Sequence record: MK327933.1
Length of the DNA: 64,000 nucleotides
Direction: 5' to 3' (one strand)
DNA from: Escherichia phage vB_EcoM_G2285
A model generated the notes under the pieces. It was not told the origin of the DNA. It saw only the letters and a list, made by a program, of their open reading frames with translations, and did not search any database. Both the position numbers and the translations under genes were made by a program. Of this stretch, positions 1-64,000 are shown one piece after another (within the stretch, counting starts at the first letter, position 1; every line of letters begins with the position of its first letter).

Positions 1-127
1 CTTTAACAACAGGTCCAGAACCGCGGTAAATATCGTTTTGATTAGACTCATCACACTTATGAACACCTACATAAATTTTACCATTAACGACATTAGTAAT
101 TTGGTAAACAGTATAAACAGTTTTCAT
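1..127 (-). CDS. GIY-YIG homing endonuclease, N-terminal part (gene runs off the window start)
   Basis: ATG at 125-127 with GGAGG 6 nt upstream; own translation MKTVYTVYQITNVVNGKIYVGVHKCDESNQNDIYRGSGPVVK shows the GIY-x10-YVG plus RGS pattern of GIY-YIG nucleases; frame stays open to position 1. Confidence 0.6.
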   Translation of the reverse strand, partial: MKTVYTVYQITNVVNGKIYVGVHKCDESNQNDIYRGSGPVVK

Positions 128-149
128 AATATCCTCCATTAGTTGATAA

Positions 150-183
150 GACTATAATACCACATCCTTGTGGTATTGTAAAC
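150..183 (-). promoter_or_regulatory. Early-type sigma70-like promoter with palindromic spacer, upstream of the GIY-YIG ORF
   Basis: Minus strand reads GTTTAC - 18 nt containing perfect hairpin ATACCACA-AGGA-TGTGGTAT (157-176) - TATTAT; the -35 overlaps the stop of the gene 43 fragment. Confidence 0.45.
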
Positions 184-1703
184 TATTTTGAAGCCAAAAT
201 CTCTTTAATTATTTCAGCATTTCGCTGTGCAGCCAACATGTAGCGCTTATGTTCTTTACGCTGCAAGAATACCTTAGTGATTTCTGTTGGAATCACACCA
301 TCACGGTCTTTATAATACATCATGCCGTTAGGAGAGCAACTGTACACATCTGAAGGACGTTCGGCGATTGCGTTAATATACTCATGCAGTGGAGCTACTT
401 TAAACGTTCCTGCTATTGTTTCCGGGCTAATATTCACTTGGCGAATAATACTTGGATACAGAGATGTAAGGTCGAAACTCATTACATATTTGTATCGATT
501 TGGAATAGGTTCCTTAACAAAAGCGCCAGGATAAGGTTGAACCGGGTGAGAACGACCTTGTGGAATCACCTTGTTCTGCTCTTTAAGGCTATTAAAAATA
601 ATAGCATCCCATGTTTTAATTGGGCTAAACACAGATTGAATCTGTATCTTAGCATAATAACCCATGTCCAAGCTCAAGTTGATGAACTGACGCTTAGCAT
701 CAATTTGCAATACACGATACACGTCGATAATGTTATAAGAAATATATCGTTGGTGATTGCTTTCACGAAGCTTAGAAATAGGGCCGTCATATTTCAGTTT
801 ACCAACGTTCAATTCAAATTCTGAAATGTAATCCAGAGAATATGACGGTTGATTGGTAAAAGAGAATTTTTTGTAAAGGTCAATGTAATCAAGAACAGAG
901 ATACCGAACAATGTAATGATTTCACGAGAACCATACATGTTTTCGATAACTTTAACACGAGTTTTACGATGTGGTGACAACCGTTTTGCTGTGGATTCGC
1001 CAAAAATATTCTTGATTCGGTTATACACATATGGAATATCAAATGACTCAACGTTCCATCCAGTCAAAATGACAGGAGTTTTCTGTTGCCAGAAGTTGAG
1101 ATATTCCATCAACAATTCTTTTTCGTTATCGAACGGCATATAAATGATTTTATCGATAATTTCAGATGGAACTTCATCACCGCCTTGTTCTTGAAGCTTA
1201 GCAGCGATTTCAATAGACCATTCTTCTACATTACCATACGGAGAATTCAATAGATCAAATACATAGAACCTGTCGTCAATTGAGTCATAATGGGTGATAG
1301 CATCAATCGGATGTTTTGCTTGTGACGGCTCAGGGAACCCATCCGGAGATGTTACTTCGATGTCGAAGTTAGCCACACGAATTTTTGTATGGTCGTATTT
1401 GATTTCATAGTTATAAGTGTCAGACAAATACGCCAATTTGAAATCGTCCATGCCAAGTGCTTCAAGTCCGATATCTTCCATGCGTTTAATCCATTGGGAG
1501 GCATCACGCATATTAGCGAACAGCTTACGAGTACACGGCTTACCGTAGATATCGAAATATTTCGTAGCCTGACTTTCTGGACAATGAGCAAACAGTGATG
1601 GTTTATATTCTACTTCACGAGTACGTTCACGGCCATTAGAATCGATGTAACGTTCAAAAATTGAATCACCAATCTGTTCAACCGTTAAGTAAAATTCTTT
1701 CAT
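183..1703 (-). CDS. 43: DNA polymerase gp43, N-terminal 506 aa fragment (exonuclease domain through motif A); terminates prematurely
   Basis: ORF begins MKEFYLTVEQIGDSIFERYIDSNGRERTREV, contains exo motifs (FDIEV, ESFDIPYVY, NIIDVYRV) and polymerase motif A (SFDLTSLYPSII); intact T4/RB69 gp43 is about 900 aa, here a stop follows ...AEIIKEILASK. Confidence 0.9.
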   Translation of the reverse strand: MKEFYLTVEQIGDSIFERYIDSNGRERTREVEYKPSLFAHCPESQATKYFDIYGKPCTRKLFANMRDASQWIKRMEDIGLEALGMDDFKLAYLSDTYNYEIKYDHTKIRVANFDIEVTSPDGFPEPSQAKHPIDAITHYDSIDDRFYVFDLLNSPYGNVEEWSIEIAAKLQEQGGDEVPSEIIDKIIYMPFDNEKELLMEYLNFWQQKTPVILTGWNVESFDIPYVYNRIKNIFGESTAKRLSPHRKTRVKVIENMYGSREIITLFGISVLDYIDLYKKFSFTNQPSYSLDYISEFELNVGKLKYDGPISKLRESNHQRYISYNIIDVYRVLQIDAKRQFINLSLDMGYYAKIQIQSVFSPIKTWDAIIFNSLKEQNKVIPQGRSHPVQPYPGAFVKEPIPNRYKYVMSFDLTSLYPSIIRQVNISPETIAGTFKVAPLHEYINAIAERPSDVYSCSPNGMMYYKDRDGVIPTEITKVFLQRKEHKRYMLAAQRNAEIIKEILASK

Positions 1704-1744
1704 TTAATTTCCTTTAGACGAGTTATTGTCTTTTGTTTGTTGAT

Positions 1745-1785
1745 GAACTTATTATACTCCAAATGGGACCGAAGTCCCATTGCTT
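1745..1785 (-). promoter_or_regulatory. Promoter region of gene 43 with UUCG-tetraloop hairpin
   Basis: Minus strand -10 TATAAT (plus 1751-1756); hairpin TGGGAC-TTCG-GTCCCA (1764-1779) directly after the regA stop. Confidence 0.4.
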
Positions 1786-2153
1786 TAATTACCAATTGTA
1801 TATTTTGCTTTCAAAGTCCAGTCATCTTTCTGTTTAAAAGAGATAACACGGAAGTTATTAGTCAGGCCAAACAGATCTTCACGAGCAGAGTCTTCAATAA
1901 CAATCAAGCCCCAGTCTTCAAGCAACTGAGCAATCGAATCACGTCGCTGATAGTCTTCACCATCAATATCAACCTGACGTCCGTCCATACGCAACATTTC
2001 TTTAAAGTGGACGATGTAGTATTTACCTTGCTTTTGGAGGATATGACAGGACTGATAAAGAACTTTATCCTTGTTATTAGCGATGCCCATACGGGTCAAA
2101 GTCTCTTTGACTTTCAGAAAATCTTCAGGGTTCTTCAATTTAATTTCAATCAT
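1785..2153 (-). CDS. regA: Translational repressor RegA
   Basis: ORF 1785-2162; from the internal start MIEIKLKNPEDFLKVKETLTRMGIANNKDK it is 122 aa, the RegA length; position between 43 and 62. Confidence 0.85.
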   Translation of the reverse strand: MIEIKLKNPEDFLKVKETLTRMGIANNKDKVLYQSCHILQKQGKYYIVHFKEMLRMDGRQVDIDGEDYQRRDSIAQLLEDWGLIVIEDSAREDLFGLTNNFRVISFKQKDDWTLKAKYTIGN

Positions 2154-2155
2154 TT

Positions 2156-2719
2156 TTACCATTCCAATGCTAATTTTTTAAATTGTTTTTGTTCTTTCAC
2201 ATTTTTTGTAACTTCTTTGAGAAACTCATCAGTGACCATGGCCTTCAGTTCTTTAAGGACTATTGGCAACTTGTTATTTTTTTCAAGGAGCCGCTTATAC
2301 TCGGTAGCATCATTCATGTTGATTGTGTAATGTTTCATCAACAGTTTGATAACTAGTAACTCTGAAGTGTCTTCGACTAGTTTAGCCCATTTAGAGAATC
2401 GACGACCACGCGGAATTGCTGCCATCATATAGTTGAAGTGCGCTTCATCACTTAATTCAGAACCGACTAAGTTCATCATGTAAACAGCTGGCATACATTC
2501 TGGGAACTGGGATAATGAGTTCTCAACCATAAATTTTGAGTAGTCGACCTGAGCAATTGACATAGATTTCTTTTCATTAATAGCATTAATGATTTTAAAG
2601 AATTCATTCTCAGGTTTTTCTTTAAACATATCAGCACATTTTTGAATCGCATCAGCATCATTAGACTTCCATGCAATTTGGTGCTCGTTAAGTTGGACGT
2701 CATCATCAAATAAGTTCAT
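2156..2719 (-). CDS. 62: Clamp loader small subunit gp62
   Basis: 187 aa ORF immediately downstream of gene 44, abutting stop/start; size and synteny match gp62. Confidence 0.8.
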
Positions 2720-2720
2720 A

Positions 2721-3683
2721 TTATTTCCAAGTCAGTTCGCAGGTCAGTTGAAGAAGCATATACATAACATGTAATTCAATATTACTTGCTAATCCATGAA
2801 ACTTATTATTTTCGCCTGCAATTTCATAAAGCGAAATAATACTTTTACCTGGTGCAACTTTGTCATAACACTCAGAAACTAATTTATCGATGAACCATGA
2901 ATAATCAGCGGCATATTTTGGAGCTAACGCACGAAGCTGTTTGATATCTTTATTTTTCATTGCTTCTATGACATCATCTACCGTGCCACGATCATTGGTT
3001 ACAATCGACAAAATACCTGCATCAAGAACACCTTTAGACGAGTACTGGTCTAATTGACCAATTGTACGTCGAAAGTCCGGGAAGTTCTTTTTAACCAGAG
3101 CTGCAACAACTTTCATATCAGCGATTTCGATATTTTCGTTCTTACAGATTTCAACCATGCGATGAATCATTTTCTTCATCATTGAGATTTTATCTTCTTC
3201 GGTTGGACGTCCGAATTCGATAACTCGACAACGACTACGTAACGGTTCGATAATTCCATCGATGTTGTTGGCAGTAATAATAATAGAACAGTTACTAGAG
3301 AATTCTTCCATGAATGTACGAAGGTGACGTTGTGATTCAGCGAGGCCACTACGGTCAAATTCATCAATAACAATAACTTTAGGCTTGCCTTCCATTGAGA
3401 CTGAACGAGCGAATGCAGTTAATGGGCCACGCACAAAATCAATCTTACAATCAGAACCGTTGACGAACATCATTTCGGCATTGATATCATTACATAATGC
3501 TTTTGCTACGGTTGTTTTACCTGTACCAGGAGAAGGAGAGTGTAAAATAATATGAGGAAGTTTTCCTTTAGATACTAAAGACTTGAATGTTTCATGGTCA
3601 TACGCAGGCAGAATACATTCGTCAATGGAAGAAGGACGATATTTCTGTTCTAGAATGTGTTCTTTGGAATTGATAGTAATCAT
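2721..3683 (-). CDS. 44: Clamp loader ATPase gp44
   Basis: 320 aa; Walker [11 protein letters not shown], Walker [12 protein letters not shown] motif (LRSRC) typical of RFC-like clamp loaders. Confidence 0.9.
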
Positions 3684-3758
3684 GTAATTTTCCTCATTAT
3701 CATTAAACTGGAGGATTTCTCCTCCATAATCGTATCACAATAAACGTAAAGCTTTGAC

Positions 3759-4445
3759 TTAGAAGTCGTGAGTAGAATCGGCTTCCATCGCAATAACATA
3801 ACTTACTTGAGAGCTTTCAAACTTAGCTGCAACTTTATCACCAGCTCCCCACAACATTACTTTATAGTTACCTGGCTGGATTTTCATATTAGCCATATTG
3901 ATTACGAAGTTAAAGTTGTTAGAACCATCATAATCGGTAAGAGTCAAAGAATACTTAGGACGAGTTAGTCCGGAATCTTCAACTTTATTATAGCCATTGA
4001 TAACAATTTTACCATCTTTATTTGTAATAGCAATTGTATCAATCTGAAGACCACGTGAAACTCGAAGCAATTGTTGAAGGTCTTCGGCTTTAATTTCAGT
4101 AATCACAGAAGCCACTGGGAATTGAATTGGCTTATTAGGAAAAACAATGGTGCTCTTGTCAGCGGCAGGCCAATAAACTGTGGAACGTGTATCTGCAATT
4201 TTAATATTACCATCAGTGTGCATTGAAATTTCAGCATCGTCAGACACTAGACTCAAAATGCTTAAGAAGCTATTCAAATCATAAAGTGCTACGTCAAAAT
4301 CAATTTCATCAGAGATATTTGCTTCCGCATAAGTGGTGCCATTAACTGCACGAGTCATAATAAATTTACCTTGACTCAGCAGAATGCCAGAGTTAATAGA
4401 AGCGAAGTTTTTCAGAATATTTACGGTTTCACGGCTAAGTTTCAT
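3759..4445 (-). CDS. 45: Sliding clamp gp45
   Basis: 228 aa, begins MKLSRETVNILKNFASINSGILL; length and position between 44 and rpbA match gp45. Confidence 0.85.
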   Translation of the reverse strand: MKLSRETVNILKNFASINSGILLSQGKFIMTRAVNGTTYAEANISDEIDFDVALYDLNSFLSILSLVSDDAEISMHTDGNIKIADTRSTVYWPAADKSTIVFPNKPIQFPVASVITEIKAEDLQQLLRVSRGLQIDTIAITNKDGKIVINGYNKVEDSGLTRPKYSLTLTDYDGSNNFNFVINMANMKIQPGNYKVMLWGAGDKVAAKFESSQVSYVIAMEADSTHDF

Positions 4446-4804
4446 TTAGGTTTCCTATTAGCATAATAATTTGTCCAAGACCGGATAGCACCTTGGTATG
4501 ATTCATCATTAAAACCATGCTGAATTGCATGTTTTCTAAATGTAATATAACTTGGTTTTCCTAAAGCAATCCACAATTCCTTTAATTTTTGTTCATGAAA
4601 TATCCATGTACCTCTAGCTTTAGATTTTCTGAATTTATCCTTAAATTCTTTGGTTGCATTTCTTTTCGAAGCTGCGATAGAGGCCTTTGCTCTATTTTCA
4701 GGTTTAGACCAATACAATGTTTTAGATATTTTTATTTTATCTTTAACATTAGGAGAATTCATTATATCTTTAAATTTTAAAGCAAAATCTCTATCGCTAA
4801 ACAT
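4442..4804 (-). CDS. Basic 120 aa protein overlapping the 3' end of the upstream GIY-YIG-like ORF; possible DNA-binding module or separate small gene
   Basis: ATG at 4802-4804 lies inside the last 28 nt of ORF 4777-5340 in another frame; lysine/arginine rich; ATGA overlap with gene 45 start. Confidence 0.4.
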   Translation of the reverse strand: MFSDRDFALKFKDIMNSPNVKDKIKISKTLYWSKPENRAKASIAASKRNATKEFKDKFRKSKARGTWIFHEQKLKELWIALGKPSYITFRKHAIQHGFNDESYQGAIRSWTNYYANRKPK

Positions 4805-5340
4805 TTTTTAGAACGAATAGAAACTTTCTCTCTTCGTTCTTTGGTCCAATATGTTTTTTGAAATTCTCTAATTGCGTTTAAATGATTCTCCGACAATTTG
4901 CAATTTTTTCTAACACCGACGTAATCTTCATTTATTTCGTTTTTAGAAAGTTTTACTATTTTGCCTGTTTTTAAATTTTTATACGGTGCGTATCCTTTAG
5001 CTGATATTCTAGACTTCTCGTTAGCATAAGCCTTATTAAAATATTTTTCATTTGAAACGGCTTTAACATTGAGTTGGAATAGTCTTTCTATTCTTCTAGG
5101 GTCTAATGTGGTTTCGCCTAAAATTTTTACAGAATATTCGCCTTGGTCTATTAATCTGTTATATAAAGGAGAATACGAGGAATTAACACTACCGGTATAT
5201 ATTTTACCGGTAGAATCTTCAATAATATCCTTTCCATTAAAATGACACGAAACTTTAGAACCTATATAATAACACGGGTATTCATTTTTAATCTCACGAT
5301 TATAAAAGGTTATAAGATATATTAAATTCATAATTATCAA
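4777..5340 (-). CDS. Seg-like GIY-YIG endonuclease (catalytic domain), inserted between rpbA and 45
   Basis: 187 aa; N-terminus NLIYLITFYNREIKNEYPCYYIGSKVSCHF resembles the GIY...YIG motif; ATGA overlap with the rpbA stop. Confidence 0.5.
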   Translation of the reverse strand: MIIMNLIYLITFYNREIKNEYPCYYIGSKVSCHFNGKDIIEDSTGKIYTGSVNSSYSPLYNRLIDQGEYSVKILGETTLDPRRIERLFQLNVKAVSNEKYFNKAYANEKSRISAKGYAPYKNLKTGKIVKLSKNEINEDYVGVRKNCKLSENHLNAIREFQKTYWTKERREKVSIRSKKCLAIEILL

Positions 5341-5753
5341 GCAGCAACCATTTGCTTTTTAATAGCTTCAGGCAGTGATTCAATATATTCTGGAATTTTA
5401 GAAGCAACAATTTCGCCAGCTGCAATTAGTTGTTCGTCGGCATCAACACAGTAAAAATCTTCAAGGCGTTCAGAACCGTCTTTATCAAGAACGATTTTAG
5501 CACCTGCTTCGATAGAATCTTTATAGTGCTTACGCATCAAATGAATCCACATATCAGACACATCGTTATCAATAAAACCATAAATCATGAAACGAGTTTC
5601 TTGTGGAAGAGATTGAAGCTTTTTAGCACTTGCGTCATCACAATGCAGGACCCATGCTTTACGAACACGATTATGGTTATGTGGGTTAGCGTCAGTACGG
5701 ATAGAAGTAACTTTCAGATCAGCAGCAGTGAAACCTTTAGCAGTAGTAAACAT
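5337..5753 (-). CDS. rpbA: Putative RNA polymerase-binding protein RpbA
   Basis: 138 aa ORF in the position of rpbA in the T4-type 46-45.2-rpbA-45 block; assigned by synteny only. Confidence 0.45.
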   Translation of the reverse strand: MFTTAKGFTAADLKVTSIRTDANPHNHNRVRKAWVLHCDDASAKKLQSLPQETRFMIYGFIDNDVSDMWIHLMRKHYKDSIEAGAKIVLDKDGSERLEDFYCVDADEQLIAAGEIVASKIPEYIESLPEAIKKQMVAA

Positions 5754-5765
5754 ATTATTTCTCTC

Positions 5766-5957
5766 TTATTCGTAGAAGTCGGTAACTGTCCATGCGGAAT
5801 TGCGATTAGACATTATTTTATTATACTCATCTTTAAAAGCAGATTCGAGCATTTGTTCAGTAACAATATGTTCTTCACCTGAAAACGTATTGGTCAAAAC
5901 ATATTTTTTAATTTCAGGGACAACAAGAAGATGTTGACCAGTTGAATACTCCGCCAT
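5766..5957 (-). CDS. Small conserved early protein (45.2-like)
   Basis: 63 aa ORF MAEYSTGQHLLV... preceded by TATAAT; position matches T4 45.2. Confidence 0.5.
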   Translation of the reverse strand: MAEYSTGQHLLVVPEIKKYVLTNTFSGEEHIVTEQMLESAFKDEYNKIMSNRNSAWTVTDFYE

Positions 5958-5981
5958 TATAAATCTCCGAGATTAAAGCAA

Positions 5982-5989
5982 TATAAATA
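5982..5989 (+). promoter_or_regulatory. Late promoter TATAAATA upstream of the HNH endonuclease gene
   Basis: Exact TATAAATA on plus strand 46 nt upstream of the ATG at 6035. Confidence 0.5.
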
Positions 5990-6034
5990 GGTTTATCAAT
6001 TTATCTGTTGCTGTATCAAATAAGGATTTAGTAA

Positions 6035-6751
6035 ATGAATTATAACTCAATATACGAAAAGCTTATCACCAATGCTAAATCAAGAAGTTTAGATGGTTAT
6101 ACAGAACGTCATCACATTATACCACAATGTTTAGGTGGAAGTGATGATGCTTTAAACTTAGTAGACTTAACACCGGAAGAACATTATTTGGCACATCAAC
6201 TGTTGGTAAAAATCCATCCAGATAATGCCTCTTTAATATATGCTGCTCGTATGATGACTATCTCATCTCCTAAAGCAGATAGAAGCAAAAACAAATTATT
6301 TGGATGGCTTCGACGTAAGAATCAAGAAGTTCAAAAGAACAAAGAATTCACTGCTGAAACTCGTAAGAAAATGTCCGAGTCGGCAAAAAATAAACCAAAG
6401 ATTACATGTCCACACTGCGGTTTAACCGGCACTGAAGGAAACATGAGACGTTGGCATTTTGATAACTGTAAACAAGGCCCTACGCCTAAAATAGTAAAAC
6501 TTGATCAAGAAACAAAGGATAAAATAATTAAAACCATGGCCACGAAAATTTGGAAAGAAGATTCTTGCCCGTTTTGTGGCTTAACTACTAAGTTATCGGC
6601 GTTAAAGCCGCATATAAAATTCTGTAAATCAAATCCTAACAGAAAGAAAAAAGAGGACAAGAAAATTAAATGTCCTCATTGCGATAAAATAGGGATCCCT
6701 GCTAATATGCGTCGTTGGCATTTTGATAACTGTAAACATAAGCCTCATTAA
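6035..6751 (+). CDS. HNH homing endonuclease with three C-terminal zinc-ribbon-like repeats
   Basis: 238 aa; HNH core TERHHIIPQCLGGSDDALNLVDLTPEEHYLAHQ; three CPxCG...NMRRWHFDNCK-like units; only plus-strand gene in the early region, between 45.2 and 46. Confidence 0.8.
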   Translation: MNYNSIYEKLITNAKSRSLDGYTERHHIIPQCLGGSDDALNLVDLTPEEHYLAHQLLVKIHPDNASLIYAARMMTISSPKADRSKNKLFGWLRRKNQEVQKNKEFTAETRKKMSESAKNKPKITCPHCGLTGTEGNMRRWHFDNCKQGPTPKIVKLDQETKDKIIKTMATKIWKEDSCPFCGLTTKLSALKPHIKFCKSNPNRKKKEDKKIKCPHCDKIGIPANMRRWHFDNCKHKPH

Positions 6752-8436
6752 GAGGCTTTCATTACAGTAAATCGTCCAACTTTGCTCATTTGCAAATGCT
6801 GTCCATAAGCTTGTGGGTCATGGTCTCTGTGACTAATTATAAACACGTTTGCATCGGTTAGAGAGTTAAGAATTGTTGAAATAGCTTTAATACCTTCAGA
6901 ATCAGTCGCGGAATCCATGACTTCGTCCATAATTAATGTATTGATTCTAACACCAGAGACCTTTTCAGCAATATCTCGCCATGTAAACAACAACGCGATA
7001 TCAATACGTGCTTTTTCACCTTGACTAAATGAAGCATAACTGAACTCTTCACGGCCACGTGATTTTATAGATTCGTTGAATTCTTCGTCAATAGAAAACA
7101 CGTAATCAGCTTCCATGATTTTAAGATAATGGTTAATCTGCTTGTTGAACAGAGGCACATATTTTTTAATGATAGCACCTTTAATACCAGAATCTTTTAA
7201 CATATCTGTAATAATACCACGATGGTATTTTTCAAGAACGATATCTGATTTTGTTTTAATGATTTTATCAAGTTCTTTTTGAAGCAAAGCTATCTCATCG
7301 GCATGGTCGATAAATTCTGCTGAGGCTTGCTCTATTGCAGCTTTAACTTTCTTAGCTTTATCAATAGTGGCAATCATTGCTTGTTTCTTGGTACGAATAT
7401 CAGATGCAAGGTCCTGTTTAGTCTTAACATTAGCTCTATATTCGTCCACTAGGACACTCAGATTATCTCTGTGACATGTAAGTTGCTCGAATGAGTGATT
7501 ACATTCATGAAGCTTATCGGTAATCTTAGAGACAATAGGATCACCCTGGTGCAACTGTGATGCACAAGTAGGACATGTGCCACCGTCATGATACATCTTA
7601 ATAACTTTGTTATATGAGTCGATTTTAGATTTAATCAAGAATGCTTCTTGTCCTATCTTGTTGAATGCCTCAGTAGGGTCTTCGTCAAGAACGATATTAA
7701 GTAGACGCTCGTTAGCTTCTTCAATTTCTGCTTTTAATGAACGAGCTTCTTTGGCTAGGTCGTCATACATATTCTGTAGACGCGCTACATTATCACCAGA
7801 TAATTTCTTTTGACGTTCGATATTCTCGTTATAAATCTTAATTTGTTGGATAACACCATCTTTCTTGGCATCGAGAACTTGTCCCTGGGAATTAAGTTCT
7901 CGAACTTGAGACTTATTGATTTTATCCATTTCAGCGAGTGTGCCGACTTCTAAAAGGTCTTCGACAAGTTTTCTACGAGCAGGGGTGCTAAGAGCCATGA
8001 AAGGGGTATACCCTGCCGTCCCAAGCACAACGATCTGTTTAAAAGACGCGTATGACATTCCGATGCTACGTTCAAATTCTTCTTGGAAGTCACGACTGCT
8101 GGCAGATTCATCAAGACGAACACCGTCAACGGAGATTTCGAAAATATTGGGCTTTTGGCCACGTCTAATGAAGTATTTTTTATCATCGAATTCCATCCAA
8201 AGCTCAACTAAGAGCTCTTTCTTGTTCGTGCTATTAATGATTTGTCCTTTCTTAACATCACGAAATGGTTTACCGAAAAGTCCGAAAGTAATGGCTTCTA
8301 ACATCGTAGATTTACCACCGCCATTTTTACCTGTGATTAAGGTCTTTTGGACTTTATCTAATTGGATATCGATAAAATTTTGCCCAACAGACATTATATT
8401 TTTATAACGAACACGATTTAATTTAAATGTTTTCAT
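6748..8436 (-). CDS. 46: Recombination/repair ATPase gp46 (SbcC/Rad50-like)
   Basis: 562 aa; Walker A GKNGGGKST near N-terminus, long coiled coil, CPTC zinc hook, C-terminal ABC signature and Walker B (LIMDEV). Confidence 0.9.
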   Translation of the reverse strand: MKTFKLNRVRYKNIMSVGQNFIDIQLDKVQKTLITGKNGGGKSTMLEAITFGLFGKPFRDVKKGQIINSTNKKELLVELWMEFDDKKYFIRRGQKPNIFEISVDGVRLDESASSRDFQEEFERSIGMSYASFKQIVVLGTAGYTPFMALSTPARRKLVEDLLEVGTLAEMDKINKSQVRELNSQGQVLDAKKDGVIQQIKIYNENIERQKKLSGDNVARLQNMYDDLAKEARSLKAEIEEANERLLNIVLDEDPTEAFNKIGQEAFLIKSKIDSYNKVIKMYHDGGTCPTCASQLHQGDPIVSKITDKLHECNHSFEQLTCHRDNLSVLVDEYRANVKTKQDLASDIRTKKQAMIATIDKAKKVKAAIEQASAEFIDHADEIALLQKELDKIIKTKSDIVLEKYHRGIITDMLKDSGIKGAIIKKYVPLFNKQINHYLKIMEADYVFSIDEEFNESIKSRGREEFSYASFSQGEKARIDIALLFTWRDIAEKVSGVRINTLIMDEVMDSATDSEGIKAISTILNSLTDANVFIISHRDHDPQAYGQHLQMSKVGRFTVMKAS

Positions 8437-8681
8437 ATGTATTCTCTTCGAATGAAGTCCTCTACATATTTTAACATGTCATCTCTATCAGCAAAATATT
8501 CATCTAGTTCTGCATACATAACAACACCTGGTGCGTACTCACAGGTAACATACATTGTTCCAAAGAAACGAGGAGTTGATTCCTCGTAATTCTCGGTCCA
8601 TTCAACAATACCAATATAACCGTCACCAATACTAAATTCATGACGATGGATTTCATAATCAGTCTTCGTCATTATACGCAT
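8433..8681 (-). CDS. Hypothetical small protein
   Basis: 82 aa ORF tiled between 46 and 47, ATGA overlap with gene 46. Confidence 0.5.
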   Translation of the reverse strand: MRIMTKTDYEIHRHEFSIGDGYIGIVEWTENYEESTPRFFGTMYVTCEYAPGVVMYAELDEYFADRDDMLKYVEDFIRREYI

Positions 8682-8916
8682 CCTCGATACACGCTTCAGC
8701 CATTTTAAGAATAGAACCAGGAGTATCGTTGTCCATTATATTAAAGCTAAATTCAATAGCCCAGTCGGTGCAGACATGAACTGCTTTAACTTCATTGCCT
8801 TCAACGCGTAATGGCTCAATCCAATACTTAATAGTGTTCTCGAATCCATCATCATCTTTAACGTCCATTTCAACTTCAAGCCTGAGTCCAGCATTGTTAA
8901 ATTCATCTAAAGTCAT
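8659..8916 (-). CDS. Hypothetical small acidic protein
   Basis: 85 aa ORF tiled between 46 and 47. Confidence 0.5.
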   Translation of the reverse strand: MTLDEFNNAGLRLEVEMDVKDDDGFENTIKYWIEPLRVEGNEVKAVHVCTDWAIEFSFNIMDNDTPGSILKMAEACIEDAYNDED

Positions 8917-9932
8917 TGTGTTGCCTCAATATAAAGTTCGTTGGAATATTTGACCAGCGCTTCTCTGTCTTCGTCTGAGATATCTGGAATCGCGTCAATA
9001 TATTCTTTAATGATATCTTGAAGTGATTTAATCTCGATTTCCTGGTCGTCATCAGATTCAACACTGTTATCAACTTTAGAAACCATACGAAGAGAGTGAA
9101 CTACTTTTTCAAGTTCAGATTCAAACTTAGTCAACTCTGAATCAATTTCTGATACTATAACACGTACGGCTAGATTAGTATAATCAGAATAATTGATTTT
9201 GCCTTTAAACGGATAAGTGATTCGTCGATGCCATGTTGTTTCGTTAGGAATAAATTCCATACGTTCAACATCAGTGTCAAATACCCAGAATCCGCGCGGG
9301 TCGTTCTCATCACCTGCAGTAAGGGTCCACGGTGTCCCAATATATTTGACGTTAGCAGCTTCAGAGATTGTGTGGAAGTGGCCGGACCAGACTTGTTTAT
9401 AGGTCTTTAAGAAATCAGGTTCAAGCCCATGAGACTTCATTCCTTTATAGAAATAAAAGCCATTCAGTTCCCAGTGCCCAACACAATACGCTGCGGAAGA
9501 AGTCTTGATGTGCTCTAAGATTTCACCTGTATTTTCTTCACACATCCATGGAACGATATCAATCAGACATCCGTCAAAATCTACAGTAGTTGGATGTTCA
9601 TAAATAGTAAAGTTTTCAAATTGAGTTAACAATTCAGAAACAGTGTTAGGTGTTATTGTATTCTTAAACGCCATGTCATGGTTTCCTATCGTGACATGAA
9701 CGTGAATGCCTGCTTTAGAAATCATACCAACGATTTCACGATTGAATTCCATTGTACGATGTGTTATTGCTTTACGGACGTCAAACCAATCGCCGTACTG
9801 AATCCAAGTTTTAATCCCGTGTTTCTTAGAGTATTCAATTGCTTGACGAATACCATCACGTTGAATATCTTGAACCCATGGGTCGTCTTGTTTGACTCCG
9901 ATATGGAAGTCGCCTAAGTGCAAAATTTTCAT
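8913..9932 (-). CDS. 47: Recombination nuclease gp47 (SbcD/Mre11-like)
   Basis: 339 aa; calcineurin-like phosphoesterase motifs (HLGDFH, GDWFD, GNHD, GHWE, GHFH). Confidence 0.9.
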   Translation of the reverse strand: MKILHLGDFHIGVKQDDPWVQDIQRDGIRQAIEYSKKHGIKTWIQYGDWFDVRKAITHRTMEFNREIVGMISKAGIHVHVTIGNHDMAFKNTITPNTVSELLTQFENFTIYEHPTTVDFDGCLIDIVPWMCEENTGEILEHIKTSSAAYCVGHWELNGFYFYKGMKSHGLEPDFLKTYKQVWSGHFHTISEAANVKYIGTPWTLTAGDENDPRGFWVFDTDVERMEFIPNETTWHRRITYPFKGKINYSDYTNLAVRVIVSEIDSELTKFESELEKVVHSLRMVSKVDNSVESDDDQEIEIKSLQDIIKEYIDAIPDISDEDREALVKYSNELYIEATQ

Positions 9933-9978
9933 ATTATTTCCTCATTAGTTAATTCATTCTATCATCCGTTTATAAAGC

Positions 9979-10002
9979 AAAAAAGGAACTCCGAAGAGTT
10001 CC
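9979..10002 (-). terminator. Rho-independent terminator
   Basis: Hairpin GGAACTCTTCGGAGTTCC followed by a T-run on the minus strand (plus-strand A-run at 9979-9984). Confidence 0.5.
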
Positions 10003-10175
10003 TATCCACATAGTACACCGTACAGAGGCTCATTTGAACTTTTAAATCGAATGGGCTTGTATGTAATAGTTCCTTCGGCTTTAGCTTTATCATAAGACTC
10101 TTTAAAACGTCTCATTCTTTCTGCTTTGCCTTTACGGATTTTATCGAAATTTTCAGAAGTCGGGATGTTCGTCAT
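10002..10175 (-). CDS. Hypothetical small basic protein (57 aa, below the ORF-track cutoff)
   Basis: Own translation MTNIPTSENFDKIRKGKAERMRRFKESYDKAKAEGTITYKPIRFKSSNEPLYGVLCG; GAGAGG upstream; followed by terminator. Confidence 0.35.
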   Translation of the reverse strand: MTNIPTSENFDKIRKGKAERMRRFKESYDKAKAEGTITYKPIRFKSSNEPLYGVLCG

Positions 10176-10214
10176 GCATAAGCACCTCTCAGAAAATACC
10201 TAAATCGATTTCTC

Positions 10215-10436
10215 TCATCGTTTCCACCATTTCTTAACTTGAAATGAATCGACCCACACGAGTTGTTTTGGGTCTGCCTTTACAATAGGCGGACAAATTT
10301 CTGTAATAGAACCGTCGTGATATTCCTTTTCAGAAATTTTAACACAAAGAGGACCTCCCAATTTAAGGGTGAACCCGGCGTTCAGCTTCAGACGTTTAAA
10401 CTTTGTTTGAACTAGCGCCATTAATGATGTCCTCAA
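10215..10436 (-). CDS. Hypothetical protein
   Basis: 73 aa ORF in the 47-55 interval. Confidence 0.4.
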   Translation of the reverse strand: MRTSLMALVQTKFKRLKLNAGFTLKLGGPLCVKISEKEYHDGSITEICPPIVKADPKQLVWVDSFQVKKWWKR

Positions 10437-10719
10437 TAGCCTGACGAGTAGTAACCCACTGGATTTTAATTAACTTGTCATTGTATGGTTGTCGTAGAAT
10501 ATCCCGAGATTTCTTAATAGCATATTCGTAAGCTTCGAAGTTGTTTTGAATTGCTGCTTCTTGAGCATGAGCATAAAGACGGTTTAGTTCAAAACGATTC
10601 TTTTTAAGAATCTTTTCGGATTTTTTACGTGCTTCAGCTTCATTTTTCTTTTGGATTTCTTGTAGCATTTTAGCTACTGCATCTTCTGCTTCTTTATTTT
10701 CAATAATCTCGGTAGTCAT
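10396..10719 (-). CDS. Hypothetical protein, lysine/glutamate-rich, coiled-coil-like
   Basis: 107 aa ORF in the 47-55 interval. Confidence 0.5.
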   Translation of the reverse strand: MTTEIIENKEAEDAVAKMLQEIQKKNEAEARKKSEKILKKNRFELNRLYAHAQEAAIQNNFEAYEYAIKKSRDILRQPYNDKLIKIQWVTTRQAIEDIINGASSNKV

Positions 10720-10720
10720 A

Positions 10721-10930
10721 TTATCTCATTAAATTAAAATAAAAACGTCCATCCTCTTCAATACAGAACTCATACTCAACCGGAGTCCCATTTATCGAAA
10801 ATGACACGTCATGTGGGTTCAAAGGGTCGATGTCAAAATTAATTTTAAATTCACGACCCAACAGTTTTACCAAATAAGGGATTGCTTCGTCAAAAGGTTC
10901 TTCTAAGTAGTTAGAGATGTCAATTGTCAT
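10721..10930 (-). CDS. Hypothetical small protein
   Basis: ORF 10721-11014 overlaps gene 55 by 95 nt; internal Met ([11 protein letters not shown]...) at 10930 gives a 69 aa product with a short overlap. Confidence 0.4.
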
Positions 10931-11495
10931 CCTCATATAAAAAATCCAAACTAGGCGAATCGCTAACAACTTCCTTCTTTTCAGCCCCAGGAGCTTTATA
11001 AGCGGATTCTTCATAATGCGTCATTTTATCGTAGATGTCTTGAATAAACGTTTCATCTACCAACGCTACCATATCATCGTCATGACTGTCGTAGACATTA
11101 TGAACGAAGTAACTATATTTCTTTGCAACTTCCTTACGTTCTTTTTTGATACGTTGGACAAAAGCATTAAAACAAGCTCGAGTTATGTATGCATGTGGGT
11201 TATTGTACTTAGTTTCGTCGAAATTATGAAGTCCCTTAATAGAGGCTTCAATCCCATCTGCAATCATCTCCTGCTTCCAAGACTGGGTATATCCTGAAAA
11301 GTTGAAACGTTTGGACAGGCCTTCGGCGATAAGCATAATTGCTAAACCGATGGTATCATTCTGACGAATAATTTTGTTTGGGTCTTTATTATTTAAGAGC
11401 TCCTTTTTCCACTCGATTATGGCGGCGAGAAGCTCTTTATTATTCACATAGTTATTTTTAGGTTTTTGTTCAGTCATAAGTACCTCTTGGCTCAA
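10920..11495 (-). CDS. 55: Late-transcription sigma factor gp55
   Basis: 191 aa (185 aa from the second Met); sequence ...[39 protein letters not shown]...; position after 47 as in T4-type genomes. Confidence 0.85.
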
Positions 11496-11508
11496 TTCAT
11501 AGGTCTAT

Positions 11509-11543
11509 TATATCATAATATTTAGAGACCTATCTTAAAGCAC
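11509..11543 (-). promoter_or_regulatory. Early-type promoter with flanking inverted repeat, upstream of gene 55
   Basis: Minus strand TATAAT (plus 11518-11523) flanked by inverted repeat ATAGGTCT / AGACCTAT. Confidence 0.4.
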
Positions 11544-11632
11544 GAGATACTATCAAAGATACGTGACTTTCATAAAGTTGTCGACTTAAAATTCGCCCGG
11601 CTTTTCTTCAGTTATACTGATTCGAGTTAATT

Positions 11633-11860
11633 TCATTCTAGTTCCTTTGCTGCTTCAAGAGCAGCATCCAACGAATCAAATTGGTCAACGAAATCAATAT
11701 TCAACGCATCGTCAACCGTAGCATATAACCACCATTGTTTGAATTCGTATTCTAGAATAAATCCAGGACCTTCAATCTGAGGAAGACCTAGACTATTTGT
11801 ACCAACTTCGTAACCAGCTAGACGCAGGTCATTAATCAAAGTTTCTGTTAATACGCTCAT
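11633..11860 (-). CDS. Hypothetical small acidic protein
   Basis: 75 aa ORF, ATGA overlap with upstream gene. Confidence 0.5.
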   Translation of the reverse strand: MSVLTETLINDLRLAGYEVGTNSLGLPQIEGPGFILEYEFKQWWLYATVDDALNIDFVDQFDSLDAALEAAKELE

Positions 11861-12189
11861 TTTACCGCCTTAACAATTTTAAGGTCAACGAATTTTTTCT
11901 TACGTTGATTTTTCATACGACGGATAGTCTTTTCAGAGATTTCATGTTTCTGATAAGCTTTAGATTCAACACCAAATGCAGCAACGTCAAATTCAGAAAG
12001 AATATATTGTACTAGAATTTCACGAATAGAATTACGTCCAATTTTCTGGTCGTGTTTTTGCATGATTTCATAAAGACGGAATTCCCACGCATCAAGAACT
12101 TGAGGAGTAACAATATTGCCAGATTCCAGAAGAGCAACAACTTTATCGAAAGCGAAAGAATTAACTACGTTTTTGATTTTAGTAGACAT
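11857..12189 (-). CDS. Hypothetical protein
   Basis: ORF 11857-12228; start placed at the internal Met (MSTKIKNVV...) at 12189 because the -10 element lies at 12227-12232; SD GAGGA upstream. Confidence 0.5.
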   Translation of the reverse strand: MSTKIKNVVNSFAFDKVVALLESGNIVTPQVLDAWEFRLYEIMQKHDQKIGRNSIREILVQYILSEFDVAAFGVESKAYQKHEISEKTIRRMKNQRKKKFVDLKIVKAVK

Positions 12190-12214
12190 ATTATTTTCCT
12201 CGGTTATTTTATTA

Positions 12215-12258
12215 TCCAATGAGAGCATTATACTCTGCTCTCAAGAGTTTGTAAATCG
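12215..12258 (-). promoter_or_regulatory. Early-type promoter cassette with -10 inside a 7-bp inverted repeat (copy 1 of a duplicated ~50 bp element)
   Basis: Minus strand ATTTAC-18 nt-TATAAT; GAGAGCA (12221-12227) and TGCTCTC (12235-12241) flank the -10; same element at 39901-39936. Confidence 0.5.
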
Positions 12259-12471
12259 TTATCCGAACTTTTTAGCGCCTTTCCAGCCTTCGTACATAAC
12301 TGCACAAGTCAGTAGTACAGCGTGCTGGCATTCTTTGTATTTGTAAATCCAGAACCAGCGTAAGAAGTCTTCATCCTCAACGCCGTTGAGTTTCATATTG
12401 GCAAAGAATTCGGCACGTTCTTCACGAAGCTTTTGCGATAACATAGATTCAGGATTCATTTTGTGTTCCAC
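12259..12471 (-). CDS. Hypothetical small protein
   Basis: 70 aa ORF. Confidence 0.45.
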   Translation of the reverse strand: MEHKMNPESMLSQKLREERAEFFANMKLNGVEDEDFLRWFWIYKYKECQHAVLLTCAVMYEGWKGAKKFG

Positions 12472-12590
12472 ACCCCATTTTCATCGATGAACTTAATCCA
12501 GTCATTTACAGACCATTTAGTTGTATCGCCCTTTGGATTAACATTTAAAGTATATAATCCCTGCTTAAAAAGCATTCGTTTGATATTCAT
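12456..12590 (-). CDS. Hypothetical small protein (start uncertain)
   Basis: ORF 12456-12683 overlaps the next ORF by 86 nt; internal Met at 12590 gives a 44 aa product. Confidence 0.25.
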   Translation of the reverse strand: MNIKRMLFKQGLYTLNVNPKGDTTKWSVNDWIKFIDENGVWNTK

Positions 12591-12597
12591 AATTTCC

Positions 12598-12891
12598 TCA
12601 ACTGTAACGATAACATTCGTTAGCTTTACGTTTGGCTTCAGTATGAGAAGTATTATAATCATACTCTTCTTTACTGTAAACATCTTTTTTCAACTTACGA
12701 ACTTCTTTGCGGAGTTGTCGATTCATTTCATTCTTGACTTCAGAATCAACGCCTTTCATACGTTTCCATTTATCTGAGCGGAAAATGTTTTCAACCATGT
12801 CTTTGTGGCTAACACCGTCAGGAGCTTTACGTTTACCAAAATAGTCATAATCACGAACTTTCAAATCTTTACGACGATACGTTTTACCCAT
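12598..12891 (-). CDS. Hypothetical basic protein
   Basis: ORF 12598-12918; start probably the second Met (MGKTYRRKDLKVRDYDYFGKRK...) at 12891. Confidence 0.45.
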   Translation of the reverse strand: MGKTYRRKDLKVRDYDYFGKRKAPDGVSHKDMVENIFRSDKWKRMKGVDSEVKNEMNRQLRKEVRKLKKDVYSKEEYDYNTSHTEAKRKANECYRYS

Positions 12892-12898
12892 AGCTACC

Positions 12899-13147
12899 TC
12901 AGAGGTTGATTGATACAACGCGTTTGATAAAATTCACTTCACTTACTGAAAGGTCTTTAAGACCGATTGATTCTAAACGCTGAATAAAAGTCAACATTGG
13001 GATATAGTCCCAATGTGTTTTAGACGTTTGATAAGTACGGACGCCATTAGCAATTTCAACGTTCAAATCGGAAATGGTAATGAATATCGGACGTTCGTTA
13101 TTTACATTAAGAGATAGAACAACTTTCTTCGAATTCAGACTAATCAT
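12899..13147 (-). CDS. Hypothetical protein
   Basis: ORF 12899-13309; start placed at internal Met (MISLNSKKVV...) at 13147 with SD GAGGA; upstream part overlaps promoter and hairpin. Confidence 0.4.
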   Translation of the reverse strand: MISLNSKKVVLSLNVNNERPIFITISDLNVEIANGVRTYQTSKTHWDYIPMLTFIQRLESIGLKDLSVSEVNFIKRVVSINL

Positions 13148-13279
13148 TTTGTTTTCCTCTGTAGTAGATGATGCTAATCTTAACATATCTATCGAGGATG
13201 TAAACTGTTTTATGAAAATATTTTTGATTTGAGAGGGGCACAAGGAGATAGTGAAGTGAAGATTCCAATGGATTATATT

Positions 13280-13315
13280 AGAAATGAGATAAAGAAGACC
13301 AGGCGGCACCTGGTC
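13280..13315 (-). terminator. Hairpin with downstream U-rich tract after nrdH
   Basis: GACCAGGTGCCGCCTGGTC hairpin (13297-13315) followed on the minus strand by a T-rich run. Confidence 0.35.
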
Positions 13316-13622
13316 AATCTTCTATGATATCAGAGTCATATCCTAATGAAATCAAGGACTTTTTAAACTCTGCAATATTCTTTTGTTTCTTATCATTTAA
13401 AAATATGACAGGATAACGAATATTAAGTGAAGTGAATCCAGCACGTTTAGCAAGAGATACGATTAAAGGACGGTCATATTCAATCTTACCATTATTAGTG
13501 AGGACTTTATAAAATGTATAAGGAGCATTGAGCTCCTTTAAAAGTTTTGTAACAGTATAACATCCTGGACAACGTCCAACTTCTTCAGGGATGCCATAGA
13601 TTTCAATCTTGTTGTGTTCCAC
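13314..13622 (-). CDS. nrdH: Glutaredoxin-like protein NrdH
   Basis: 102 aa; redox CxxC motif (RCPGCYTV); immediately upstream of nrdG and nrdD. Confidence 0.75.
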   Translation of the reverse strand: MEHNKIEIYGIPEEVGRCPGCYTVTKLLKELNAPYTFYKVLTNNGKIEYDRPLIVSLAKRAGFTSLNIRYPVIFLNDKKQKNIAEFKKSLISLGYDSDIIED

Positions 13623-13624
13623 AA

Positions 13625-13837
13625 TTATTCCTTGCCAAGAACAGAATTCAGTTTATTAGTAATTTTGTCCAAACGTTCATTGAATTCGCTGGAGGATAAA
13701 CCCTTTTCCGGAGAAATTAAACTAATCACGAAAAATACAACAGTAAAAGGAATAAGAAAAATAGCTCCAACTGCCATAAACAAAAAGAACGTTACAGTTG
13801 TAAGAAAATCAGCTAAACCTTTACGAAATTTATACAT
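13625..13837 (-). CDS. Small membrane protein
   Basis: 70 aa; hydrophobic segment VTFFLFMAVGAIFLIPFTVVFFVISLI. Confidence 0.5.
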   Translation of the reverse strand: MYKFRKGLADFLTTVTFFLFMAVGAIFLIPFTVVFFVISLISPEKGLSSSEFNERLDKITNKLNSVLGKE

Positions 13838-13947
13838 ATTTACCCTTAATTAACTAAGCATTGATAAGCACTAAACTATATTGCGAATAAAATTCTGGAC
13901 CAAAACGAAAAATCATATCATTTATAGTATCCATAATGTAATTCAAT

Positions 13948-14418
13948 TTAATCATGTTTCCACACCCCATTGGTATTTAACCAAAGTCGCTGATTATCTG
14001 ATCCTCGCCACAGCTTTTTAGTCGGAAGATTTTTCTCATACTTCCCATCAATAATAACATCAACATATTTAAGCATTTCTAGCTGTTTAATATCTTCAAA
14101 CTTATATCCTGTCCACAACCAAATGCTTTTATTGGGATAAAGATTTTTTACTGTTTGAACAATGCAATGAATAACATCTCGGTTATCAGGATAGAGAGGG
14201 TCACCTCCGGTTATAGTCAATCCTTCTATATAATCATTATTCAAACATTCAATTAATTGTTCTAGTGTTTCACCAGTGAATGGAATACCATTTCTAGCAT
14301 TCCATGTTGATTTATTATAACACCCTTCACATTTATGCAAACAACCTGTAACGAAAAGAACGACCCTGCAACCAGGGCCATTCACAAAATCGCAAGGATA
14401 AAATCTATCATAATTCAT
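13948..14418 (-). CDS. nrdG: Anaerobic ribonucleotide reductase activating protein NrdG (radical SAM)
   Basis: 156 aa; cysteine cluster CDFVNGPGCRVVLFVTGCLHKCEGCYN; ATGA overlap with nrdD. Confidence 0.85.
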   Translation of the reverse strand: MNYDRFYPCDFVNGPGCRVVLFVTGCLHKCEGCYNKSTWNARNGIPFTGETLEQLIECLNNDYIEGLTITGGDPLYPDNRDVIHCIVQTVKNLYPNKSIWLWTGYKFEDIKQLEMLKYVDVIIDGKYEKNLPTKKLWRGSDNQRLWLNTNGVWKHD

Positions 14419-15746
14419 TGGTGTTTAACCCTATGCATTATTTCTTTATTTTTACCGAGATTAAATCCGCGTTCGTTCGGATTTCCCAAATAACCGCATG
14501 TTCTTCTTATGGTGTTCATCTTTTTAGGATCAGTTTCTCCGCAAACTGAACAAACAAATCCGTTTTCAGTAGGAGTCATTTCATGGGTACTTCCGCATGT
14601 AAAACATTTATCTACTGGCATATTAACACCAAAATAATCTAAATGTTGTGCAGCATAATCCCATACGGCCTCAAGACCTTTTAAGTTATTTTTCATATCA
14701 GGAAGTTCAACATAAGAAATGTGGCCACCTGTCGCAATGAAATGATATGGTGCTTCACGAGAAATCTTTTCAAACGGAGTAATATTTTCTTCTACTGAAA
14801 CATGGAAACTATTAGTGTACCAGCCTTTATCAGTGACATCCTTTACACTTCCATATTTTTCTGTATCAAGTTTACAGAAGCGATAACAAAGGTTTTCAGC
14901 AGGAGTCGAATATAAACTAAAAGCAAACCCAGTTCTTTCAGTCCACTGTTTAAGATGAGCATTCATTTTAGTTAAAATTTCCTGTCCAATATCACGACCG
15001 ACAAGAATATTCAATTCATGAATACCAATGTATCCTAGGGACACTGAACTTCTACCGTTTTTAAATAACTCAATTATGTCGTCATCAGGTTTAAGACGAA
15101 CCCCGAATGCACCTTCTTGGTAAAGAATAGGAGCAACAGTCGCTTTAACTCCTTTTAAGGAACTAATTCTACACATCAAAGCTTCAAAACACAAATCCAT
15201 TCGTTCATTGAATAATTCAACAAATTTCTGTTCATTGAACTGTGTTCCAATATAAGAATCTAACGCGATGCGAGGAAGATTCAATGTTACAACACCAAGA
15301 TTATTACGTCCATCAAGAATTTCATTACCAGTCGAATCTTTCCATACGCTCAAGAAACTACGGCAGCCCATTGGAGAAACTGGAACTGAAGAACCGGTAA
15401 TAGCTTTATTATTCTTAACCGAAATAATGTCAGGATACATTCTTTTGCTTGCACATTCTAACGCAAGTTGTTTAATATCATAGTTCGGATCATCTTTATA
15501 AAGATTAACACCTTCTTCAACAAACATAACAAGCTTAGGGAAAATAGGAGTTATCCCATCACGACCAAGACCTTTAATCCGATTTTTCAGAATTGCTTTC
15601 TGAATCATTCGTTCAGTCCAGTCAGTTCCAGTACCAAATGTAATTGTTACAAAAGGCGTTTGTCCATTTGAACTGAAAAGTGTATTTACTTCATCATTAT
15701 ATTCAGCATGAGTCGCAAATTCATGCTCGTTTATATGAAACAACAA
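14415..15746 (-). CDS. nrdD: Anaerobic ribonucleotide reductase NrdD, C-terminal part (exon 2; 5' boundary is ORF-based, not the true splice site)
   Basis: 443 aa ORF ending with the glycyl radical motif RRTCGYLG and a C-terminal Cys4 cluster (CFTCGS...CSVCGE). Confidence 0.8.
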   Translation of the reverse strand: MLFHINEHEFATHAEYNDEVNTLFSSNGQTPFVTITFGTGTDWTERMIQKAILKNRIKGLGRDGITPIFPKLVMFVEEGVNLYKDDPNYDIKQLALECASKRMYPDIISVKNNKAITGSSVPVSPMGCRSFLSVWKDSTGNEILDGRNNLGVVTLNLPRIALDSYIGTQFNEQKFVELFNERMDLCFEALMCRISSLKGVKATVAPILYQEGAFGVRLKPDDDIIELFKNGRSSVSLGYIGIHELNILVGRDIGQEILTKMNAHLKQWTERTGFAFSLYSTPAENLCYRFCKLDTEKYGSVKDVTDKGWYTNSFHVSVEENITPFEKISREAPYHFIATGGHISYVELPDMKNNLKGLEAVWDYAAQHLDYFGVNMPVDKCFTCGSTHEMTPTENGFVCSVCGETDPKKMNTIRRTCGYLGNPNERGFNLGKNKEIMHRVKHQ

Positions 15747-16491
15747 AATTTGGATAGTCCATAGATATGCAACGTTCTTTTATAGTGCTAGGATGAAAAT
15801 TTAGCGCTTTAGCTGCTTCTATATAAGACGTATACTTAATACCGTCAACAACCACATATTCAGGAACTTTATGAATAGTAGTCTTAATACTCAAAACAAG
15901 AGGATGAGTTTCGACTTCACTTTCAGTGCAATTTAAATATTCCGCTGCTTTTTTAAAACTTCTAAAAGTTTTATTTTTAAGCTTTATCGATACTTGTTTT
16001 TTACTTTTTCGACTATTGATATTATTTTGCACATGTTCCTTAGATCTTCCGTTTTTAGCATAATATTCAGCTACAGAAGATTTTATATTGTTTTTATGAG
16101 ATTCGGATAACACTTTACCCTTATGAGCATCTCTTAATTTTTGAATATGTTCTTCAGTATCCGGATGCTTATAAAACTTTTTACCGCCTATGGATTTATT
16201 TAAACATTTTTTGCTATAAAAATATTTACGTATGACCTCTTCTTCATGTTTTAATGCATCTTTATAACTATCAAATGTTTTTAAAATTATCCATTTAGTA
16301 GGTGTATCAGTTTTTAAGCGTTCATTTATATACTTAGATGACGTTGTGTAAGTTTTCCAGTTTGTGGGCTTGTTTTTAATTGTTCTAAATTTTTTATAAC
16401 CGATATAAATGTCGCCATTAGAAAACTTAACTAAGTATGTAAATGCGTCTTTATCTTTTATTTTAGTACAACGTCTTTTTATCCATTTCAT
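15721..16491 (-). CDS. Intron-encoded GIY-YIG homing endonuclease (I-TevII-like)
   Basis: 256 aa ORF inside the interruption of nrdD; N-terminal YLVKFSNGDIYIGYKK resembles the GIY-YIG motif; basic C-terminal region. Confidence 0.7.
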   Translation of the reverse strand: MKWIKRRCTKIKDKDAFTYLVKFSNGDIYIGYKKFRTIKNKPTNWKTYTTSSKYINERLKTDTPTKWIILKTFDSYKDALKHEEEVIRKYFYSKKCLNKSIGGKKFYKHPDTEEHIQKLRDAHKGKVLSESHKNNIKSSVAEYYAKNGRSKEHVQNNINSRKSKKQVSIKLKNKTFRSFKKAAEYLNCTESEVETHPLVLSIKTTIHKVPEYVVVDGIKYTSYIEAAKALNFHPSTIKERCISMDYPNFVVSYKRA

Positions 16492-16735
16492 TGTTTCACC
16501 TCGTATTCATAAGATAATCTTATTTATACAAGATGACTGCTGCATGTCGCCATGCAGATTAGACTATATCTTCATCTTTCGATGCCGGCCGTTTCGAATA
16601 GCATTAGCTTCTATTCTACACCGCTACATTCATCACGGTTAGTCGTTAGGCATTTAGTTCAAAAGAACATTTAGCACGGGATTGTCTACTAGAGAGGTTC
16701 CCCGTTTAGACCGGTTTTACATGAGCCTGAATTAA
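15740..16735 (-). mobile_element. Probable group I intron interrupting nrdD (boundaries approximate)
   Basis: About 1 kb separates the two nrdD reading-frame segments and contains the endonuclease ORF plus about 240 nt of structured non-coding sequence (16492-16731); arrangement as in the T4 nrdD intron. Confidence 0.55.
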
Positions 16736-17277
16736 ATTAACTCATACGCCTGGAATGCATCGTATACGTCTTTTTCTGTTTTAGATTGAGCATAATTCAA
16801 CGCATCAGCGATTTGCCATTTTTCTGCATCTTCAATATGTTTAGCATATGTGCGTTTAACATAAGGAGAAAGTACTTTATCTACATTCGCAAATGTAGTT
16901 CCGCCATACTGGTGTGAAGCAACTTGCGCGGTAATTTGTGCCATAATTGCAGTAGCAACACCGATTGATTTAGGAGTTTCAATCTGTGCATTACCTAGCT
17001 TAAATCCGTTTTCAAGCATTCCTTTTAAATCTACTAAACAACAATTAGTAAATGGAAGAGCAGGGGAATAATCAATATCGTGCACGTGAATAATTCCGCT
17101 TTCATGCGCTTTCATAATAAAAGACGGGACTATATTTTTGGCAATGTGTTTAGACACAATACCAGCCATAAGGTCCCGTTGAGTTGGAAAAACACGAGAA
17201 TCTTTATTAGCATTCTCGTTTAAAAGGTCTTTATTAGTTTTATGAATCAATCCTTCAATTTCTTTTTCAATTGTCAT
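16732..17277 (-). CDS. nrdD: Anaerobic ribonucleotide reductase NrdD, N-terminal part (exon 1; 3' boundary is ORF-based)
   Basis: 181 aa ORF MTIEKEIEGLIHKTNKDLL... running into a stop inside the putative intron. Confidence 0.7.
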   Translation of the reverse strand: MTIEKEIEGLIHKTNKDLLNENANKDSRVFPTQRDLMAGIVSKHIAKNIVPSFIMKAHESGIIHVHDIDYSPALPFTNCCLVDLKGMLENGFKLGNAQIETPKSIGVATAIMAQITAQVASHQYGGTTFANVDKVLSPYVKRTYAKHIEDAEKWQIADALNYAQSKTEKDVYDAFQAYELI

Positions 17278-17747
17278 TTTAAACTCTTTCTAAGCTGCTT
17301 CTTAAATGAAGCTATTAACTGTGTTTTGGTGTCAGATTCATTATATTCAAATCCTCTTTGAAGCATCTCAGCCATCATTTCCTCTTTTCCTAAACGAGAA
17401 AATTCCTTTGATTTATCTCCAACAAAATTAGGATGGATATTATTATCAGAATAATCTTGTTTCAAATAAGCAAGAAGAGATTCAAGCCATTCGAGGTAGT
17501 CGACATCACGACCTTTAAGACCAGAACGGTTGAACTTATGCTTCATTTGACCTTCTGCTGCGTTGCACAGATTACAGAGTAATCCACGAACTCTACCGGC
17601 TTTTGGCCCGTTTAATTCATGGTCGTGGTCAAGATGGTTACCTTGAACATCAGGGTCTAATTCACGGTGGCAAATAGGACACTTACCGTTCTGTGCATCA
17701 TAAAATTTTTGTTTTTCTTCTTTATATTTTGCGCCTGATAATAACAT
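17274..17747 (-). CDS. 49: Endonuclease VII (Holliday junction resolvase) gp49
   Basis: 157 aa; zinc/His-Cys box CPICHRELDPDVQGNHLDHDHELNGPKAGRVRGLLCNLCN. Confidence 0.9.
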   Translation of the reverse strand: MLLSGAKYKEEKQKFYDAQNGKCPICHRELDPDVQGNHLDHDHELNGPKAGRVRGLLCNLCNAAEGQMKHKFNRSGLKGRDVDYLEWLESLLAYLKQDYSDNNIHPNFVGDKSKEFSRLGKEEMMAEMLQRGFEYNESDTKTQLIASFKKQLRKSLK

Positions 17748-17777
17748 GATAAACCCTTACCTTAAATAGATAAGGGT

Positions 17778-17785
17778 ATTTATAA
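17778..17785 (-). promoter_or_regulatory. Late promoter TATAAATA upstream of gene 49
   Basis: Plus-strand TATTTATA (reverse complement TATAAATA) about 30 nt upstream of the gene 49 start. Confidence 0.5.
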
Positions 17786-17786
17786 T

Positions 17787-17966
17787 TTAGTAAACGTTAT
17801 AAAAGTCTCGATGAAAACGTTTATATTGGCGAATCATTTTCTTAGTAGGACGTGTTACTGAAATAATTGAAGTAGCCATAGTCGGATTGTTTGGAGCACC
17901 AGTCATAACAAATTTCCAGGTCTTCTCCCCGTTTTTTCTTTCAGTATAAATCGTTTCTGTTCTCAT
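17787..17966 (-). CDS. Hypothetical small protein (59 aa, below ORF-track cutoff)
   Basis: Own translation MRTETIYTERKNGEKTWKFVMTGAPNNPTMATSIISVTRPTKKMIRQYKRFHRDFYNVY. Confidence 0.35.
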   Translation of the reverse strand: MRTETIYTERKNGEKTWKFVMTGAPNNPTMATSIISVTRPTKKMIRQYKRFHRDFYNVY

Positions 17967-17975
17967 AATAAGCCT

Positions 17976-18407
17976 TTAACTTAAACATCTTTCTAAATAT
18001 TCGATGTATTCCGCTGCAGCTTGCATCAGATTACCTTCATAACCGTCATTATTTTCTTGACCAGCTAATTTAGCTAAAGCATAAGAAATACGTTCACCTT
18101 CGAATTCGCCAAGTCCACCATCACAAACTACTTGGTCAATTTCTTCGAGTTCATCTATTGAATGGGATTCCCAGAAGCACCAAAGAGAAGTATCACGGTC
18201 ATAGATGCAAAGTTTCTCACCTGTGTTCAACATCACTTCGATAATGCCATGGTCGCCATACCCATCTTCGGTAGTAGTACCAATTACCTTGATGATTGTA
18301 TCTTTCTTTAATTCAGGAAACTTATCTTGGAGTTCTTCATCTTCTTTAACAATCTTGAACCATTTACCGCGAGTTTCAGAAATATTCATAACCATACTCC
18401 ATATCAA
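17976..18407 (-). CDS. Hypothetical acidic protein
   Basis: 143 aa ORF between gene 49 and nrdC. Confidence 0.5.
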   Translation of the reverse strand: MIWSMVMNISETRGKWFKIVKEDEELQDKFPELKKDTIIKVIGTTTEDGYGDHGIIEVMLNTGEKLCIYDRDTSLWCFWESHSIDELEEIDQVVCDGGLGEFEGERISYALAKLAGQENNDGYEGNLMQAAAEYIEYLERCLS

Positions 18408-18508
18408 TTAATTCATTTATTGAAGGTTCATCATAACATGGTTCTTCGTCGTTGTAAACTGTTTCGACGTCTGGCTCAACAGTCTCCCATCGAGCCGAAT
18501 ACCATGGT

Positions 18509-18844
18509 TTAACCGCGGAACTTATTGAGCTCTTCATAATCAATCCAGGATTCTAGTCTGGATGGCAAAGCAGATTCAATGTTCCACAGAAGATCTTCGA
18601 TGGCTTGTAGGCGATTATATTCTTCAACAGTAATAGTAACCATTGTTTCAGGCTTTTTAACCATCATGTCATTCATCAGAATGTACAGGTCTTCACAAAC
18701 AGCCAGGTCGTCCCATGTCCATATTTCAGCATCTCGAACCAATGAAGTCGGAATCGAATTTAAAACTTCAAGCTTAGTAGGAGCGTCAGGGCCGAGAAGA
18801 GTTGCTACAAATTTATATGCTTTGGCGAAATCAATATCGTTCAT
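18509..18844 (-). CDS. Hypothetical protein
   Basis: 111 aa ORF; ATGA overlap with nrdC stop. Confidence 0.5.
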   Translation of the reverse strand: MNDIDFAKAYKFVATLLGPDAPTKLEVLNSIPTSLVRDAEIWTWDDLAVCEDLYILMNDMMVKKPETMVTITVEEYNRLQAIEDLLWNIESALPSRLESWIDYEELNKFRG

Positions 18845-19104
18845 TTAAAATATTCTCGCAGTTGGTCAAATCCGCCAATGTGACTTCCGTCAGGAGCAAA
18901 CACTTGAGGCATAGTCAATCCGACTTGCGATTCACGTCCAAGCTTAACAAGAAGCTCAGTAATTTTCTCATCATCGAACACACCTTTTTCCGGCATAACA
19001 TTAATGAATTCGAATGGTTGTTTCTTAACAGTCAGCAATCGTTTCGCATTATCACAATAAATGCATTTATGAATAGTAGAGTCATACCCATACACTTTAA
19101 ACAT
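18841..19104 (-). CDS. nrdC: Thioredoxin/glutaredoxin NrdC
   Basis: ORF 18841-19119; from MFKVYGYDSTIHKCIYCDNAKRLL it is 87 aa with the CxxC active site; C-terminus ...GGFDQLREYFK. Confidence 0.85.
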   Translation of the reverse strand: MFKVYGYDSTIHKCIYCDNAKRLLTVKKQPFEFINVMPEKGVFDDEKITELLVKLGRESQVGLTMPQVFAPDGSHIGGFDQLREYFK

Positions 19105-19510
19105 TATTTTTCCTTTCATCGATTAAATATGCAATGCCAAATACAATACATGTAATAAAACCTGTGATACAGATAGAAACCAACAACACTGTACCAAAGA
19201 ACCAAATCAAGTTATCTTTAGTAGTTTGTTTGATATCCATCTCACGAATTTCTATAGCTATCGTATCACCTTTATTCAGAAGCGTATAAAACGATGGCGA
19301 TACACGCCTGTCAAAAACTCGTCCTTGTTCATCTTTATAGACTGCAATAAATTCTAATTTAGAATATTTTCCTGTAGATTGACCTGAGATTAATTCCACT
19401 ACCTCCACAGGAATTACTTTAGTTTCCATGTAAGTATTCTGGCTGCTCCAAATGAATGGAATAATGGCAAAAACTAAAGCTGTGATAAAACAACGAAGGC
19501 TATATCTCAT
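19097..19510 (-). CDS. Membrane protein
   Basis: 137 aa with N- and C-terminal hydrophobic helices. Confidence 0.5.
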   Translation of the reverse strand: MRYSLRCFITALVFAIIPFIWSSQNTYMETKVIPVEVVELISGQSTGKYSKLEFIAVYKDEQGRVFDRRVSPSFYTLLNKGDTIAIEIREMDIKQTTKDNLIWFFGTVLLVSICITGFITCIVFGIAYLIDERKNNV

Positions 19511-19815
19511 TATAATGTTCTCTCAAATTTGTGGAAGCATTTACGGCATTTCAATTTCAGGTTATCAGTGGTCCAGTTAACCAGTTGGACTTGGATAGTT
19601 CCACATTCCGGACATGGATGTTTTGCTGCCGATTTGGCAGCATTTTCACGTCGTTCAACCATTTTCATGATTTCGTTCCATGCCGGAGGAACGAACTCTT
19701 CTTCACCGTGGATTTTATCTTGCTGAACAAATTCAATCTTTGAACTATCGTCAATAAACTTAACCAAGCGGTGATTAGTGCTCATATCAATATCCTCTAA
19801 AAGACGTAGTTTCAT
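19510..19815 (-). CDS. Small zinc-ribbon protein
   Basis: 101 aa with CPECG...CRKC motif. Confidence 0.5.
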   Translation of the reverse strand: MKLRLLEDIDMSTNHRLVKFIDDSSKIEFVQQDKIHGEEEFVPPAWNEIMKMVERRENAAKSAAKHPCPECGTIQVQLVNWTTDNLKLKCRKCFHKFERTL

Positions 19816-20765
19816 TATAAAACCTCAATGGCATTTCGTAAACCATCCGCTTTCGCATTCAGAGCTTTTAACGATTTAGTTTGTTCTGCAATCTGGGCTT
19901 CGACTTCTTTCAGACGAGATTTGAGATATTCGCGTTCTTCTCTTAAGTTATCAACTTTTTCTGCTTTAGGTTCTTTAATAGGCTTAGGTTTATACGTATT
20001 AGGGTTCTTCAGTTTAATTTGAATGCGTGAACTGTATAACATTGAACCATTATCTTCGGTTTCATCATACATTTCTACTACATCCATAGTCTGTAACATC
20101 GTACAAAGTTTATAAGACAGCGAACGAACGGTTTTGTTGTGCTTATTAATTTCTTCGGCTTTCATGATACCGAGATTACGTGAGTAATAATAAGGAACCT
20201 GGATATCAATTGACAATGATGCGTTACCATTACCGGTTGGTTTGAATACTGCAGTAACCCAATCTTTAACATGAACTTTATTTGTACGACCGTCGCCGCC
20301 TGTGAATAATTTACGTGAATGTTTAAAAAGCATGTTCACTTGGTTATTGAATTCACAAGCAAATTTATCAGCAAATTTAGTTTCAGGAATGGTAGATAAC
20401 CAATCAGCCAAATGGGTCTTTTTAACATCGTTAATAATAGTAAATTCAACTAAATCAGTTTTAGATGTCACAGATTTAATAAAGCTCGGCTTCATAAAGT
20501 TTTTAATGTTATCGCGAGCTACAGTAGAAGATAATAAACGAGAACGTTTGAACCATTGAAGCAGCGTCCCTAATGAATGAGAATACGCATTCTGTGTATC
20601 TTTACAGATATGATTTTCTTGACCTGTGTATGTACAAAAATCGCGAAGAATACCACTTACTACATCTCGGTGTGGAATATCAAATCCTAGTGCACCAGCA
20701 GCGCGCTGAGCATGAACGTTAGCGATAAGACCGGCAAAGTATTCAATGTAATGTGAACGTGTCAT
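19815..20765 (-). CDS. Hypothetical protein with C-terminal coiled coil
   Basis: 316 aa ORF; C-terminal 60 aa heptad-like (EEREYLKSRLKEVEAQIAEQTKSLKALNAKADGLRNAIEVL). Confidence 0.55.
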   Translation of the reverse strand: MTRSHYIEYFAGLIANVHAQRAAGALGFDIPHRDVVSGILRDFCTYTGQENHICKDTQNAYSHSLGTLLQWFKRSRLLSSTVARDNIKNFMKPSFIKSVTSKTDLVEFTIINDVKKTHLADWLSTIPETKFADKFACEFNNQVNMLFKHSRKLFTGGDGRTNKVHVKDWVTAVFKPTGNGNASLSIDIQVPYYYSRNLGIMKAEEINKHNKTVRSLSYKLCTMLQTMDVVEMYDETEDNGSMLYSSRIQIKLKNPNTYKPKPIKEPKAEKVDNLREEREYLKSRLKEVEAQIAEQTKSLKALNAKADGLRNAIEVL

Positions 20766-20793
20766 AATATTTTCCTCTCGTTAAGATAGGTTC

Positions 20794-20822
20794 ATTATAC
20801 TCCAACCATCCTTGGTTGTACA
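20794..20822 (-). promoter_or_regulatory. Early-type promoter with palindromic spacer
   Basis: Minus strand TGTACA - spacer with hairpin CAACCA-AGGA-TGGTTG - TATAAT. Confidence 0.4.
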
Positions 20823-21818
20823 TCATTCCTTAAGAAGTTTTACTACCTGAATAAGATTAGCTCGTTCTGTTTTATTTTTACCATTTAAGCCTGCTAATCG
20901 TGAGATTTCATCGTCAGTCTGTTGAATAGTTACATTAAGTTCGTTAATCAAAGCTTCAAAGTATTTGATTTGCTCAGCATGTTTTGATTCAAATTTCTGA
21001 ACCGGAATAACGTCTTGGTTTAGTTCATCAATAAGGTCTTTAAGAGCATCTTCTTGGTTGATATCATATTCAACTTCTTTTATTTCTTCAACGAGCTCGT
21101 CTTTATATCTAACGTCTTTTAGTCCTGGTGCTGGTCCTGAAATCTCTTCTTTAAGAGTACAAACATATCCAATACGGTATCCAATGCCGTCTCGCTTGAT
21201 ATCAACTTCGTCGATAAATCCACAATGTTTAAGACCAGAGCCGATTAGGTTAAAATATCCTTGACGTCGTCCTTCAAACGTTACACGAACTACTAAGACA
21301 GTTTTGCCACCAACCTTTTGAAGCTCACATTTATAAAAGTCCGTTGAACCTGAATAACGTGGGTGAGTTTTAAAGTTCATCTGACGATCTAGGCCCATTT
21401 GTAAACGTGCTGTTACGGCCAGAAAACGTGTTTGGTTCTCGTTAAGATGAGCAACAATCCGTTTCAAAGGCATTTTACACTGTTCACGACCGAACAAATC
21501 AGTACGTCCTAGATTACGCAGGATATTGTTAGAGTTAATCATCGACAGAACGTTAAGTTTATTCAGCGCGCTGAAGATTCCATCAGCCATTGATTTTCCA
21601 TAACCTTTACACGCTTTAATAAGTGCTCGCGGCAGATTAGTATAGATTTCAGACGGCATATGAAAATCAAATTTACTAGTCAGTAATTGATGAACTTGGA
21701 TAGCAATTTGCTCATAATTAAGTGCTCTGCGATCGTTATGGTCTTTAAACCACACTTTAATCTGTGAAGCACATAAACCGTTAATTTCATGTTTTACCGC
21801 ATCAGATGTAATGCTCAT
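20823..21818 (-). CDS. Hypothetical protein with C-terminal coiled coil
   Basis: 331 aa ORF. Confidence 0.55.
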   Translation of the reverse strand: MSITSDAVKHEINGLCASQIKVWFKDHNDRRALNYEQIAIQVHQLLTSKFDFHMPSEIYTNLPRALIKACKGYGKSMADGIFSALNKLNVLSMINSNNILRNLGRTDLFGREQCKMPLKRIVAHLNENQTRFLAVTARLQMGLDRQMNFKTHPRYSGSTDFYKCELQKVGGKTVLVVRVTFEGRRQGYFNLIGSGLKHCGFIDEVDIKRDGIGYRIGYVCTLKEEISGPAPGLKDVRYKDELVEEIKEVEYDINQEDALKDLIDELNQDVIPVQKFESKHAEQIKYFEALINELNVTIQQTDDEISRLAGLNGKNKTERANLIQVVKLLKE

Positions 21819-21880
21819 AACTATTTCCTCAGATTGAATTGGAACTCAAAACCATTATAACCCGTCCTTGGGTAAAGCGT

Positions 21881-22408
21881 TTATGCGTGAACCGTCTTTA
21901 AACGTTCTTCAAATTTCCGAAGAGTACTAATACGTTCTGCTTTCTGTTTTGTATAGTTTGCAATACGTTCTGAAGTGAGAGCGTATCGTTCGTTTACTGT
22001 TTCTTTCATGAAGTCAGGGATTTCACGAGAAGCTTTAATTTCATCAAACTTATCGAGTACTGCCTGGTCTTCAGCGATTAAATTTTCGTACATCTCGATA
22101 TCTTTCTTGATAAACTCGATATCTTCCTGGGTTACTTTGGATAAACGAGATGCTTTATCCTTTTTGTACTGCTCGTTAGTTTCACGAGACCAGAATAATG
22201 TACGTTTTTTGTTAGTGTTTTTGTAGACTTCCACAATTCCAACCGAATCGATGATAACAATCCAATTCCAGCGAGATTTGAAAATCTGACCTCCGTCCAC
22301 GGTAATCTCGTTACCATAAGCAATGTCATTAAAGAACTTACTTTGTGCTTCAGATTTAAATTTACCGTCGTTATAATTTACCAGGTTGAAAATATCTTTA
22401 GCGTTCAT
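21881..22408 (-). CDS. Hypothetical protein
   Basis: 175 aa ORF. Confidence 0.55.
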   Translation of the reverse strand: MNAKDIFNLVNYNDGKFKSEAQSKFFNDIAYGNEITVDGGQIFKSRWNWIVIIDSVGIVEVYKNTNKKRTLFWSRETNEQYKKDKASRLSKVTQEDIEFIKKDIEMYENLIAEDQAVLDKFDEIKASREIPDFMKETVNERYALTSERIANYTKQKAERISTLRKFEERLKTVHA

Positions 22409-22427
22409 GTTTTACCTCCAGTAGTTG

Positions 22428-22464
22428 ATAGGTCTATAATAACATAACCATAGACCTTGTAAAC
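22428..22464 (-). promoter_or_regulatory. Early-type promoter with inverted repeat
   Basis: Minus strand GTTTAC (plus 22459-22464) then ATAGGTCT...ATAGACCT palindrome around the -10. Confidence 0.4.
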
Positions 22465-22466
22465 AA

Positions 22467-22754
22467 CTAAAAGAAACTTTTTTCGGTATTTTTTCCACTG
22501 AACCAAACAGACTTCGGGATTTTTTGTAATTTTTCAGATTTAAGTTTCTCTTCCTGTTCTTTCTTATATACACCCTTGTCGTACTGGAGCATCTCTATGG
22601 CATTCTTTTGCAAACGATCTAAGGTAATTAAGGCTTTAGTTTTTCCTTTCAAGGAAGAGTCCTGGCGAACCTCCTCGCTATATTGCATCGTAGAACTAAC
22701 CATACGATGAGCATAGAGTTCGACTGCGGCTTTAATTTTTTGCATAAAATCCAT
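22467..22754 (-). CDS. Hypothetical protein
   Basis: 95 aa ORF. Confidence 0.45.
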   Translation of the reverse strand: MDFMQKIKAAVELYAHRMVSSTMQYSEEVRQDSSLKGKTKALITLDRLQKNAIEMLQYDKGVYKKEQEEKLKSEKLQKIPKSVWFSGKNTEKSFF

Positions 22755-22892
22755 AACATATCCTCTTTGATTTGTACATCATTATTTTTAAATATTTCTA
22801 TGCCCTCAGTAGGTTCCTGGTGTCCTTATTTGAGGTAAGCCATATGATTATTCATCTTTATGGCTTTTGTTACCTCAGAACTTCCTATAAGC

Positions 22893-23894
22893 TTATTTCA
22901 GTAAAGTTACTTCAGAGATTTCCTCCCAACCATCTTTGTCAGTTGAAATAAAATCTGCTACATAAAGAGCCGTACGTAATGATACATTGCGAAGACGAGA
23001 TACGTTAGCCTTCATCCAGGACAATGCTTTGTACGTTTCTGCATCAGTCAGACCACGTTTCTGCATCATGTCAGTAGATAATATTACATCTTCAACTCGA
23101 ACCATAATCTCTTCATTAGAGTGTACTCCAAGGTCGAGATACACTGAACGAGATACTAAAGCTTGAAGGTGAGGAGCAAGTTTCGAACCACGTTCTAACT
23201 CTTTATCGATATCAACGTTTGTAATGAAAACGATAGTACCTTCAAACTCAAATTCTTTATCGATACCCTTATCATCAAGATAAGATGATGCAGTGCTCCA
23301 GCAAACTTTGCGTTTATCACCGGTATCTAATGCTGCTTTAAGAAGGTTCAAGATGTCCATATCTGAGAATACGTCAACGTCGTCGATTAAGAGAACGCTG
23401 TCTGCATCACGGTTGAGCCAAAGTTGTTCGTAAAGGCCAATACCAGAGATTTTACCATTAATGCTTTTGTATTTGATGAAACCATTATCATTAGCATTAT
23501 TAAGTGCTTTATCCAGAGAATACGTCTTACCAATACCGGCTGCACCTGAAATAATGAGTGAACGAATTTTGCCATCGATAATGCCATTCGTCATCATGTT
23601 CATTACTTTAAAGCGTTTGTTGATACGAGTTTTCATATCTTCAGTGCTTTCAACAACTGCAACTGGTGATGTCTCAACTCCTTCCATTACGATGTCTGAT
23701 TTGAAGACCCATACTCCACGTTCAGAACCATCAATCATAACGAAAATTTTACCATCACCTAAGTGGGAACATTCAGGATTAAGCTTTGCCGGGAACCAGG
23801 TCTTTGTGGCAACATAAGAACCAGAGATTTCGTTATTACGATAGATACCTTTTTTGATTTGAACATTGAACATTTTATTCTCCAATTTACTCAT
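22893..23894 (-). CDS. P-loop ATPase (AAA-like) with N-terminal extension
   Basis: 333 aa; Walker A ISGAAGIGKTY, Walker B VLLIDDVD. Confidence 0.65.
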   Translation of the reverse strand: MSKLENKMFNVQIKKGIYRNNEISGSYVATKTWFPAKLNPECSHLGDGKIFVMIDGSERGVWVFKSDIVMEGVETSPVAVVESTEDMKTRINKRFKVMNMMTNGIIDGKIRSLIISGAAGIGKTYSLDKALNNANDNGFIKYKSINGKISGIGLYEQLWLNRDADSVLLIDDVDVFSDMDILNLLKAALDTGDKRKVCWSTASSYLDDKGIDKEFEFEGTIVFITNVDIDKELERGSKLAPHLQALVSRSVYLDLGVHSNEEIMVRVEDVILSTDMMQKRGLTDAETYKALSWMKANVSRLRNVSLRTALYVADFISTDKDGWEEISEVTLLK

Positions 23895-23992
23895 TTCGTT
23901 TCGATAGGTCTATAGTATCATATCCTAAAAGCATGTACACTACTTTTTTAAAAATATTTTAACCCCCTAAAGGGACCCGAAGGTCCCCACAT

Positions 23993-24259
23993 TTACTTAT
24001 CGCACTTAGCAACATAATTAGGCATATCACAGAATACGGAGCGAGTAACTACTCGGCCCTTTGACCATGCTTCAGTTGCTTGTCCGGCCGTGCTATTAAT
24101 ATAGCTTGATCTAATGTTCTCAATACCCTGAGAATGTGATGCATTTACCGAACCGTTAGAAGGCCCAGAAGACTGGTTACCACCAGCTCCTGCGCCCGTG
24201 GTAGCACCAACAGAGAATGCCATCATTACTGCGAATAAACCAATTACTAATTTTTTCAT
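23993..24259 (-). CDS. Small secreted glycine/serine-rich protein
   Basis: 88 aa; signal-peptide-like N-terminus MKKLVIGLFAVMMAFSVGA. Confidence 0.5.
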   Translation of the reverse strand: MKKLVIGLFAVMMAFSVGATTGAGAGGNQSSGPSNGSVNASHSQGIENIRSSYINSTAGQATEAWSKGRVVTRSVFCDMPNYVAKCDK

Positions 24260-24286
24260 ATTTACCTCAAGTTAATGGTTATTTAT

Positions 24287-25276
24287 CTATTTATAGTAAG
24301 AATTATGATTTTCGAGATAGACTTGCTCAAGGAAGTCGTCCCAGAAACTCATATCTACTTTTTGTTGCATACCGTTCTTAGCGGCTTGTTCTGACGCATG
24401 TTCAACTTGGTCAACGATATCTTCTAGGAATTCTTGTACAGTTTTAAATGTATGTTTACCAAGCTTAACATCGAGAATAAATGGAGCATCCTGAAGTGGG
24501 TAAACCAGGTCGCCGGTTTTGTAAATTTCCAATAGTTGAAGTCCACCACGACATGCATGACTCAATGCTTTCCAGTCAATACCTTCGTTGGCTTCGGCCT
24601 TACGAGCACGTTCACCATAGTTCTCTTCCAGTTTAACCAGGATGGCATTGAACTCTTTATTGGTTAACGTGTCTTGGAATTTACGGTCTAACAGATTATA
24701 GAATGTTTGCTTACCTGTTTTCTCGTTTTCGGTTTCAACCCACGAAGCAAATTCACCTACAGGCAGAACATTCTTCATATGTGATAAACGAATTACTGCA
24801 CCATTATCAAAGTATTGTCCCCATTCATTAGAACGTTTAAGGGCTTGACGAAGAACAGCCAGTCGAGAACCCTTGACACCGTATTTAGAAGCTTGCTTAC
24901 GGACATACCCTAAATAAGATTTCATGTTAGTGGTATAGAAACGAGACCTGTTATCTTGAATATACTTCCATACATCAGGCAAATCAGATTTAACTACTAG
25001 ACTTGGTGGAGTGTGAAGCATATCTAATGCGACGGTTTCACCATCCGCAGCTAGTTTAAAGAAATATTTGAGACTATACAACTCATGGTCTACGTCGTCT
25101 TTTGTGTTCTTAGAAGATGTGTTATTCGTGTTCTTGCTCATGTGTTCTTTAACGTTACCGGTCAAGATATCACGAGCATGAGGGACATAAATTTCTTTAA
25201 AATCGACATCAGATTCAGGAGTAGACGTTCCATAAAGGTGGCTACCAAAGTAGCTTTTCATAATTGTTTTCATCAT
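24287..25276 (-). CDS. Pol-beta-superfamily nucleotidyltransferase-fold protein
   Basis: 329 aa; N-terminal GSHLYGTSTPESDVDF matches the GS-x(9-13)-DxD nucleotidyltransferase signature; further acidic residues DDVDHE about 40 aa downstream. Confidence 0.5.
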   Translation of the reverse strand: MMKTIMKSYFGSHLYGTSTPESDVDFKEIYVPHARDILTGNVKEHMSKNTNNTSSKNTKDDVDHELYSLKYFFKLAADGETVALDMLHTPPSLVVKSDLPDVWKYIQDNRSRFYTTNMKSYLGYVRKQASKYGVKGSRLAVLRQALKRSNEWGQYFDNGAVIRLSHMKNVLPVGEFASWVETENEKTGKQTFYNLLDRKFQDTLTNKEFNAILVKLEENYGERARKAEANEGIDWKALSHACRGGLQLLEIYKTGDLVYPLQDAPFILDVKLGKHTFKTVQEFLEDIVDQVEHASEQAAKNGMQQKVDMSFWDDFLEQVYLENHNSYYK

Positions 25277-25746
25277 TTAGCCTTATATTCAAGAGTAAGA
25301 CAGACTTTTTCTTTACGAGCTTTAAGGTATTCACCTATTAATGATTTCTTACGTTCAATAGGCTCAAGTCCATTTTTAATTCGTTCTTGGTTTTGCGCAA
25401 TGAGCTCAATTTCTTTATAATATTTTCTGTCGTTATATTTGTCTAACAACCAAGACGGACCAATTACTAACCCGGTAGCAATAAAAGCCATGACTGCTAC
25501 AATTAAAATGCCTACACCAATTGAGGCTGGAACTAATGTCCATAGACTGCTAAAAACAAAGAATTTAGTTAAAATTTCCTGGCCAACGATTGTGACTGCT
25601 GCTAAAATCGCAAATCCAATAATTGAAACAGCCAATACCGGGATTAACGTTTTCCAAAAATAAGCACACAACGTTTTCGGACGATTCCATGTACTATTGA
25701 ACGCGGCATAAATTTTAAAGTGCCAAGAGTTTTCATTGATAATCAT
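25273..25746 (-). CDS. Membrane protein (about 3 TM helices) translationally coupled to the nucleotidyltransferase-fold gene
   Basis: 157 aa; hydrophobic stretches LIPVLAVSIIGFAILAAVTIV and VGILIVAVMAFIATGLVI; ATGA overlap with 24287-25276. Confidence 0.5.
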   Translation of the reverse strand: MIINENSWHFKIYAAFNSTWNRPKTLCAYFWKTLIPVLAVSIIGFAILAAVTIVGQEILTKFFVFSSLWTLVPASIGVGILIVAVMAFIATGLVIGPSWLLDKYNDRKYYKEIELIAQNQERIKNGLEPIERKKSLIGEYLKARKEKVCLTLEYKAK

Positions 25747-25755
25747 AATAATTCC

Positions 25756-26298
25756 TTATTTCAAAGTTGGGATAATAGAATCGAGATAAGCTTTAAGAGC
25801 AACTGCCTCATCTTTGTCTAATGTAATGATATGTTGACGAAGGTCATCAATTTGGCGAATAACTACGACATCACCATCTTCATAAGAAGGATTAACGCCT
25901 AGGACTGTTGTATAGTCAGGGCGGTCCTGATTTGTAATAAAAGCATTACGGCATTTAGCCCATTGAAGTTTGGCCTTTTTGGCTGTTTCAGATTCCATTA
26001 ATTCTTTCACCTTAGTGACGAATGTTTTCCAATTATTAATAGAAAAACATTCATCTTCGGTTTCGATATTAACCCCACTATAAAGTCCGTGATAAAAACG
26101 AACTTGAAGGTCTTCATCAATGTTAATTACAGATGCATGACCGGGTGGATTGAGTTTCAAAATCTTGTCTAGTTCCATAGGAAGAATAGTAGCAGCATCA
26201 TCTTCTTGTGTCAGAACATACACATAACCACGTTTTTCGATACATAAATCACCGAACAACTCGGTTGTTTCAATTACAGTTTTCATATTATTCACCAA
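25756..26298 (-). CDS. Hypothetical protein
   Basis: 180 aa ORF. Confidence 0.55.
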   Translation of the reverse strand: MVNNMKTVIETTELFGDLCIEKRGYVYVLTQEDDAATILPMELDKILKLNPPGHASVINIDEDLQVRFYHGLYSGVNIETEDECFSINNWKTFVTKVKELMESETAKKAKLQWAKCRNAFITNQDRPDYTTVLGVNPSYEDGDVVVIRQIDDLRQHIITLDKDEAVALKAYLDSIIPTLK

Positions 26299-26467
26299 TT
26301 AAAGTTTCAACAAAATTCACCAAAGCATTCTGGCACGCATCAACCTGATTTTCATAAAAGTCTCCGGTATCATTTACCGCATGGTAAGCTACATCATTCA
26401 AATCTGAATCGGCTTCACGTAAGTCACGGATAAGGTCCATCAATTTTTCAGCTTGTTCACGGGTCAT
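26288..26467 (-). CDS. Hypothetical small acidic protein (59 aa, below ORF-track cutoff)
   Basis: Own translation MTREQAEKLMDLIRDLREADSDLNDVAYHAVNDTGDFYENQVDACQNALVNFVETLIGE. Confidence 0.35.
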   Translation of the reverse strand: MTREQAEKLMDLIRDLREADSDLNDVAYHAVNDTGDFYENQVDACQNALVNFVETLIGE

Positions 26468-26586
26468 TTTACCATACTCGCTTCAATAAGATTCATTACA
26501 CCATTTACCATGTTATAGGTAAACATCGGATAATTGTATTGTACTACAACATAAGCGATAAGCAAAAGTTTCATTTTGTTCTCCAT

Positions 26587-26623
26587 TTGTTTTGGTAGGA
26601 CTACTATAACATAATCCTACCAA
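26587..26623 (-). promoter_or_regulatory. Promoter/stem-loop cassette (PeSL-like), copy of the ATAGGACTACTATAACATAGTCCTAT family
   Basis: Minus strand GTTTAC (plus 26618-26623) followed by palindrome GGTAGGACTACTATAACATAATCCTACC. Confidence 0.5.
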
Positions 26624-26631
26624 GTTGTAAA

Positions 26632-26865
26632 CTACCGATTGTGTTTTAAATGTTGATAAAGTTCTTCAACTTGTTTAGGGTCCAAAACAATTAAGTCATT
26701 TTCTTGACGAAGATAAATCCATCCCTTATCCCCAGGGCCATTTTTACAAAACATCACCACCATATCATCATCTTCAGCGCTTTCAGGTAAAAGTTCAAGT
26801 ACACCGTCTTCAGATTTTCCAGTATAATCGTAAAGCATAATATCCTCACATAATCTCGTTAACAT
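26632..26865 (-). CDS. Hypothetical small protein
   Basis: 77 aa ORF. Confidence 0.45.
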   Translation of the reverse strand: MLTRLCEDIMLYDYTGKSEDGVLELLPESAEDDDMVVMFCKNGPGDKGWIYLRQENDLIVLDPKQVEELYQHLKHNR

Positions 26866-27025
26866 ACATTTGCAATTCGGTGTGGGCTTCGGCCATCTTT
26901 TTCATAGCTCTGTTAATGTCGATGTCTCCATCTTCGCAACCATGAGCATTTTCCCAATCAGATACCGCATTAGCGTACTCTTCAATCAAAAACATCAACT
27001 TAGAAATTTTTTCTTTACGTGACAT
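26846..27025 (-). CDS. Hypothetical small protein
   Basis: ORF 26846-27064; start placed at internal Met (MSRKEKISKLMF...) at 27025 with SD GAGGAG, because the promoter -10 lies at 27053-27061. Confidence 0.4.
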   Translation of the reverse strand: MSRKEKISKLMFLIEEYANAVSDWENAHGCEDGDIDINRAMKKMAEAHTELQMYVNEIM

Positions 27026-27030
27026 AACGT

Positions 27031-27081
27031 TCTCCTCTAGTAAGTAAGGTTTACTATAACACAACCTGAGGAGAAGTAAAC
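27031..27081 (-). promoter_or_regulatory. Early-type promoter with inverted repeat that can sequester the downstream Shine-Dalgarno
   Basis: Minus strand GTTTAC (plus 27076-27081), -10 TGTTATAGT; arms TTCTCCTC (27031-27038) and GAGGAGAA (27068-27075). Confidence 0.45.
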
Positions 27082-27091
27082 TGCTAAATGC

Positions 27092-27119
27092 AAAAAAGCC
27101 CCAACCGTAAGGAAGGGGC
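27092..27119 (-). terminator. Rho-independent terminator after rI
   Basis: Hairpin GCCCCTTCCTTACGGTTGGGGC followed by TTTTTT on the minus strand. Confidence 0.55.
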
Positions 27120-27126
27120 TAGTAAA

Positions 27127-27429
27127 TTAGATAGATGTAGGCTCTAATTTTATTTTCATGAACTCGGCAAATTGTCTGGCAGTTTTTATGCCTTGTTCAT
27201 GACATTCAAATGCATCATCACAGGGGCTATTTTTGTAATGCTTTGCCATATACTTATAGAATTTTTCAGAATTCTCGACATTTTGAATTTCAAACAAAGT
27301 ATATACGTTTTTAATCCCTGATTCCATAAAGTTATCAAAATATGGGTCGATATATGCAGTACCAACGATAGGAGTTGTTGCTGCAAAAAACCCCAGCATC
27401 GCCATGACAGCTATCGCTCTTAAGGCCAT
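27127..27429 (-). CDS. rI: Lysis inhibition regulator RI (periplasmic, signal-anchor)
   Basis: 100 aa; MALRAIAVMAMLGFFAATTP signal-anchor then ...DPYFDNFMESGIKNVYTLFE...; immediately upstream of tk as in T4-type genomes. Confidence 0.7.
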   Translation of the reverse strand: MALRAIAVMAMLGFFAATTPIVGTAYIDPYFDNFMESGIKNVYTLFEIQNVENSEKFYKYMAKHYKNSPCDDAFECHEQGIKTARQFAEFMKIKLEPTSI

Positions 27430-27441
27430 ATAGGCCTCCTG

Positions 27442-27675
27442 TTAATTTTGGCCAGTATTTATTTTTCGCCTTTGGACGGCCTTAACATCTGTGAGGTATT
27501 TTTCCAGCTTGCGCTTGCGTGTATAATCAGCTTTAGAACCAGTTTGACGGATATCCTCGTTTAAATGAGAAATAGAATGTCCTAATTCTCTTCGGATTTC
27601 ATCTAATTGGGTTACAGTAAGATTACGAAGTTGTCTTTCGTTTAATTGCTGCATATATACCTCTTGGTTAGACAT
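27442..27675 (-). CDS. Hypothetical small basic protein
   Basis: 77 aa ORF between tk and rI. Confidence 0.45.
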
Positions 27676-27681
27676 TAGTAT

Positions 27682-28263
27682 TTATAACAACCCTGTCAAA
27701 TCATTCCAATGCTTCCGGCATAATGACACATATCTATCAGTATCACCAATTTCAATTTGACTGCCATCTGTAATTGGAAGTCCGTCTTCCGTGACTCTAG
27801 CTACCATTGTGGCCTTTTTACCGCAATGACAGACACCTTTAAGTTCAACAAGCTTATCGGCAATAGCCATTAATGCTTGAGAACCTTCAAATAGATTACC
27901 TTTAAAATCTGTTCGTAGTCCATATGCCATTACCGGCACATTGTATACGTCAACAATACGACTAAGTTGATACACCTTTTCAGTAGTTAAGAACTGAGCT
28001 TCGTCAACAAATACGCAGTGAATATCCTTTTGTGCTGCAGCCCATTTATAAAATTCAAAGATATCCATGTCTTTTGTAATTATATTGGCGTCCTGACGAA
28101 TACCAATACGAGAGACTATTTCACCTTTTGAATCGCGAGTATCAATAGCCGGTTTAAGAACTAATACACCCATGCCACGTTCTTTATAGTTATGTGCGGC
28201 AGTAAGTAATGAAGCAGACTTACCAGCGTTCATAGCGGCATAGGTAAAAATTAAACTAGCCAT
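27682..28263 (-). CDS. tk: Thymidine kinase
   Basis: 193 aa; P-loop AAMNAGKSASLL, C-terminal zinc-binding CHCGKKA...CRKHW. Confidence 0.9.
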   Translation of the reverse strand: MASLIFTYAAMNAGKSASLLTAAHNYKERGMGVLVLKPAIDTRDSKGEIVSRIGIRQDANIITKDMDIFEFYKWAAAQKDIHCVFVDEAQFLTTEKVYQLSRIVDVYNVPVMAYGLRTDFKGNLFEGSQALMAIADKLVELKGVCHCGKKATMVARVTEDGLPITDGSQIEIGDTDRYVSLCRKHWNDLTGLL

Positions 28264-28272
28264 AAGAGTCCC

Positions 28273-28455
28273 TTATAGTGAATTCACGTAGTCAATGAGT
28301 TCTTGTTCTTTCCTGTCAAATGATTCCAACAATGCTTGATATTCTTCGACCGTCAAAGGAGCATATTCATCATACGCATTGGTGGCTGCTTGTTCATCTA
28401 ATAGGTCATGGATAAGTTCGAACAGTTTAGCTTTCTCTTCTTTAGTTAATTTCAT
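28273..28455 (-). CDS. Hypothetical small acidic protein
   Basis: 60 aa ORF. Confidence 0.45.
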   Translation of the reverse strand: MKLTKEEKAKLFELIHDLLDEQAATNAYDEYAPLTVEEYQALLESFDRKEQELIDYVNSL

Positions 28456-28946
28456 TTAGGTTCCCAATCAACAATCACAATTTCTAGTTTAGTGGAATAC
28501 GTATCTAAAATCTCTTCGATGACATCCCAGTTTCCACCACCAATACCTGCACCAATTCTTGGCATATAAATTACAGGCTTTGTTATCTTATTCTTTCCGA
28601 ATTCATTTAATTCTATTATACAATTCATTAAAGCATAGTACTCAAAATTAGGTCCCGGCTCAAACTGCGTATAAAGATTAAAGCAATAAGCTTTATGGGT
28701 CTTAAAATATTTTTCATAAACCGAATAAGTCCCGAGTTTAGACTCGTCTCCGAATTCGGTTTGAAGTTTATCGGCTTCTAAAATTTTTGGATAAGCCTTT
28801 GCTAATTGACCTGCCACACCGGCGCCCATTGTATGAAAACAATTACACCCATGAGCTATATTATTACCTTTAGAAAACAGGGCGACAATATCGCCCTTGA
28901 TATAGTTTTTAATCACTTGCTGCAAGTCCTCTAGTATAAGAGTCAA
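28452..28946 (-). CDS. Putative macrodomain-like (ADP-ribose binding/processing) protein
   Basis: 164 aa; NNIAHGCNCFHTMGAGVAGQLAKAYP and PRIGAGIGGGNWDV resemble the two glycine-rich macrodomain motifs; recalled pattern only. Confidence 0.4.
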   Translation of the reverse strand: MTLILEDLQQVIKNYIKGDIVALFSKGNNIAHGCNCFHTMGAGVAGQLAKAYPKILEADKLQTEFGDESKLGTYSVYEKYFKTHKAYCFNLYTQFEPGPNFEYYALMNCIIELNEFGKNKITKPVIYMPRIGAGIGGGNWDVIEEILDTYSTKLEIVIVDWEPK

Positions 28947-29256
28947 CTAGACGGTCCACCATAGAATTGCATGCTGCCTTATCTTTAGGTTCCGCCACCG
29001 AGCATTCTAATATTTGCCATTTTTTATAGTATCTTTTAATTAAGGTAGACGCCTTGAACCTACTAGACGCCCCATCTTTTTCTCCGTCTTTATACGCATA
29101 TAACAATTTTTGTGAAAAATCTACTTTACACTCTTGACTTTTACCGCAATAATCAGACGCTGTTCTGTTTGTATACTCCGTTACATCGGTATATGTAGTA
29201 TTAGCAAGAGCATTAAATGAAACCAAGCCAACTATTAAAGCCAACATTTTGGTCAT
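28909..29256 (-). CDS. Secreted/periplasmic small protein
   Basis: 115 aa; N-terminal signal peptide MTKMLALIVGLVSFNALA; four cysteines. Confidence 0.5.
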   Translation of the reverse strand: MTKMLALIVGLVSFNALANTTYTDVTEYTNRTASDYCGKSQECKVDFSQKLLYAYKDGEKDGASSRFKASTLIKRYYKKWQILECSVAEPKDKAACNSMVDRLVDSYTRGLAASD

Positions 29257-29795
29257 TCTTTTATTTCCAGTAGTTTATTTGATTTAAGGTAATTAGCCTT
29301 TTCTAGGACTTCAGAAGCATATTTACTTCCAGCACTTGTCTTCCATCCCGCATTATATGAGGATATAGCTTTTCTTATATCCCCGTTATGTATATTTAAC
29401 CAATAAGAAAATTCGATATAAGCCCATCTGGCTGAATTAGACCGCTTAGATAGCATTTTCTTAATTTGGGCATCAGTCATATTATAACCAAGCTGGTTAA
29501 TTCTTGCCCTCATTGTTGGTAGATAATTTTGGAACATTCCATACGCATGGTGACCTTTCTTATCTTTAAGATTAATACCGGCAGATGATTCCTGCCATAG
29601 TATTGCGGCCATTATGTATCCAAGTCCTTTCTTATGCATATTTTCATGCGTTTTAAATTTTCCATCCTTAGAAAACTGTTCCCCAAACTGATAAGCATAA
29701 TTCAAGTTATCGAGTTGGACATTACTAAAAGTATGCTCGGAGCTATGTGCTGATAACGAAAGAGCAAATAGACCAGCGAGTAGTGCTTTTCTCAT
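29253..29795 (-). CDS. Secreted lytic transglycosylase-like protein (SLT domain)
   Basis: 180 aa; signal peptide MRKALLAGLFALSLSAHS; catalytic-type motif LWQESSAG and AYGMFQ. Confidence 0.6.
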   Translation of the reverse strand: MRKALLAGLFALSLSAHSSEHTFSNVQLDNLNYAYQFGEQFSKDGKFKTHENMHKKGLGYIMAAILWQESSAGINLKDKKGHHAYGMFQNYLPTMRARINQLGYNMTDAQIKKMLSKRSNSARWAYIEFSYWLNIHNGDIRKAISSYNAGWKTSAGSKYASEVLEKANYLKSNKLLEIKE

Positions 29796-29803
29796 GTTTA
29801 CCT

Positions 29804-30262
29804 CTAGATTTTAATCACTGCTTTAGAAGCTTTTCCTGGTAGTCGTTTACTGTTAATAATAGCCATTCTACATTGAAGAGTCTTCATTTTGAATGCTGGA
29901 TTTTCGCGACAAACTGTAAGTCCTAACCAAAGATTTCCATCAGTTATTTCTAAACGGCCCGGGCGATATTCGACACCTTCGACAAAATCTTCATCAACAT
30001 CTGGACGTGCCGGCATTGATAAAAATTCTGCAACTTCTTTAACATGATTTTTTACTTTATGAAATAATTCAAAAACGTAATTCTCATCTATTTCTCTCTG
30101 GATGGCACGATCTAAGAGATGTTGAGAATACTTGATATGAAAGCCTGGTAGTCCAAGAGACTTTGCAGCATCTTTTATACCGGCATTTATTTTGCGGAAC
30201 TCCGTTTCAAAGATTCGACGGAGTTTATTACGGCGGATAAAAACGTCTGAATTGATAGTCAT
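29804..30262 (-). CDS. regB: Putative site-specific endoribonuclease RegB
   Basis: 152 aa ORF (RegB is about 153 aa) located between tk and denV; assigned by size and synteny, not by a motif. Confidence 0.45.
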   Translation of the reverse strand: MTINSDVFIRRNKLRRIFETEFRKINAGIKDAAKSLGLPGFHIKYSQHLLDRAIQREIDENYVFELFHKVKNHVKEVAEFLSMPARPDVDEDFVEGVEYRPGRLEITDGNLWLGLTVCRENPAFKMKTLQCRMAIINSKRLPGKASKAVIKI

Positions 30263-30270
30263 TTTGATTT

Positions 30271-30319
30271 CTCCTCTAGTTGACAGGTCTATAGTAACAC
30301 AACTAGAGGAGAAGTAAAC
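30271..30319 (-). promoter_or_regulatory. Early-type promoter with 11-bp inverted repeat able to sequester the regB Shine-Dalgarno
   Basis: Minus strand GTTTAC (plus 30314-30319); arms CTCCTCTAGTT (30271-30281) and AACTAGAGGAG (30301-30311); left arm contains the SD of the ATG at 30262. Confidence 0.5.
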
Positions 30320-30323
30320 TACT

Positions 30324-30581
30324 TTATTGATAAAATGGAGTTAAAGCCCAAGATTCTTTAGATACCATATTGGCGAAATGCCTCATCTCTTCGATTTGGC
30401 GACGACGCTGGTCAGCATAGTCTTCTTCGCCTTCTTCCTTACAATCTTCAAGGTCTTCTTCAAGATACTTTAAGTATTCACTACAAATTTTGTTGACCTT
30501 TTCTTGAAAGTCCAATAACCCAGTAATAGTAGAAGCCATTAGTATTTTTCCTCGGGTCGAAATACCGCACGACATGCCCAC
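30324..30581 (-). CDS. Hypothetical small acidic protein
   Basis: 85 aa ORF (71 aa from second Met MASTITGLLDF). Confidence 0.45.
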   Translation of the reverse strand: MGMSCGISTRGKILMASTITGLLDFQEKVNKICSEYLKYLEEDLEDCKEEGEEDYADQRRRQIEEMRHFANMVSKESWALTPFYQ

Positions 30582-30805
30582 ATGCTGGCTTCTTTTAGAT
30601 GTTGCTTAGCATACTTAAGAGCCTGCACTGCATCCATATCTTCTTTGGTTTGTTGCTCTGTTTCATTTTCTTTCAAGATATATGCTTCTTCAATCAGAGC
30701 ATCAAACAACAATCCAAGACGGACTTCAGCATCTTTAATAGCGTTCACTTTACCGATTTTATCATCGGTATGCGGCTTGTAGCCTTTGATGTCTTCAATC
30801 GACAT
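30539..30805 (-). CDS. Hypothetical small protein
   Basis: ORF 30539-30973 overlaps the upstream ORF by about 180 nt; internal Met (MSIEDIKGYKPHTDDK...) at 30805 gives 88 aa. Confidence 0.4.
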   Translation of the reverse strand: MSIEDIKGYKPHTDDKIGKVNAIKDAEVRLGLLFDALIEEAYILKENETEQQTKEDMDAVQALKYAKQHLKEASMWACRAVFRPEEKY

Positions 30806-31019
30806 AAGGAATTTCCTCATCTGTGGCAAGGTCATATTCGACCAATTGGATAGGCTCATTAATACCATATCCACGTACAGTGATATCAGTTGTCGGATAG
30901 TTTCCAGTAATATCACCCGTTCTAAATGCTTCAATGAATGATTGCTCGCCTGAGCAACTAAACCAGGCGGCAAAACATTTTAAAACATCTTCAGACCCTT
31001 CTATAATCAATTTAGCCAT
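30795..31019 (-). CDS. Hypothetical small acidic protein
   Basis: 74 aa ORF. Confidence 0.45.
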   Translation of the reverse strand: MAKLIIEGSEDVLKCFAAWFSCSGEQSFIEAFRTGDITGNYPTTDITVRGYGINEPIQLVEYDLATDEEIPYVD

Positions 31020-31381
31020 TATAGACTTTCAGTAAAGGTACGAGCGATAACGTCGCGCTGCTGTTCCGGAGTCAGAGAGTTAAAGCGAACTGCATAACCA
31101 GATACACGGATGGTCAGCTGCGGATATTTTTCCGGATGCTTAACTGCATCTTCCAGAGTTTCACGACGCAGAACGTTAACGTTCAGATGTTGACCACCTT
31201 CAATTTTAACTTTAGGTTGATGTTCAATTTCAATTTCACGGGCATTCAAACCGTAGAAAATTTCCGGGTCTACAATAGCGTCTTCTTTAAAAGTCTTAGA
31301 GACAATAATCCGGGCTTGAGTACCGTCTTCAAAATAAATAGTGCCTTTATGTGCACCTTCAAGAATTTGATATGCTTTCAT
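31019..31381 (-). CDS. Autonomous glycyl radical cofactor (GrcA/YfiD-like)
   Basis: 120 aa; C-terminal [60 protein letters not shown] contains the RVSGY glycyl radical motif and closely matches my recollection of E. coli GrcA. Confidence 0.75.
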
Positions 31382-31387
31382 ATAACC

Positions 31388-31696
31388 TCAATTAGAAAAT
31401 AAATTTATCCAAGTTTTTTCTTTAATCAAAAATGGGTCGGAATTAAACGCCATTAAACTTTGAGTGATTAATCCCTTAAATGGCCCATCAATAAATTCCA
31501 TTTTGAAATGCGGAATACTAGTCATCAACCGTGCATTAGGAGCAGTACAAAGAACCTGCTGCCCTGCGAACGGACCTTTAGTCAAACGATATCGTTTAGG
31601 TTTAAAATGGTAAATCTCATAATTTTCTACAAGAGCCCTTTTATTGCATACTGGGCTGTTATAACAATACTCAAAAACTTCAATAGTGGTCATCAT
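31388..31696 (-). CDS. Hypothetical protein with KOW-like GPFxG motifs
   Basis: ORF 31388-31744, start probably MMTTIEV at 31696; two GPF(A/K)G motifs (TKGPFAGQQV, DGPFKGLI). Confidence 0.4.
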   Translation of the reverse strand: MMTTIEVFEYCYNSPVCNKRALVENYEIYHFKPKRYRLTKGPFAGQQVLCTAPNARLMTSIPHFKMEFIDGPFKGLITQSLMAFNSDPFLIKEKTWINLFSN

Positions 31697-32280
31697 TGCA
31701 TTCCAATCACAAAAAATTGAGGACGAGCAATACCGCCGATGCAATATTTGCTTTTGCAGCAGTGCTGTACTGATTTAATATGGACATTGTAAATCTTATC
31801 CATATCAGGAGCTTTAATAGGCTCGTCAATTATATACAGAATACGAGAAAGCGTTAATCCACGGAATTTAGAACCTTCATTGCCAATAAAACTACGAACA
31901 GAATCAGTAAATAAACGGAATCGAATATCATCGCTAGAATAACGAGAAAATTCTTTTTTAATGTTGCCAACAGAAATTTTAGCATAAGCTGAAGTATTAG
32001 AAAGAACAATAACTGTTCCACCATCATACAGCCAATTAACAGCAAAATTAGTTACTGCGGTCGATTTACCTGATTGTCTGCCACCGTCTAAACGAAGTGT
32101 ACAGTACTGCTTGAGTACGTCTTCAAATGGTGGGACATAACCGTTCTTACAAATTTCTTCTACTCTAGCATCAGAATGGTGTGTAAAAGCATTCATCAGG
32201 GATAGATAAGGTCCAGTTAAAAATGTTCTCATTTTGTTCTCTCTAAATTTGGGCCATTCCGTGGCGCATGAATTGTCCAT
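31693..32280 (-). CDS. P-loop NTPase-like protein
   Basis: 195 aa; Walker A-like GGRQSGKST. Confidence 0.5.
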   Translation of the reverse strand: MDNSCATEWPKFRENKMRTFLTGPYLSLMNAFTHHSDARVEEICKNGYVPPFEDVLKQYCTLRLDGGRQSGKSTAVTNFAVNWLYDGGTVIVLSNTSAYAKISVGNIKKEFSRYSSDDIRFRLFTDSVRSFIGNEGSKFRGLTLSRILYIIDEPIKAPDMDKIYNVHIKSVQHCCKSKYCIGGIARPQFFVIGMQ

Positions 32281-32409
32281 TTCTGTATTTACCCATTACC
32301 GCACTTGGGCTCGACCTTATTACAGGTTGGCGGGAATCCCTCACAGAATCATGAGGTCCAGCTTGTTCCCATGTTATTTGAATGTAAATAGGCCTAAGTA
32401 TAGGCCTTA

Positions 32410-32988
32410 TTAATTACCACGGGCTGCATTAGCAACGGCGTAAGCGTACTGAACATTAGCGTCCTTAAACGTACCTTTAGAGGTATCTATTTCTGCCTTA
32501 AAGCCGCCTTTAGCCATAACATCTGCAAATTCTTTACGGAAAGCCATTGCATCAAGACCTTTCCATGTTGATTTATGCTTGGCAAATTCAAGACCGGCGT
32601 AGTTGACAGCCTTAGCTAATTTATTATCAATAACCCATTTACCTGCTTTAGGCACAAACTTCGGGCCTTTTTGTTTAGAGAACAGTTTTAAATTCCAGCG
32701 ACGAAGGTCACTGTCGGCTTTAACAAAAGCTGCATCTAAGTTACTAGCAACAACATCTTCAATATGAGCAAATTTAAGTCCGTCAACTTCAATATTTAGA
32801 TCGTTACGCCAGCGAAGTCCTTCCCAAGCGAAGGCTTTAAAATCAGAAGCCTTTGTAGCTAAGTACCGTTCAATAGGAGCAGTTTTAGGGTCAAAGCCGT
32901 TTCCGCCACGATAAGTCCACTCGTCCTTATTAATGCCTTGAGCTTTTCCTGCAAAGGCCTCGGCGATAAATTCTTTATATGTTTTCAT
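32410..32988 (-). CDS. ipIII: Internal protein III (capsid-packaged, injected)
   Basis: 192 aa; N-terminal capsid-targeting sequence MKTYKEFIAEA; basic, alanine/lysine-rich. Confidence 0.75.
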   Translation of the reverse strand: MKTYKEFIAEAFAGKAQGINKDEWTYRGGNGFDPKTAPIERYLATKASDFKAFAWEGLRWRNDLNIEVDGLKFAHIEDVVASNLDAAFVKADSDLRRWNLKLFSKQKGPKFVPKAGKWVIDNKLAKAVNYAGLEFAKHKSTWKGLDAMAFRKEFADVMAKGGFKAEIDTSKGTFKDANVQYAYAVANAARGN

Positions 32989-33052
32989 TTTTTGTTTCCT
33001 TGTTTGTTTTGATAGAGTAATTATACCATATTAATACTTAAGCGTAAACAAT

Positions 33053-33313
33053 TTAAGCTTTACCGCCAGAAATAATTCCGAAGTTGTTAAAATCGTATCC
33101 AATATCGTCAACATCTACTTTAGGACTTGCTACAACATAAGCAATTTCACTACGTTTTGCATAGGTGTTGATTTCTTTACCATCGCCACCTAAGAAAGAA
33201 TACCCATTACGCTTTAATGAGCCAAAGTCTTCCGCATCACCAATGAAAGCTTTAACTTTAAATTTGGGGTCTTTGACATCTGCTTCAATGATAAATTCTT
33301 GATACATTTTCAT
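33053..33313 (-). CDS. ipII: Internal protein II-like
   Basis: 86 aa; N-terminal MKMYQEFIIEA capsid-targeting sequence. Confidence 0.65.
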   Translation of the reverse strand: MKMYQEFIIEADVKDPKFKVKAFIGDAEDFGSLKRNGYSFLGGDGKEINTYAKRSEIAYVVASPKVDVDDIGYDFNNFGIISGGKA

Positions 33314-33321
33314 TTTTTTCC

Positions 33322-33735
33322 TTAGTAAATTGATTTACCATAGTATTTGTACCAAGTCGGACGTTGAGCAATTTTTTCATCTAAGCGTGCTTGACTTATC
33401 GCAATGGACGCTTCGGACGGGACGTAATTATTACGAAATTCTACAGGAATGTCGGAAATATCCTGGACAGTCGTGTCCTTGATTTTGAAACCACGTTTCA
33501 AGCATTCAGCGATTAGCTCGATTTGACGTAAACGTAAAAATTCGAGTTTGTCGTAAAAGAATGTTACGTGACCTGTGCCTAAGATAAATGTTGGAGGGAT
33601 TTTAAAATCCTTTACACGTTTACCGTTTTGAACATGTTTACGGACTGAACCAAATACGCGTGGTAATTCACGATACTCAGCCATAAGATGTTGGTCGGTC
33701 AGTTCAGAAACAAGTGTTAAATTGATACGGGTCAT
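33322..33735 (-). CDS. denV: Endonuclease V (pyrimidine dimer DNA glycosylase) DenV
   Basis: ORF 33322-33747; from [29 protein letters not shown] it is 138 aa (DenV length); GGAGG 6 nt upstream. Confidence 0.9.
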
Positions 33736-33738
33736 AAT

Positions 33739-33792
33739 TTCCTCCAAGTAGTTGATGAATGTATAGTATCAAAGTCCTTGGAGGAAGTAAAC
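33739..33792 (-). promoter_or_regulatory. Early-type promoter with 10-bp inverted repeat overlapping the denV Shine-Dalgarno
   Basis: Minus strand GTTTAC (plus 33787-33792); arms TTCCTCCAAG (33739-33748) and CTTGGAGGAA (33777-33786). Confidence 0.45.
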
Positions 33793-33793
33793 A

Positions 33794-34075
33794 CTATTTT
33801 TCTGAAGCGCCTGAAATATATTTTTCAAGACGTTGTTTCATTAGCGAGCCGTTCTTAGCGATTTCTTCCGGTTTATCGCACATACGCAACAAGGCTTCAA
33901 GCTTAGCGATATTGCTGGTACGTTCAAATTTGCGAGTATCTATCTTACTAGCAAGTTCAGAAATACGTGCTAATAGACTTTCGGCTTCAACCAAAGCTGC
34001 ACCTAGCTTAGTTGCAAATGTGTCAGTAGCTTCGTTAAGAATAGATTCTGATAAAAATTCACTATATGTTTTCAT
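33794..34075 (-). CDS. Internal-protein-like small protein with capsid-targeting N-terminus
   Basis: ORF 33794-34090; from internal Met [16 protein letters not shown] it is 93 aa; same MKTYxEF leader as ipII/ipIII. Confidence 0.55.
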
Positions 34076-34560
34076 ATATACGCTTTCCAAGTTCCTGTTT
34101 TAAATGTTGAGATTACGCGTTTCGCGCGATTAGGTGTCTGACGATACCATTTAGATTGGGCTAGATTTACTGCCGCTTCATCCCAACGTTTCTGTTGAAG
34201 AATACGAAGAGAATTAGTAAAACCGGCGACGCCTGCTACACCCATTTGGAAGACCATATTGACCAATGCACATCGACGAACTGCATCTAAAGAATCGTAT
34301 ACCGGTTTAAGTTTAGCATTACCCAAGATTCCGCGAACGGCTTTATCAACGTCTTCATTAAATAGCTTTTCAGCCTCATCAAGGGTAATTGTACCGTTGC
34401 ATTTACGTCCGATCATTCTGTCAAGTTCAGCTTTAGCTACGGCTAAAGACGGGTTCTTTGTTACTAAATGGCCTATGCCAATCGTCCAAAAGCCTTCAGT
34501 GTCTTTGTATAAAGTCGGTCTAAGACCTTCGTCATTACGAAGCATTTCAAATATATTCAT
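34072..34560 (-). CDS. e: Lysozyme e (endolysin, T4 lysozyme family)
   Basis: ORF 34072-34572; from [32 protein letters not shown] with catalytic Glu/Asp/Thr context; C-terminus ...[15 protein letters not shown]. Confidence 0.9.
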
Positions 34561-34594
34561 AATACCTCCCACGTTTATAGGAGGTATTTATTAC

Positions 34595-35053
34595 TTATAG
34601 GAGGGTAGTGAGCACCTTATATAATGATTTGCCCATTACATATTCCCATTGAGAAGGTTTAATTAAAGCGAATGCATCAAATTCAGGAATCTGTCGTCCG
34701 TCTGGGAATGTATGATAGGAATTACAAACACTGTTTCTGAATTGCTCGTGCTCTACAGGGATGGTATATAAGAACAGATGAATATTCTTATTGTCTGAGT
34801 AATGATGTTCACCTAGGTCTTTCAGGAAGGCAGGGTCATACTGTGTAAACCCAGTTTCTTCTTCGCATTCACGAATAGCGGCTTCAATAGGAGATTCGCC
34901 AGGTTCGACACGGCCTTTAGGAATATCCCACCGATGAGCTAATGCACCTTTAGGACGAGAACCAGTTACACGGCCCATGAATAATTCTTTATCTTCGGTA
35001 AGGAAAATAATACCGGCTGATAGTTCTTTCACTTTATTTTTCTTACTCATCAT
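34595..35053 (-). CDS. nudE: Nudix hydrolase NudE
   Basis: 152 aa; Nudix box GRVEPGESPIEAAIRECEEETGF. Confidence 0.85.
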   Translation of the reverse strand: MMSKKNKVKELSAGIIFLTEDKELFMGRVTGSRPKGALAHRWDIPKGRVEPGESPIEAAIRECEEETGFTQYDPAFLKDLGEHHYSDNKNIHLFLYTIPVEHEQFRNSVCNSYHTFPDGRQIPEFDAFALIKPSQWEYVMGKSLYKVLTTLL

Positions 35054-35294
35054 CTCGGTTCCATGATTTGGCCATTAATTCGGACATAAATTCTTCAATG
35101 CGCGTTTCTTTAGATGGACTTTCACTATCAGATATTTGGACCATATAATCAGAAATAGGTCGGAACATATCCAAGTCGCTTTCTAAATCTTCTTTGATTT
35201 TCTCTTCTGACGTTCCTGTATCATAGGAATACAGATAAGAATCACATGATTCTGATTTAATGTAAATTGCTATACTCATCTCAAATTCCTGCAT
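35043..35294 (-). CDS. Hypothetical small acidic protein
   Basis: 83 aa ORF. Confidence 0.45.
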   Translation of the reverse strand: MQEFEMSIAIYIKSESCDSYLYSYDTGTSEEKIKEDLESDLDMFRPISDYMVQISDSESPSKETRIEEFMSELMAKSWNRDDE

Positions 35295-35512
35295 TCGGTA
35301 ATAAAACGTTCAACTTCATTATTTTTGGCCTTTATCTTGTCTTTACGTTCCTGTAAACTACTTTTAACAAGATTAATAATGATGCCTACAGTACCTCCAC
35401 CAATTATACCGCCAATTATACTTACGATAGTAGATGCTAATAAGATAGCAATAATATCTAGTACGGCAAAGGCACTTACTTTAGTACTAAAAAAACCATA
35501 CCGATGGTACAA
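35276..35512 (-). CDS. Small membrane protein with C-terminal ERFITECR motif
   Basis: 78 aa; TM segment ILLASTIVSIIGGIIGGGTVGIIINL; C-terminus ...NNEVERFITECRNLR. Confidence 0.5.
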   Translation of the reverse strand: MYHRYGFFSTKVSAFAVLDIIAILLASTIVSIIGGIIGGGTVGIIINLVKSSLQERKDKIKAKNNEVERFITECRNLR

Positions 35513-35675
35513 ATATAATCCATCCTGTTATCCATTGGCACTTATTGAAAAACTTTTCAAGCTCAGCTTGAGTTGTTCGTATTACTTCATCGATAGGTTG
35601 ATATCCATTAATGTATCTGTTCACGATAATACCTGCTGGCTGGTCGATTTTAAATTCTTGGCAAATATGTTTCAC
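35487..35675 (-). CDS. Hypothetical small protein
   Basis: 62 aa ORF overlapping the previous one by 26 nt. Confidence 0.3.
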   Translation of the reverse strand: MKHICQEFKIDQPAGIIVNRYINGYQPIDEVIRTTQAELEKFFNKCQWITGWIIFVPSVWFF

Positions 35676-35746
35676 TAAGTATGATGGACATCCTGTCCAA
35701 TCTACTGAATAGTATGAAATACCTTCGTTGCCATCAACTATTCATA

Positions 35747-36052
35747 TTATTTTCCTCGACATTCTTTAATGAAATTTTCTAGATTGGTAGATTCAATAGC
35801 TTTTTTACGAGCTTCTGCGTGTTCTTCTTCGGTCAATTTACGTTTATAATTGACCCAGACATTATGGTCGAAACTAGTCGTGGCATATAATAACAAAGCT
35901 CCGACGAATAATAAAAACGGTGATAAGAATACAAAACCAGGAACACCATCCATATCGTAAGCCTTTTGTAATACTGCAACAGAAAGGGCTGCGTAAAAAA
36001 GTGATGCAAATATTGTTAAAAGACCAATTCGGTTGGTTTCGCCTAATTTCAT
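35747..36052 (-). CDS. Small membrane protein with C-terminal ENFIKECR motif
   Basis: 101 aa; two hydrophobic helices; C-terminus ...STNLENFIKECRGK. Confidence 0.55.
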   Translation of the reverse strand: MKLGETNRIGLLTIFASLFYAALSVAVLQKAYDMDGVPGFVFLSPFLLFVGALLLYATTSFDHNVWVNYKRKLTEEEHAEARKKAIESTNLENFIKECRGK

Positions 36053-36071
36053 AATATTCTCCTCATGTTTA

Positions 36072-36110
36072 ATAGGACTACTATAACATAGTCCTATAAT
36101 TGTGTAAACA
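36072..36110 (-). promoter_or_regulatory. Promoter/stem-loop cassette (PeSL-like)
   Basis: Palindrome ATAGGACTACTATAACATAGTCCTAT (36072-36097) plus minus-strand GTTTAC (36105-36110). Confidence 0.5.
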
Positions 36111-36121
36111 GTTTTGTGAAG

Positions 36122-37078
36122 TTATTTGAAAGGTTTTACCATATGGAAATTTTGTTTGAAACGTTTGACGTAATCATCATGTCCTAAACTTTGGTACATA
36201 CTTACTACTTTGCGGTAGTTTTCCCAGGCATACTCACGAAACCAGCCAGAGGTGATGCTTGTACAGACTTTTTCTAATGCCATCATGAAACTGGCTTCAG
36301 GGTTAATTTTAAAGTCATTAGGAATTTGAGAACGTTCTAATGCTAGTACACATGATTCTTCGTATACACCGGCCAATTTGACCATTTCCGGTAATGATTC
36401 GAACTTCTCGCGTGAGGTCATGACTTCAGAACCGTCTTTCATATAAAATGTATACGCTGGACGGTCTGTTAGTGCAATGGCTTCGTGAATAGTATCATGG
36501 TCATATGTATAGATGTCATCTTTAAAGAACGCACTTTTAGAAGTGTCAAGAACCGGGTGAGCATAGTTCAAGGTTTCTTTCTGGCGTTTCAGCATAATTT
36601 CAGTAAGTTCATCGTTCAGTGTAACACCTTTACCACGAAGATACTGAATATGGTTCATAGTCTTTAAAAAGAATGGATTATTTTTCTTGAAACGATGAGA
36701 CATCTTAATTGCAAGGCACATCTCAGGAGTTGCCCAGTAAAACCCGTTCAAACGGTCTTTAGTCAAATTTTTCTTGGCGTATTTTAAAAGGTCATAAGAA
36801 GACGTGAAATCTTCAGGAGTGAGTTCACCGACTAATTCACGGACATTAGTAATTGCCGGAACAATATATGCTTCAAAATGAGTTTCGCGTCCGTTATGGA
36901 AGCATTTGAAAACTTGGACATCAGGGTTATCTTGGTGAACATATACACCCATCATTTGATTTTTGAATGCATTCCAAGAACATTGGTCCGCAATAAAGTC
37001 CCAATCGCTATTTTTGATAGCGCTAGAATCAATAAGACCGTGATAGTGAAGTGCACGAGAACCAATAACTAACATCAT
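36122..37078 (-). CDS. Hypothetical 318 aa protein with a weak nucleotidyltransferase-like N-terminal motif
   Basis: N-terminus VIGSRALHYHGLIDSSAIKNSDWDF loosely resembles GS...DxD; function unknown. Confidence 0.45.
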   Translation of the reverse strand: MMLVIGSRALHYHGLIDSSAIKNSDWDFIADQCSWNAFKNQMMGVYVHQDNPDVQVFKCFHNGRETHFEAYIVPAITNVRELVGELTPEDFTSSYDLLKYAKKNLTKDRLNGFYWATPEMCLAIKMSHRFKKNNPFFLKTMNHIQYLRGKGVTLNDELTEIMLKRQKETLNYAHPVLDTSKSAFFKDDIYTYDHDTIHEAIALTDRPAYTFYMKDGSEVMTSREKFESLPEMVKLAGVYEESCVLALERSQIPNDFKINPEASFMMALEKVCTSITSGWFREYAWENYRKVVSMYQSLGHDDYVKRFKQNFHMVKPFK

Positions 37079-37106
37079 AATATTTTCCTCGGATTAATTC
37101 ATTAAC

Positions 37107-37358
37107 TTAAATTTCACGACATGCGATATTATATTCATCCCAGAGGTCATCATATGAAGCCTCTACCAAAGGAACGATTGTACCGTTTATGTCTTCATTA
37201 TAAGGGCAAATTGTACAGTGCGCATCTTCGAATCGGATGCCTTTGTGTTCAGATTTTTTATAACGCATATCGAATATCTTTGCAAACTTTTCACGAGTAA
37301 TGGTTTTACTAACCAATTTGGTTCCGATACTTTCGTAATAAATCATTGTGGACTCCAT
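37107..37358 (-). CDS. Hypothetical small protein
   Basis: 83 aa ORF with CxxC pair (CTICPYN). Confidence 0.45.
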   Translation of the reverse strand: MESTMIYYESIGTKLVSKTITREKFAKIFDMRYKKSEHKGIRFEDAHCTICPYNEDINGTIVPLVEASYDDLWDEYNIACREI

Positions 37359-37366
37359 TTAATTTG

Positions 37367-37404
37367 ATAGGACTACTATAACATAGCCCTATCTTGTTGT
37401 AAAC
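37367..37404 (-). promoter_or_regulatory. Promoter/stem-loop cassette (PeSL-like)
   Basis: Palindrome ATAGGACTACTATAACATAGCCCTAT (37367-37392) plus minus-strand GTTTAC (37399-37404). Confidence 0.5.
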
Positions 37405-37408
37405 TGTT

Positions 37409-37606
37409 TTAGCAAGAATAACTAGATGATACCCAGCCTTGAACAGTGATACTATTGTGGGATAATGAGATCGCGTCCTGGAGATTCAGACCTGCGTTAT
37501 CTTCAATCCATAATGTAACTTCTTCGCGTTCTTCTGTTGCAATTTGGAACAGGTTTTCCAGAGCAGCTACTGCCGTACGTACAGCACAATCTAATTCACG
37601 AGACAT
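37409..37606 (-). CDS. Small protein ending in GWVSSSYSC
   Basis: 65 aa ORF; shares the C-terminal WVSSS-x-x-C tail with the adjacent ORF. Confidence 0.45.
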   Translation of the reverse strand: MSRELDCAVRTAVAALENLFQIATEEREEVTLWIEDNAGLNLQDAISLSHNSITVQGWVSSSYSC

Positions 37607-37615
37607 ATTGTTTCC

Positions 37616-37921
37616 TTAGCACAACGCAGAAGACGAAACCCAAGCACCTTCAGTAATAACGTAACCATTACCTTCACGCTTAACATCGCCACCATTATTT
37701 TCAATTTCATCTTTCATCCACTGGTATACGATTTCACCCTTAGGATAATAAGTACGACCGCTACCATAATCACCTACAGAAAATGATACGGCATATTGGT
37801 CTGCGATCTTTGTTGCTTCTTCTTCGATACGTTCAGCTTGATTCAGAAGTTTATAAATTGCATCTGAAGCGGATTTGGCATCATTAAACTCTGGTACTTT
37901 AATTTCAATAATCTTACTCAT
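37616..37921 (-). CDS. Small protein ending in AWVSSSALC
   Basis: 101 aa ORF; shares the C-terminal WVSSS-x-x-C tail with the adjacent ORF. Confidence 0.5.
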   Translation of the reverse strand: MSKIIEIKVPEFNDAKSASDAIYKLLNQAERIEEEATKIADQYAVSFSVGDYGSGRTYYPKGEIVYQWMKDEIENNGGDVKREGNGYVITEGAWVSSSALC

Positions 37922-38277
37922 TTTCTACATTCCTTAATAAAGTTTTCGATTGTTTCATTTTCACGTCTAGCTAAGAGTTCATTATAACTAATCATTTGAG
38001 AAGCGTAAACCTTTTTATTTTTCTTGTTATGGTTTATAAAATCGTAGTAAAAATAGACTACAGTACAAAATGATGCGATGGATGCAAAGGCTTGGGTATA
38101 CCGTAAGTCCTGCCATTGGTCTGTGAATCCACCAGTGTTCCCTATAAATCCTAACACAACGCCATCAATAAGAAATCCAACTAATCCAAAGGCAAATCCC
38201 ATGCCAATACTCATAATAAAAATTAGAATGTTCTCACCAAGAGAAGGCCATATGGTTAAGAGTTGAGGCTTTTGCAT
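37918..38277 (-). CDS. Small membrane protein with C-terminal ENFIKECR motif
   Basis: 119 aa; hydrophobic N-terminal half; C-terminus ...RENETIENFIKECRK. Confidence 0.55.
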   Translation of the reverse strand: MQKPQLLTIWPSLGENILIFIMSIGMGFAFGLVGFLIDGVVLGFIGNTGGFTDQWQDLRYTQAFASIASFCTVVYFYYDFINHNKKNKKVYASQMISYNELLARRENETIENFIKECRK

Positions 38278-38651
38278 CTTATTTCCTTAACGAATTCCAT
38301 AGCTTCTTCATATTCATACTTTTTAACAGCCTCGTCATATTGAGCTCTTGCTTTTGCACATTGAATTTTCCATTCGCGTACTCGAGCTCTATAATGACGT
38401 CCTTGGTACCAATATCCCACCCAGTTAATAGGCATTAATAAAAATGGCACAATAAACGACCCGGCTATAATAAGTAAAAACACTGCATCAGACGATATAA
38501 CTTCACTAGAATCTAAAACAGCTCCTATAATCATAAAGATTAAAAATGCTAAAGCTAAAATAGGGCCAAATAGTACTTCATTTGGGATTAATTTACGCTT
38601 GTATTCATACGCCCAGGGCTTAATTGGCATGTACAGGGTTGGCTTTGACAT
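38256..38651 (-). CDS. Small membrane protein with degenerate C-terminal EFVKEIRC motif
   Basis: ORF 38256-38681, start probably MSKPTLY at 38651; two TM helices; C-terminus ...EEAMEFVKEIRCKSLNS. Confidence 0.5.
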   Translation of the reverse strand: MSKPTLYMPIKPWAYEYKRKLIPNEVLFGPILALAFLIFMIIGAVLDSSEVISSDAVFLLIIAGSFIVPFLLMPINWVGYWYQGRHYRARVREWKIQCAKARAQYDEAVKKYEYEEAMEFVKEIRCKSLNS

Positions 38652-39243
38652 ATTCTCTACATTCCATAATAAATTGCTCAAGGATTAAATTGTTAGTGAA
38701 ATTAGGACTAACAACCATGGTTTCATAAAGCGCATCAATAGCACTTAAAGCATCAACTCTTTTAAGCAAAGGCTTGCCTTCATACATAGTTTCAGAATCG
38801 ATGATTAACGTAAAGTAATATTTTTTATTATCGACTAGAACTTCTGTATCGATATAAAACATATTAGACCTCAGAAGCTTATCTCTAAAACCATAATAAT
38901 CTTCAGAGCGTTCGCTGATATATTCCCATTCAGTGTTTAAACAACAAACAGACCATGTAGGAGCAACGAAATCAGTGAATCTAATATCATGGTCTGCAAC
39001 TAGTTTAGCAATAGCTCCGATATCATGAATCATAATACCTGGGGCTAATAAAGATTTTCTGCTATGGCCGGCCGTTTTCTCGGTGGTCTCATAAGAAGAC
39101 GACCAGTACCATTTACGTCCAGTTGCAACATATCGTAATGAATCAACTAAAGACGTAGGTGGATTTACCTTATCTCGGAACTCTTCGAACATTGAGTCAA
39201 TATCATTATTTTGGTTTCGCATGTTAACTCCTTTATTATCCAA
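38620..39243 (-). CDS. Hypothetical protein with C-terminal EQFIMECRE motif
   Basis: 207 aa ORF; C-terminal ...LILEQFIMECREYVKANPVHAN. Confidence 0.5.
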   Translation of the reverse strand: MDNKGVNMRNQNNDIDSMFEEFRDKVNPPTSLVDSLRYVATGRKWYWSSSYETTEKTAGHSRKSLLAPGIMIHDIGAIAKLVADHDIRFTDFVAPTWSVCCLNTEWEYISERSEDYYGFRDKLLRSNMFYIDTEVLVDNKKYYFTLIIDSETMYEGKPLLKRVDALSAIDALYETMVVSPNFTNNLILEQFIMECREYVKANPVHAN

Positions 39244-39271
39244 AAGGAGGACCGGAGTCCTCCGTATTATT

Positions 39272-39865
39272 TTATTTCAAAGAGTTAATATATTCTTGTA
39301 CATCAGCAGAAGTGGTTTCGACACCAGCTGGAGTGCCATTGAACGTTTCAACACGAGTCAGAGTGTCTTCGATATCAACCTTAGTCAGTGCAGCGATTTC
39401 AATTACATCATCGGCCGTAGAGATACCAAGGGCATTGGCTGCTCGAGTTTCACGAATGTATTCGAGTTTGATTGCTAGATTCTGACGAGCATCATCAAGT
39501 TCAACCACCTTACGAGCAATTTCAATTCGCATAGCGGCATACCCGTCAGCTTTTGTATTAAGTTGTTCGGCAGTTCGACGATACAGAAGACCAAGCTTAG
39601 CATGCATGGTAACATCTTGTCCTTCAGCCAAGAGCTTACGAATTTCACGTTCCTTAGAAGCGGCTTGCTTGTTCTTTTCATTAACAAGTTCGCGAATACG
39701 TTTTTCTTCATTAATAGATTTAACAGAAGCCGTTTTTAGTTCTTTGATTTGGGTAATCAACTTATCTGCAGCTGCGTTATACTGTTCTTCGACAGTCAGA
39801 TTTTTAGCCATAGCAGTACCCAGTTTAGTGCGGATGAATTCGACAAGTTTCTTCAGTGTGTTCAT
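39272..39865 (-). CDS. Coiled-coil protein, possibly PspA/IM30-like
   Basis: ORF 39272-39880, likely start MNTLKKL at 39865; about 200 aa of predicted continuous alpha-helical coiled coil; resemblance to PspA is by composition and length only. Confidence 0.4.
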
Positions 39866-39900
39866 ATTATTACCTTTCAATTGGTGGTTTATTATCCAAC

Positions 39901-39936
39901 GAGAGCATTATACTCTGCTCTCAAGAGATTGTAAAT
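39901..39936 (-). promoter_or_regulatory. Early-type promoter cassette, copy 2 of the duplicated ~50 bp element
   Basis: TTATTATCCAACGAGAGCATTATACTCTGCTCTCAAGAGATTGTAAAT; differs at two positions from the copy at 12.2 kb. Confidence 0.5.
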
Positions 39937-40163
39937 TATTTTTTAATCAAATTGACATAAAACTCGGCGTCTTCCGGGTGCATGCCTTCGCAGTATTCTT
40001 CAACCATGAACTTCTTAACAGCTTCATAAGGACCGCTCAGATTAAGCTCAGTTGTCCAGAACTTGGAATCTTGGACCGAATCGATACGAACTTCAGGGTG
40101 ACGGTTGCGAATAACTTCTTCTGTGTATTCATAATCAACGACATCAATACTAACTTTAGCCAT
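39936..40163 (-). CDS. Hypothetical small acidic protein
   Basis: 75 aa ORF. Confidence 0.5.
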   Translation of the reverse strand: MAKVSIDVVDYEYTEEVIRNRHPEVRIDSVQDSKFWTTELNLSGPYEAVKKFMVEEYCEGMHPEDAEFYVNLIKK

Positions 40164-40193
40164 TTTATTTTCCTCTCATTTGATTTGATAAGT

Positions 40194-40224
40194 CTATAGT
40201 ATCACCATCCTTGGTGCTTGTACA
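40194..40224 (-). promoter_or_regulatory. Early-type promoter with palindromic spacer
   Basis: Minus strand TGTACA - spacer with hairpin CACCA-AGGA-TGGTG - TACTATAG. Confidence 0.4.
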
Positions 40225-40247
40225 TCGTTATTTTTAATTTTTCCAAC

Positions 40248-40535
40248 TTAACAACTTGTAGTGTCCTTCATACGTGGTTTATCCCAAGAAATACTAATAT
40301 ATGATTCACTGTCAATAGAAGTCGCCGGGTTTTTCTCTACCGTAAGACCTTCACTTTCCAGCCATTCAATAGTATTTGCGCATAAATCGGAAGAACACCT
40401 CATCGGGAACCGGCAAGATTTTTCACCTTTAGCTGCAGTGTTATACATCTTTTCTAAAATACGCTTTTGAACGTTTTTAAAAATAGTTTCAGCAGATTCT
40501 TCAGATTTTTTATTCAGTTCAGTGTAAAGACCCAT
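40248..40535 (-). CDS. Hypothetical cysteine-containing small protein
   Basis: 95 aa ORF. Confidence 0.5.
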   Translation of the reverse strand: MGLYTELNKKSEESAETIFKNVQKRILEKMYNTAAKGEKSCRFPMRCSSDLCANTIEWLESEGLTVEKNPATSIDSESYISISWDKPRMKDTTSC

Positions 40536-40625
40536 AATATTCTCCTCATGTTTTGATAGGTCTATAGTAACACATCTAGGGAAGAAGTAAACATCTTTAT
40601 GAAATATTTTTATGCCCTAGATACC

Positions 40626-40651
40626 AAAAAACCCCAACCATAAGGAAGGGG
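40626..40651 (-). terminator. Rho-independent terminator downstream of the tRNA cluster
   Basis: Hairpin CCCCTTCCTTATGGTTGGGG followed by TTTTTT on the minus strand; near-identical to the terminator at 27092-27119. Confidence 0.55.
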
Positions 40652-40704
40652 CTAAGCCTTGCGGCAACCTTGTCGGGGTTCCACCTGCTAAGGCAAGTGT
40701 TTGT

Positions 40705-40796
40705 ACGAAACGCCGGGATTTGAACCCGGTTATTAAGTAGTTGACGCTACTCAATATTTTTAAAAGGCCATATCTCGACCGTATCCGAACGTTCCG
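40705..40796 (-). ncRNA. tRNA-like structured RNA (canonical T-arm and acceptor-type pairing; body not canonical)
   Basis: T-arm CCGGG-TTCAAAT-CCCGG; putative acceptor pairing CGGAACG / CGTTTCG; no standard D or anticodon arm found by eye; could be a small stable RNA or a type II tRNA. Confidence 0.3.
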
Positions 40797-41052
40797 TCAA
40801 AAACGCTACTCGGCTTACGGCAAAGATATTTCCTCGAATCGATAATTCTGTGCGCCGTTTCTGCTGTGATGTAAGGGGATATTAACGAATCATAAAGATT
40901 TATTAAGACCAGTCCTTACTCAGGGAACATCAGTCCGACGACTTACCGGTAGCGACCCGGCTTCTTATTTTGGCATATCATCAATTTGATCCTATAAAAT
41001 ATAGGAGTATTTATTATTTGGATAGAGCACTTAATTTACTTCGTTTAAATTA

Positions 41053-41124
41053 CTGGCGCACTTGGACTCGAACCAAGATAAAGGAGTTAACAGCTCCCCG
41101 TAATAACCTTTATACGATGCACCA
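41053..41124 (-). tRNA. tRNA-Asn (anticodon GUU), CCA not encoded
   Basis: Hand-folded cloverleaf: acceptor TGGTGCA/TGCGCCA (one G-U), D-loop AAAGGTTA, anticodon stem GGGAG/CTCCT with loop CTGTTAA, T-arm CTTGG-TTCGAGT-CCAAG. Confidence 0.6.
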
Positions 41125-41130
41125 TTTGTT

Positions 41131-41205
41131 TGGTGACCCTGGCTGGTTTCGATCCAGCTACCTATCAGTTATGAGCTGACAGCTCTCCCATTGAGCTACA
41201 GGGCC
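41131..41205 (-). tRNA. tRNA with CAU anticodon (Met, or Ile if C34 is modified), CCA encoded
   Basis: Hand-folded cloverleaf: acceptor GGCCCTG/CAGGGTC, D-stem GCTC/GAGC, anticodon stem GTCAG/CTGAT with loop CTCATAA, T-arm GCTGG-ATCGAAA-CCAGC, 3' ACCA. Confidence 0.6.
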
Positions 41206-41326
41206 TAAATAACTTTCTATTATGAAAGGCACTTTAGAGCACCTTTGGTAATAGAGGGTACTTATTAATAATAACACATAATTCTTAAAGCAAATTAATC
41301 ATTTTTACTGTCAGTAAAACAATTTC

Positions 41327-41611
41327 TCACCATATTGTGTATGTGTTCTGAATGCAATCAAGTCCTAAAGGATTCTTGAAGATGTCGTATTCAACTGGGC
41401 CTGATTCAGTTTCAATAAAGAAATCAAAATTAACCGTGTTGAATTTACGGTCTTCCCAAATCAATTTAACTTGTGAAGATGAACGGTCGACATAAACCTT
41501 TTCAACTTCAAAATTAGTCAGAATACCGTAGTCATCGACTAGTGCTTTAGCTGCACGTTGATCGCTTTCATATCCATTCTCAATGGACGATACTTTAGCA
41601 TAAAGAATCAT
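41327..41611 (-). CDS. Hypothetical protein
   Basis: 94 aa ORF. Confidence 0.5.
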   Translation of the reverse strand: MILYAKVSSIENGYESDQRAAKALVDDYGILTNFEVEKVYVDRSSSQVKLIWEDRKFNTVNFDFFIETESGPVEYDIFKNPLGLDCIQNTYTIW

Positions 41612-41985
41612 GAATGTTCCACCATTTCAAAGGTATGAGCATCAACAATATGATACCAGTCAAAATTTTCTTCTGCGTTTTTATAAATTTCGCGAAGAGC
41701 CTCAACAGTTTTTCCTGTAGCAACAAGGTCGTCAATACCACCAAGAGGATAACAGTCACCAGCAAACAGAAGGAAATTAATAGTTTCTGTAGGTTCTGGA
41801 TGCAGAACACCGTTATCGTCTACCACTTCAAAGAAAGTGTAAGAAGGAGTACAAGTTTTAATCCAAGCCCATGCTTGAGCTACTGAATCAAATGGTCTGC
41901 GTATCAAACGACAATCAGGGTCTTTAGAAGGATTTGCTTCAAAATCAGCATATACGTGGTATTTCATTTTACTCACCTTTTGCAA
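41608..41985 (-). CDS. Hypothetical protein
   Basis: 125 aa ORF (start may be the internal MKYHVYADFE). Confidence 0.5.
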   Translation of the reverse strand: MQKVSKMKYHVYADFEANPSKDPDCRLIRRPFDSVAQAWAWIKTCTPSYTFFEVVDDNGVLHPEPTETINFLLFAGDCYPLGGIDDLVATGKTVEALREIYKNAEENFDWYHIVDAHTFEMVEHS

Positions 41986-42175
41986 TTTTATCCATAACGA
42001 TAGCGATTAAGCTGATTAGAAATGCTACTACCAATGAGATAGAGTTTTCAGTTGTTGTCAGTAGTCCACAAATGAATCCTACAAACATCGAAAAACTAAA
42101 AGCCATTGAAGCAATTACTACAGCAACATTACGAATCAGTTCAGCGCGTTTCATTTTATTTCTCCATTTACTCAT
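41969..42175 (-). CDS. Small membrane protein
   Basis: 68 aa; two hydrophobic helices. Confidence 0.5.
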   Translation of the reverse strand: MSKWRNKMKRAELIRNVAVVIASMAFSFSMFVGFICGLLTTTENSISLVVAFLISLIAIVMDKIAKGE

Positions 42176-42183
42176 TTGTTTTG

Positions 42184-42221
42184 ATAGGACTACTATAACA
42201 TAGTCCTATAGGCTTGTATAC
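42184..42221 (-). promoter_or_regulatory. Promoter/stem-loop cassette (PeSL-like)
   Basis: Palindrome ATAGGACTACTATAACATAGTCCTAT (42184-42209) and -35-like GTATAC (42216-42221). Confidence 0.5.
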
Positions 42222-42223
42222 CT

Positions 42224-42487
42224 TTATTTCAAATATATTGCGTATTTTTTATAGCCACCAGGCTCGTGTCGAAGACCTTTATCATTCGCAAAACGTTGAA
42301 TGTTATTGAACTGATTTTCATCAAGTTCGGATGTGTCAAATATGAAAAAGTTTCGTTTGTTACCAAGCGTGATATGCGGAGTTAAGTCAATGTTATACAA
42401 ATTAAGAATATCAGCAATAACCTGTTTGGCCGCTTTGTTAATTTTCACACCAGACGATTCTGAGATGAATTCGTTGAAAGTTTTCAT
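42224..42487 (-). CDS. Internal-protein-like small protein with capsid-targeting N-terminus
   Basis: ORF 42224-42499; from MKTFNEFISESSG it is 87 aa; located in the ipI-equivalent locus next to 57B. Confidence 0.55.
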   Translation of the reverse strand: MKTFNEFISESSGVKINKAAKQVIADILNLYNIDLTPHITLGNKRNFFIFDTSELDENQFNNIQRFANDKGLRHEPGGYKKYAIYLK

Positions 42488-42511
42488 TTTAGGTTCCATT
42501 TGGTTGTTTTG

Positions 42512-42549
42512 ATAGGACTACTATAACATAGTCCTATCATGTTGTAAAC
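42512..42549 (-). promoter_or_regulatory. Promoter/stem-loop cassette (PeSL-like)
   Basis: Palindrome ATAGGACTACTATAACATAGTCCTAT (42512-42537) plus minus-strand GTTTAC (42544-42549). Confidence 0.5.
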
Positions 42550-42857
42550 TATTTTATTCCGCGTGATGCAATTGTGTTCTGTCGTTTAACACCAGTTTGT
42601 TTAAAGTCATGATTGTCGATTTGATCGGTACGAGCAACTCCGAATGATGATTTGATTTTAGCTTTAGATCCTTTAGTTATAGAAATAAACATCTCGGAAG
42701 CCCCTTTCTTAAAGTCCGAAGCGATTACTTCAACACCGTTCTTAGCAAGTGACTTCAGAATTGCATCCGCAAACTCATCGTCAAGACCTACCTGAGTATA
42801 AATAATAAATGTCTTTGGTGCAGCAGCTTCATTGATAAATTCTTTAAATGTTTTCAT
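42549..42857 (-). CDS. Internal-protein-like small protein with capsid-targeting N-terminus
   Basis: 102 aa; N-terminal MKTFKEFINEAAA; basic. Confidence 0.55.
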   Translation of the reverse strand: MKTFKEFINEAAAPKTFIIYTQVGLDDEFADAILKSLAKNGVEVIASDFKKGASEMFISITKGSKAKIKSSFGVARTDQIDNHDFKQTGVKRQNTIASRGIK

Positions 42858-42886
42858 TTTATTTCCTTTAATTTTGTTTTGTTTTG

Positions 42887-42924
42887 ATAGGACTACTATA
42901 ACATAGCCCTATAACATTGTAAAC
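42887..42924 (-). promoter_or_regulatory. Promoter/stem-loop cassette (PeSL-like)
   Basis: Palindrome ATAGGACTACTATAACATAGCCCTAT (42887-42912) plus minus-strand GTTTAC (42919-42924). Confidence 0.5.
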
Positions 42925-42937
42925 TGTTTTGTGAAAA

Positions 42938-43623
<686 letters not shown>

Positions 43624-43627
43624 TTTA

Positions 43628-44362
43628 TTACCTTAAGATTGTTTCAATTTTAGAATAAAGCTCTTCTAAAGAGCCGTCGTTTGTAATAACTAAATCGCCT
43701 TCTTCAATAGGCAACCCAGCTTCTGTAATATGTTTATCAGTGGATTCCGTACCAGAGCGAACCACATGAATAACTGTAGCACCCATCGCTCTAGCGGTTT
43801 CCATTTCATGGACTTGGCGTGTATCTGTTACAACATAGTAATCGAAATCACTTCCAATATAATCCATATAGTTTAATGCAAAAAGCTTAACCCAATACAT
43901 ACGGTCAAATAAATTAACGACAACATCCGTACCGAGGGCTTGCATAAGACGGCGGATTGACCATGTGTCGTTGATATTATTTATAACTTCACGCAGGGCT
44001 TCATATGGTTTAATATCTAGATACGAATATCCACCTTCTAACGATGATAATACTTTAACATTATTAATCGGTAAATATTGACTTTGCAAATAAATTAGCG
44101 CTTCTTCCAATAATTCAATAACATCCAACTTATTGAGATTTAATGGTGTTTCACGGTCGTATCCAATGCCTTCAAAGTATTCGTATTTCAACTCTGTGAA
44201 TACATCAGGATTTTCAGCATGCCTACGTCCCCAGGCTATTGCTAGAGCGTCTTTAATTGGATATGCTAATTGGTATTTTACGGATTTAAAGTTTGAATTG
44301 ATGTAATCAGCAGTAGTGTCTTTACCACTACGTTTGATGCCACTTAAAAAGATTAGCTCCAT
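43628..44362 (-). CDS. 1: Deoxynucleoside monophosphate kinase gp1
   Basis: 244 aa; P-loop FLSGIKRSGKDTTAD; ...VRRLMQALGTD...DRMYWVKLFA... Confidence 0.9.
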   Translation of the reverse strand: MELIFLSGIKRSGKDTTADYINSNFKSVKYQLAYPIKDALAIAWGRRHAENPDVFTELKYEYFEGIGYDRETPLNLNKLDVIELLEEALIYLQSQYLPINNVKVLSSLEGGYSYLDIKPYEALREVINNINDTWSIRRLMQALGTDVVVNLFDRMYWVKLFALNYMDYIGSDFDYYVVTDTRQVHEMETARAMGATVIHVVRSGTESTDKHITEAGLPIEEGDLVITNDGSLEELYSKIETILR

Positions 44363-44415
44363 AGGTTTTCCTCGTATAATTTATGAGTGATTATAACATA
44401 CGGAGCTAGAAGCGA

Positions 44416-45006
44416 TTAACGCAAGGAAGGGTGTCTAGAAATGGATTTAGATTCGACCGCTTGACGTGGTTGTTGAGATACAATGACTTCACCATCCTTT
44501 TCTATCGTCATGTACGCATAGTGAATAGTTGCTACGCACGTAACGGCAGGGTCAGAATCTTCAGTGTAACTAAATTCAATTTCACTCAAATCAGAAATCC
44601 ATGGTTTATAGAAATTCGCCGTCAAAACTACTTCAGTCTTATTGTTGTTTAAAATGTGCAAAGTAACAAACTCAGGACCATCGGAGTGGGCCGTATTATG
44701 TCCGGTTATATAGTTATTAGTGCTGAGCATCCATTTATACATGTTCATCCAGGACGTCATGTCTTCATCAACTATAAATCGTACAACAAAAGGGTCATAT
44801 TCAAATGTGGTGCCTGCACGCATTGCACGTCCTAACCCCATTGTGCCTGTCACAGTTTCAACAACAGGAATTCTCACACCTGGCAATGGAGCCGTTTGGG
44901 CATTGAGCACAAAACCTGAAGTTCGTGTACTATCCGGGATATCCACAACAAAGTTTGTTATATTTGTTTGGTTAAAAATCTGTCTCGCTGGACGAGTCAT
45001 AAGCAC
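44416..45006 (-). CDS. 3: Tail completion / sheath stabilizer gp3
   Basis: 196 aa ORF (true start may be an internal Met); position between genes 1 and 2. Confidence 0.7.
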   Translation of the reverse strand: MLMTRPARQIFNQTNITNFVVDIPDSTRTSGFVLNAQTAPLPGVRIPVVETVTGTMGLGRAMRAGTTFEYDPFVVRFIVDEDMTSWMNMYKWMLSTNNYITGHNTAHSDGPEFVTLHILNNNKTEVVLTANFYKPWISDLSEIEFSYTEDSDPAVTCVATIHYAYMTIEKDGEVIVSQQPRQAVESKSISRHPSLR

Positions 45007-45102
45007 CTCAAAAACGCTTTAATAAAAATGCAGTATAATGGTTTTAGGTCTCTTCCATTAATCCGGTTCAACAGAATATCAGAAGAACGGAAGAGAATAG
45101 AA

Positions 45103-45924
45103 TTAAGATTTCCAAACAGTATTCGCAGAGAAACGTTTTCCTTTTGACATAAACTGCTGAGTAGGTAACATGATTATGTTAGCCCAGTCTTTAGGAGCTA
45201 TTTCTGTTATTGTTCCTCTAATGTGGCCTGGCAGGTATGCTTTAATCATTTTGTCAGCACCTTGAAATCCTTTCACCTTGCTCCAGTCTATCTTCAACTT
45301 TGTGTTATTAGTAATAGTAGTTGTGCTAGCATATTGCTTCAGCAATTCTTCAAGAAACTGTTGACGTGCTTTAGGTGGGATATAGTGCAAGTTTAACCCA
45401 TACATCAAATTATGTTTACCTAATCCTAAATAAATAATCAAAGGATATCGGTCCCAGTATGGCAGAGTATCTTTATGTTTAGCATCATACACGTAAGTAT
45501 AAATTTTGCCTGGCGTAGGCTTGACTACTTTATGACCTTTTACACTTTTCTTAATTGTTTCAATAAACCACTTAGATGATTTGTTGTTTACTGCTGCGCC
45601 TTCATTTCTAATCTTTTCTCGTATTGAACTGCGAAACGAGTTTATCATCAGAAGTTGACGTTCTTGCTTATTGAGTTTATTTTTAGGTTTAGATTCAAGC
45701 GTTTCAATTTTCTGTGCAGTCTTAATAGATGATGCATATCTAGACATTGCAGATGTAAACGACGAGTATTTTATTCCTTTTGATTCTGCAAATGCTTTTG
45801 CAGTGATTCCTTTCTCTTTAGCTTTCTTGTATTCTAATCCTATCTCAATCCATTTTCTTTCATTCATAGACTGAGCAATCTTAGGGGCTTGTACGCCTTC
45901 AGATATAATTTGGAATATGCTCAT
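45103..45924 (-). CDS. 2: DNA end-protector protein gp2
   Basis: 273 aa ORF; size and position match gp2. Confidence 0.75.
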
Positions 45925-45926
45925 AA

Positions 45927-46376
45927 TTACCCCTTGTATCCGAGTTTCCTAAGTCCATCTTCGGTTAGAACTCGAAATTTTATATTTCTCTTTTCAGCAA
46001 CAGCTGAGGCAGCTTTCCATTTGTCACAGTTCACAGACCACGTGTAGATTTCATTCATATAACGTTTCTTAGCCGCAGTTGTAAGATTCACCGGTTTAAT
46101 AGGTGGCTGAGTTTCTTTCTTTGGTTTTATTTCTACAAAGAACTCTTGACCTGATGCATCTTTCATCCATATGTCCATATAGTATCGACGTTTCTTACCT
46201 TCAGCATTACAAAAATATGGAATTACTGCTGTTTCACTACCCCATGCAATAATTTCTGGATTTTTATCCAACCATTCGAAAAAGAATTTTTCCCAGTTTG
46301 AACGATACGTTATTTTGGTATGGTCTCCACGGTATTTTTTTAAATTTTTTGGGACCCATTTACCAGAGTAGGCCAT
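45927..46376 (-). CDS. 4: Head completion protein gp4
   Basis: ORF 45927-46520; from [19 protein letters not shown] it is 150 aa; GGAG upstream and a minus-strand TATAAATA at 46403-46410. Confidence 0.8.
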
Positions 46377-46387
46377 GTTGTCCTCCT

Positions 46388-46395
46388 TATAAATA
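46388..46395 (+). promoter_or_regulatory. Late promoter TATAAATA for gene 53 and downstream baseplate genes
   Basis: Exact TATAAATA on plus strand 43 nt upstream of the gene 53 ATG. Confidence 0.55.
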
Positions 46396-46402
46396 GTATT
46401 AT

Positions 46403-46410
46403 TATTTATA
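46403..46410 (-). promoter_or_regulatory. Late promoter TATAAATA for gene 4 (divergent from the gene 53 promoter)
   Basis: Plus-strand TATTTATA about 27 nt upstream of the gene 4 ATG at 46376. Confidence 0.5.
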
Positions 46411-46437
46411 CCAATTTCATATTGGAAGGAGACTATC

Positions 46438-47013
46438 TTGTTATTTACATTCTTCGACCCAATAGGATATAGTGCTAAAACAGTTAATAAGAACGCACCT
46501 ACTATTCCTATGACAGACATATTTCGTAACTATAAAGAATACTTTAAGCGTGTTGCTGCCAATTATAGATTACGTTCTTATTATATTAAAGGCTCTCCGC
46601 GTCCTGAAGAACTAGCGAATATCATTTATGGCAACCCTCAATTATACTGGGTCCTTTTGATGTGTAATGACAACTATGATCCGTATTATGGTTGGATTAC
46701 ATCTCAGGAAGCAGCGTATCAAGCTTCTATTCAGAAATATGCTAATGCTGGCGGAGACCAAGTTCTTTATCATATTAATGAAAATCGTGAGAAATTTTAC
46801 AATTTAGTTTCATATCCGGACGAGCCTTTAGTGTGGTACGATAAAGGTGATGAAGCTCGTAAGTATCCGCAATATAAAGGACCTTTAGCTGCAGTAGATA
46901 CTTATGAAGCGGCAGTATTAGATAATGAAAAACTTCGTAAAATAAAAATTGTTGCAAAAGAAGATATAAACTCGTTTATCACAGATTTGATTCGTGAGAT
47001 GGAGATTGCATAA
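46438..47013 (+). CDS. 53: Baseplate wedge protein gp53
   Basis: 191 aa; MLFTFFDPIGYSAKTVNKNAPTIPMTDIFRNYKEYFKR... Confidence 0.9.
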   Translation: MLFTFFDPIGYSAKTVNKNAPTIPMTDIFRNYKEYFKRVAANYRLRSYYIKGSPRPEELANIIYGNPQLYWVLLMCNDNYDPYYGWITSQEAAYQASIQKYANAGGDQVLYHINENREKFYNLVSYPDEPLVWYDKGDEARKYPQYKGPLAAVDTYEAAVLDNEKLRKIKIVAKEDINSFITDLIREMEIA

Positions 47014-48746
47014 TGGAAATGATTAGCAGTAGCCTTAATTGGTTCGTTGGTGTTGTCGAGGACAGAATGGACCCATTAAAACAAGGGCGAGTTCGAGTTC
47101 GAGTCGTTGGTCTTCATCCGGCACAGAGAGCACAAGGTGATGTACAAGGTATTCCTACAGAAAAACTTCCATGGATGACTGTTATTCAACCTATTACGTC
47201 TGCGTCAATGTCAGGTATTGGTGGTTCTGTTACAGGTCCTGTTGAAGGAACTCGAGTATATGGTCATTTCTTAGACAAATGGAAAACAAACGGGATTGTA
47301 CTTGGTACATACGGTGGAATCGTACGTGAAAAGCCTAATAGACTTGAAGGTTTTTCAGACCCGACGGGCCAGTATCCACGACGTTTAGGTAATGATACGA
47401 ACGTATTAAACCAAGGTGGTGAAGCTGGTTATTATTCAAACTCTAACGTAATTCAAGATAACAACTTGGATTATGGTATAAACCCAGATGATACAGATTT
47501 AGCAAATATTCCAGAAGATGATGACCCTAATTTTACAATAACAGAAATGTTACGTCGTGACGAAGGTCTTCGTGATAAAGTGTATTGGGACCATCTCGGG
47601 TATCCTACAGTAGGTATTGGACACCTTATCGTAATGGAAAAGACCCGAGATATGTCTCGAATTAATAAATTGTTATCTGATCAAGTAGGGCGTGAAGTAA
47701 CAGGAAATCCCGGGACTATTACATTAGAAGAAGCAACAGCGTTATTTGAGAAAGACCTTGCTAAGATACAGAAAGACATTCGTTCTAATTCTAAAGTAGG
47801 TCCTGTTTATGCTAAAATGAACAGATCTCGTCAAATGGCATTAGAAAACATGTGCTTCCAAATGGGTGTTGGTGGTGTAGCAAAATTCAATACTATGCTT
47901 AAAGCAATGGCCGAAGGCGATTGGAAAACTGCATACAAATCTGGACGTGATTCATTATGGTTCCAACAGACTAAAGGACGCGCTTCACGTGTAACAACAA
48001 TTATTTTAACCGGTAACATGGAATCATACGGTGTTCCTGTTAAAACACCACCTTCACCAGGAGTTGGTGCTGATTTAGTTACTAGAAATACCGATCCAGA
48101 AGACCCGGCTGGTCCTCCTGTTCCATTAGATTCACGCATCCTTTTTAAAGAACCGGAATCAAGTTATCGTGGTGAGTACCCATATGTTCATGCTATGGAA
48201 ACAGAAAGTGGTCATATCCAAGAATTTGACGATACTCCAGGTAATGAACGTTATCGCTTAGTTCATCCAACAGGGTCATATGAGGAAGTTTCTCCGTCTG
48301 GGCGTCGTACTCGTAAAACTGTAGAAGACCTTTTTGACATCACTAATGGCGATGGGAACTTTTTGATTTCTGGCGATAAGCTTGTTAACGTTGGTGCTAA
48401 TGAAATATACTATAACATGGCAGACCGCCTCCATCAAATAGACGGCAATGACACAATCTTTATTCGTGGTAACCAAACTAAAACTGTTGAAGGCGATGGA
48501 ACTCTTTACGTTAAGGGTAATATCAAAATAGTTGTTGATGGAAATGCAGATATTCTTGTTAAAGGCGATGCTAAAACTCAGGTCGAAGGGAATCATGATT
48601 ACACCGTCAACGGAAACGTTAAATGGACTGTTAACGGTAATGTTGATATGACTGTTGCCGGGGATTGGGCAGAAACAATGTCTACAATGAGCTCAGTAGC
48701 TTCAGGACAATACACTGTTGACGGATCTCGTATTGATATTGGGTAA
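47013..48746 (+). CDS. 5: Baseplate hub and tail lysozyme gp5 (cell-puncturing device)
   Basis: 577 aa; N-terminal OB domain, central T4-lysozyme-like domain (MLRRDEGLRDKVYWDHLGYPTVGIGHL), C-terminal beta-helix repeats (VKGNIKIVVDGNADILVKGDAKT...). Confidence 0.95.
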   Translation: MEMISSSLNWFVGVVEDRMDPLKQGRVRVRVVGLHPAQRAQGDVQGIPTEKLPWMTVIQPITSASMSGIGGSVTGPVEGTRVYGHFLDKWKTNGIVLGTYGGIVREKPNRLEGFSDPTGQYPRRLGNDTNVLNQGGEAGYYSNSNVIQDNNLDYGINPDDTDLANIPEDDDPNFTITEMLRRDEGLRDKVYWDHLGYPTVGIGHLIVMEKTRDMSRINKLLSDQVGREVTGNPGTITLEEATALFEKDLAKIQKDIRSNSKVGPVYAKMNRSRQMALENMCFQMGVGGVAKFNTMLKAMAEGDWKTAYKSGRDSLWFQQTKGRASRVTTIILTGNMESYGVPVKTPPSPGVGADLVTRNTDPEDPAGPPVPLDSRILFKEPESSYRGEYPYVHAMETESGHIQEFDDTPGNERYRLVHPTGSYEEVSPSGRRTRKTVEDLFDITNGDGNFLISGDKLVNVGANEIYYNMADRLHQIDGNDTIFIRGNQTKTVEGDGTLYVKGNIKIVVDGNADILVKGDAKTQVEGNHDYTVNGNVKWTVNGNVDMTVAGDWAETMSTMSSVASGQYTVDGSRIDIG

Positions 48747-48749
48747 TAT

Positions 48750-49265
48750 ATGGCACAAATACTTCCTTTAAATACCGACTTAGGAGAAGACATGGAAGGG
48801 GCGTCTATTGAGGTCCTTTTTACTCCACAGTTAGAAACAACCGAAACTTTAGTGTCAATAAATATAACAGATTATGAACCGACACAAGGCATTACGGTAG
48901 ATGGTAATCGTTTATATGGAACATATGAAAGTGTGTTTAGCTTTTCTTCGGACGCATTGAAATACCGATTAAATGATGATTTTGAAACCGCATCTTCATG
49001 GGATGATTTACCAAAAGATGAGTCCACACAGTTATATTTGTGGAGAGCTCCTCAGAATCTTCGTAAAGTGTTTAGTTATACGGTTGAAATGATTTATAAC
49101 CACCAAGAAGAAAGTTCATCAGGCGGTTCTAGAAGTGACTCTGGTACAGAACCTCCACCGGCTCCAGTACAAAAAACTCTTACTAAGGTTTATACAAAAA
49201 CTATAGTAGGAAATTGGAGCAAATGGGCTCATCAATTACGAAACTATGTTTATGTGAGGCCGTGA
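48750..49265 (+). CDS. 5.1: Conserved baseplate-region protein gp5.1
   Basis: 171 aa ORF between 5 and 5.4. Confidence 0.6.
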
Positions 49266-49267
49266 AA

Positions 49268-49561
49268 ATGTCTGGCTTAAGTTACGACAAGTGCGTTACA
49301 GCAGGTCATGAAGCATGGCCTCCTACTGTAATAAATGCTTCCCAATCTAAAGTGTTCACCGGCGGTATTCCTGTTCTTGTGGCAGGAGACCAAATAACAC
49401 CTCATACAGAAATTAAAAAACCATACGAGACTCATGGAGGTGTTACTGAACCTCGTACATCTAAAGTATACGTCACCGGTAAAAAGGCCGTTCAAATGGC
49501 TGACCCAATTTCATGCGGGGATACTGTTTCTCAGGCCTCGTCAAAAGTCTTTATAAAATAG
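49268..49561 (+). CDS. 5.4: PAAR-repeat spike tip protein gp5.4
   Basis: ORF 49214-49561; from [33 protein letters not shown] it is 97 aa. Confidence 0.8.
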
Positions 49562-49569
49562 GAATTAAA

Positions 49570-51543
49570 ATGGCAAACACTCCTGTAAATTATCAATTAA
49601 CCAGAACAGCGAATGCTATTCCCGAGATTTTTATCGGGGGCACATTTGCCGAAATCAAACAAAACATTATCGAATGGCTTAATGGGCAGAATGAATTTCT
49701 TGATTATGATTTTGAAGGTTCACGCTTAAACGTATTGTGTGACCTTTTAGCATATAACACTCTTTACATCCAACAGTTCAGTAATAGTGCAGTGTATGAA
49801 AGTTTTATGCGCACTGCAAACTTGCGTAGCTCTGTTGTACAAGCGGCTCAAGATAACGGATATCTGCCTTCATCTAAATCAGCAGCACAAACAGAAATTA
49901 TGCTCACATGTACGGATGCATTAAATAGAAACTATATCACCATTCCACGTGGCACTCGTTTCTTAGCATACGCTAAAGATACTTCTGTTAACCCGTATAA
50001 CTTTGTTTCTACTGAAGATGTCATTGTAGTTAAAGACAAAAATAACCAATATTTTCCACGTCTTCGATTAGCTCAAGGACGTATTGTTCGTACTGAATTA
50101 ACATTTGATAGATTAAAACCTATCATTATTCGTGATAAGAATATTGACCGTAATTTGGTTAAGTTGTATGTTGACGGAGCAGAATGGATTAACTGGACTC
50201 GTAAGTCGATGGTTCACGCTGGTTCTACGTCAACAATCTATTATATGCGTGAAACAGTTGACGGGAACACCGAATTTTATTTTGGTGAAGGCGAAATCTC
50301 TATTAACACGTCAGAAGGTGCGTTAACGTCTAACTATATTGGTGGCCTTAAACCTGTTCAGGGTTCTAAAATCGTAATTGAGTATATTTCTACTAACGGC
50401 GCAGATGCTAACGGTGCTGTAGGATTTTCTTATGCTGATACATTAGCTAATATCACGGTAATCGATATTAACGAGAACCCTAGCAATAACCCAGACTTTG
50501 TCGGGGCCGACGGTGGTGGTGACCCTGAAGATATTGAACGTATTCGAGAATTAGGCACAATTAAACGCGAAACTCAACAACGTTGTGTAACCGCTTCCGA
50601 CTATGACACATTCGTCTCTGAACGGTTTGGTTCTATTATTCAAGCGGTTCAAACATTCACAGATTCATCTAAACCCGGGTACGCATATATTGCTGCTAAG
50701 CCTAAATCTGGATTGTATTTGACTTCTGTTCAACGTGATGATATCAAAAACTATTTGAATGATTATAACTTAGGGACTATTACACCTGTTGTTATTTCGC
50801 CTGATTATTTGTTTATCAAAATGAATATCAAAGTTACATACGCGTTGAATAAACTCCAAGAATCAGAACAATATCTTGAAGGGCAGATTATTAATAAAAT
50901 CGACCGTTATTATATTGAAGATGTAGAAATTTTTAACTCATCGTTTGCAAAATCTAAAATGCTAACTTATGTCGATGATGCAGATATTTCTATTATTGGT
51001 TCTTCAGCTACTATTCAAATGGTTCGCGAAGTACAAAACTTCTATAAAACGCCTGAGGCCGGTATTAAATACAATAATCAGATTAAAGATAGATCGATGG
51101 AATCTAATATATTCTCGTTTGATTCGCACAGACCTAATCCAGAAAATGCAAACGAAACTATTAAATATGGTGTTCGCATAGTATCTTCTGACCGTAATGA
51201 CCGTGGCATAGGTCAAGTTATTATTGGTCCATTTGCAGATGGCGATGTTGTTGAAAACGAAAATATACAACCTTATACAGGTAATGATTTTAATAAACTT
51301 ACTGTTACTGACGGACGAAACAAATACTATTCAATTGGTGAAGTGAATTATCCTGCCGATTCGATTTATTGGAACATTGCTAAAATTGACCTCACTTCAG
51401 ACCGTTTTGAAGTTCAAACAATTGAACTTTATTCCGACCCTGCAGATGATATTATTTTTACAAAGGATGGTTCTTTAATCGTATTCGAAAATGACTTACG
51501 TCCTCAGTACTTAACTATAGATTTGGAGCCTATTTCACAATGA
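49570..51543 (+). CDS. 6: Baseplate wedge protein gp6
   Basis: ORF 49513-51543; start placed at MANTPVNYQLTRTANAIPEIF (49570) with GGAAT upstream. Confidence 0.9.
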   Translation: MANTPVNYQLTRTANAIPEIFIGGTFAEIKQNIIEWLNGQNEFLDYDFEGSRLNVLCDLLAYNTLYIQQFSNSAVYESFMRTANLRSSVVQAAQDNGYLPSSKSAAQTEIMLTCTDALNRNYITIPRGTRFLAYAKDTSVNPYNFVSTEDVIVVKDKNNQYFPRLRLAQGRIVRTELTFDRLKPIIIRDKNIDRNLVKLYVDGAEWINWTRKSMVHAGSTSTIYYMRETVDGNTEFYFGEGEISINTSEGALTSNYIGGLKPVQGSKIVIEYISTNGADANGAVGFSYADTLANITVIDINENPSNNPDFVGADGGGDPEDIERIRELGTIKRETQQRCVTASDYDTFVSERFGSIIQAVQTFTDSSKPGYAYIAAKPKSGLYLTSVQRDDIKNYLNDYNLGTITPVVISPDYLFIKMNIKVTYALNKLQESEQYLEGQIINKIDRYYIEDVEIFNSSFAKSKMLTYVDDADISIIGSSATIQMVREVQNFYKTPEAGIKYNNQIKDRSMESNIFSFDSHRPNPENANETIKYGVRIVSSDRNDRGIGQVIIGPFADGDVVENENIQPYTGNDFNKLTVTDGRNKYYSIGEVNYPADSIYWNIAKIDLTSDRFEVQTIELYSDPADDIIFTKDGSLIVFENDLRPQYLTIDLEPISQ

Positions 51544-54500
51544 CAGTAAAAGCGCCAGCAGTCACAAGTCTCAGAATATCCAAGTTGTCCGCTAACCAAG
51601 TTCAAATACGCTGGGATGACGTTGGTGCTAATTTCTACTATTTCGTAGAAATCGCTGAGACTAAAACGGCCGACGGGGAAATAATTCCCCCTGCCGGCTA
51701 CAGATGGGTAAATTTAGGATATACTCCTAATAGCAACTGGTTCGAAAGTAGCTTAGACCCATTAACTTCTTATATTATTCGTGTATCAACTGCAGCCGAA
51801 GGCTTCGAGAGATCTGATTGGGTATATACCGAAATATTTGAATCATTTCAGACTAACGCGTATACATTTCAACATATGATTGAAATGCAATTGGCTAACA
51901 CTTTTATTAGAGAAAAATTTACAAATAACAACATGGCTTATGTCGATTTTAATAACGACACTATAATGGCAGCTCTAATGAATGAATCGTTCCAATTTAG
52001 CCCAGCTTATGCGGATATTTCATCTATTAAAAATTTCATTATTGGCGAAAATGAGTATCATGAAATTCAAGGTTCGATTCAACAGGTGTGTCATGATATA
52101 AACCGTGTTTATTTGATGGAATCCGAAGGAATTCTTTATTTGTTTGAACGATATCAGCCTGTGGTTAAAGTCTCTAATGATAAGGGACAAACCTGGAAAT
52201 CGGTTAAATTGTTTAATGACCGTGTAGGGTACCCTGTATCAAGAACAGTGTATTACCAGACAGGTTATACCACGTATGTTCTTGGGTATGATAAATTATT
52301 TTACGGCCGTAAATCAACTGACGTTCGTTGGTCTGCTGATGATGTGAGATTTAGTTCTCAAGATATAACATTTGCTAAAATTGGTGACCAGTTAAATTTA
52401 GGATTTGATGTAGAAATATTTGGTAACTACGCATCATTACCTGCTAACGTATCACGTATTGCAGAAGCTATCGTTTGCAACGACGATTATGTATACGTTG
52501 CTGCTCGAGATAAAGTTCGTTTTATTAAAACTAGTAATGCCCCTATTGATTCAGACCCGTTATCTCCGACATATTCCGAACGTTTGTTTGAACAAGAAAC
52601 ATTTAACATCACAGGTAACCCTAAGGCAGTTTGCTATAAAATGGATTCTGTTGGCGGTAAAATATTTGCACTGATTATCGGTGAAGTTGTTAATCTTAAT
52701 GACGACCCGAGGACCACTCCTATTGTTGATTCTGCTGATAAGGGCGTTTACGTTCTAGACCATGATGCTGGCACATTTAAACGTGTGTTTGGTAATACTG
52801 AAGAAGAACGCCGTCGTATTGAACCTGGGTACACCAGTATGTCTACTGATGGTGTTGAGTTATCTATTTCATCTAGTAATTTTAAATTTCTAGAATCGGA
52901 TATTGTTGATGACCCAAAAACACAAATCAAGTACGGTTTAATCGGTGCTGTTAAATATGAGTATCCTCGCGAATGGTTGGCTGATAAACATTATCATATG
53001 ATGGCATTTATTTCAACTGAAGACTCTCAATGGGAATCGTTCACTCCTCAACCGATGGAATACTATGCTGAGCCATTCTTTAGTTATTCTAGAAAGTCCG
53101 GTACTCGATGTTGGATTAATAACTCAGACAAGGCTGTTGTAATTTATTCTGATTTACTTTACACTAAGGTTATTGAGAATCATCCACTTAGTTCTTCAGA
53201 CCGTGAAGTTCATGAATATTGGAAGGACGGTGACTGTACAATAGTGATGCCTAACGTAGATTTCACCGGATTTAAAAAATATGCATCCGGCATGATTTTC
53301 TATAAATCATCAGGTGAGATTATTTCTTATTATGATTTTAGTTATCGTGTTAGAGATAATGTTTCTATAATTTGGAAGCCTACTAATATATTCTTAACAG
53401 CATCGTTACAAAACCAAGAAAAAGATACCACATGGACTCCTGTAGAAGAGAACGGTATTGCAGACCCAGATTTACGACCATTGCTCACTACAATGATGCC
53501 GGAGTCTTATCTTTTAGATAATACAAACTTCGAAGCATTCTGCGAGGCTTATATTCAGTATCTTTCTGATGGTTATGGGACCCATTATAACAACCTTTTA
53601 AATCTTATTAAAAATCAATATCCGCGCGAAGAACATGCGTGGGAATATTTATGGTCTGAGATTTATAAACGAAACATTTACTTAAACGCCGAAAAACGCG
53701 ATTTAGTGTCTCGTTTCTTTGAATCAAGAAGTTATGACTTCTATTCAACTAAAGGAACTGAAGCGTCATATAAATTCTTGTTTAAAGTGCTTTATAACGA
53801 AGATGTTGAAATTGAAATTGAATCTAGTTCCGGGACCGAATATGATATCATCATTGAATCTGATTCGTTGACAGAAGATTTGGTCGGGCAAACCATATAC
53901 ACCGCTACAGGACGTTGTAATGTGACGTATATCGAGAGAAGTTACTCTAAAGGTAAATTACAATGGACTGTAACAATTCACAACCTCTTAGGTCGTTTAA
54001 TCCAAGGACAGGAAGTTAAAGCTGAAAGACTTCCTGGTTTTGAAGGTGAAATTGTTCGTGGTATTAAAGGTAAAGAGCTTTCTCAGAACAACATCGATTA
54101 CATAAATCGTGGTAGAGCATACTACGTAATGAAGATTAAATCTAAACTTCCATCATCTCGTTGGAAATCAGACGTATTACGTTTTGTTCATCCGGTTGGA
54201 TTTGGATTTATCGCAATTACCCTTCTCACAATGTTTATTAACACCGGATTAACACTTAAACATGTTGAAACCATTATTAATAAATACAAAAACTATAAGT
54301 GGGATTCTGGATTACCGACTAAATATGCAGACCGAGTGGCTAAATTAGACCCACAAGGAAATGTTGAGTTTGACCCTATTACAGGTAAAGCGATATATGA
54401 AATAGGCCCTATGGCTGGTCAAGATTATCCATTACCTGAAGATTATAACGCTGAAAACAATAACTCCATATTTCAAGGTCAACTTCCATCGGAACGACGT

Positions 54501-54638
54501 AAACTGATGAGCCCATTATTTGATGCGTCCGGAACAACATTCTCTAGATTTAGAGATTTGGTTGAACAACGGTTAATCGATAATGTAGGAAATCCAAGAG
54601 ACCCCGTGAATCCACCACAGGTTAAATTAGATGAATGA
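51540..54638 (+). CDS. 7: Baseplate wedge protein gp7
   Basis: 1032 aa ORF (matches gp7 length), ATGA overlap with gene 6. Confidence 0.9.
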   Translation: MTVKAPAVTSLRISKLSANQVQIRWDDVGANFYYFVEIAETKTADGEIIPPAGYRWVNLGYTPNSNWFESSLDPLTSYIIRVSTAAEGFERSDWVYTEIFESFQTNAYTFQHMIEMQLANTFIREKFTNNNMAYVDFNNDTIMAALMNESFQFSPAYADISSIKNFIIGENEYHEIQGSIQQVCHDINRVYLMESEGILYLFERYQPVVKVSNDKGQTWKSVKLFNDRVGYPVSRTVYYQTGYTTYVLGYDKLFYGRKSTDVRWSADDVRFSSQDITFAKIGDQLNLGFDVEIFGNYASLPANVSRIAEAIVCNDDYVYVAARDKVRFIKTSNAPIDSDPLSPTYSERLFEQETFNITGNPKAVCYKMDSVGGKIFALIIGEVVNLNDDPRTTPIVDSADKGVYVLDHDAGTFKRVFGNTEEERRRIEPGYTSMSTDGVELSISSSNFKFLESDIVDDPKTQIKYGLIGAVKYEYPREWLADKHYHMMAFISTEDSQWESFTPQPMEYYAEPFFSYSRKSGTRCWINNSDKAVVIYSDLLYTKVIENHPLSSSDREVHEYWKDGDCTIVMPNVDFTGFKKYASGMIFYKSSGEIISYYDFSYRVRDNVSIIWKPTNIFLTASLQNQEKDTTWTPVEENGIADPDLRPLLTTMMPESYLLDNTNFEAFCEAYIQYLSDGYGTHYNNLLNLIKNQYPREEHAWEYLWSEIYKRNIYLNAEKRDLVSRFFESRSYDFYSTKGTEASYKFLFKVLYNEDVEIEIESSSGTEYDIIIESDSLTEDLVGQTIYTATGRCNVTYIERSYSKGKLQWTVTIHNLLGRLIQGQEVKAERLPGFEGEIVRGIKGKELSQNNIDYINRGRAYYVMKIKSKLPSSRWKSDVLRFVHPVGFGFIAITLLTMFINTGLTLKHVETIINKYKNYKWDSGLPTKYADRVAKLDPQGNVEFDPITGKAIYEIGPMAGQDYPLPEDYNAENNNSIFQGQLPSERRKLMSPLFDASGTTFSRFRDLVEQRLIDNVGNPRDPVNPPQVKLDE

Positions 54639-55635
54639 TTCAAGTGTTATCTATCGTGCAATAGTTACATCAAAATTTAGAACAGAGAAAATGCTGAATT
54701 TTTATAATTCAGTTGGGGATGGAGATGATAAGAACTCCATTTATATTACGTTTGGACGTTCAGAGCCTTGGGCGTCAAATGAAAATGAGGTGGGCTTCGC
54801 CCCACCTTATCCTACAGATTCTGTTCTTGGTGTTACTGATATGTGGACCCACATGATGGGTACCGTTAAAGTTTTACCTTCAATGTTAGATTCTGTTATT
54901 CCTAGACGTGATTGGGGAGATGTGCGATATCCAGACCCTTACACGTTTAGAATTAACGATATAGTCGCATGTAATACTGCTCCGTACAACGCGACAGAAG
55001 TTGGAGCCGGTTGGTTAATTTACCGTTGTTTAGACGTCCCTGACGTAGGGCTCTGTTCAATAGAATCTTTAGATAATAAAGATGAATGTCTTAAATTAGG
55101 TGGTAAATGGACTCCGTCTGTTCGTTCTATGTCTCCTCCTGAAGGCAGAGGCGATGCTAATGGGGTTATCGAAACCGGTGATGGATATATTTGGGAATAC
55201 CTTTATGAGATTCCTGCCGATGTGTCAATTAACCGTTGCACTAACGAATATCTTGTAGTTCCATGGCCGGAAGAAATTAAAGAAGACCCTACGCGTTGGG
55301 GATACGAAAATAACTTAACTTGGCAACAAGACGACTATGGCTTGATTTACCGTGTTAAAGCCAATACGATGCGGTTTAAAGCATATTTTGATTCGGTTTA
55401 TTTCCCTGAGGCAGCTTTGCCTGGTAACAAGGGTTTTAGACAGATATCAATTATCGCAAACCCGTTAGAAGCTAAGAAAAATCCAAATGACCCTAATGTT
55501 AAAGCAGAAAAGGATTATTACGACCCTAGAGACCTGCAGCGTCATTCCGGTGAAATGATTTATATGGAAAACCGACCACCTGTTATTATGGCAATGGACC
55601 AAACAGAAGAAATTAACATTTTGTTTATGTTTTAA
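54631..55635 (+). CDS. 8: Baseplate wedge protein gp8
   Basis: 334 aa ORF (matches gp8 length). Confidence 0.9.
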   Translation: MNDSSVIYRAIVTSKFRTEKMLNFYNSVGDGDDKNSIYITFGRSEPWASNENEVGFAPPYPTDSVLGVTDMWTHMMGTVKVLPSMLDSVIPRRDWGDVRYPDPYTFRINDIVACNTAPYNATEVGAGWLIYRCLDVPDVGLCSIESLDNKDECLKLGGKWTPSVRSMSPPEGRGDANGVIETGDGYIWEYLYEIPADVSINRCTNEYLVVPWPEEIKEDPTRWGYENNLTWQQDDYGLIYRVKANTMRFKAYFDSVYFPEAALPGNKGFRQISIIANPLEAKKNPNDPNVKAEKDYYDPRDLQRHSGEMIYMENRPPVIMAMDQTEEINILFMF

Positions 55636-55638
55636 TTA

Positions 55639-55662
55639 GGGAGCCTTCGGGCTCCCATTTTT
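55639..55662 (+). terminator. Rho-independent terminator after gene 8
   Basis: Hairpin GGGAGCCTTCGGGCTCCC followed by ATTTTTG. Confidence 0.6.
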
Positions 55663-55667
55663 GTATC

Positions 55668-55675
55668 TATAAATA
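55668..55675 (+). promoter_or_regulatory. Late promoter TATAAATA for gene 9
   Basis: Exact TATAAATA 33 nt upstream of the gene 9 ATG. Confidence 0.55.
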
Positions 55676-55707
55676 GAATATAATATCGGACAACAAAAGG
55701 CAGAATT

Positions 55708-56580
55708 ATGGCATTTTTTAAGCAAACTCCTAAACAATTAATCGATACCGGCGAAATTGGTAATGCCTCAACAGGTGATATCTTATTCGACGGTGGTAAT
55801 AAAATAAATGACGATATCAACGCTATTTACAATGCATTTGGCGATCAACGTAAAATGGCCGTAGCAGATGGAACCGGACCTACAGGTCAAACTATTCATG
55901 CCACAGGTTATTATCAAAAAGGAAAGGCGGTTGATTATCAAACTCCTATTAAACCAGGCACCATGCATGATATTGATGCTTCTGATGGTGGCGTGATTGT
56001 TATTATCGACCGTCCTGAATTAGGTGACTCTGTAGAATTCATAAACTCTAATGGGTCTATTTCTGTTAACAATCCTTTAAGTATCCAAGTAACAGATGGT
56101 TCGATTAAAGGTGTTCTTAATAATCTTGTTATTTCCACCCCTTATACCCATGTTGTTCTTCGTTGTATTGAACTTAATGGGCCAACTTCAGTATGGAATT
56201 ATTCTACTGATAGCATGTTTGGGCAGAAAGAATCTCCTGTCGATGGGACTTGGAGTCTTACAGGAAACACAGTTTCTATTCCTCTGTTTTATCGCACAGA
56301 TTATAACATGGCTAAATTGCTTGTTACATGCCAATCCGCCGACGGTAGAAAAATAAAAACATGCGAAATAAATATTCTAATAGATACAATTAACTCAGAA
56401 GTTCTTTCTACCGAATTTGCAGTAATGCGAGTTGGTAATGTAGATGAAACCGACGAGATTGCTAATATTAGCTTTAGTATTATTAACAACTTTGTTACTA
56501 TGACGATTACATCTGATATTATTGGATTACGTTCAGCAGTTAAAATTATCTCAACTCAGAAAATTGGGGTCGCTCAATAA
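55708..56580 (+). CDS. 9: Baseplate wedge / long tail fiber socket protein gp9
   Basis: 290 aa; ...KQLIDTGEIGNASTGDILFDGGNKIN...VAQ. Confidence 0.9.
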   Translation: MAFFKQTPKQLIDTGEIGNASTGDILFDGGNKINDDINAIYNAFGDQRKMAVADGTGPTGQTIHATGYYQKGKAVDYQTPIKPGTMHDIDASDGGVIVIIDRPELGDSVEFINSNGSISVNNPLSIQVTDGSIKGVLNNLVISTPYTHVVLRCIELNGPTSVWNYSTDSMFGQKESPVDGTWSLTGNTVSIPLFYRTDYNMAKLLVTCQSADGRKIKTCEINILIDTINSEVLSTEFAVMRVGNVDETDEIANISFSIINNFVTMTITSDIIGLRSAVKIISTQKIGVAQ

Positions 56581-58385
56581 TGAAACAAAATATTAAAATT
56601 GGTAACGTCGTTGATGACGGACAAGGCGATTACCTTCGTCGAGGTGGTGAAAAAATAAATGAGAACTTTGACGAAATCTATTATGAATTAGGTGATGGTG
56701 AAGTTCCTTATGCCGCTGGCGCATGGAAGACTTATGATGCGGCTGACGGTCTTAATCTTAAGGCTGCTTGGGGTAAATCTTATGCAATTAATACTACTTC
56801 TGGACGAGTTTCGGTAAATCTTCCTAAAGGGACAATTGCAGACTATAATAAAGTTATTCGTGCTCGTGACGTATTTGCAACTTGGAACATTAACCCTGTT
56901 ACTTTAATTCCGGCAAATGGGGACACGATTAAAGGTTCTTCATCTCCGGTAGAAATTAACGTTCAGTTCTCTGATTTAGAATTAGTTTATTGTGCTCCTG
57001 GACGTTGGGAATACATCAAGAACAAACAAATTGATAAAATAGTTAGCTCTGACATTAGTAATGTTGCTCGTAGAGAATATCTGGTTGAAACCCAAGGTCA
57101 GACCGATTTCATGGATGTTTTTAACGGGACCTCTTATAACGTTAACAACATTCGCGTAAAACATCGTGGCAACGAATTGTATTATGGTGATGTATTCAGT
57201 GATAATAGTGATTTTGGTTCTCCAGGCGCTAATCCTGGTGAACTGGTTGCACTTGATGGATTTAATATTAGATTACGCCAACCATGTAATGTTGGGGACA
57301 CTGTACAAATTGAGACATTCCTAGATGGTGTTTCTCAGTGGCGTAGTTCATATACTCGTCGCCAAGTTCGCATTTTAGATAGTAAATTGACTGCTAAAAA
57401 GTCTATTGACGGAAGTATTTACGTCACTGATTTGAGTACATTCAGGTCTATTCCATTTACAGCATTTGGTATTAATCCTACAGAACCACCTAACCCGAAT
57501 TCATTAGAAGTTCGCTTCAATGGTATTCTCCAAGAATTAGCGGGTACTGTTGGAACTCCTATTTTCCGTTGTGAAGGTGTGGATGCTGATTCTGAAGAGT
57601 CATGCGCTAATCTCGGTGGGACATGGACTCAATCATATACAGATTATGCGATTGAATATACTGATAATATCCCTAGCGCAATTCTGTTTGACCGTCAATT
57701 TGAAGACCAAGACATTATTACCATCACATGGTTTAATAACGATTTAGGAACTCTTCTTGAAATGGAAGAAATTCTTGATGTCGCTGATGAGAAATATGTT
57801 TCTCAAGGGTCTAACATTGAAATTACTGGTGACGTTGCATTAACCGATTTCGATAAAATTGGATGGCCTAATGTAGAACCTGTTCCTAAGTATGAACGTG
57901 AATTCTCGACTATCTCAGCAATATTTGACACAATTTATCCTGTCGGGACTATTTACGAAAATGCGGTTAACCCTAATAATCCGGCCACTTATTTAGGTTT
58001 TGGTTCGTGGAAAATTTGGGGACAAGGCAAAGTATTAGCAGGTTGGAATGACGACGCGTCGGATCCTAATTTTGCATTAAATAATAATGACCTCGACGTC
58101 AATAATAACCCTACTCATACCGCAGGTGGTACCGTTGGTGTAACATCCATCACATTAGAAAATGCTGATTTACCAGCTACACAAACCGATGAAAAGGTTC
58201 TTATTTCTGATGATAATGGTACAGTAATTATAGGCGGTTGCCAATACGACCCGGATGAAGAAGGTCCTATTTACACTAAATATCGTGAAGACTATGCAAA
58301 GACTAACGGATCTCATGTTCCAGCACGTTCTATAACTAATATTCAGCCATCTATAACTGTATACCGTTGGGTAAGGATTGCATAA
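56580..58385 (+). CDS. 10: Baseplate wedge protein gp10
   Basis: 601 aa ORF, ATGA overlap with gene 9. Confidence 0.9.
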
Positions 58386-59044
58386 TGACTGTACTTAATA
58401 CAAAGGCGGGAGTTATTTCCCGCCATGCTGATTTTTTGAATTACAGAAAAAATCCAGCTCAAATTGATGTTTTAAACAACCAAGCTGTAGGTTCCGTGAC
58501 TATTTCTCAGTTAGCTCGCGGTTTTTATGATGCTAACGTAGAATCTGCAATAAATGATGTCCATAATATGGCACGAGCCGATATTGGTACTGTTGTCACA
58601 AACACTTCAGGCATATCGCCTGAAGGTACAGCACAAGTTGATTATTGGACTTTTTCCGGTGATGTTCTCGACGATACTTTGGACACTGGAACGCCAGTCG
58701 TTATTAACGTATTTGGACTTGCTGTTAAAGCAACAATCGGTATGACTGATAACGAATTAACGGCACAAGTTCGTATAGCTTTACAAGAAGCCATTGCTAA
58801 TCAAATCGCTATTTCTTCTTATAAAGACCATCCGTCTGAAGGTAATAAACTTCAGGTGACATATTTAGATAACCAACGTCATGTGTTGCCAACATATGCT
58901 TCGTTTGGTGTAACAATTTCGCAAGAAATTTTGTCTGAAGCAAAATCCGGATACGGAACATGGAATTTATTGGGTGCCCAAACGGTTACTCTTGATAACC
59001 ATGATACTCCTACCGTTTTCTACCACTTTGTGAGAGCCTCATGA
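58385..59044 (+). CDS. 11: Baseplate wedge protein gp11 (short tail fiber attachment)
   Basis: ORF 58367-59044; ATG at 58385 ([14 protein letters not shown]...) gives 219 aa with ATAATGA overlap. Confidence 0.85.
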
Positions 59045-60624
59045 GTAATAACAATACATACCAACACGTTTCAAACGAATCCATTTACGTTGAATTCGAC
59101 CCTACGGGGTCGAATTTTCCAGATACAGTCACTAATGTCCAAGCCGCATTAGCTGCTATTTCTCCTTCAGGTGTTAATGGTGTACCGGAAGCAACAACTA
59201 CTACACCAGGAATTATTCAAATAGCTACTCCACAAGAAGTTATTGATGGATTAGATAATAATAAAGCTGTTACTCCGGCAACACTGAATGCTCGTCTACA
59301 ATATCCTAATGCAACCGAAACTCAATATGGCTTAACTCGATATGCTACTGAAGATGAAGCGGTAACCGGAGCTATTGACGATGCATCAATTACTCCGCTT
59401 AAATTGAATCAAAAAATAGACAATGTATTTCAGACAAAAGTGTCAACAGAAGCAACAAATGGTGTAATTAAAATTTCAACTTCTGCCGCGGCATTAGCTG
59501 GTTCTGACGATACAACGGCAATGACTCCGTTAAAAACGCAACAATTAGCAATTAAACTTATTTCGCAAATTGCTCCAAATAATAGTGACGCCACCGAATC
59601 TATTACAGGTGTTGTTCGTTTGGCTACAGTTGCTCAAGCACAACAAGGCACCCTGCGTGAAGGCTATGCAATTTCACCTTATACCTTTATGAATTCGGTA
59701 GCATCAGAAACTAATAAAGGTGTCGTTAAACTAGGGACACAGACTGAAGTAAATAGTAACAACTCTTCAGTTGTAGTGACCGGCGCAACATTAAATGGAC
59801 GTGGGGCTACAACTTCTTTACGTGGAGTTGTTCGTTTAACTACACAAGCAGGTAGCCAATCAGGCGGTGATGGTTCTTCTGCCCTTGCTTGGAATGCTGA
59901 TGTTATCCACCAACGAGGCGGACAAACTATTAATGGCACGCTTCGCATTAATAATACGTTGACGGTTGGTTCTGGTGGAGCTAATATAACCGGTAATGTC
60001 AATATGACTGGTGGTTATATTCAAGGCAATCGTATTGTGACTCAAAATGAATTAGACCGAATTCTTCCAGTTGGCGCTATTACAATGTGGGCTGCAGATA
60101 GTTTACCGAGTTCTGACTGGCGTTTCTGTCACGGTGGGACTGTTTCTGCTTCAGAATGTCCGGTATATGCTTCCAGAATTGGGACCCGATATGGTGGTAG
60201 TTCTTCTAACCCGGGCTTGCCTGATATGCGTGGATTATTTGTTCGCGGCGCAGGTCGTGGTAACCATTTAACTAACCCTAATGTTAATGGTAATGACCAA
60301 TTCGGTAAGCCTCGTCTGGCGGTAGGTTGTACCGGTGGATATGTCGGTGAAGTGCAAAAACAACAGATGTCATATCATAAGCATGCTGGCGGTTTTGGTG
60401 AACATGACGATTCCGGTGCATTTGGTAATACTCGTCGTTCAAACTTTGTTGGTACTCGTAAAGGACTTGACTGGGATAACCGTTCATATTTTACTAACGA
60501 AGGATATGAAATTGATCCAGCGTCTCAGCGTAACTCTAAATATACCATGAATCGTCCAGAATTAATTGGAAATGAAACTCGTCCATGGAATATTTCTTTA
60601 AACTATATCATTAAGGTAAAATAA
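59041..60624 (+). CDS. 12: Short tail fiber protein gp12
   Basis: 527 aa ORF (matches gp12 length); repetitive N-terminal shaft ([13 protein letters not shown]..., [26 protein letters not shown]). Confidence 0.9.
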
Positions 60625-62072
60625 TGGCTGATATAACTCTGGTAGATTTACCATATGTTGACGGCCCGCCAGACGCGGGTCAGAGTCGTATTGAATGGAT
60701 TAAAAACGATGAAGAAATAACAGGTGCTGACACAAAATATGGTTCTGAAGGTGTAATGAACCGTCCTATTGTTGAAGTTCAACGTAACGTAGAAGCGTTA
60801 GATGTTAATATTAAAACTATAGCATCTTCTTTGAATACGGCCAATGAAGATATCAAAGTTATTCAAGGTATTTTAGATGTTTCTGGGGATGTTGATGCTC
60901 TTGCACAGATAGGCCAGAACACCCAAGATATTGATGTCATTAAAGTCACAGTTCAAACCCATGCTAGTGAATTGAATGATTTGAATGAACATATTGATGC
61001 GAATACTGATGATATTGGTGTTTATAATCAGGAAACAGATTCAGTTTATAGAACGGTTCGTAATGACCTGCTTTGGATTAAAAATGAATTAGGACAATAT
61101 ACTGGTCAAGATATTAATGGGGTTCCTACTCCAGGAAATGATAGCACTGGTATGAAACGCCGTATTATGACTAATAGCTCCGTAATTGTTGACCACGGTG
61201 TTCGATTAACTGATTTAGAAACTAAATTTGCTGATTCTGACGTCGGCTCTTTAACTATTGAAGTCGAACACTTGCGCGAAGAAATGGGGCCTCGTACTTC
61301 TTTCACTACTCCAGTGTTTAGTCGTCTTTCCGGTATTGATTTAACTTTGTCGCGTCAAAATGCTGACTTGGATGGCATTAAACAGTCTATTGGGTATCCT
61401 AATACGACTTCTATTATTACTACAACTAATGCGAATAGTTCAGCAATAAACGACATTAATCTTGAGCTCAATCAATCGGGTGGTATTAAACCTCGTTTGA
61501 CTACAGTAGAAACTGCCATTGGCGCTGATGATTTGCCTACTACAATCCAAGGACGTATTAAACTCAATACTGATGCTATCGGAGCATTGAACACTGTTGT
61601 CGGCTCTGATTCTTCGTCAGGATTGCGTTTTAATGTGTCATGGTTAAATAACGTAGTCGGTGTTGACGCTTCAGGTGGGAAACCGGAACCAGAAGGCTCT
61701 TTGCTTTATCGTACTAGAGCGCTTGAAGGATCTATCGGTGAGATGAGTAATGACATTCAGAACATTCAAACTGATGTTGGGACTAATACCACAGGGGTTA
61801 AGGGTTCTGTAAACACATTAAATACTCTTATAAACGGCACCAACCCAAATGGTTCGACTGTTGAAGAACGTGGTATATTGCCTACAGTTAAAAGTCATGA
61901 TACGACAATTAATGGTTTAACTTCTAGAATTGCTACTCTTGAAACTGATTTGGCCGCTGCAGAAGCTGAAATCCAAACTCTTAAGGACGCTGGATATATT
62001 GAAGATGCTCCTTCAGACGGTAAATTCTATGTTCGCAAAGATGGTGCATGGGTTGAACTTCCTACAGCTTAA
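60624..62072 (+). CDS. wac: Fibritin (whisker antigen control) Wac
   Basis: 482 aa coiled-coil protein; C-terminal foldon-like GYIEDAPSDGKFYVRKDGAWVELPTA. Confidence 0.9.
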   Translation: MADITLVDLPYVDGPPDAGQSRIEWIKNDEEITGADTKYGSEGVMNRPIVEVQRNVEALDVNIKTIASSLNTANEDIKVIQGILDVSGDVDALAQIGQNTQDIDVIKVTVQTHASELNDLNEHIDANTDDIGVYNQETDSVYRTVRNDLLWIKNELGQYTGQDINGVPTPGNDSTGMKRRIMTNSSVIVDHGVRLTDLETKFADSDVGSLTIEVEHLREEMGPRTSFTTPVFSRLSGIDLTLSRQNADLDGIKQSIGYPNTTSIITTTNANSSAINDINLELNQSGGIKPRLTTVETAIGADDLPTTIQGRIKLNTDAIGALNTVVGSDSSSGLRFNVSWLNNVVGVDASGGKPEPEGSLLYRTRALEGSIGEMSNDIQNIQTDVGTNTTGVKGSVNTLNTLINGTNPNGSTVEERGILPTVKSHDTTINGLTSRIATLETDLAAAEAEIQTLKDAGYIEDAPSDGKFYVRKDGAWVELPTA

Positions 62073-62078
62073 TGAAAA

Positions 62079-62092
62079 GGGCCTTCGGGCCC
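62079..62092 (+). other. GC hairpin after wac (no U-tract)
   Basis: GGGCCTTCGGGCCC palindrome immediately after the wac stop. Confidence 0.4.
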
Positions 62093-62104
62093 TAAAGGAT
62101 TTAT

Positions 62105-63031
62105 ATGTCAGGTTATAATGCACAAAACCCTAAAGAATTAAAGGATGTAATATTACGTCGTTTAGGCGCTCCTATTGTAAATGTTGAATTAACTACAGAC
62201 CAAATTTATGATTGTATTTCACGAGCGTTAGAACTTTATGGCGAATACCATTTTGACGGGTTGAATAAAGGTTTCCATGTATTTTTTGTTGATGACGAAG
62301 AAAAATACCGTCACGGCGTATTTGATATGAGTGGTTCTAACGTATTTGCTGTAACAAGAATTATAAGAACAAACGTTGGCTCTATTACTTCAATGGATGG
62401 TAATGCAACGTATCCATGGTTCACTGATTTCCTTTTAGGAATGGCCGGTGTTTCAGGTGGTATGGGTAGTAATTGTGGTAAATTCTATGGCCCGAACGCT
62501 TTTGGCGCTGATCTCGGGTATTATTCTCAATTAGTATCTTATATGGGTATGCTTCAAGATATGATTGCTCCTCTTCCAGATTTTTGGTTTAACTCTGCAA
62601 ACGAGCAATTAAAAGTAATGGGTAACTTTAGACAGAAAGATGTCATTATCGTTGAATCGTACGTTCGCTCTTATATCGAGACCCATAAGATGGTAGGAAA
62701 TACAGTAGGGTACGGTCAGGTTGGTCCTCGTGATTCATGGTCTATTTCTGAACGTTATGATAATCCAGACCATAATTTGGTCGGACGTCGAGTTGGTGAA
62801 GATCCTGCAACTAAACAAGGTGCATATAACAACCGCTGGGTTAAAGATTATGCAACTGCATTAGCTAAAGAGCTTAATGGACAAATTCTTGCTAAACATC
62901 AAGGTATGATGTTACCGGGTGGCGTCACTGTTGATGGTGTTCGATTAATTGAAGAAGCTCGTTTAGAGAAAGAAGCTTTACGAGAAGAGTTATATTTACT
63001 GGACCCTCCTGCAGGTATTTTGGTAGGTTAA
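62105..63031 (+). CDS. 13: Neck protein gp13
   Basis: 308 aa ORF in the gp13 position. Confidence 0.85.
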
Positions 63032-63032
63032 T

Positions 63033-63797
63033 ATGGCAACTTATGATAAAAATCTTTTCGCCAAACTAGAAAATCGTGGTGGGTATTCTCAGACAAATGA
63101 GACTGAGATTTTAAACAAATACGTGAACTTCAACAAATACGAAAATAGTCAAACCCTAGCTGATGTGTTAGTGGCAGAAAGCATACAGATGCGCGGTATT
63201 GAATGTTTTTATGTTCCACGTGAATATGTTGCCGTGGACCTTATCTTTGGTGAGGACCTTAAAAATAAATTTACTAAAGCATGGAAATTTGCTGCATATC
63301 TGAACTCTTTTGAAGGTTATGAAGGAGCGAAATCGTTCTTCAGCAACTTCGGAATGCAAGTTCAAGACGAAGTTACATTATCTATTAACCCGGGTCTTTT
63401 CAAACACCAGGTCAACAATCAGGAGCCCAAGGAAGGTGATTTAATATACTTCCCAATGGACAATAGTTTGTTTGAGATTAACTGGGTTGAACCATATGAC
63501 CCATTCTATCAAGTAGGTAAAAATGCGATTCGTAAAATTACTGCAGGCAAGTTTATTTACTCTGGCGAAGAAATCAATCCGGTGCTTCAGAAAAATGAAG
63601 GTATCAATATACCTGAATTTAGTGACTTGGAACTTAACCCTGTTAGAAATCTTGACGGTATCCATGACATTAATATCGATGAATATTCTGAAGTTGAGCA
63701 AATCAATTCAGAGGCAAGTGAATATGTTGAGCCGTATGTAGTAGTTAACAACCGTGGTAGACAAAATTCACCATTTGACGATGGGTTTATGAATTAA
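63033..63797 (+). CDS. 14: Neck protein gp14
   Basis: 254 aa ORF in the gp14 position. Confidence 0.85.
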
Positions 63798-63846
63798 TAA
63801 ATAGATAAGATAAAGCAAACACCGGTCGAAAGGCCGGTTAGGAGAA

Positions 63847-64000
63847 ATGATGTTTGGTTATTTTTACAACTCGTCGTTCAGGCGATATATCACAATGATG
63901 GGCGATTTGTTTTCAAATATCCAAGTTAACCGTCAATTGTCTACAGGCAATAAATTAATTAGAGTTCCTATTACGTATGCATCTAAAGAGCACTTTATGA
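63847..64000 (+). CDS. 15: Tail sheath stabilizer / tail completion protein gp15, N-terminal part (runs off window end)
   Basis: ATG at 63847 with GGAG upstream; MMFGYFYNSSFRRYITMMGDLFSNIQVNRQLSTGNKLIRVPITYASKEHF. Confidence 0.75.
   Translation, partial: MMFGYFYNSSFRRYITMMGDLFSNIQVNRQLSTGNKLIRVPITYASKEHFM

Follow-up and report, generated by a model that had tools for sequence, protein, structure and literature searches.

Two leader-bearing genes in the ipI slot of an RB69-like phage belong to the Ip7 and Ip9 internal protein families and lie behind promoter/stem-loop cassettes

The window analyzed here is a stretch of 64,000 nucleotides from Escherichia phage vB_EcoM_G2285 (MK327933.1), which annotated relatives (phage mogra and Shigella phage Shf125875) place in the RB69-like genus Mosigvirus. 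Its minus strand carries, in order, gp3, gp1 (a dNMP kinase), 57A, 57B, two small genes that we identify as homologues of ip7 and ip9, and a gene for a small membrane protein, beyond which two small ORFs and then the genes for tRNA-Met and tRNA-Asn follow on the same strand. The two genes, identified as ORFs and by homology, and those that border them are as follows.

42938..43393, minus strand: 57B/acb1, directly upstream of ip7, the conserved left border of the ip locus
42549..42857, minus strand: ip7 homologue (ORF B), 102 amino acids, start MKTFKEFINEAAA
42224..42487, minus strand: ip9 homologue (ORF A), 87 amino acids, start MKTFNEFISESSG
41969..42154, minus strand: trna.4 homologue encoding a small membrane protein (PHROG 1692), the conserved right border

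The product of 42938-43393 matches the Pfam family Acb1 (PF23474) at 197 bits, against a gathering cutoff of 27 (E = 1.3e-58). The trna.4 product shares 98% identity with those of close relatives and 82% with that of T4. The order in T4 (NC_000866) is 3-1-57A-57B-ipI-trna.4-trna.3-trna.2-tRNAs, and ip7 and ip9 together fill the exact slot of ipI, between 57B (Acb1) and trna.4. The adjacency to acb1 is ancestral synteny common to T4, T2, and RB69-like phages, and there is nothing in it that is special to this phage. A mechanically compiled list of ORFs extends ORF A by four codons upstream (MEPKMKTF..., to position 42499); nearly all Ip9 homologues begin at MKT.

Both proteins begin with a short leader of the type that targets T4 internal proteins to the capsid.

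42828..42857, minus strand: Ip7 capsid-targeting sequence MKTFKEFINE, predicted gp21 cut after Glu10
42458..42487, minus strand: Ip9 capsid-targeting sequence MKTFNEFISE, predicted gp21 cut after Glu10

Within the 10-residue leader of T4 IPIII, residues 4 and 7 serve capsid targeting and residues 8 and 10 serve processing; L/I-x-E is the motif after which gp21, the prohead protease, cleaves (PMC9026906). The leaders of Ip7 and Ip9 both have F4, F7, I8, and E10, with the L/I-x-E signal at residues 8 to 10 (I-N-E in Ip7 and I-S-E in Ip9). They resemble MKTYQEFIAE, and T4 IPI likewise begins MKTFKEF. We searched six frames of the window and 200 shuffles for a strict form of the leader, MK[TS][FY]x[EDQ][FY][ILVM]xE, and found four matches in the window against a mean of 0.0 in the shuffles, and all four open a minus-strand ORF. 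A fifth ORF came up with a looser pattern, and the three leader-bearing ORFs other than ip7 and ip9 make up a second internal-protein locus, which surrounds denV at 32410-34075. T4-type internal proteins are encoded at either of two variable loci, 57B-trna.4 or denV-e, and ip7 and ip9 lie in the former. All T4-like homologues of Ip7 and Ip9 have an intact, conserved leader, including the residues for targeting and cleavage. Cleavage after Glu10 is predicted to leave a mature Ip7 of 92 amino acids (9.9 kDa, pI 9.65) and a mature Ip9 of 77 amino acids (8.8 kDa, pI 9.3); a second tripeptide of the cleavage type, L-D-E, occurs at residues 55 to 57 of Ip9, within the predicted folded domain. Our literature searches found no virion proteomics or genetics on Ip7 or Ip9.

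ORF B is Ip7 and ORF A is Ip9, both of them already named families. Ip7 matches PHROG 2667, annotated as internal head protein, over residues 1 to 102 (E = 3.3e-39), and its homologues, several of which carry the name Ip7, are 65 to 94% identical. In a tblastn search, Ip7 had matches in at least 283 phage records; the annotated T2 Ip7 is 93% identical and the RB69 allele 65%. Ip9 matches PHROG 7673, also annotated as internal head protein, over residues 1 to 87 (E = 2e-48), and is 71% identical to Ip9 of RB15 (Q38376). At least 182 records match Ip9 overall, and 26 phage records carry an 87-residue subtype to which it is 96 to 98% identical. The annotations of mogra and Shf125875 label the two genes Ip7 and Ip9. 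Since pairwise dN/dS ranges from 0.14 to 0.24 for Ip7 and from 0.06 to 0.38 for Ip9, both are real genes under purifying selection. PHROG 2667 also matches an 86-residue ORF at 33053-33313, which has no direct BLASTP match to Ip7, and we treated this hit as heterogeneity of the PHROG.

Beyond the leader, the two proteins share nothing that we could detect with each other or with the internal proteins of the second locus. In a profile-profile comparison of Ip7 and Ip9 (hhalign) only the leader aligned, over 18 columns, and BLASTP alignments to the other leader-bearing ORFs of the window and to an Ip1 were limited to the leader as well. Neither protein matched a Pfam family, and a PDB sequence search with both returned nothing below E = 0.02. 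AlphaFold2 (AF2) predicts for Ip7 a beta-alpha-beta-beta-alpha core over residues 11 to 72 (pLDDT about 85) followed by a disordered, basic, Lys/Arg-rich C-terminal tail, and for Ip9 an alpha/beta fold (pLDDT 82.7). A Foldseek search of BFVD with the Ip9 model gave a single significant match, to a viral protein of 535 amino acids, and as modeled the folds of both proteins are generic. A preliminary description of this DNA, made from its letters and ORFs, had placed two ORFs at these coordinates, beside acb1 and where T4 has ipI, and had read them as proteins with a capsid-targeting leader but with no other relation to one another or to the ipII/ipIII proteins. The coordinates are confirmed, with the minus strand now added; the Pfam match secures the identity of the neighbor, the identical gene order around ipI secures the position, and both the canonical leader, with its absence from shuffled sequence, and the lack of further similarity hold up.

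Each of the three intergenic intervals of the locus contains a copy of a promoter/stem-loop cassette.

42858..42937, minus strand: cassette 1, between acb1 and ip7, with the -35 element GTTTACA at 42924-42918 and a hairpin at 42887-42912
42488..42549, minus strand: cassette 2, between ip7 and ip9, with a hairpin at 42512-42537
42155..42223, minus strand: cassette 3, between ip9 and trna.4, with a weaker -35 element, GTATAC, and a hairpin at 42184-42209

The cassettes are visible as a 65-nucleotide direct repeat present three times (42175-42239, 42503-42567, and 42878-42942) and as a 26-nucleotide palindrome, ATAGGACTATGTTATAGTAGTCCTAT, of which the window holds six copies against none expected, with a single copy upstream of each of ip7, ip9, and trna.4. 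On the coding strand a cassette reads as an A-rich stretch, GTTTACA, a hairpin of 9 to 12 bp, ATCAAAAC, and a Shine-Dalgarno sequence. The hairpins fold at -13.4 kcal/mol (z = -4.1) in cassette 1, -17.5 kcal/mol (z = -5.7) in cassette 2, and -12.7 kcal/mol (z = -3.7) in cassette 3. In cassette 2 the G of the -35 element GTTTAC doubles as the final base of the ip7 stop codon. The copies before ip7 and ip9 are the best promoter-like sites of the region (TTTACA, a spacing of 17 nucleotides, and TG-TATAGT; 10 of 12 matches), and the design of T4 early promoters, with UP, -35, TGn, and -10 elements (PMC2988021), agrees with what the cassettes contain. The TG-TATAGT -10 element sits in the loop and 3' arm of the hairpin. 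A transcript started at a cassette's own promoter would therefore lack the 5' arm, and the hairpin would form only on RNA that reads through from upstream. Since the hairpins have no U-tract, they are not canonical terminators.

The late-promoter consensus was not found within the ip locus, and the nearest copy is 1.1 kb upstream.

43978..43985, minus strand: nearest T4 late-promoter consensus, TATAAATA, inside gene 1 on the coding strand

It is possible that this site gives rise to late transcripts that read through into the ip locus. The same architecture, with different stems, flanks T4 ipI on both sides, and this is likewise so in Bas37. By the account given in Arbiol 2010 (PMC2839356), promoter/stem-loop elements at two variable IP loci go back to Repoila 1994; the same paper counts more than 30 known IP variants and regards the T-even elements as analogues, not homologues, of the PeSL cassettes. 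Both the T-even elements and the PeSLs of RB49 and phi1 (Arbiol 2010, Comeau 2014) repeat an early promoter and a hairpin beside variable genes. Unlike the PeSLs, the T-even elements have T4 early promoters and AT-rich stems without polyG or polyC (Arbiol 2010), and, compared with PeSL-type elements, those here have the -10 element within a hairpin that lacks a U-tract. The three AT-rich promoter/hairpin copies that bracket ip7 and ip9 match the T-even IP-locus elements.

We compared 33 viral loci around relatives of acb1 and found that the slot directly downstream of acb1 holds from zero to three leader-bearing ORFs, whose mature domains make up 13 or more families that remain separate at a BLASTP E value of 1e-3 or better. 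Counting the window and the GenBank relatives mogra and Shf125875 besides these viral loci, Ip7 is present in 10 loci and Ip9 in 11. The order Ip7-Ip9 is found in the window and two relatives and the order Ip9-Ip7 in two others, while other loci have Ip7 or Ip9 alone or beside other families. Two contigs whose flanking proteins are 98 to 100% identical to those of the window have no ip genes at all. In their place is one hybrid cassette, which joins the cassette 1 left flank to the cassette 3 right flank. Among full relatives the nearest are mogra and phiE142; their Ip9 is 97% identical but their Ip7 only 67%, whereas a T4-like locus whose gp1 is only 63% identical has an Ip7 that is 94% identical. 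The ip7 allele of the window is 93 to 94% identical to Tequatrovirus alleles; judged by these identities, it is of the T2 type, although the backbone is that of a Mosigvirus and its nearest relatives have the RB69 type (67%).

Breakpoints of indels and allele swaps at this locus fall inside the cassette. Stem sequences differ between hairpins at equivalent positions, with eight or more kinds in all, and a few hairpins are chimeric with unpaired arms, as one would expect from crossovers within the conserved -10 loop. In other lineages many ip genes follow directly on the gene before them, or overlap it, with no separate cassette; ip9 itself, in several relatives, lacks the cassette and directly abuts the preceding ip gene. 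Two further statements of the preliminary description, that each gene is preceded by a conserved promoter/stem-loop cassette and that the locus varies between T-even phages, are thus upheld, the one by the 65-nucleotide repeat, the folding of the hairpins, and the promoter matches and the other by the comparison of the 33 loci.

The closest known counterparts of the two genes are found in T2 and RB15. Ip7 of T2 (LC348380; the family was named in RB15, CAA84464) has the same 102 amino acids in length, the same kind of leader, and the same locus between 57B and trna.4. Its gene is second in the slot in T2 (after ip5), as it is in Shf125875 (after ip1), while here ip7 comes first after acb1 and is followed by ip9. 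Ip9 of RB15 is homologous over its full length and has the same leader and locus, with a C-terminal half that is nearly invariant (NNIxRFANDKGLRHExxGYKKYAIYLK); the protein of the window is the 87-residue subtype, which differs from it by a deletion of three residues after the leader. T4 IPI/IPI*, Ip2, and Ip3 and Bas37_0260 resemble Ip7 and Ip9 in kind of leader, small size, cassette architecture, and presumably the route of packaging and injection. T4 ipI and Bas37_0260 also share the genomic slot. The T4 IPI propeptide differs in having 19 residues, ending in ITE, against the 10 of the Ip7 and Ip9 leaders. Mature Ip7 and Ip9 showed no sequence or fold similarity to the characterized inhibitors Ip1 (that of Shf125875) and the Bas37_0260 family. 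A BLASTP match between Bas37_0260 and Ip7 (36% identity over 50 residues) was gone after removal of the leader.

The functions of internal proteins from these loci provide a precedent. T4 Ip1, Ip2, and Ip3 are inhibitors of GmrSD type IV restriction enzymes, each acting on a different one, and GmrSD variants have been proposed as the targets of every protein encoded at the two Ip loci (Silas 2025, PMC12373910). McrBC is inhibited by Bas37_0260, a leader-bearing protein of 77 amino acids whose gene occupies the ipI locus in a relative of T4 (bioRxiv 10.1101/2025.11.20.689424). Thus the four proteins from the two IP loci whose function has been solved all block type IV restriction. We consider it probable that the genes described here encode the Ip7 and Ip9 of a Mosigvirus, that both proteins are packaged, injected, and counter a host nuclease, and that the cassettes drive their expression and exchange. 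Each gene would be transcribed from its own strong promoter of T4 early type, and probably also by read-through from upstream. Judging from its sequence, the 10-residue leader would bind the scaffolding core of the assembling prohead, as has been shown for T4 IPIII, and gp21 would cut after Glu10, leaving two small, basic products (about 9.9 and 8.8 kDa) that remain beside the DNA inside the head. In the following round of infection the proteins would be injected together with the DNA and could act before phage gene expression, their most likely job, by precedent, being to inhibit a host nuclease that attacks sugar-modified hmC DNA. The cassettes would also offer short homologies for the gain, loss, reordering, and swapping of whole ip genes between phages. 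The description of this region as a counter-defense island matches a published hypothesis (Silas 2025) and is plausible for Ip7 and Ip9.

Two observations may constrain which enzymes are involved. T2 is restricted by GmrSD-ECOR21 and GmrSD-ECOR17, variants that are blocked by Ip2 and Ip3 (PMC12373910). Since T2 has Ip7 and is restricted nonetheless, neither variant should be the target of Ip7 at natural dosage, provided that the T2 stock studied is the same at this locus as the sequenced T2 record. Furthermore, RB69-type phages have arabinosyl-hmC rather than glucosyl-hmC in their DNA (PMC6024577), and the relevant enemy enzymes may therefore differ.

The Ip7 and Ip9 families, the variable IP locus, and the cassette architecture are already in the literature; the occurrence of the Ip9 domain without a leader in unrelated phages is a new detail. 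A profile search with Ip9 among 1.8 billion representative sequences returned 18 relatives, of which some bear the leader and many are leaderless, starting exactly where mature Ip9 starts. In a Kagunavirus (UTEC10), a leaderless copy with 57% identity is the first of a run of small ORFs beside replication genes, and in a Seuratvirus another, with 44% identity, lies among small early-region genes. The domain also occurs at residues 662 to 734 of an 861-residue protein on a T4-like metagenomic contig. Metagenome contigs with leaderless homologues are too short for informative context. The leaderless copies indicate that the Ip9 domain is older than the packaging tag or exists independently of it. 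Since leaderless Ip9 occurs in siphoviruses, which may lack hmC DNA, neither injection nor hmC-specific restriction would be obligatory for its function, and we regard this as mild evidence against an hmC-specific target of Ip9. It is tentatively possible, though on balance doubtful, that Ip9 is an older free-standing early module to which T4-like phages added a 10-residue tag, turning it into an injected effector. If so, its target would be unlikely to be a type IV nuclease specific for sugars on hmC and would more likely be a host factor or defense of broad distribution, contrary to the published proposal of GmrSD variants as the targets of all Ip-locus proteins.

These homologues also bear on whether one or both proteins might act mainly in the cytoplasm early in infection, with an incidental or inefficient leader and with a general host factor or a defense unrelated to DNA modification as the target. 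Such a role would agree with a strong early-type promoter for each gene and no late promoter in the locus, as well as with leaderless Ip9 in a Kagunavirus, in a Seuratvirus, and within the 861-residue phage protein. However, the leader has been kept intact in all T4-like homologues, and the product of T4 ipI is packaged at hundreds of copies (PMC9026906) even though that gene, too, has this early-type cassette and lacks an intergenic late consensus. We therefore consider a mainly cytoplasmic role quite improbable. It is also conceivable that Ip7 and Ip9 are packaged not against a nuclease but for head assembly or DNA condensation, as basic counter-ions or components of the core. The basic pI of both mature proteins and the disordered Lys/Arg-rich tail of Ip7 would suit such a role, and T4 IPIII mutants build heads more slowly (PMC9026906); part of the role of IPIII has been proposed to be of this kind. 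Nevertheless, relatives with 98 to 100% identical flanks do without both genes, so that neither can be needed for assembly, other phages fill the slot with unrelated proteins, and the four solved proteins of the IP loci are antirestriction factors, all of which makes a structural role unlikely. Finally, the small size of the ORFs, their lack of a Pfam match, and their absence from some close relatives might suggest chance frames or decaying remnants without function. This notion is effectively refuted by conservation in 283 (Ip7) and 182 (Ip9) records across several genera, by dN/dS well below 1, by AF2 predictions that are confident for Ip9 and for the core of Ip7, and by a leader motif that shuffled sequence does not produce.

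Probable injected counter-nuclease proteins are of interest since internal proteins travel with the DNA and can neutralize host nucleases ahead of phage gene expression. Four internal proteins have now been paired with type IV enzymes, three of them only in 2025. The window is a clean natural example of the variable locus, with a T2-type ip7 and a Mosigvirus-subtype ip9 set among cassettes whose hairpins mark where recombination occurs, and with near-identical relatives without both. Such natural pairs, which resemble isogenic strains with and without ip7 and ip9, would be useful for finding the targets of the two proteins and for predicting which hosts therapeutic T4-like phages can infect.

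In two metagenomic viral contigs, L003 and L004, the flanking proteins are 98 to 100% identical to those of the window, yet the interval from acb1 to trna.4 contains no ip genes. The regions compared were as follows.

L003:4400-4560, ip-less region with a hybrid cassette
L004:3160-3300, ip-less region with a hybrid cassette
Window 42155-42937, counterpart region with ip7 and ip9

In both contigs, the single promoter/stem-loop cassette is a hybrid: its left flank is that of cassette 1 of the window, which precedes ip7, and its right flank is that of cassette 3, which precedes trna.4. Judging from this comparison, the gain or loss of ip7 and ip9 is a clean natural insertion or deletion at the cassette. 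P0014, a 77-residue protein of Escherichia phage OLB35 annotated as "ip7 protein," lacks the capsid-targeting leader and joins Ip7 residues from about 29 to 72 in frame to Ip9 residues from about 56 to 87. This fusion looks like the product of a deletion running from the end of ip7 through the cassette into the start of ip9.

Other cassettes in the compared loci (L017:4843, L025:4469, and L012:4469) have hairpin arms drawn from different stem types, with loss of pairing. Those of L017 and L012 fold at about -1 to -5 kcal/mol, compared to -12 to -20 kcal/mol for intact hairpins, while that of L025 still reaches -12.2 kcal/mol via alternative pairing. The mismatched arms in all three are consistent with recombination crossovers within the conserved -10 loop. 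Within the window, three additional copies of the ip7/ip9 cassette were found.

26595-26620, minus strand, same promoter/stem-loop element
36072-36097, minus strand, cassette preceding a small gene at 35747-36052 (phrog_9798)
37367-37392, minus strand, cassette preceding a small gene at 37107-37358 (phrog_3723)

Since the copies at 36072 and 37367 precede small non-ip genes, the cassette is not restricted to ip genes. Separately, a T4 late-promoter consensus, TATAAATA, lies at 43978-43985 on the minus strand, inside gene 1; the 2 kb upstream of the ip genes contain no other match on the coding strand. Late transcripts of 57A, 57B, ip7, and ip9 could arise by read-through from this site.

The mature Ip9 domain also occurs outside this setting, including siphovirus copies that lack the leader and lie among small early-region open reading frames (ORFs).

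L042:3004-3222, leaderless Ip9 domain, Kagunavirus vB_EcoS_UTEC10
L043:2992-3216, leaderless Ip9 domain, Seuratvirus KS_A3
L036:8001-10586, Ip9 domain at residues 662 to 734 of an 861-residue phrog_3867 protein (P0037)

In L036, the next gene after that encoding the 861-residue protein begins with a leader-like MKPFIEYFKE. Within Ip9 itself, L-D-E at residues 55 to 57 (window 42317-42325) is a second match to the L/I-x-E motif of the prohead protease gp21, located within the predicted folded domain at the start of a modeled helix (residues 57 to 69). Leu and Asp are invariant, while Glu is replaced by Gln in most homologues, confining the full motif to the 87-residue subtype.

The ip7 allele of the window (42549-42857) is 93 to 94% identical to Tequatrovirus alleles (T2 and the T4-like locus L031) but only 65 to 67% identical to the allele of RB69, mogra, and phiE142, whose flanking genes are 98 to 100% identical to the window. 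On these identities, the allele is a mosaic, which implies that ip7 was exchanged between genera. Of the loci examined, 10 have at acb1 a member of the leader-bearing family to which the recently reported McrBC inhibitor bas37_0260 belongs; bas37_0260 itself is flanked by T4-type cassette versions.

L046:1054-1287, bas37_0260, ipI locus of Bas37 (phage KarlGJung)

The window has a second internal-protein locus.

32410-34075, minus strand, IpIII-like gene (192 residues, phrog_5341), 86-residue leader-bearing ORF, denV, and 93-residue leader-bearing ORF

Members of the 86-residue protein's family occupy the acb1 locus of three other phages (L026, L027, and L030), and the 93-residue protein shares 46% identity with T2 Ip5 and with Bas37_0261, both encoded at the acb1 locus of their own phages. 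The presence of these second-locus families at the acb1 locus of other phages indicates that genes move between the two loci.
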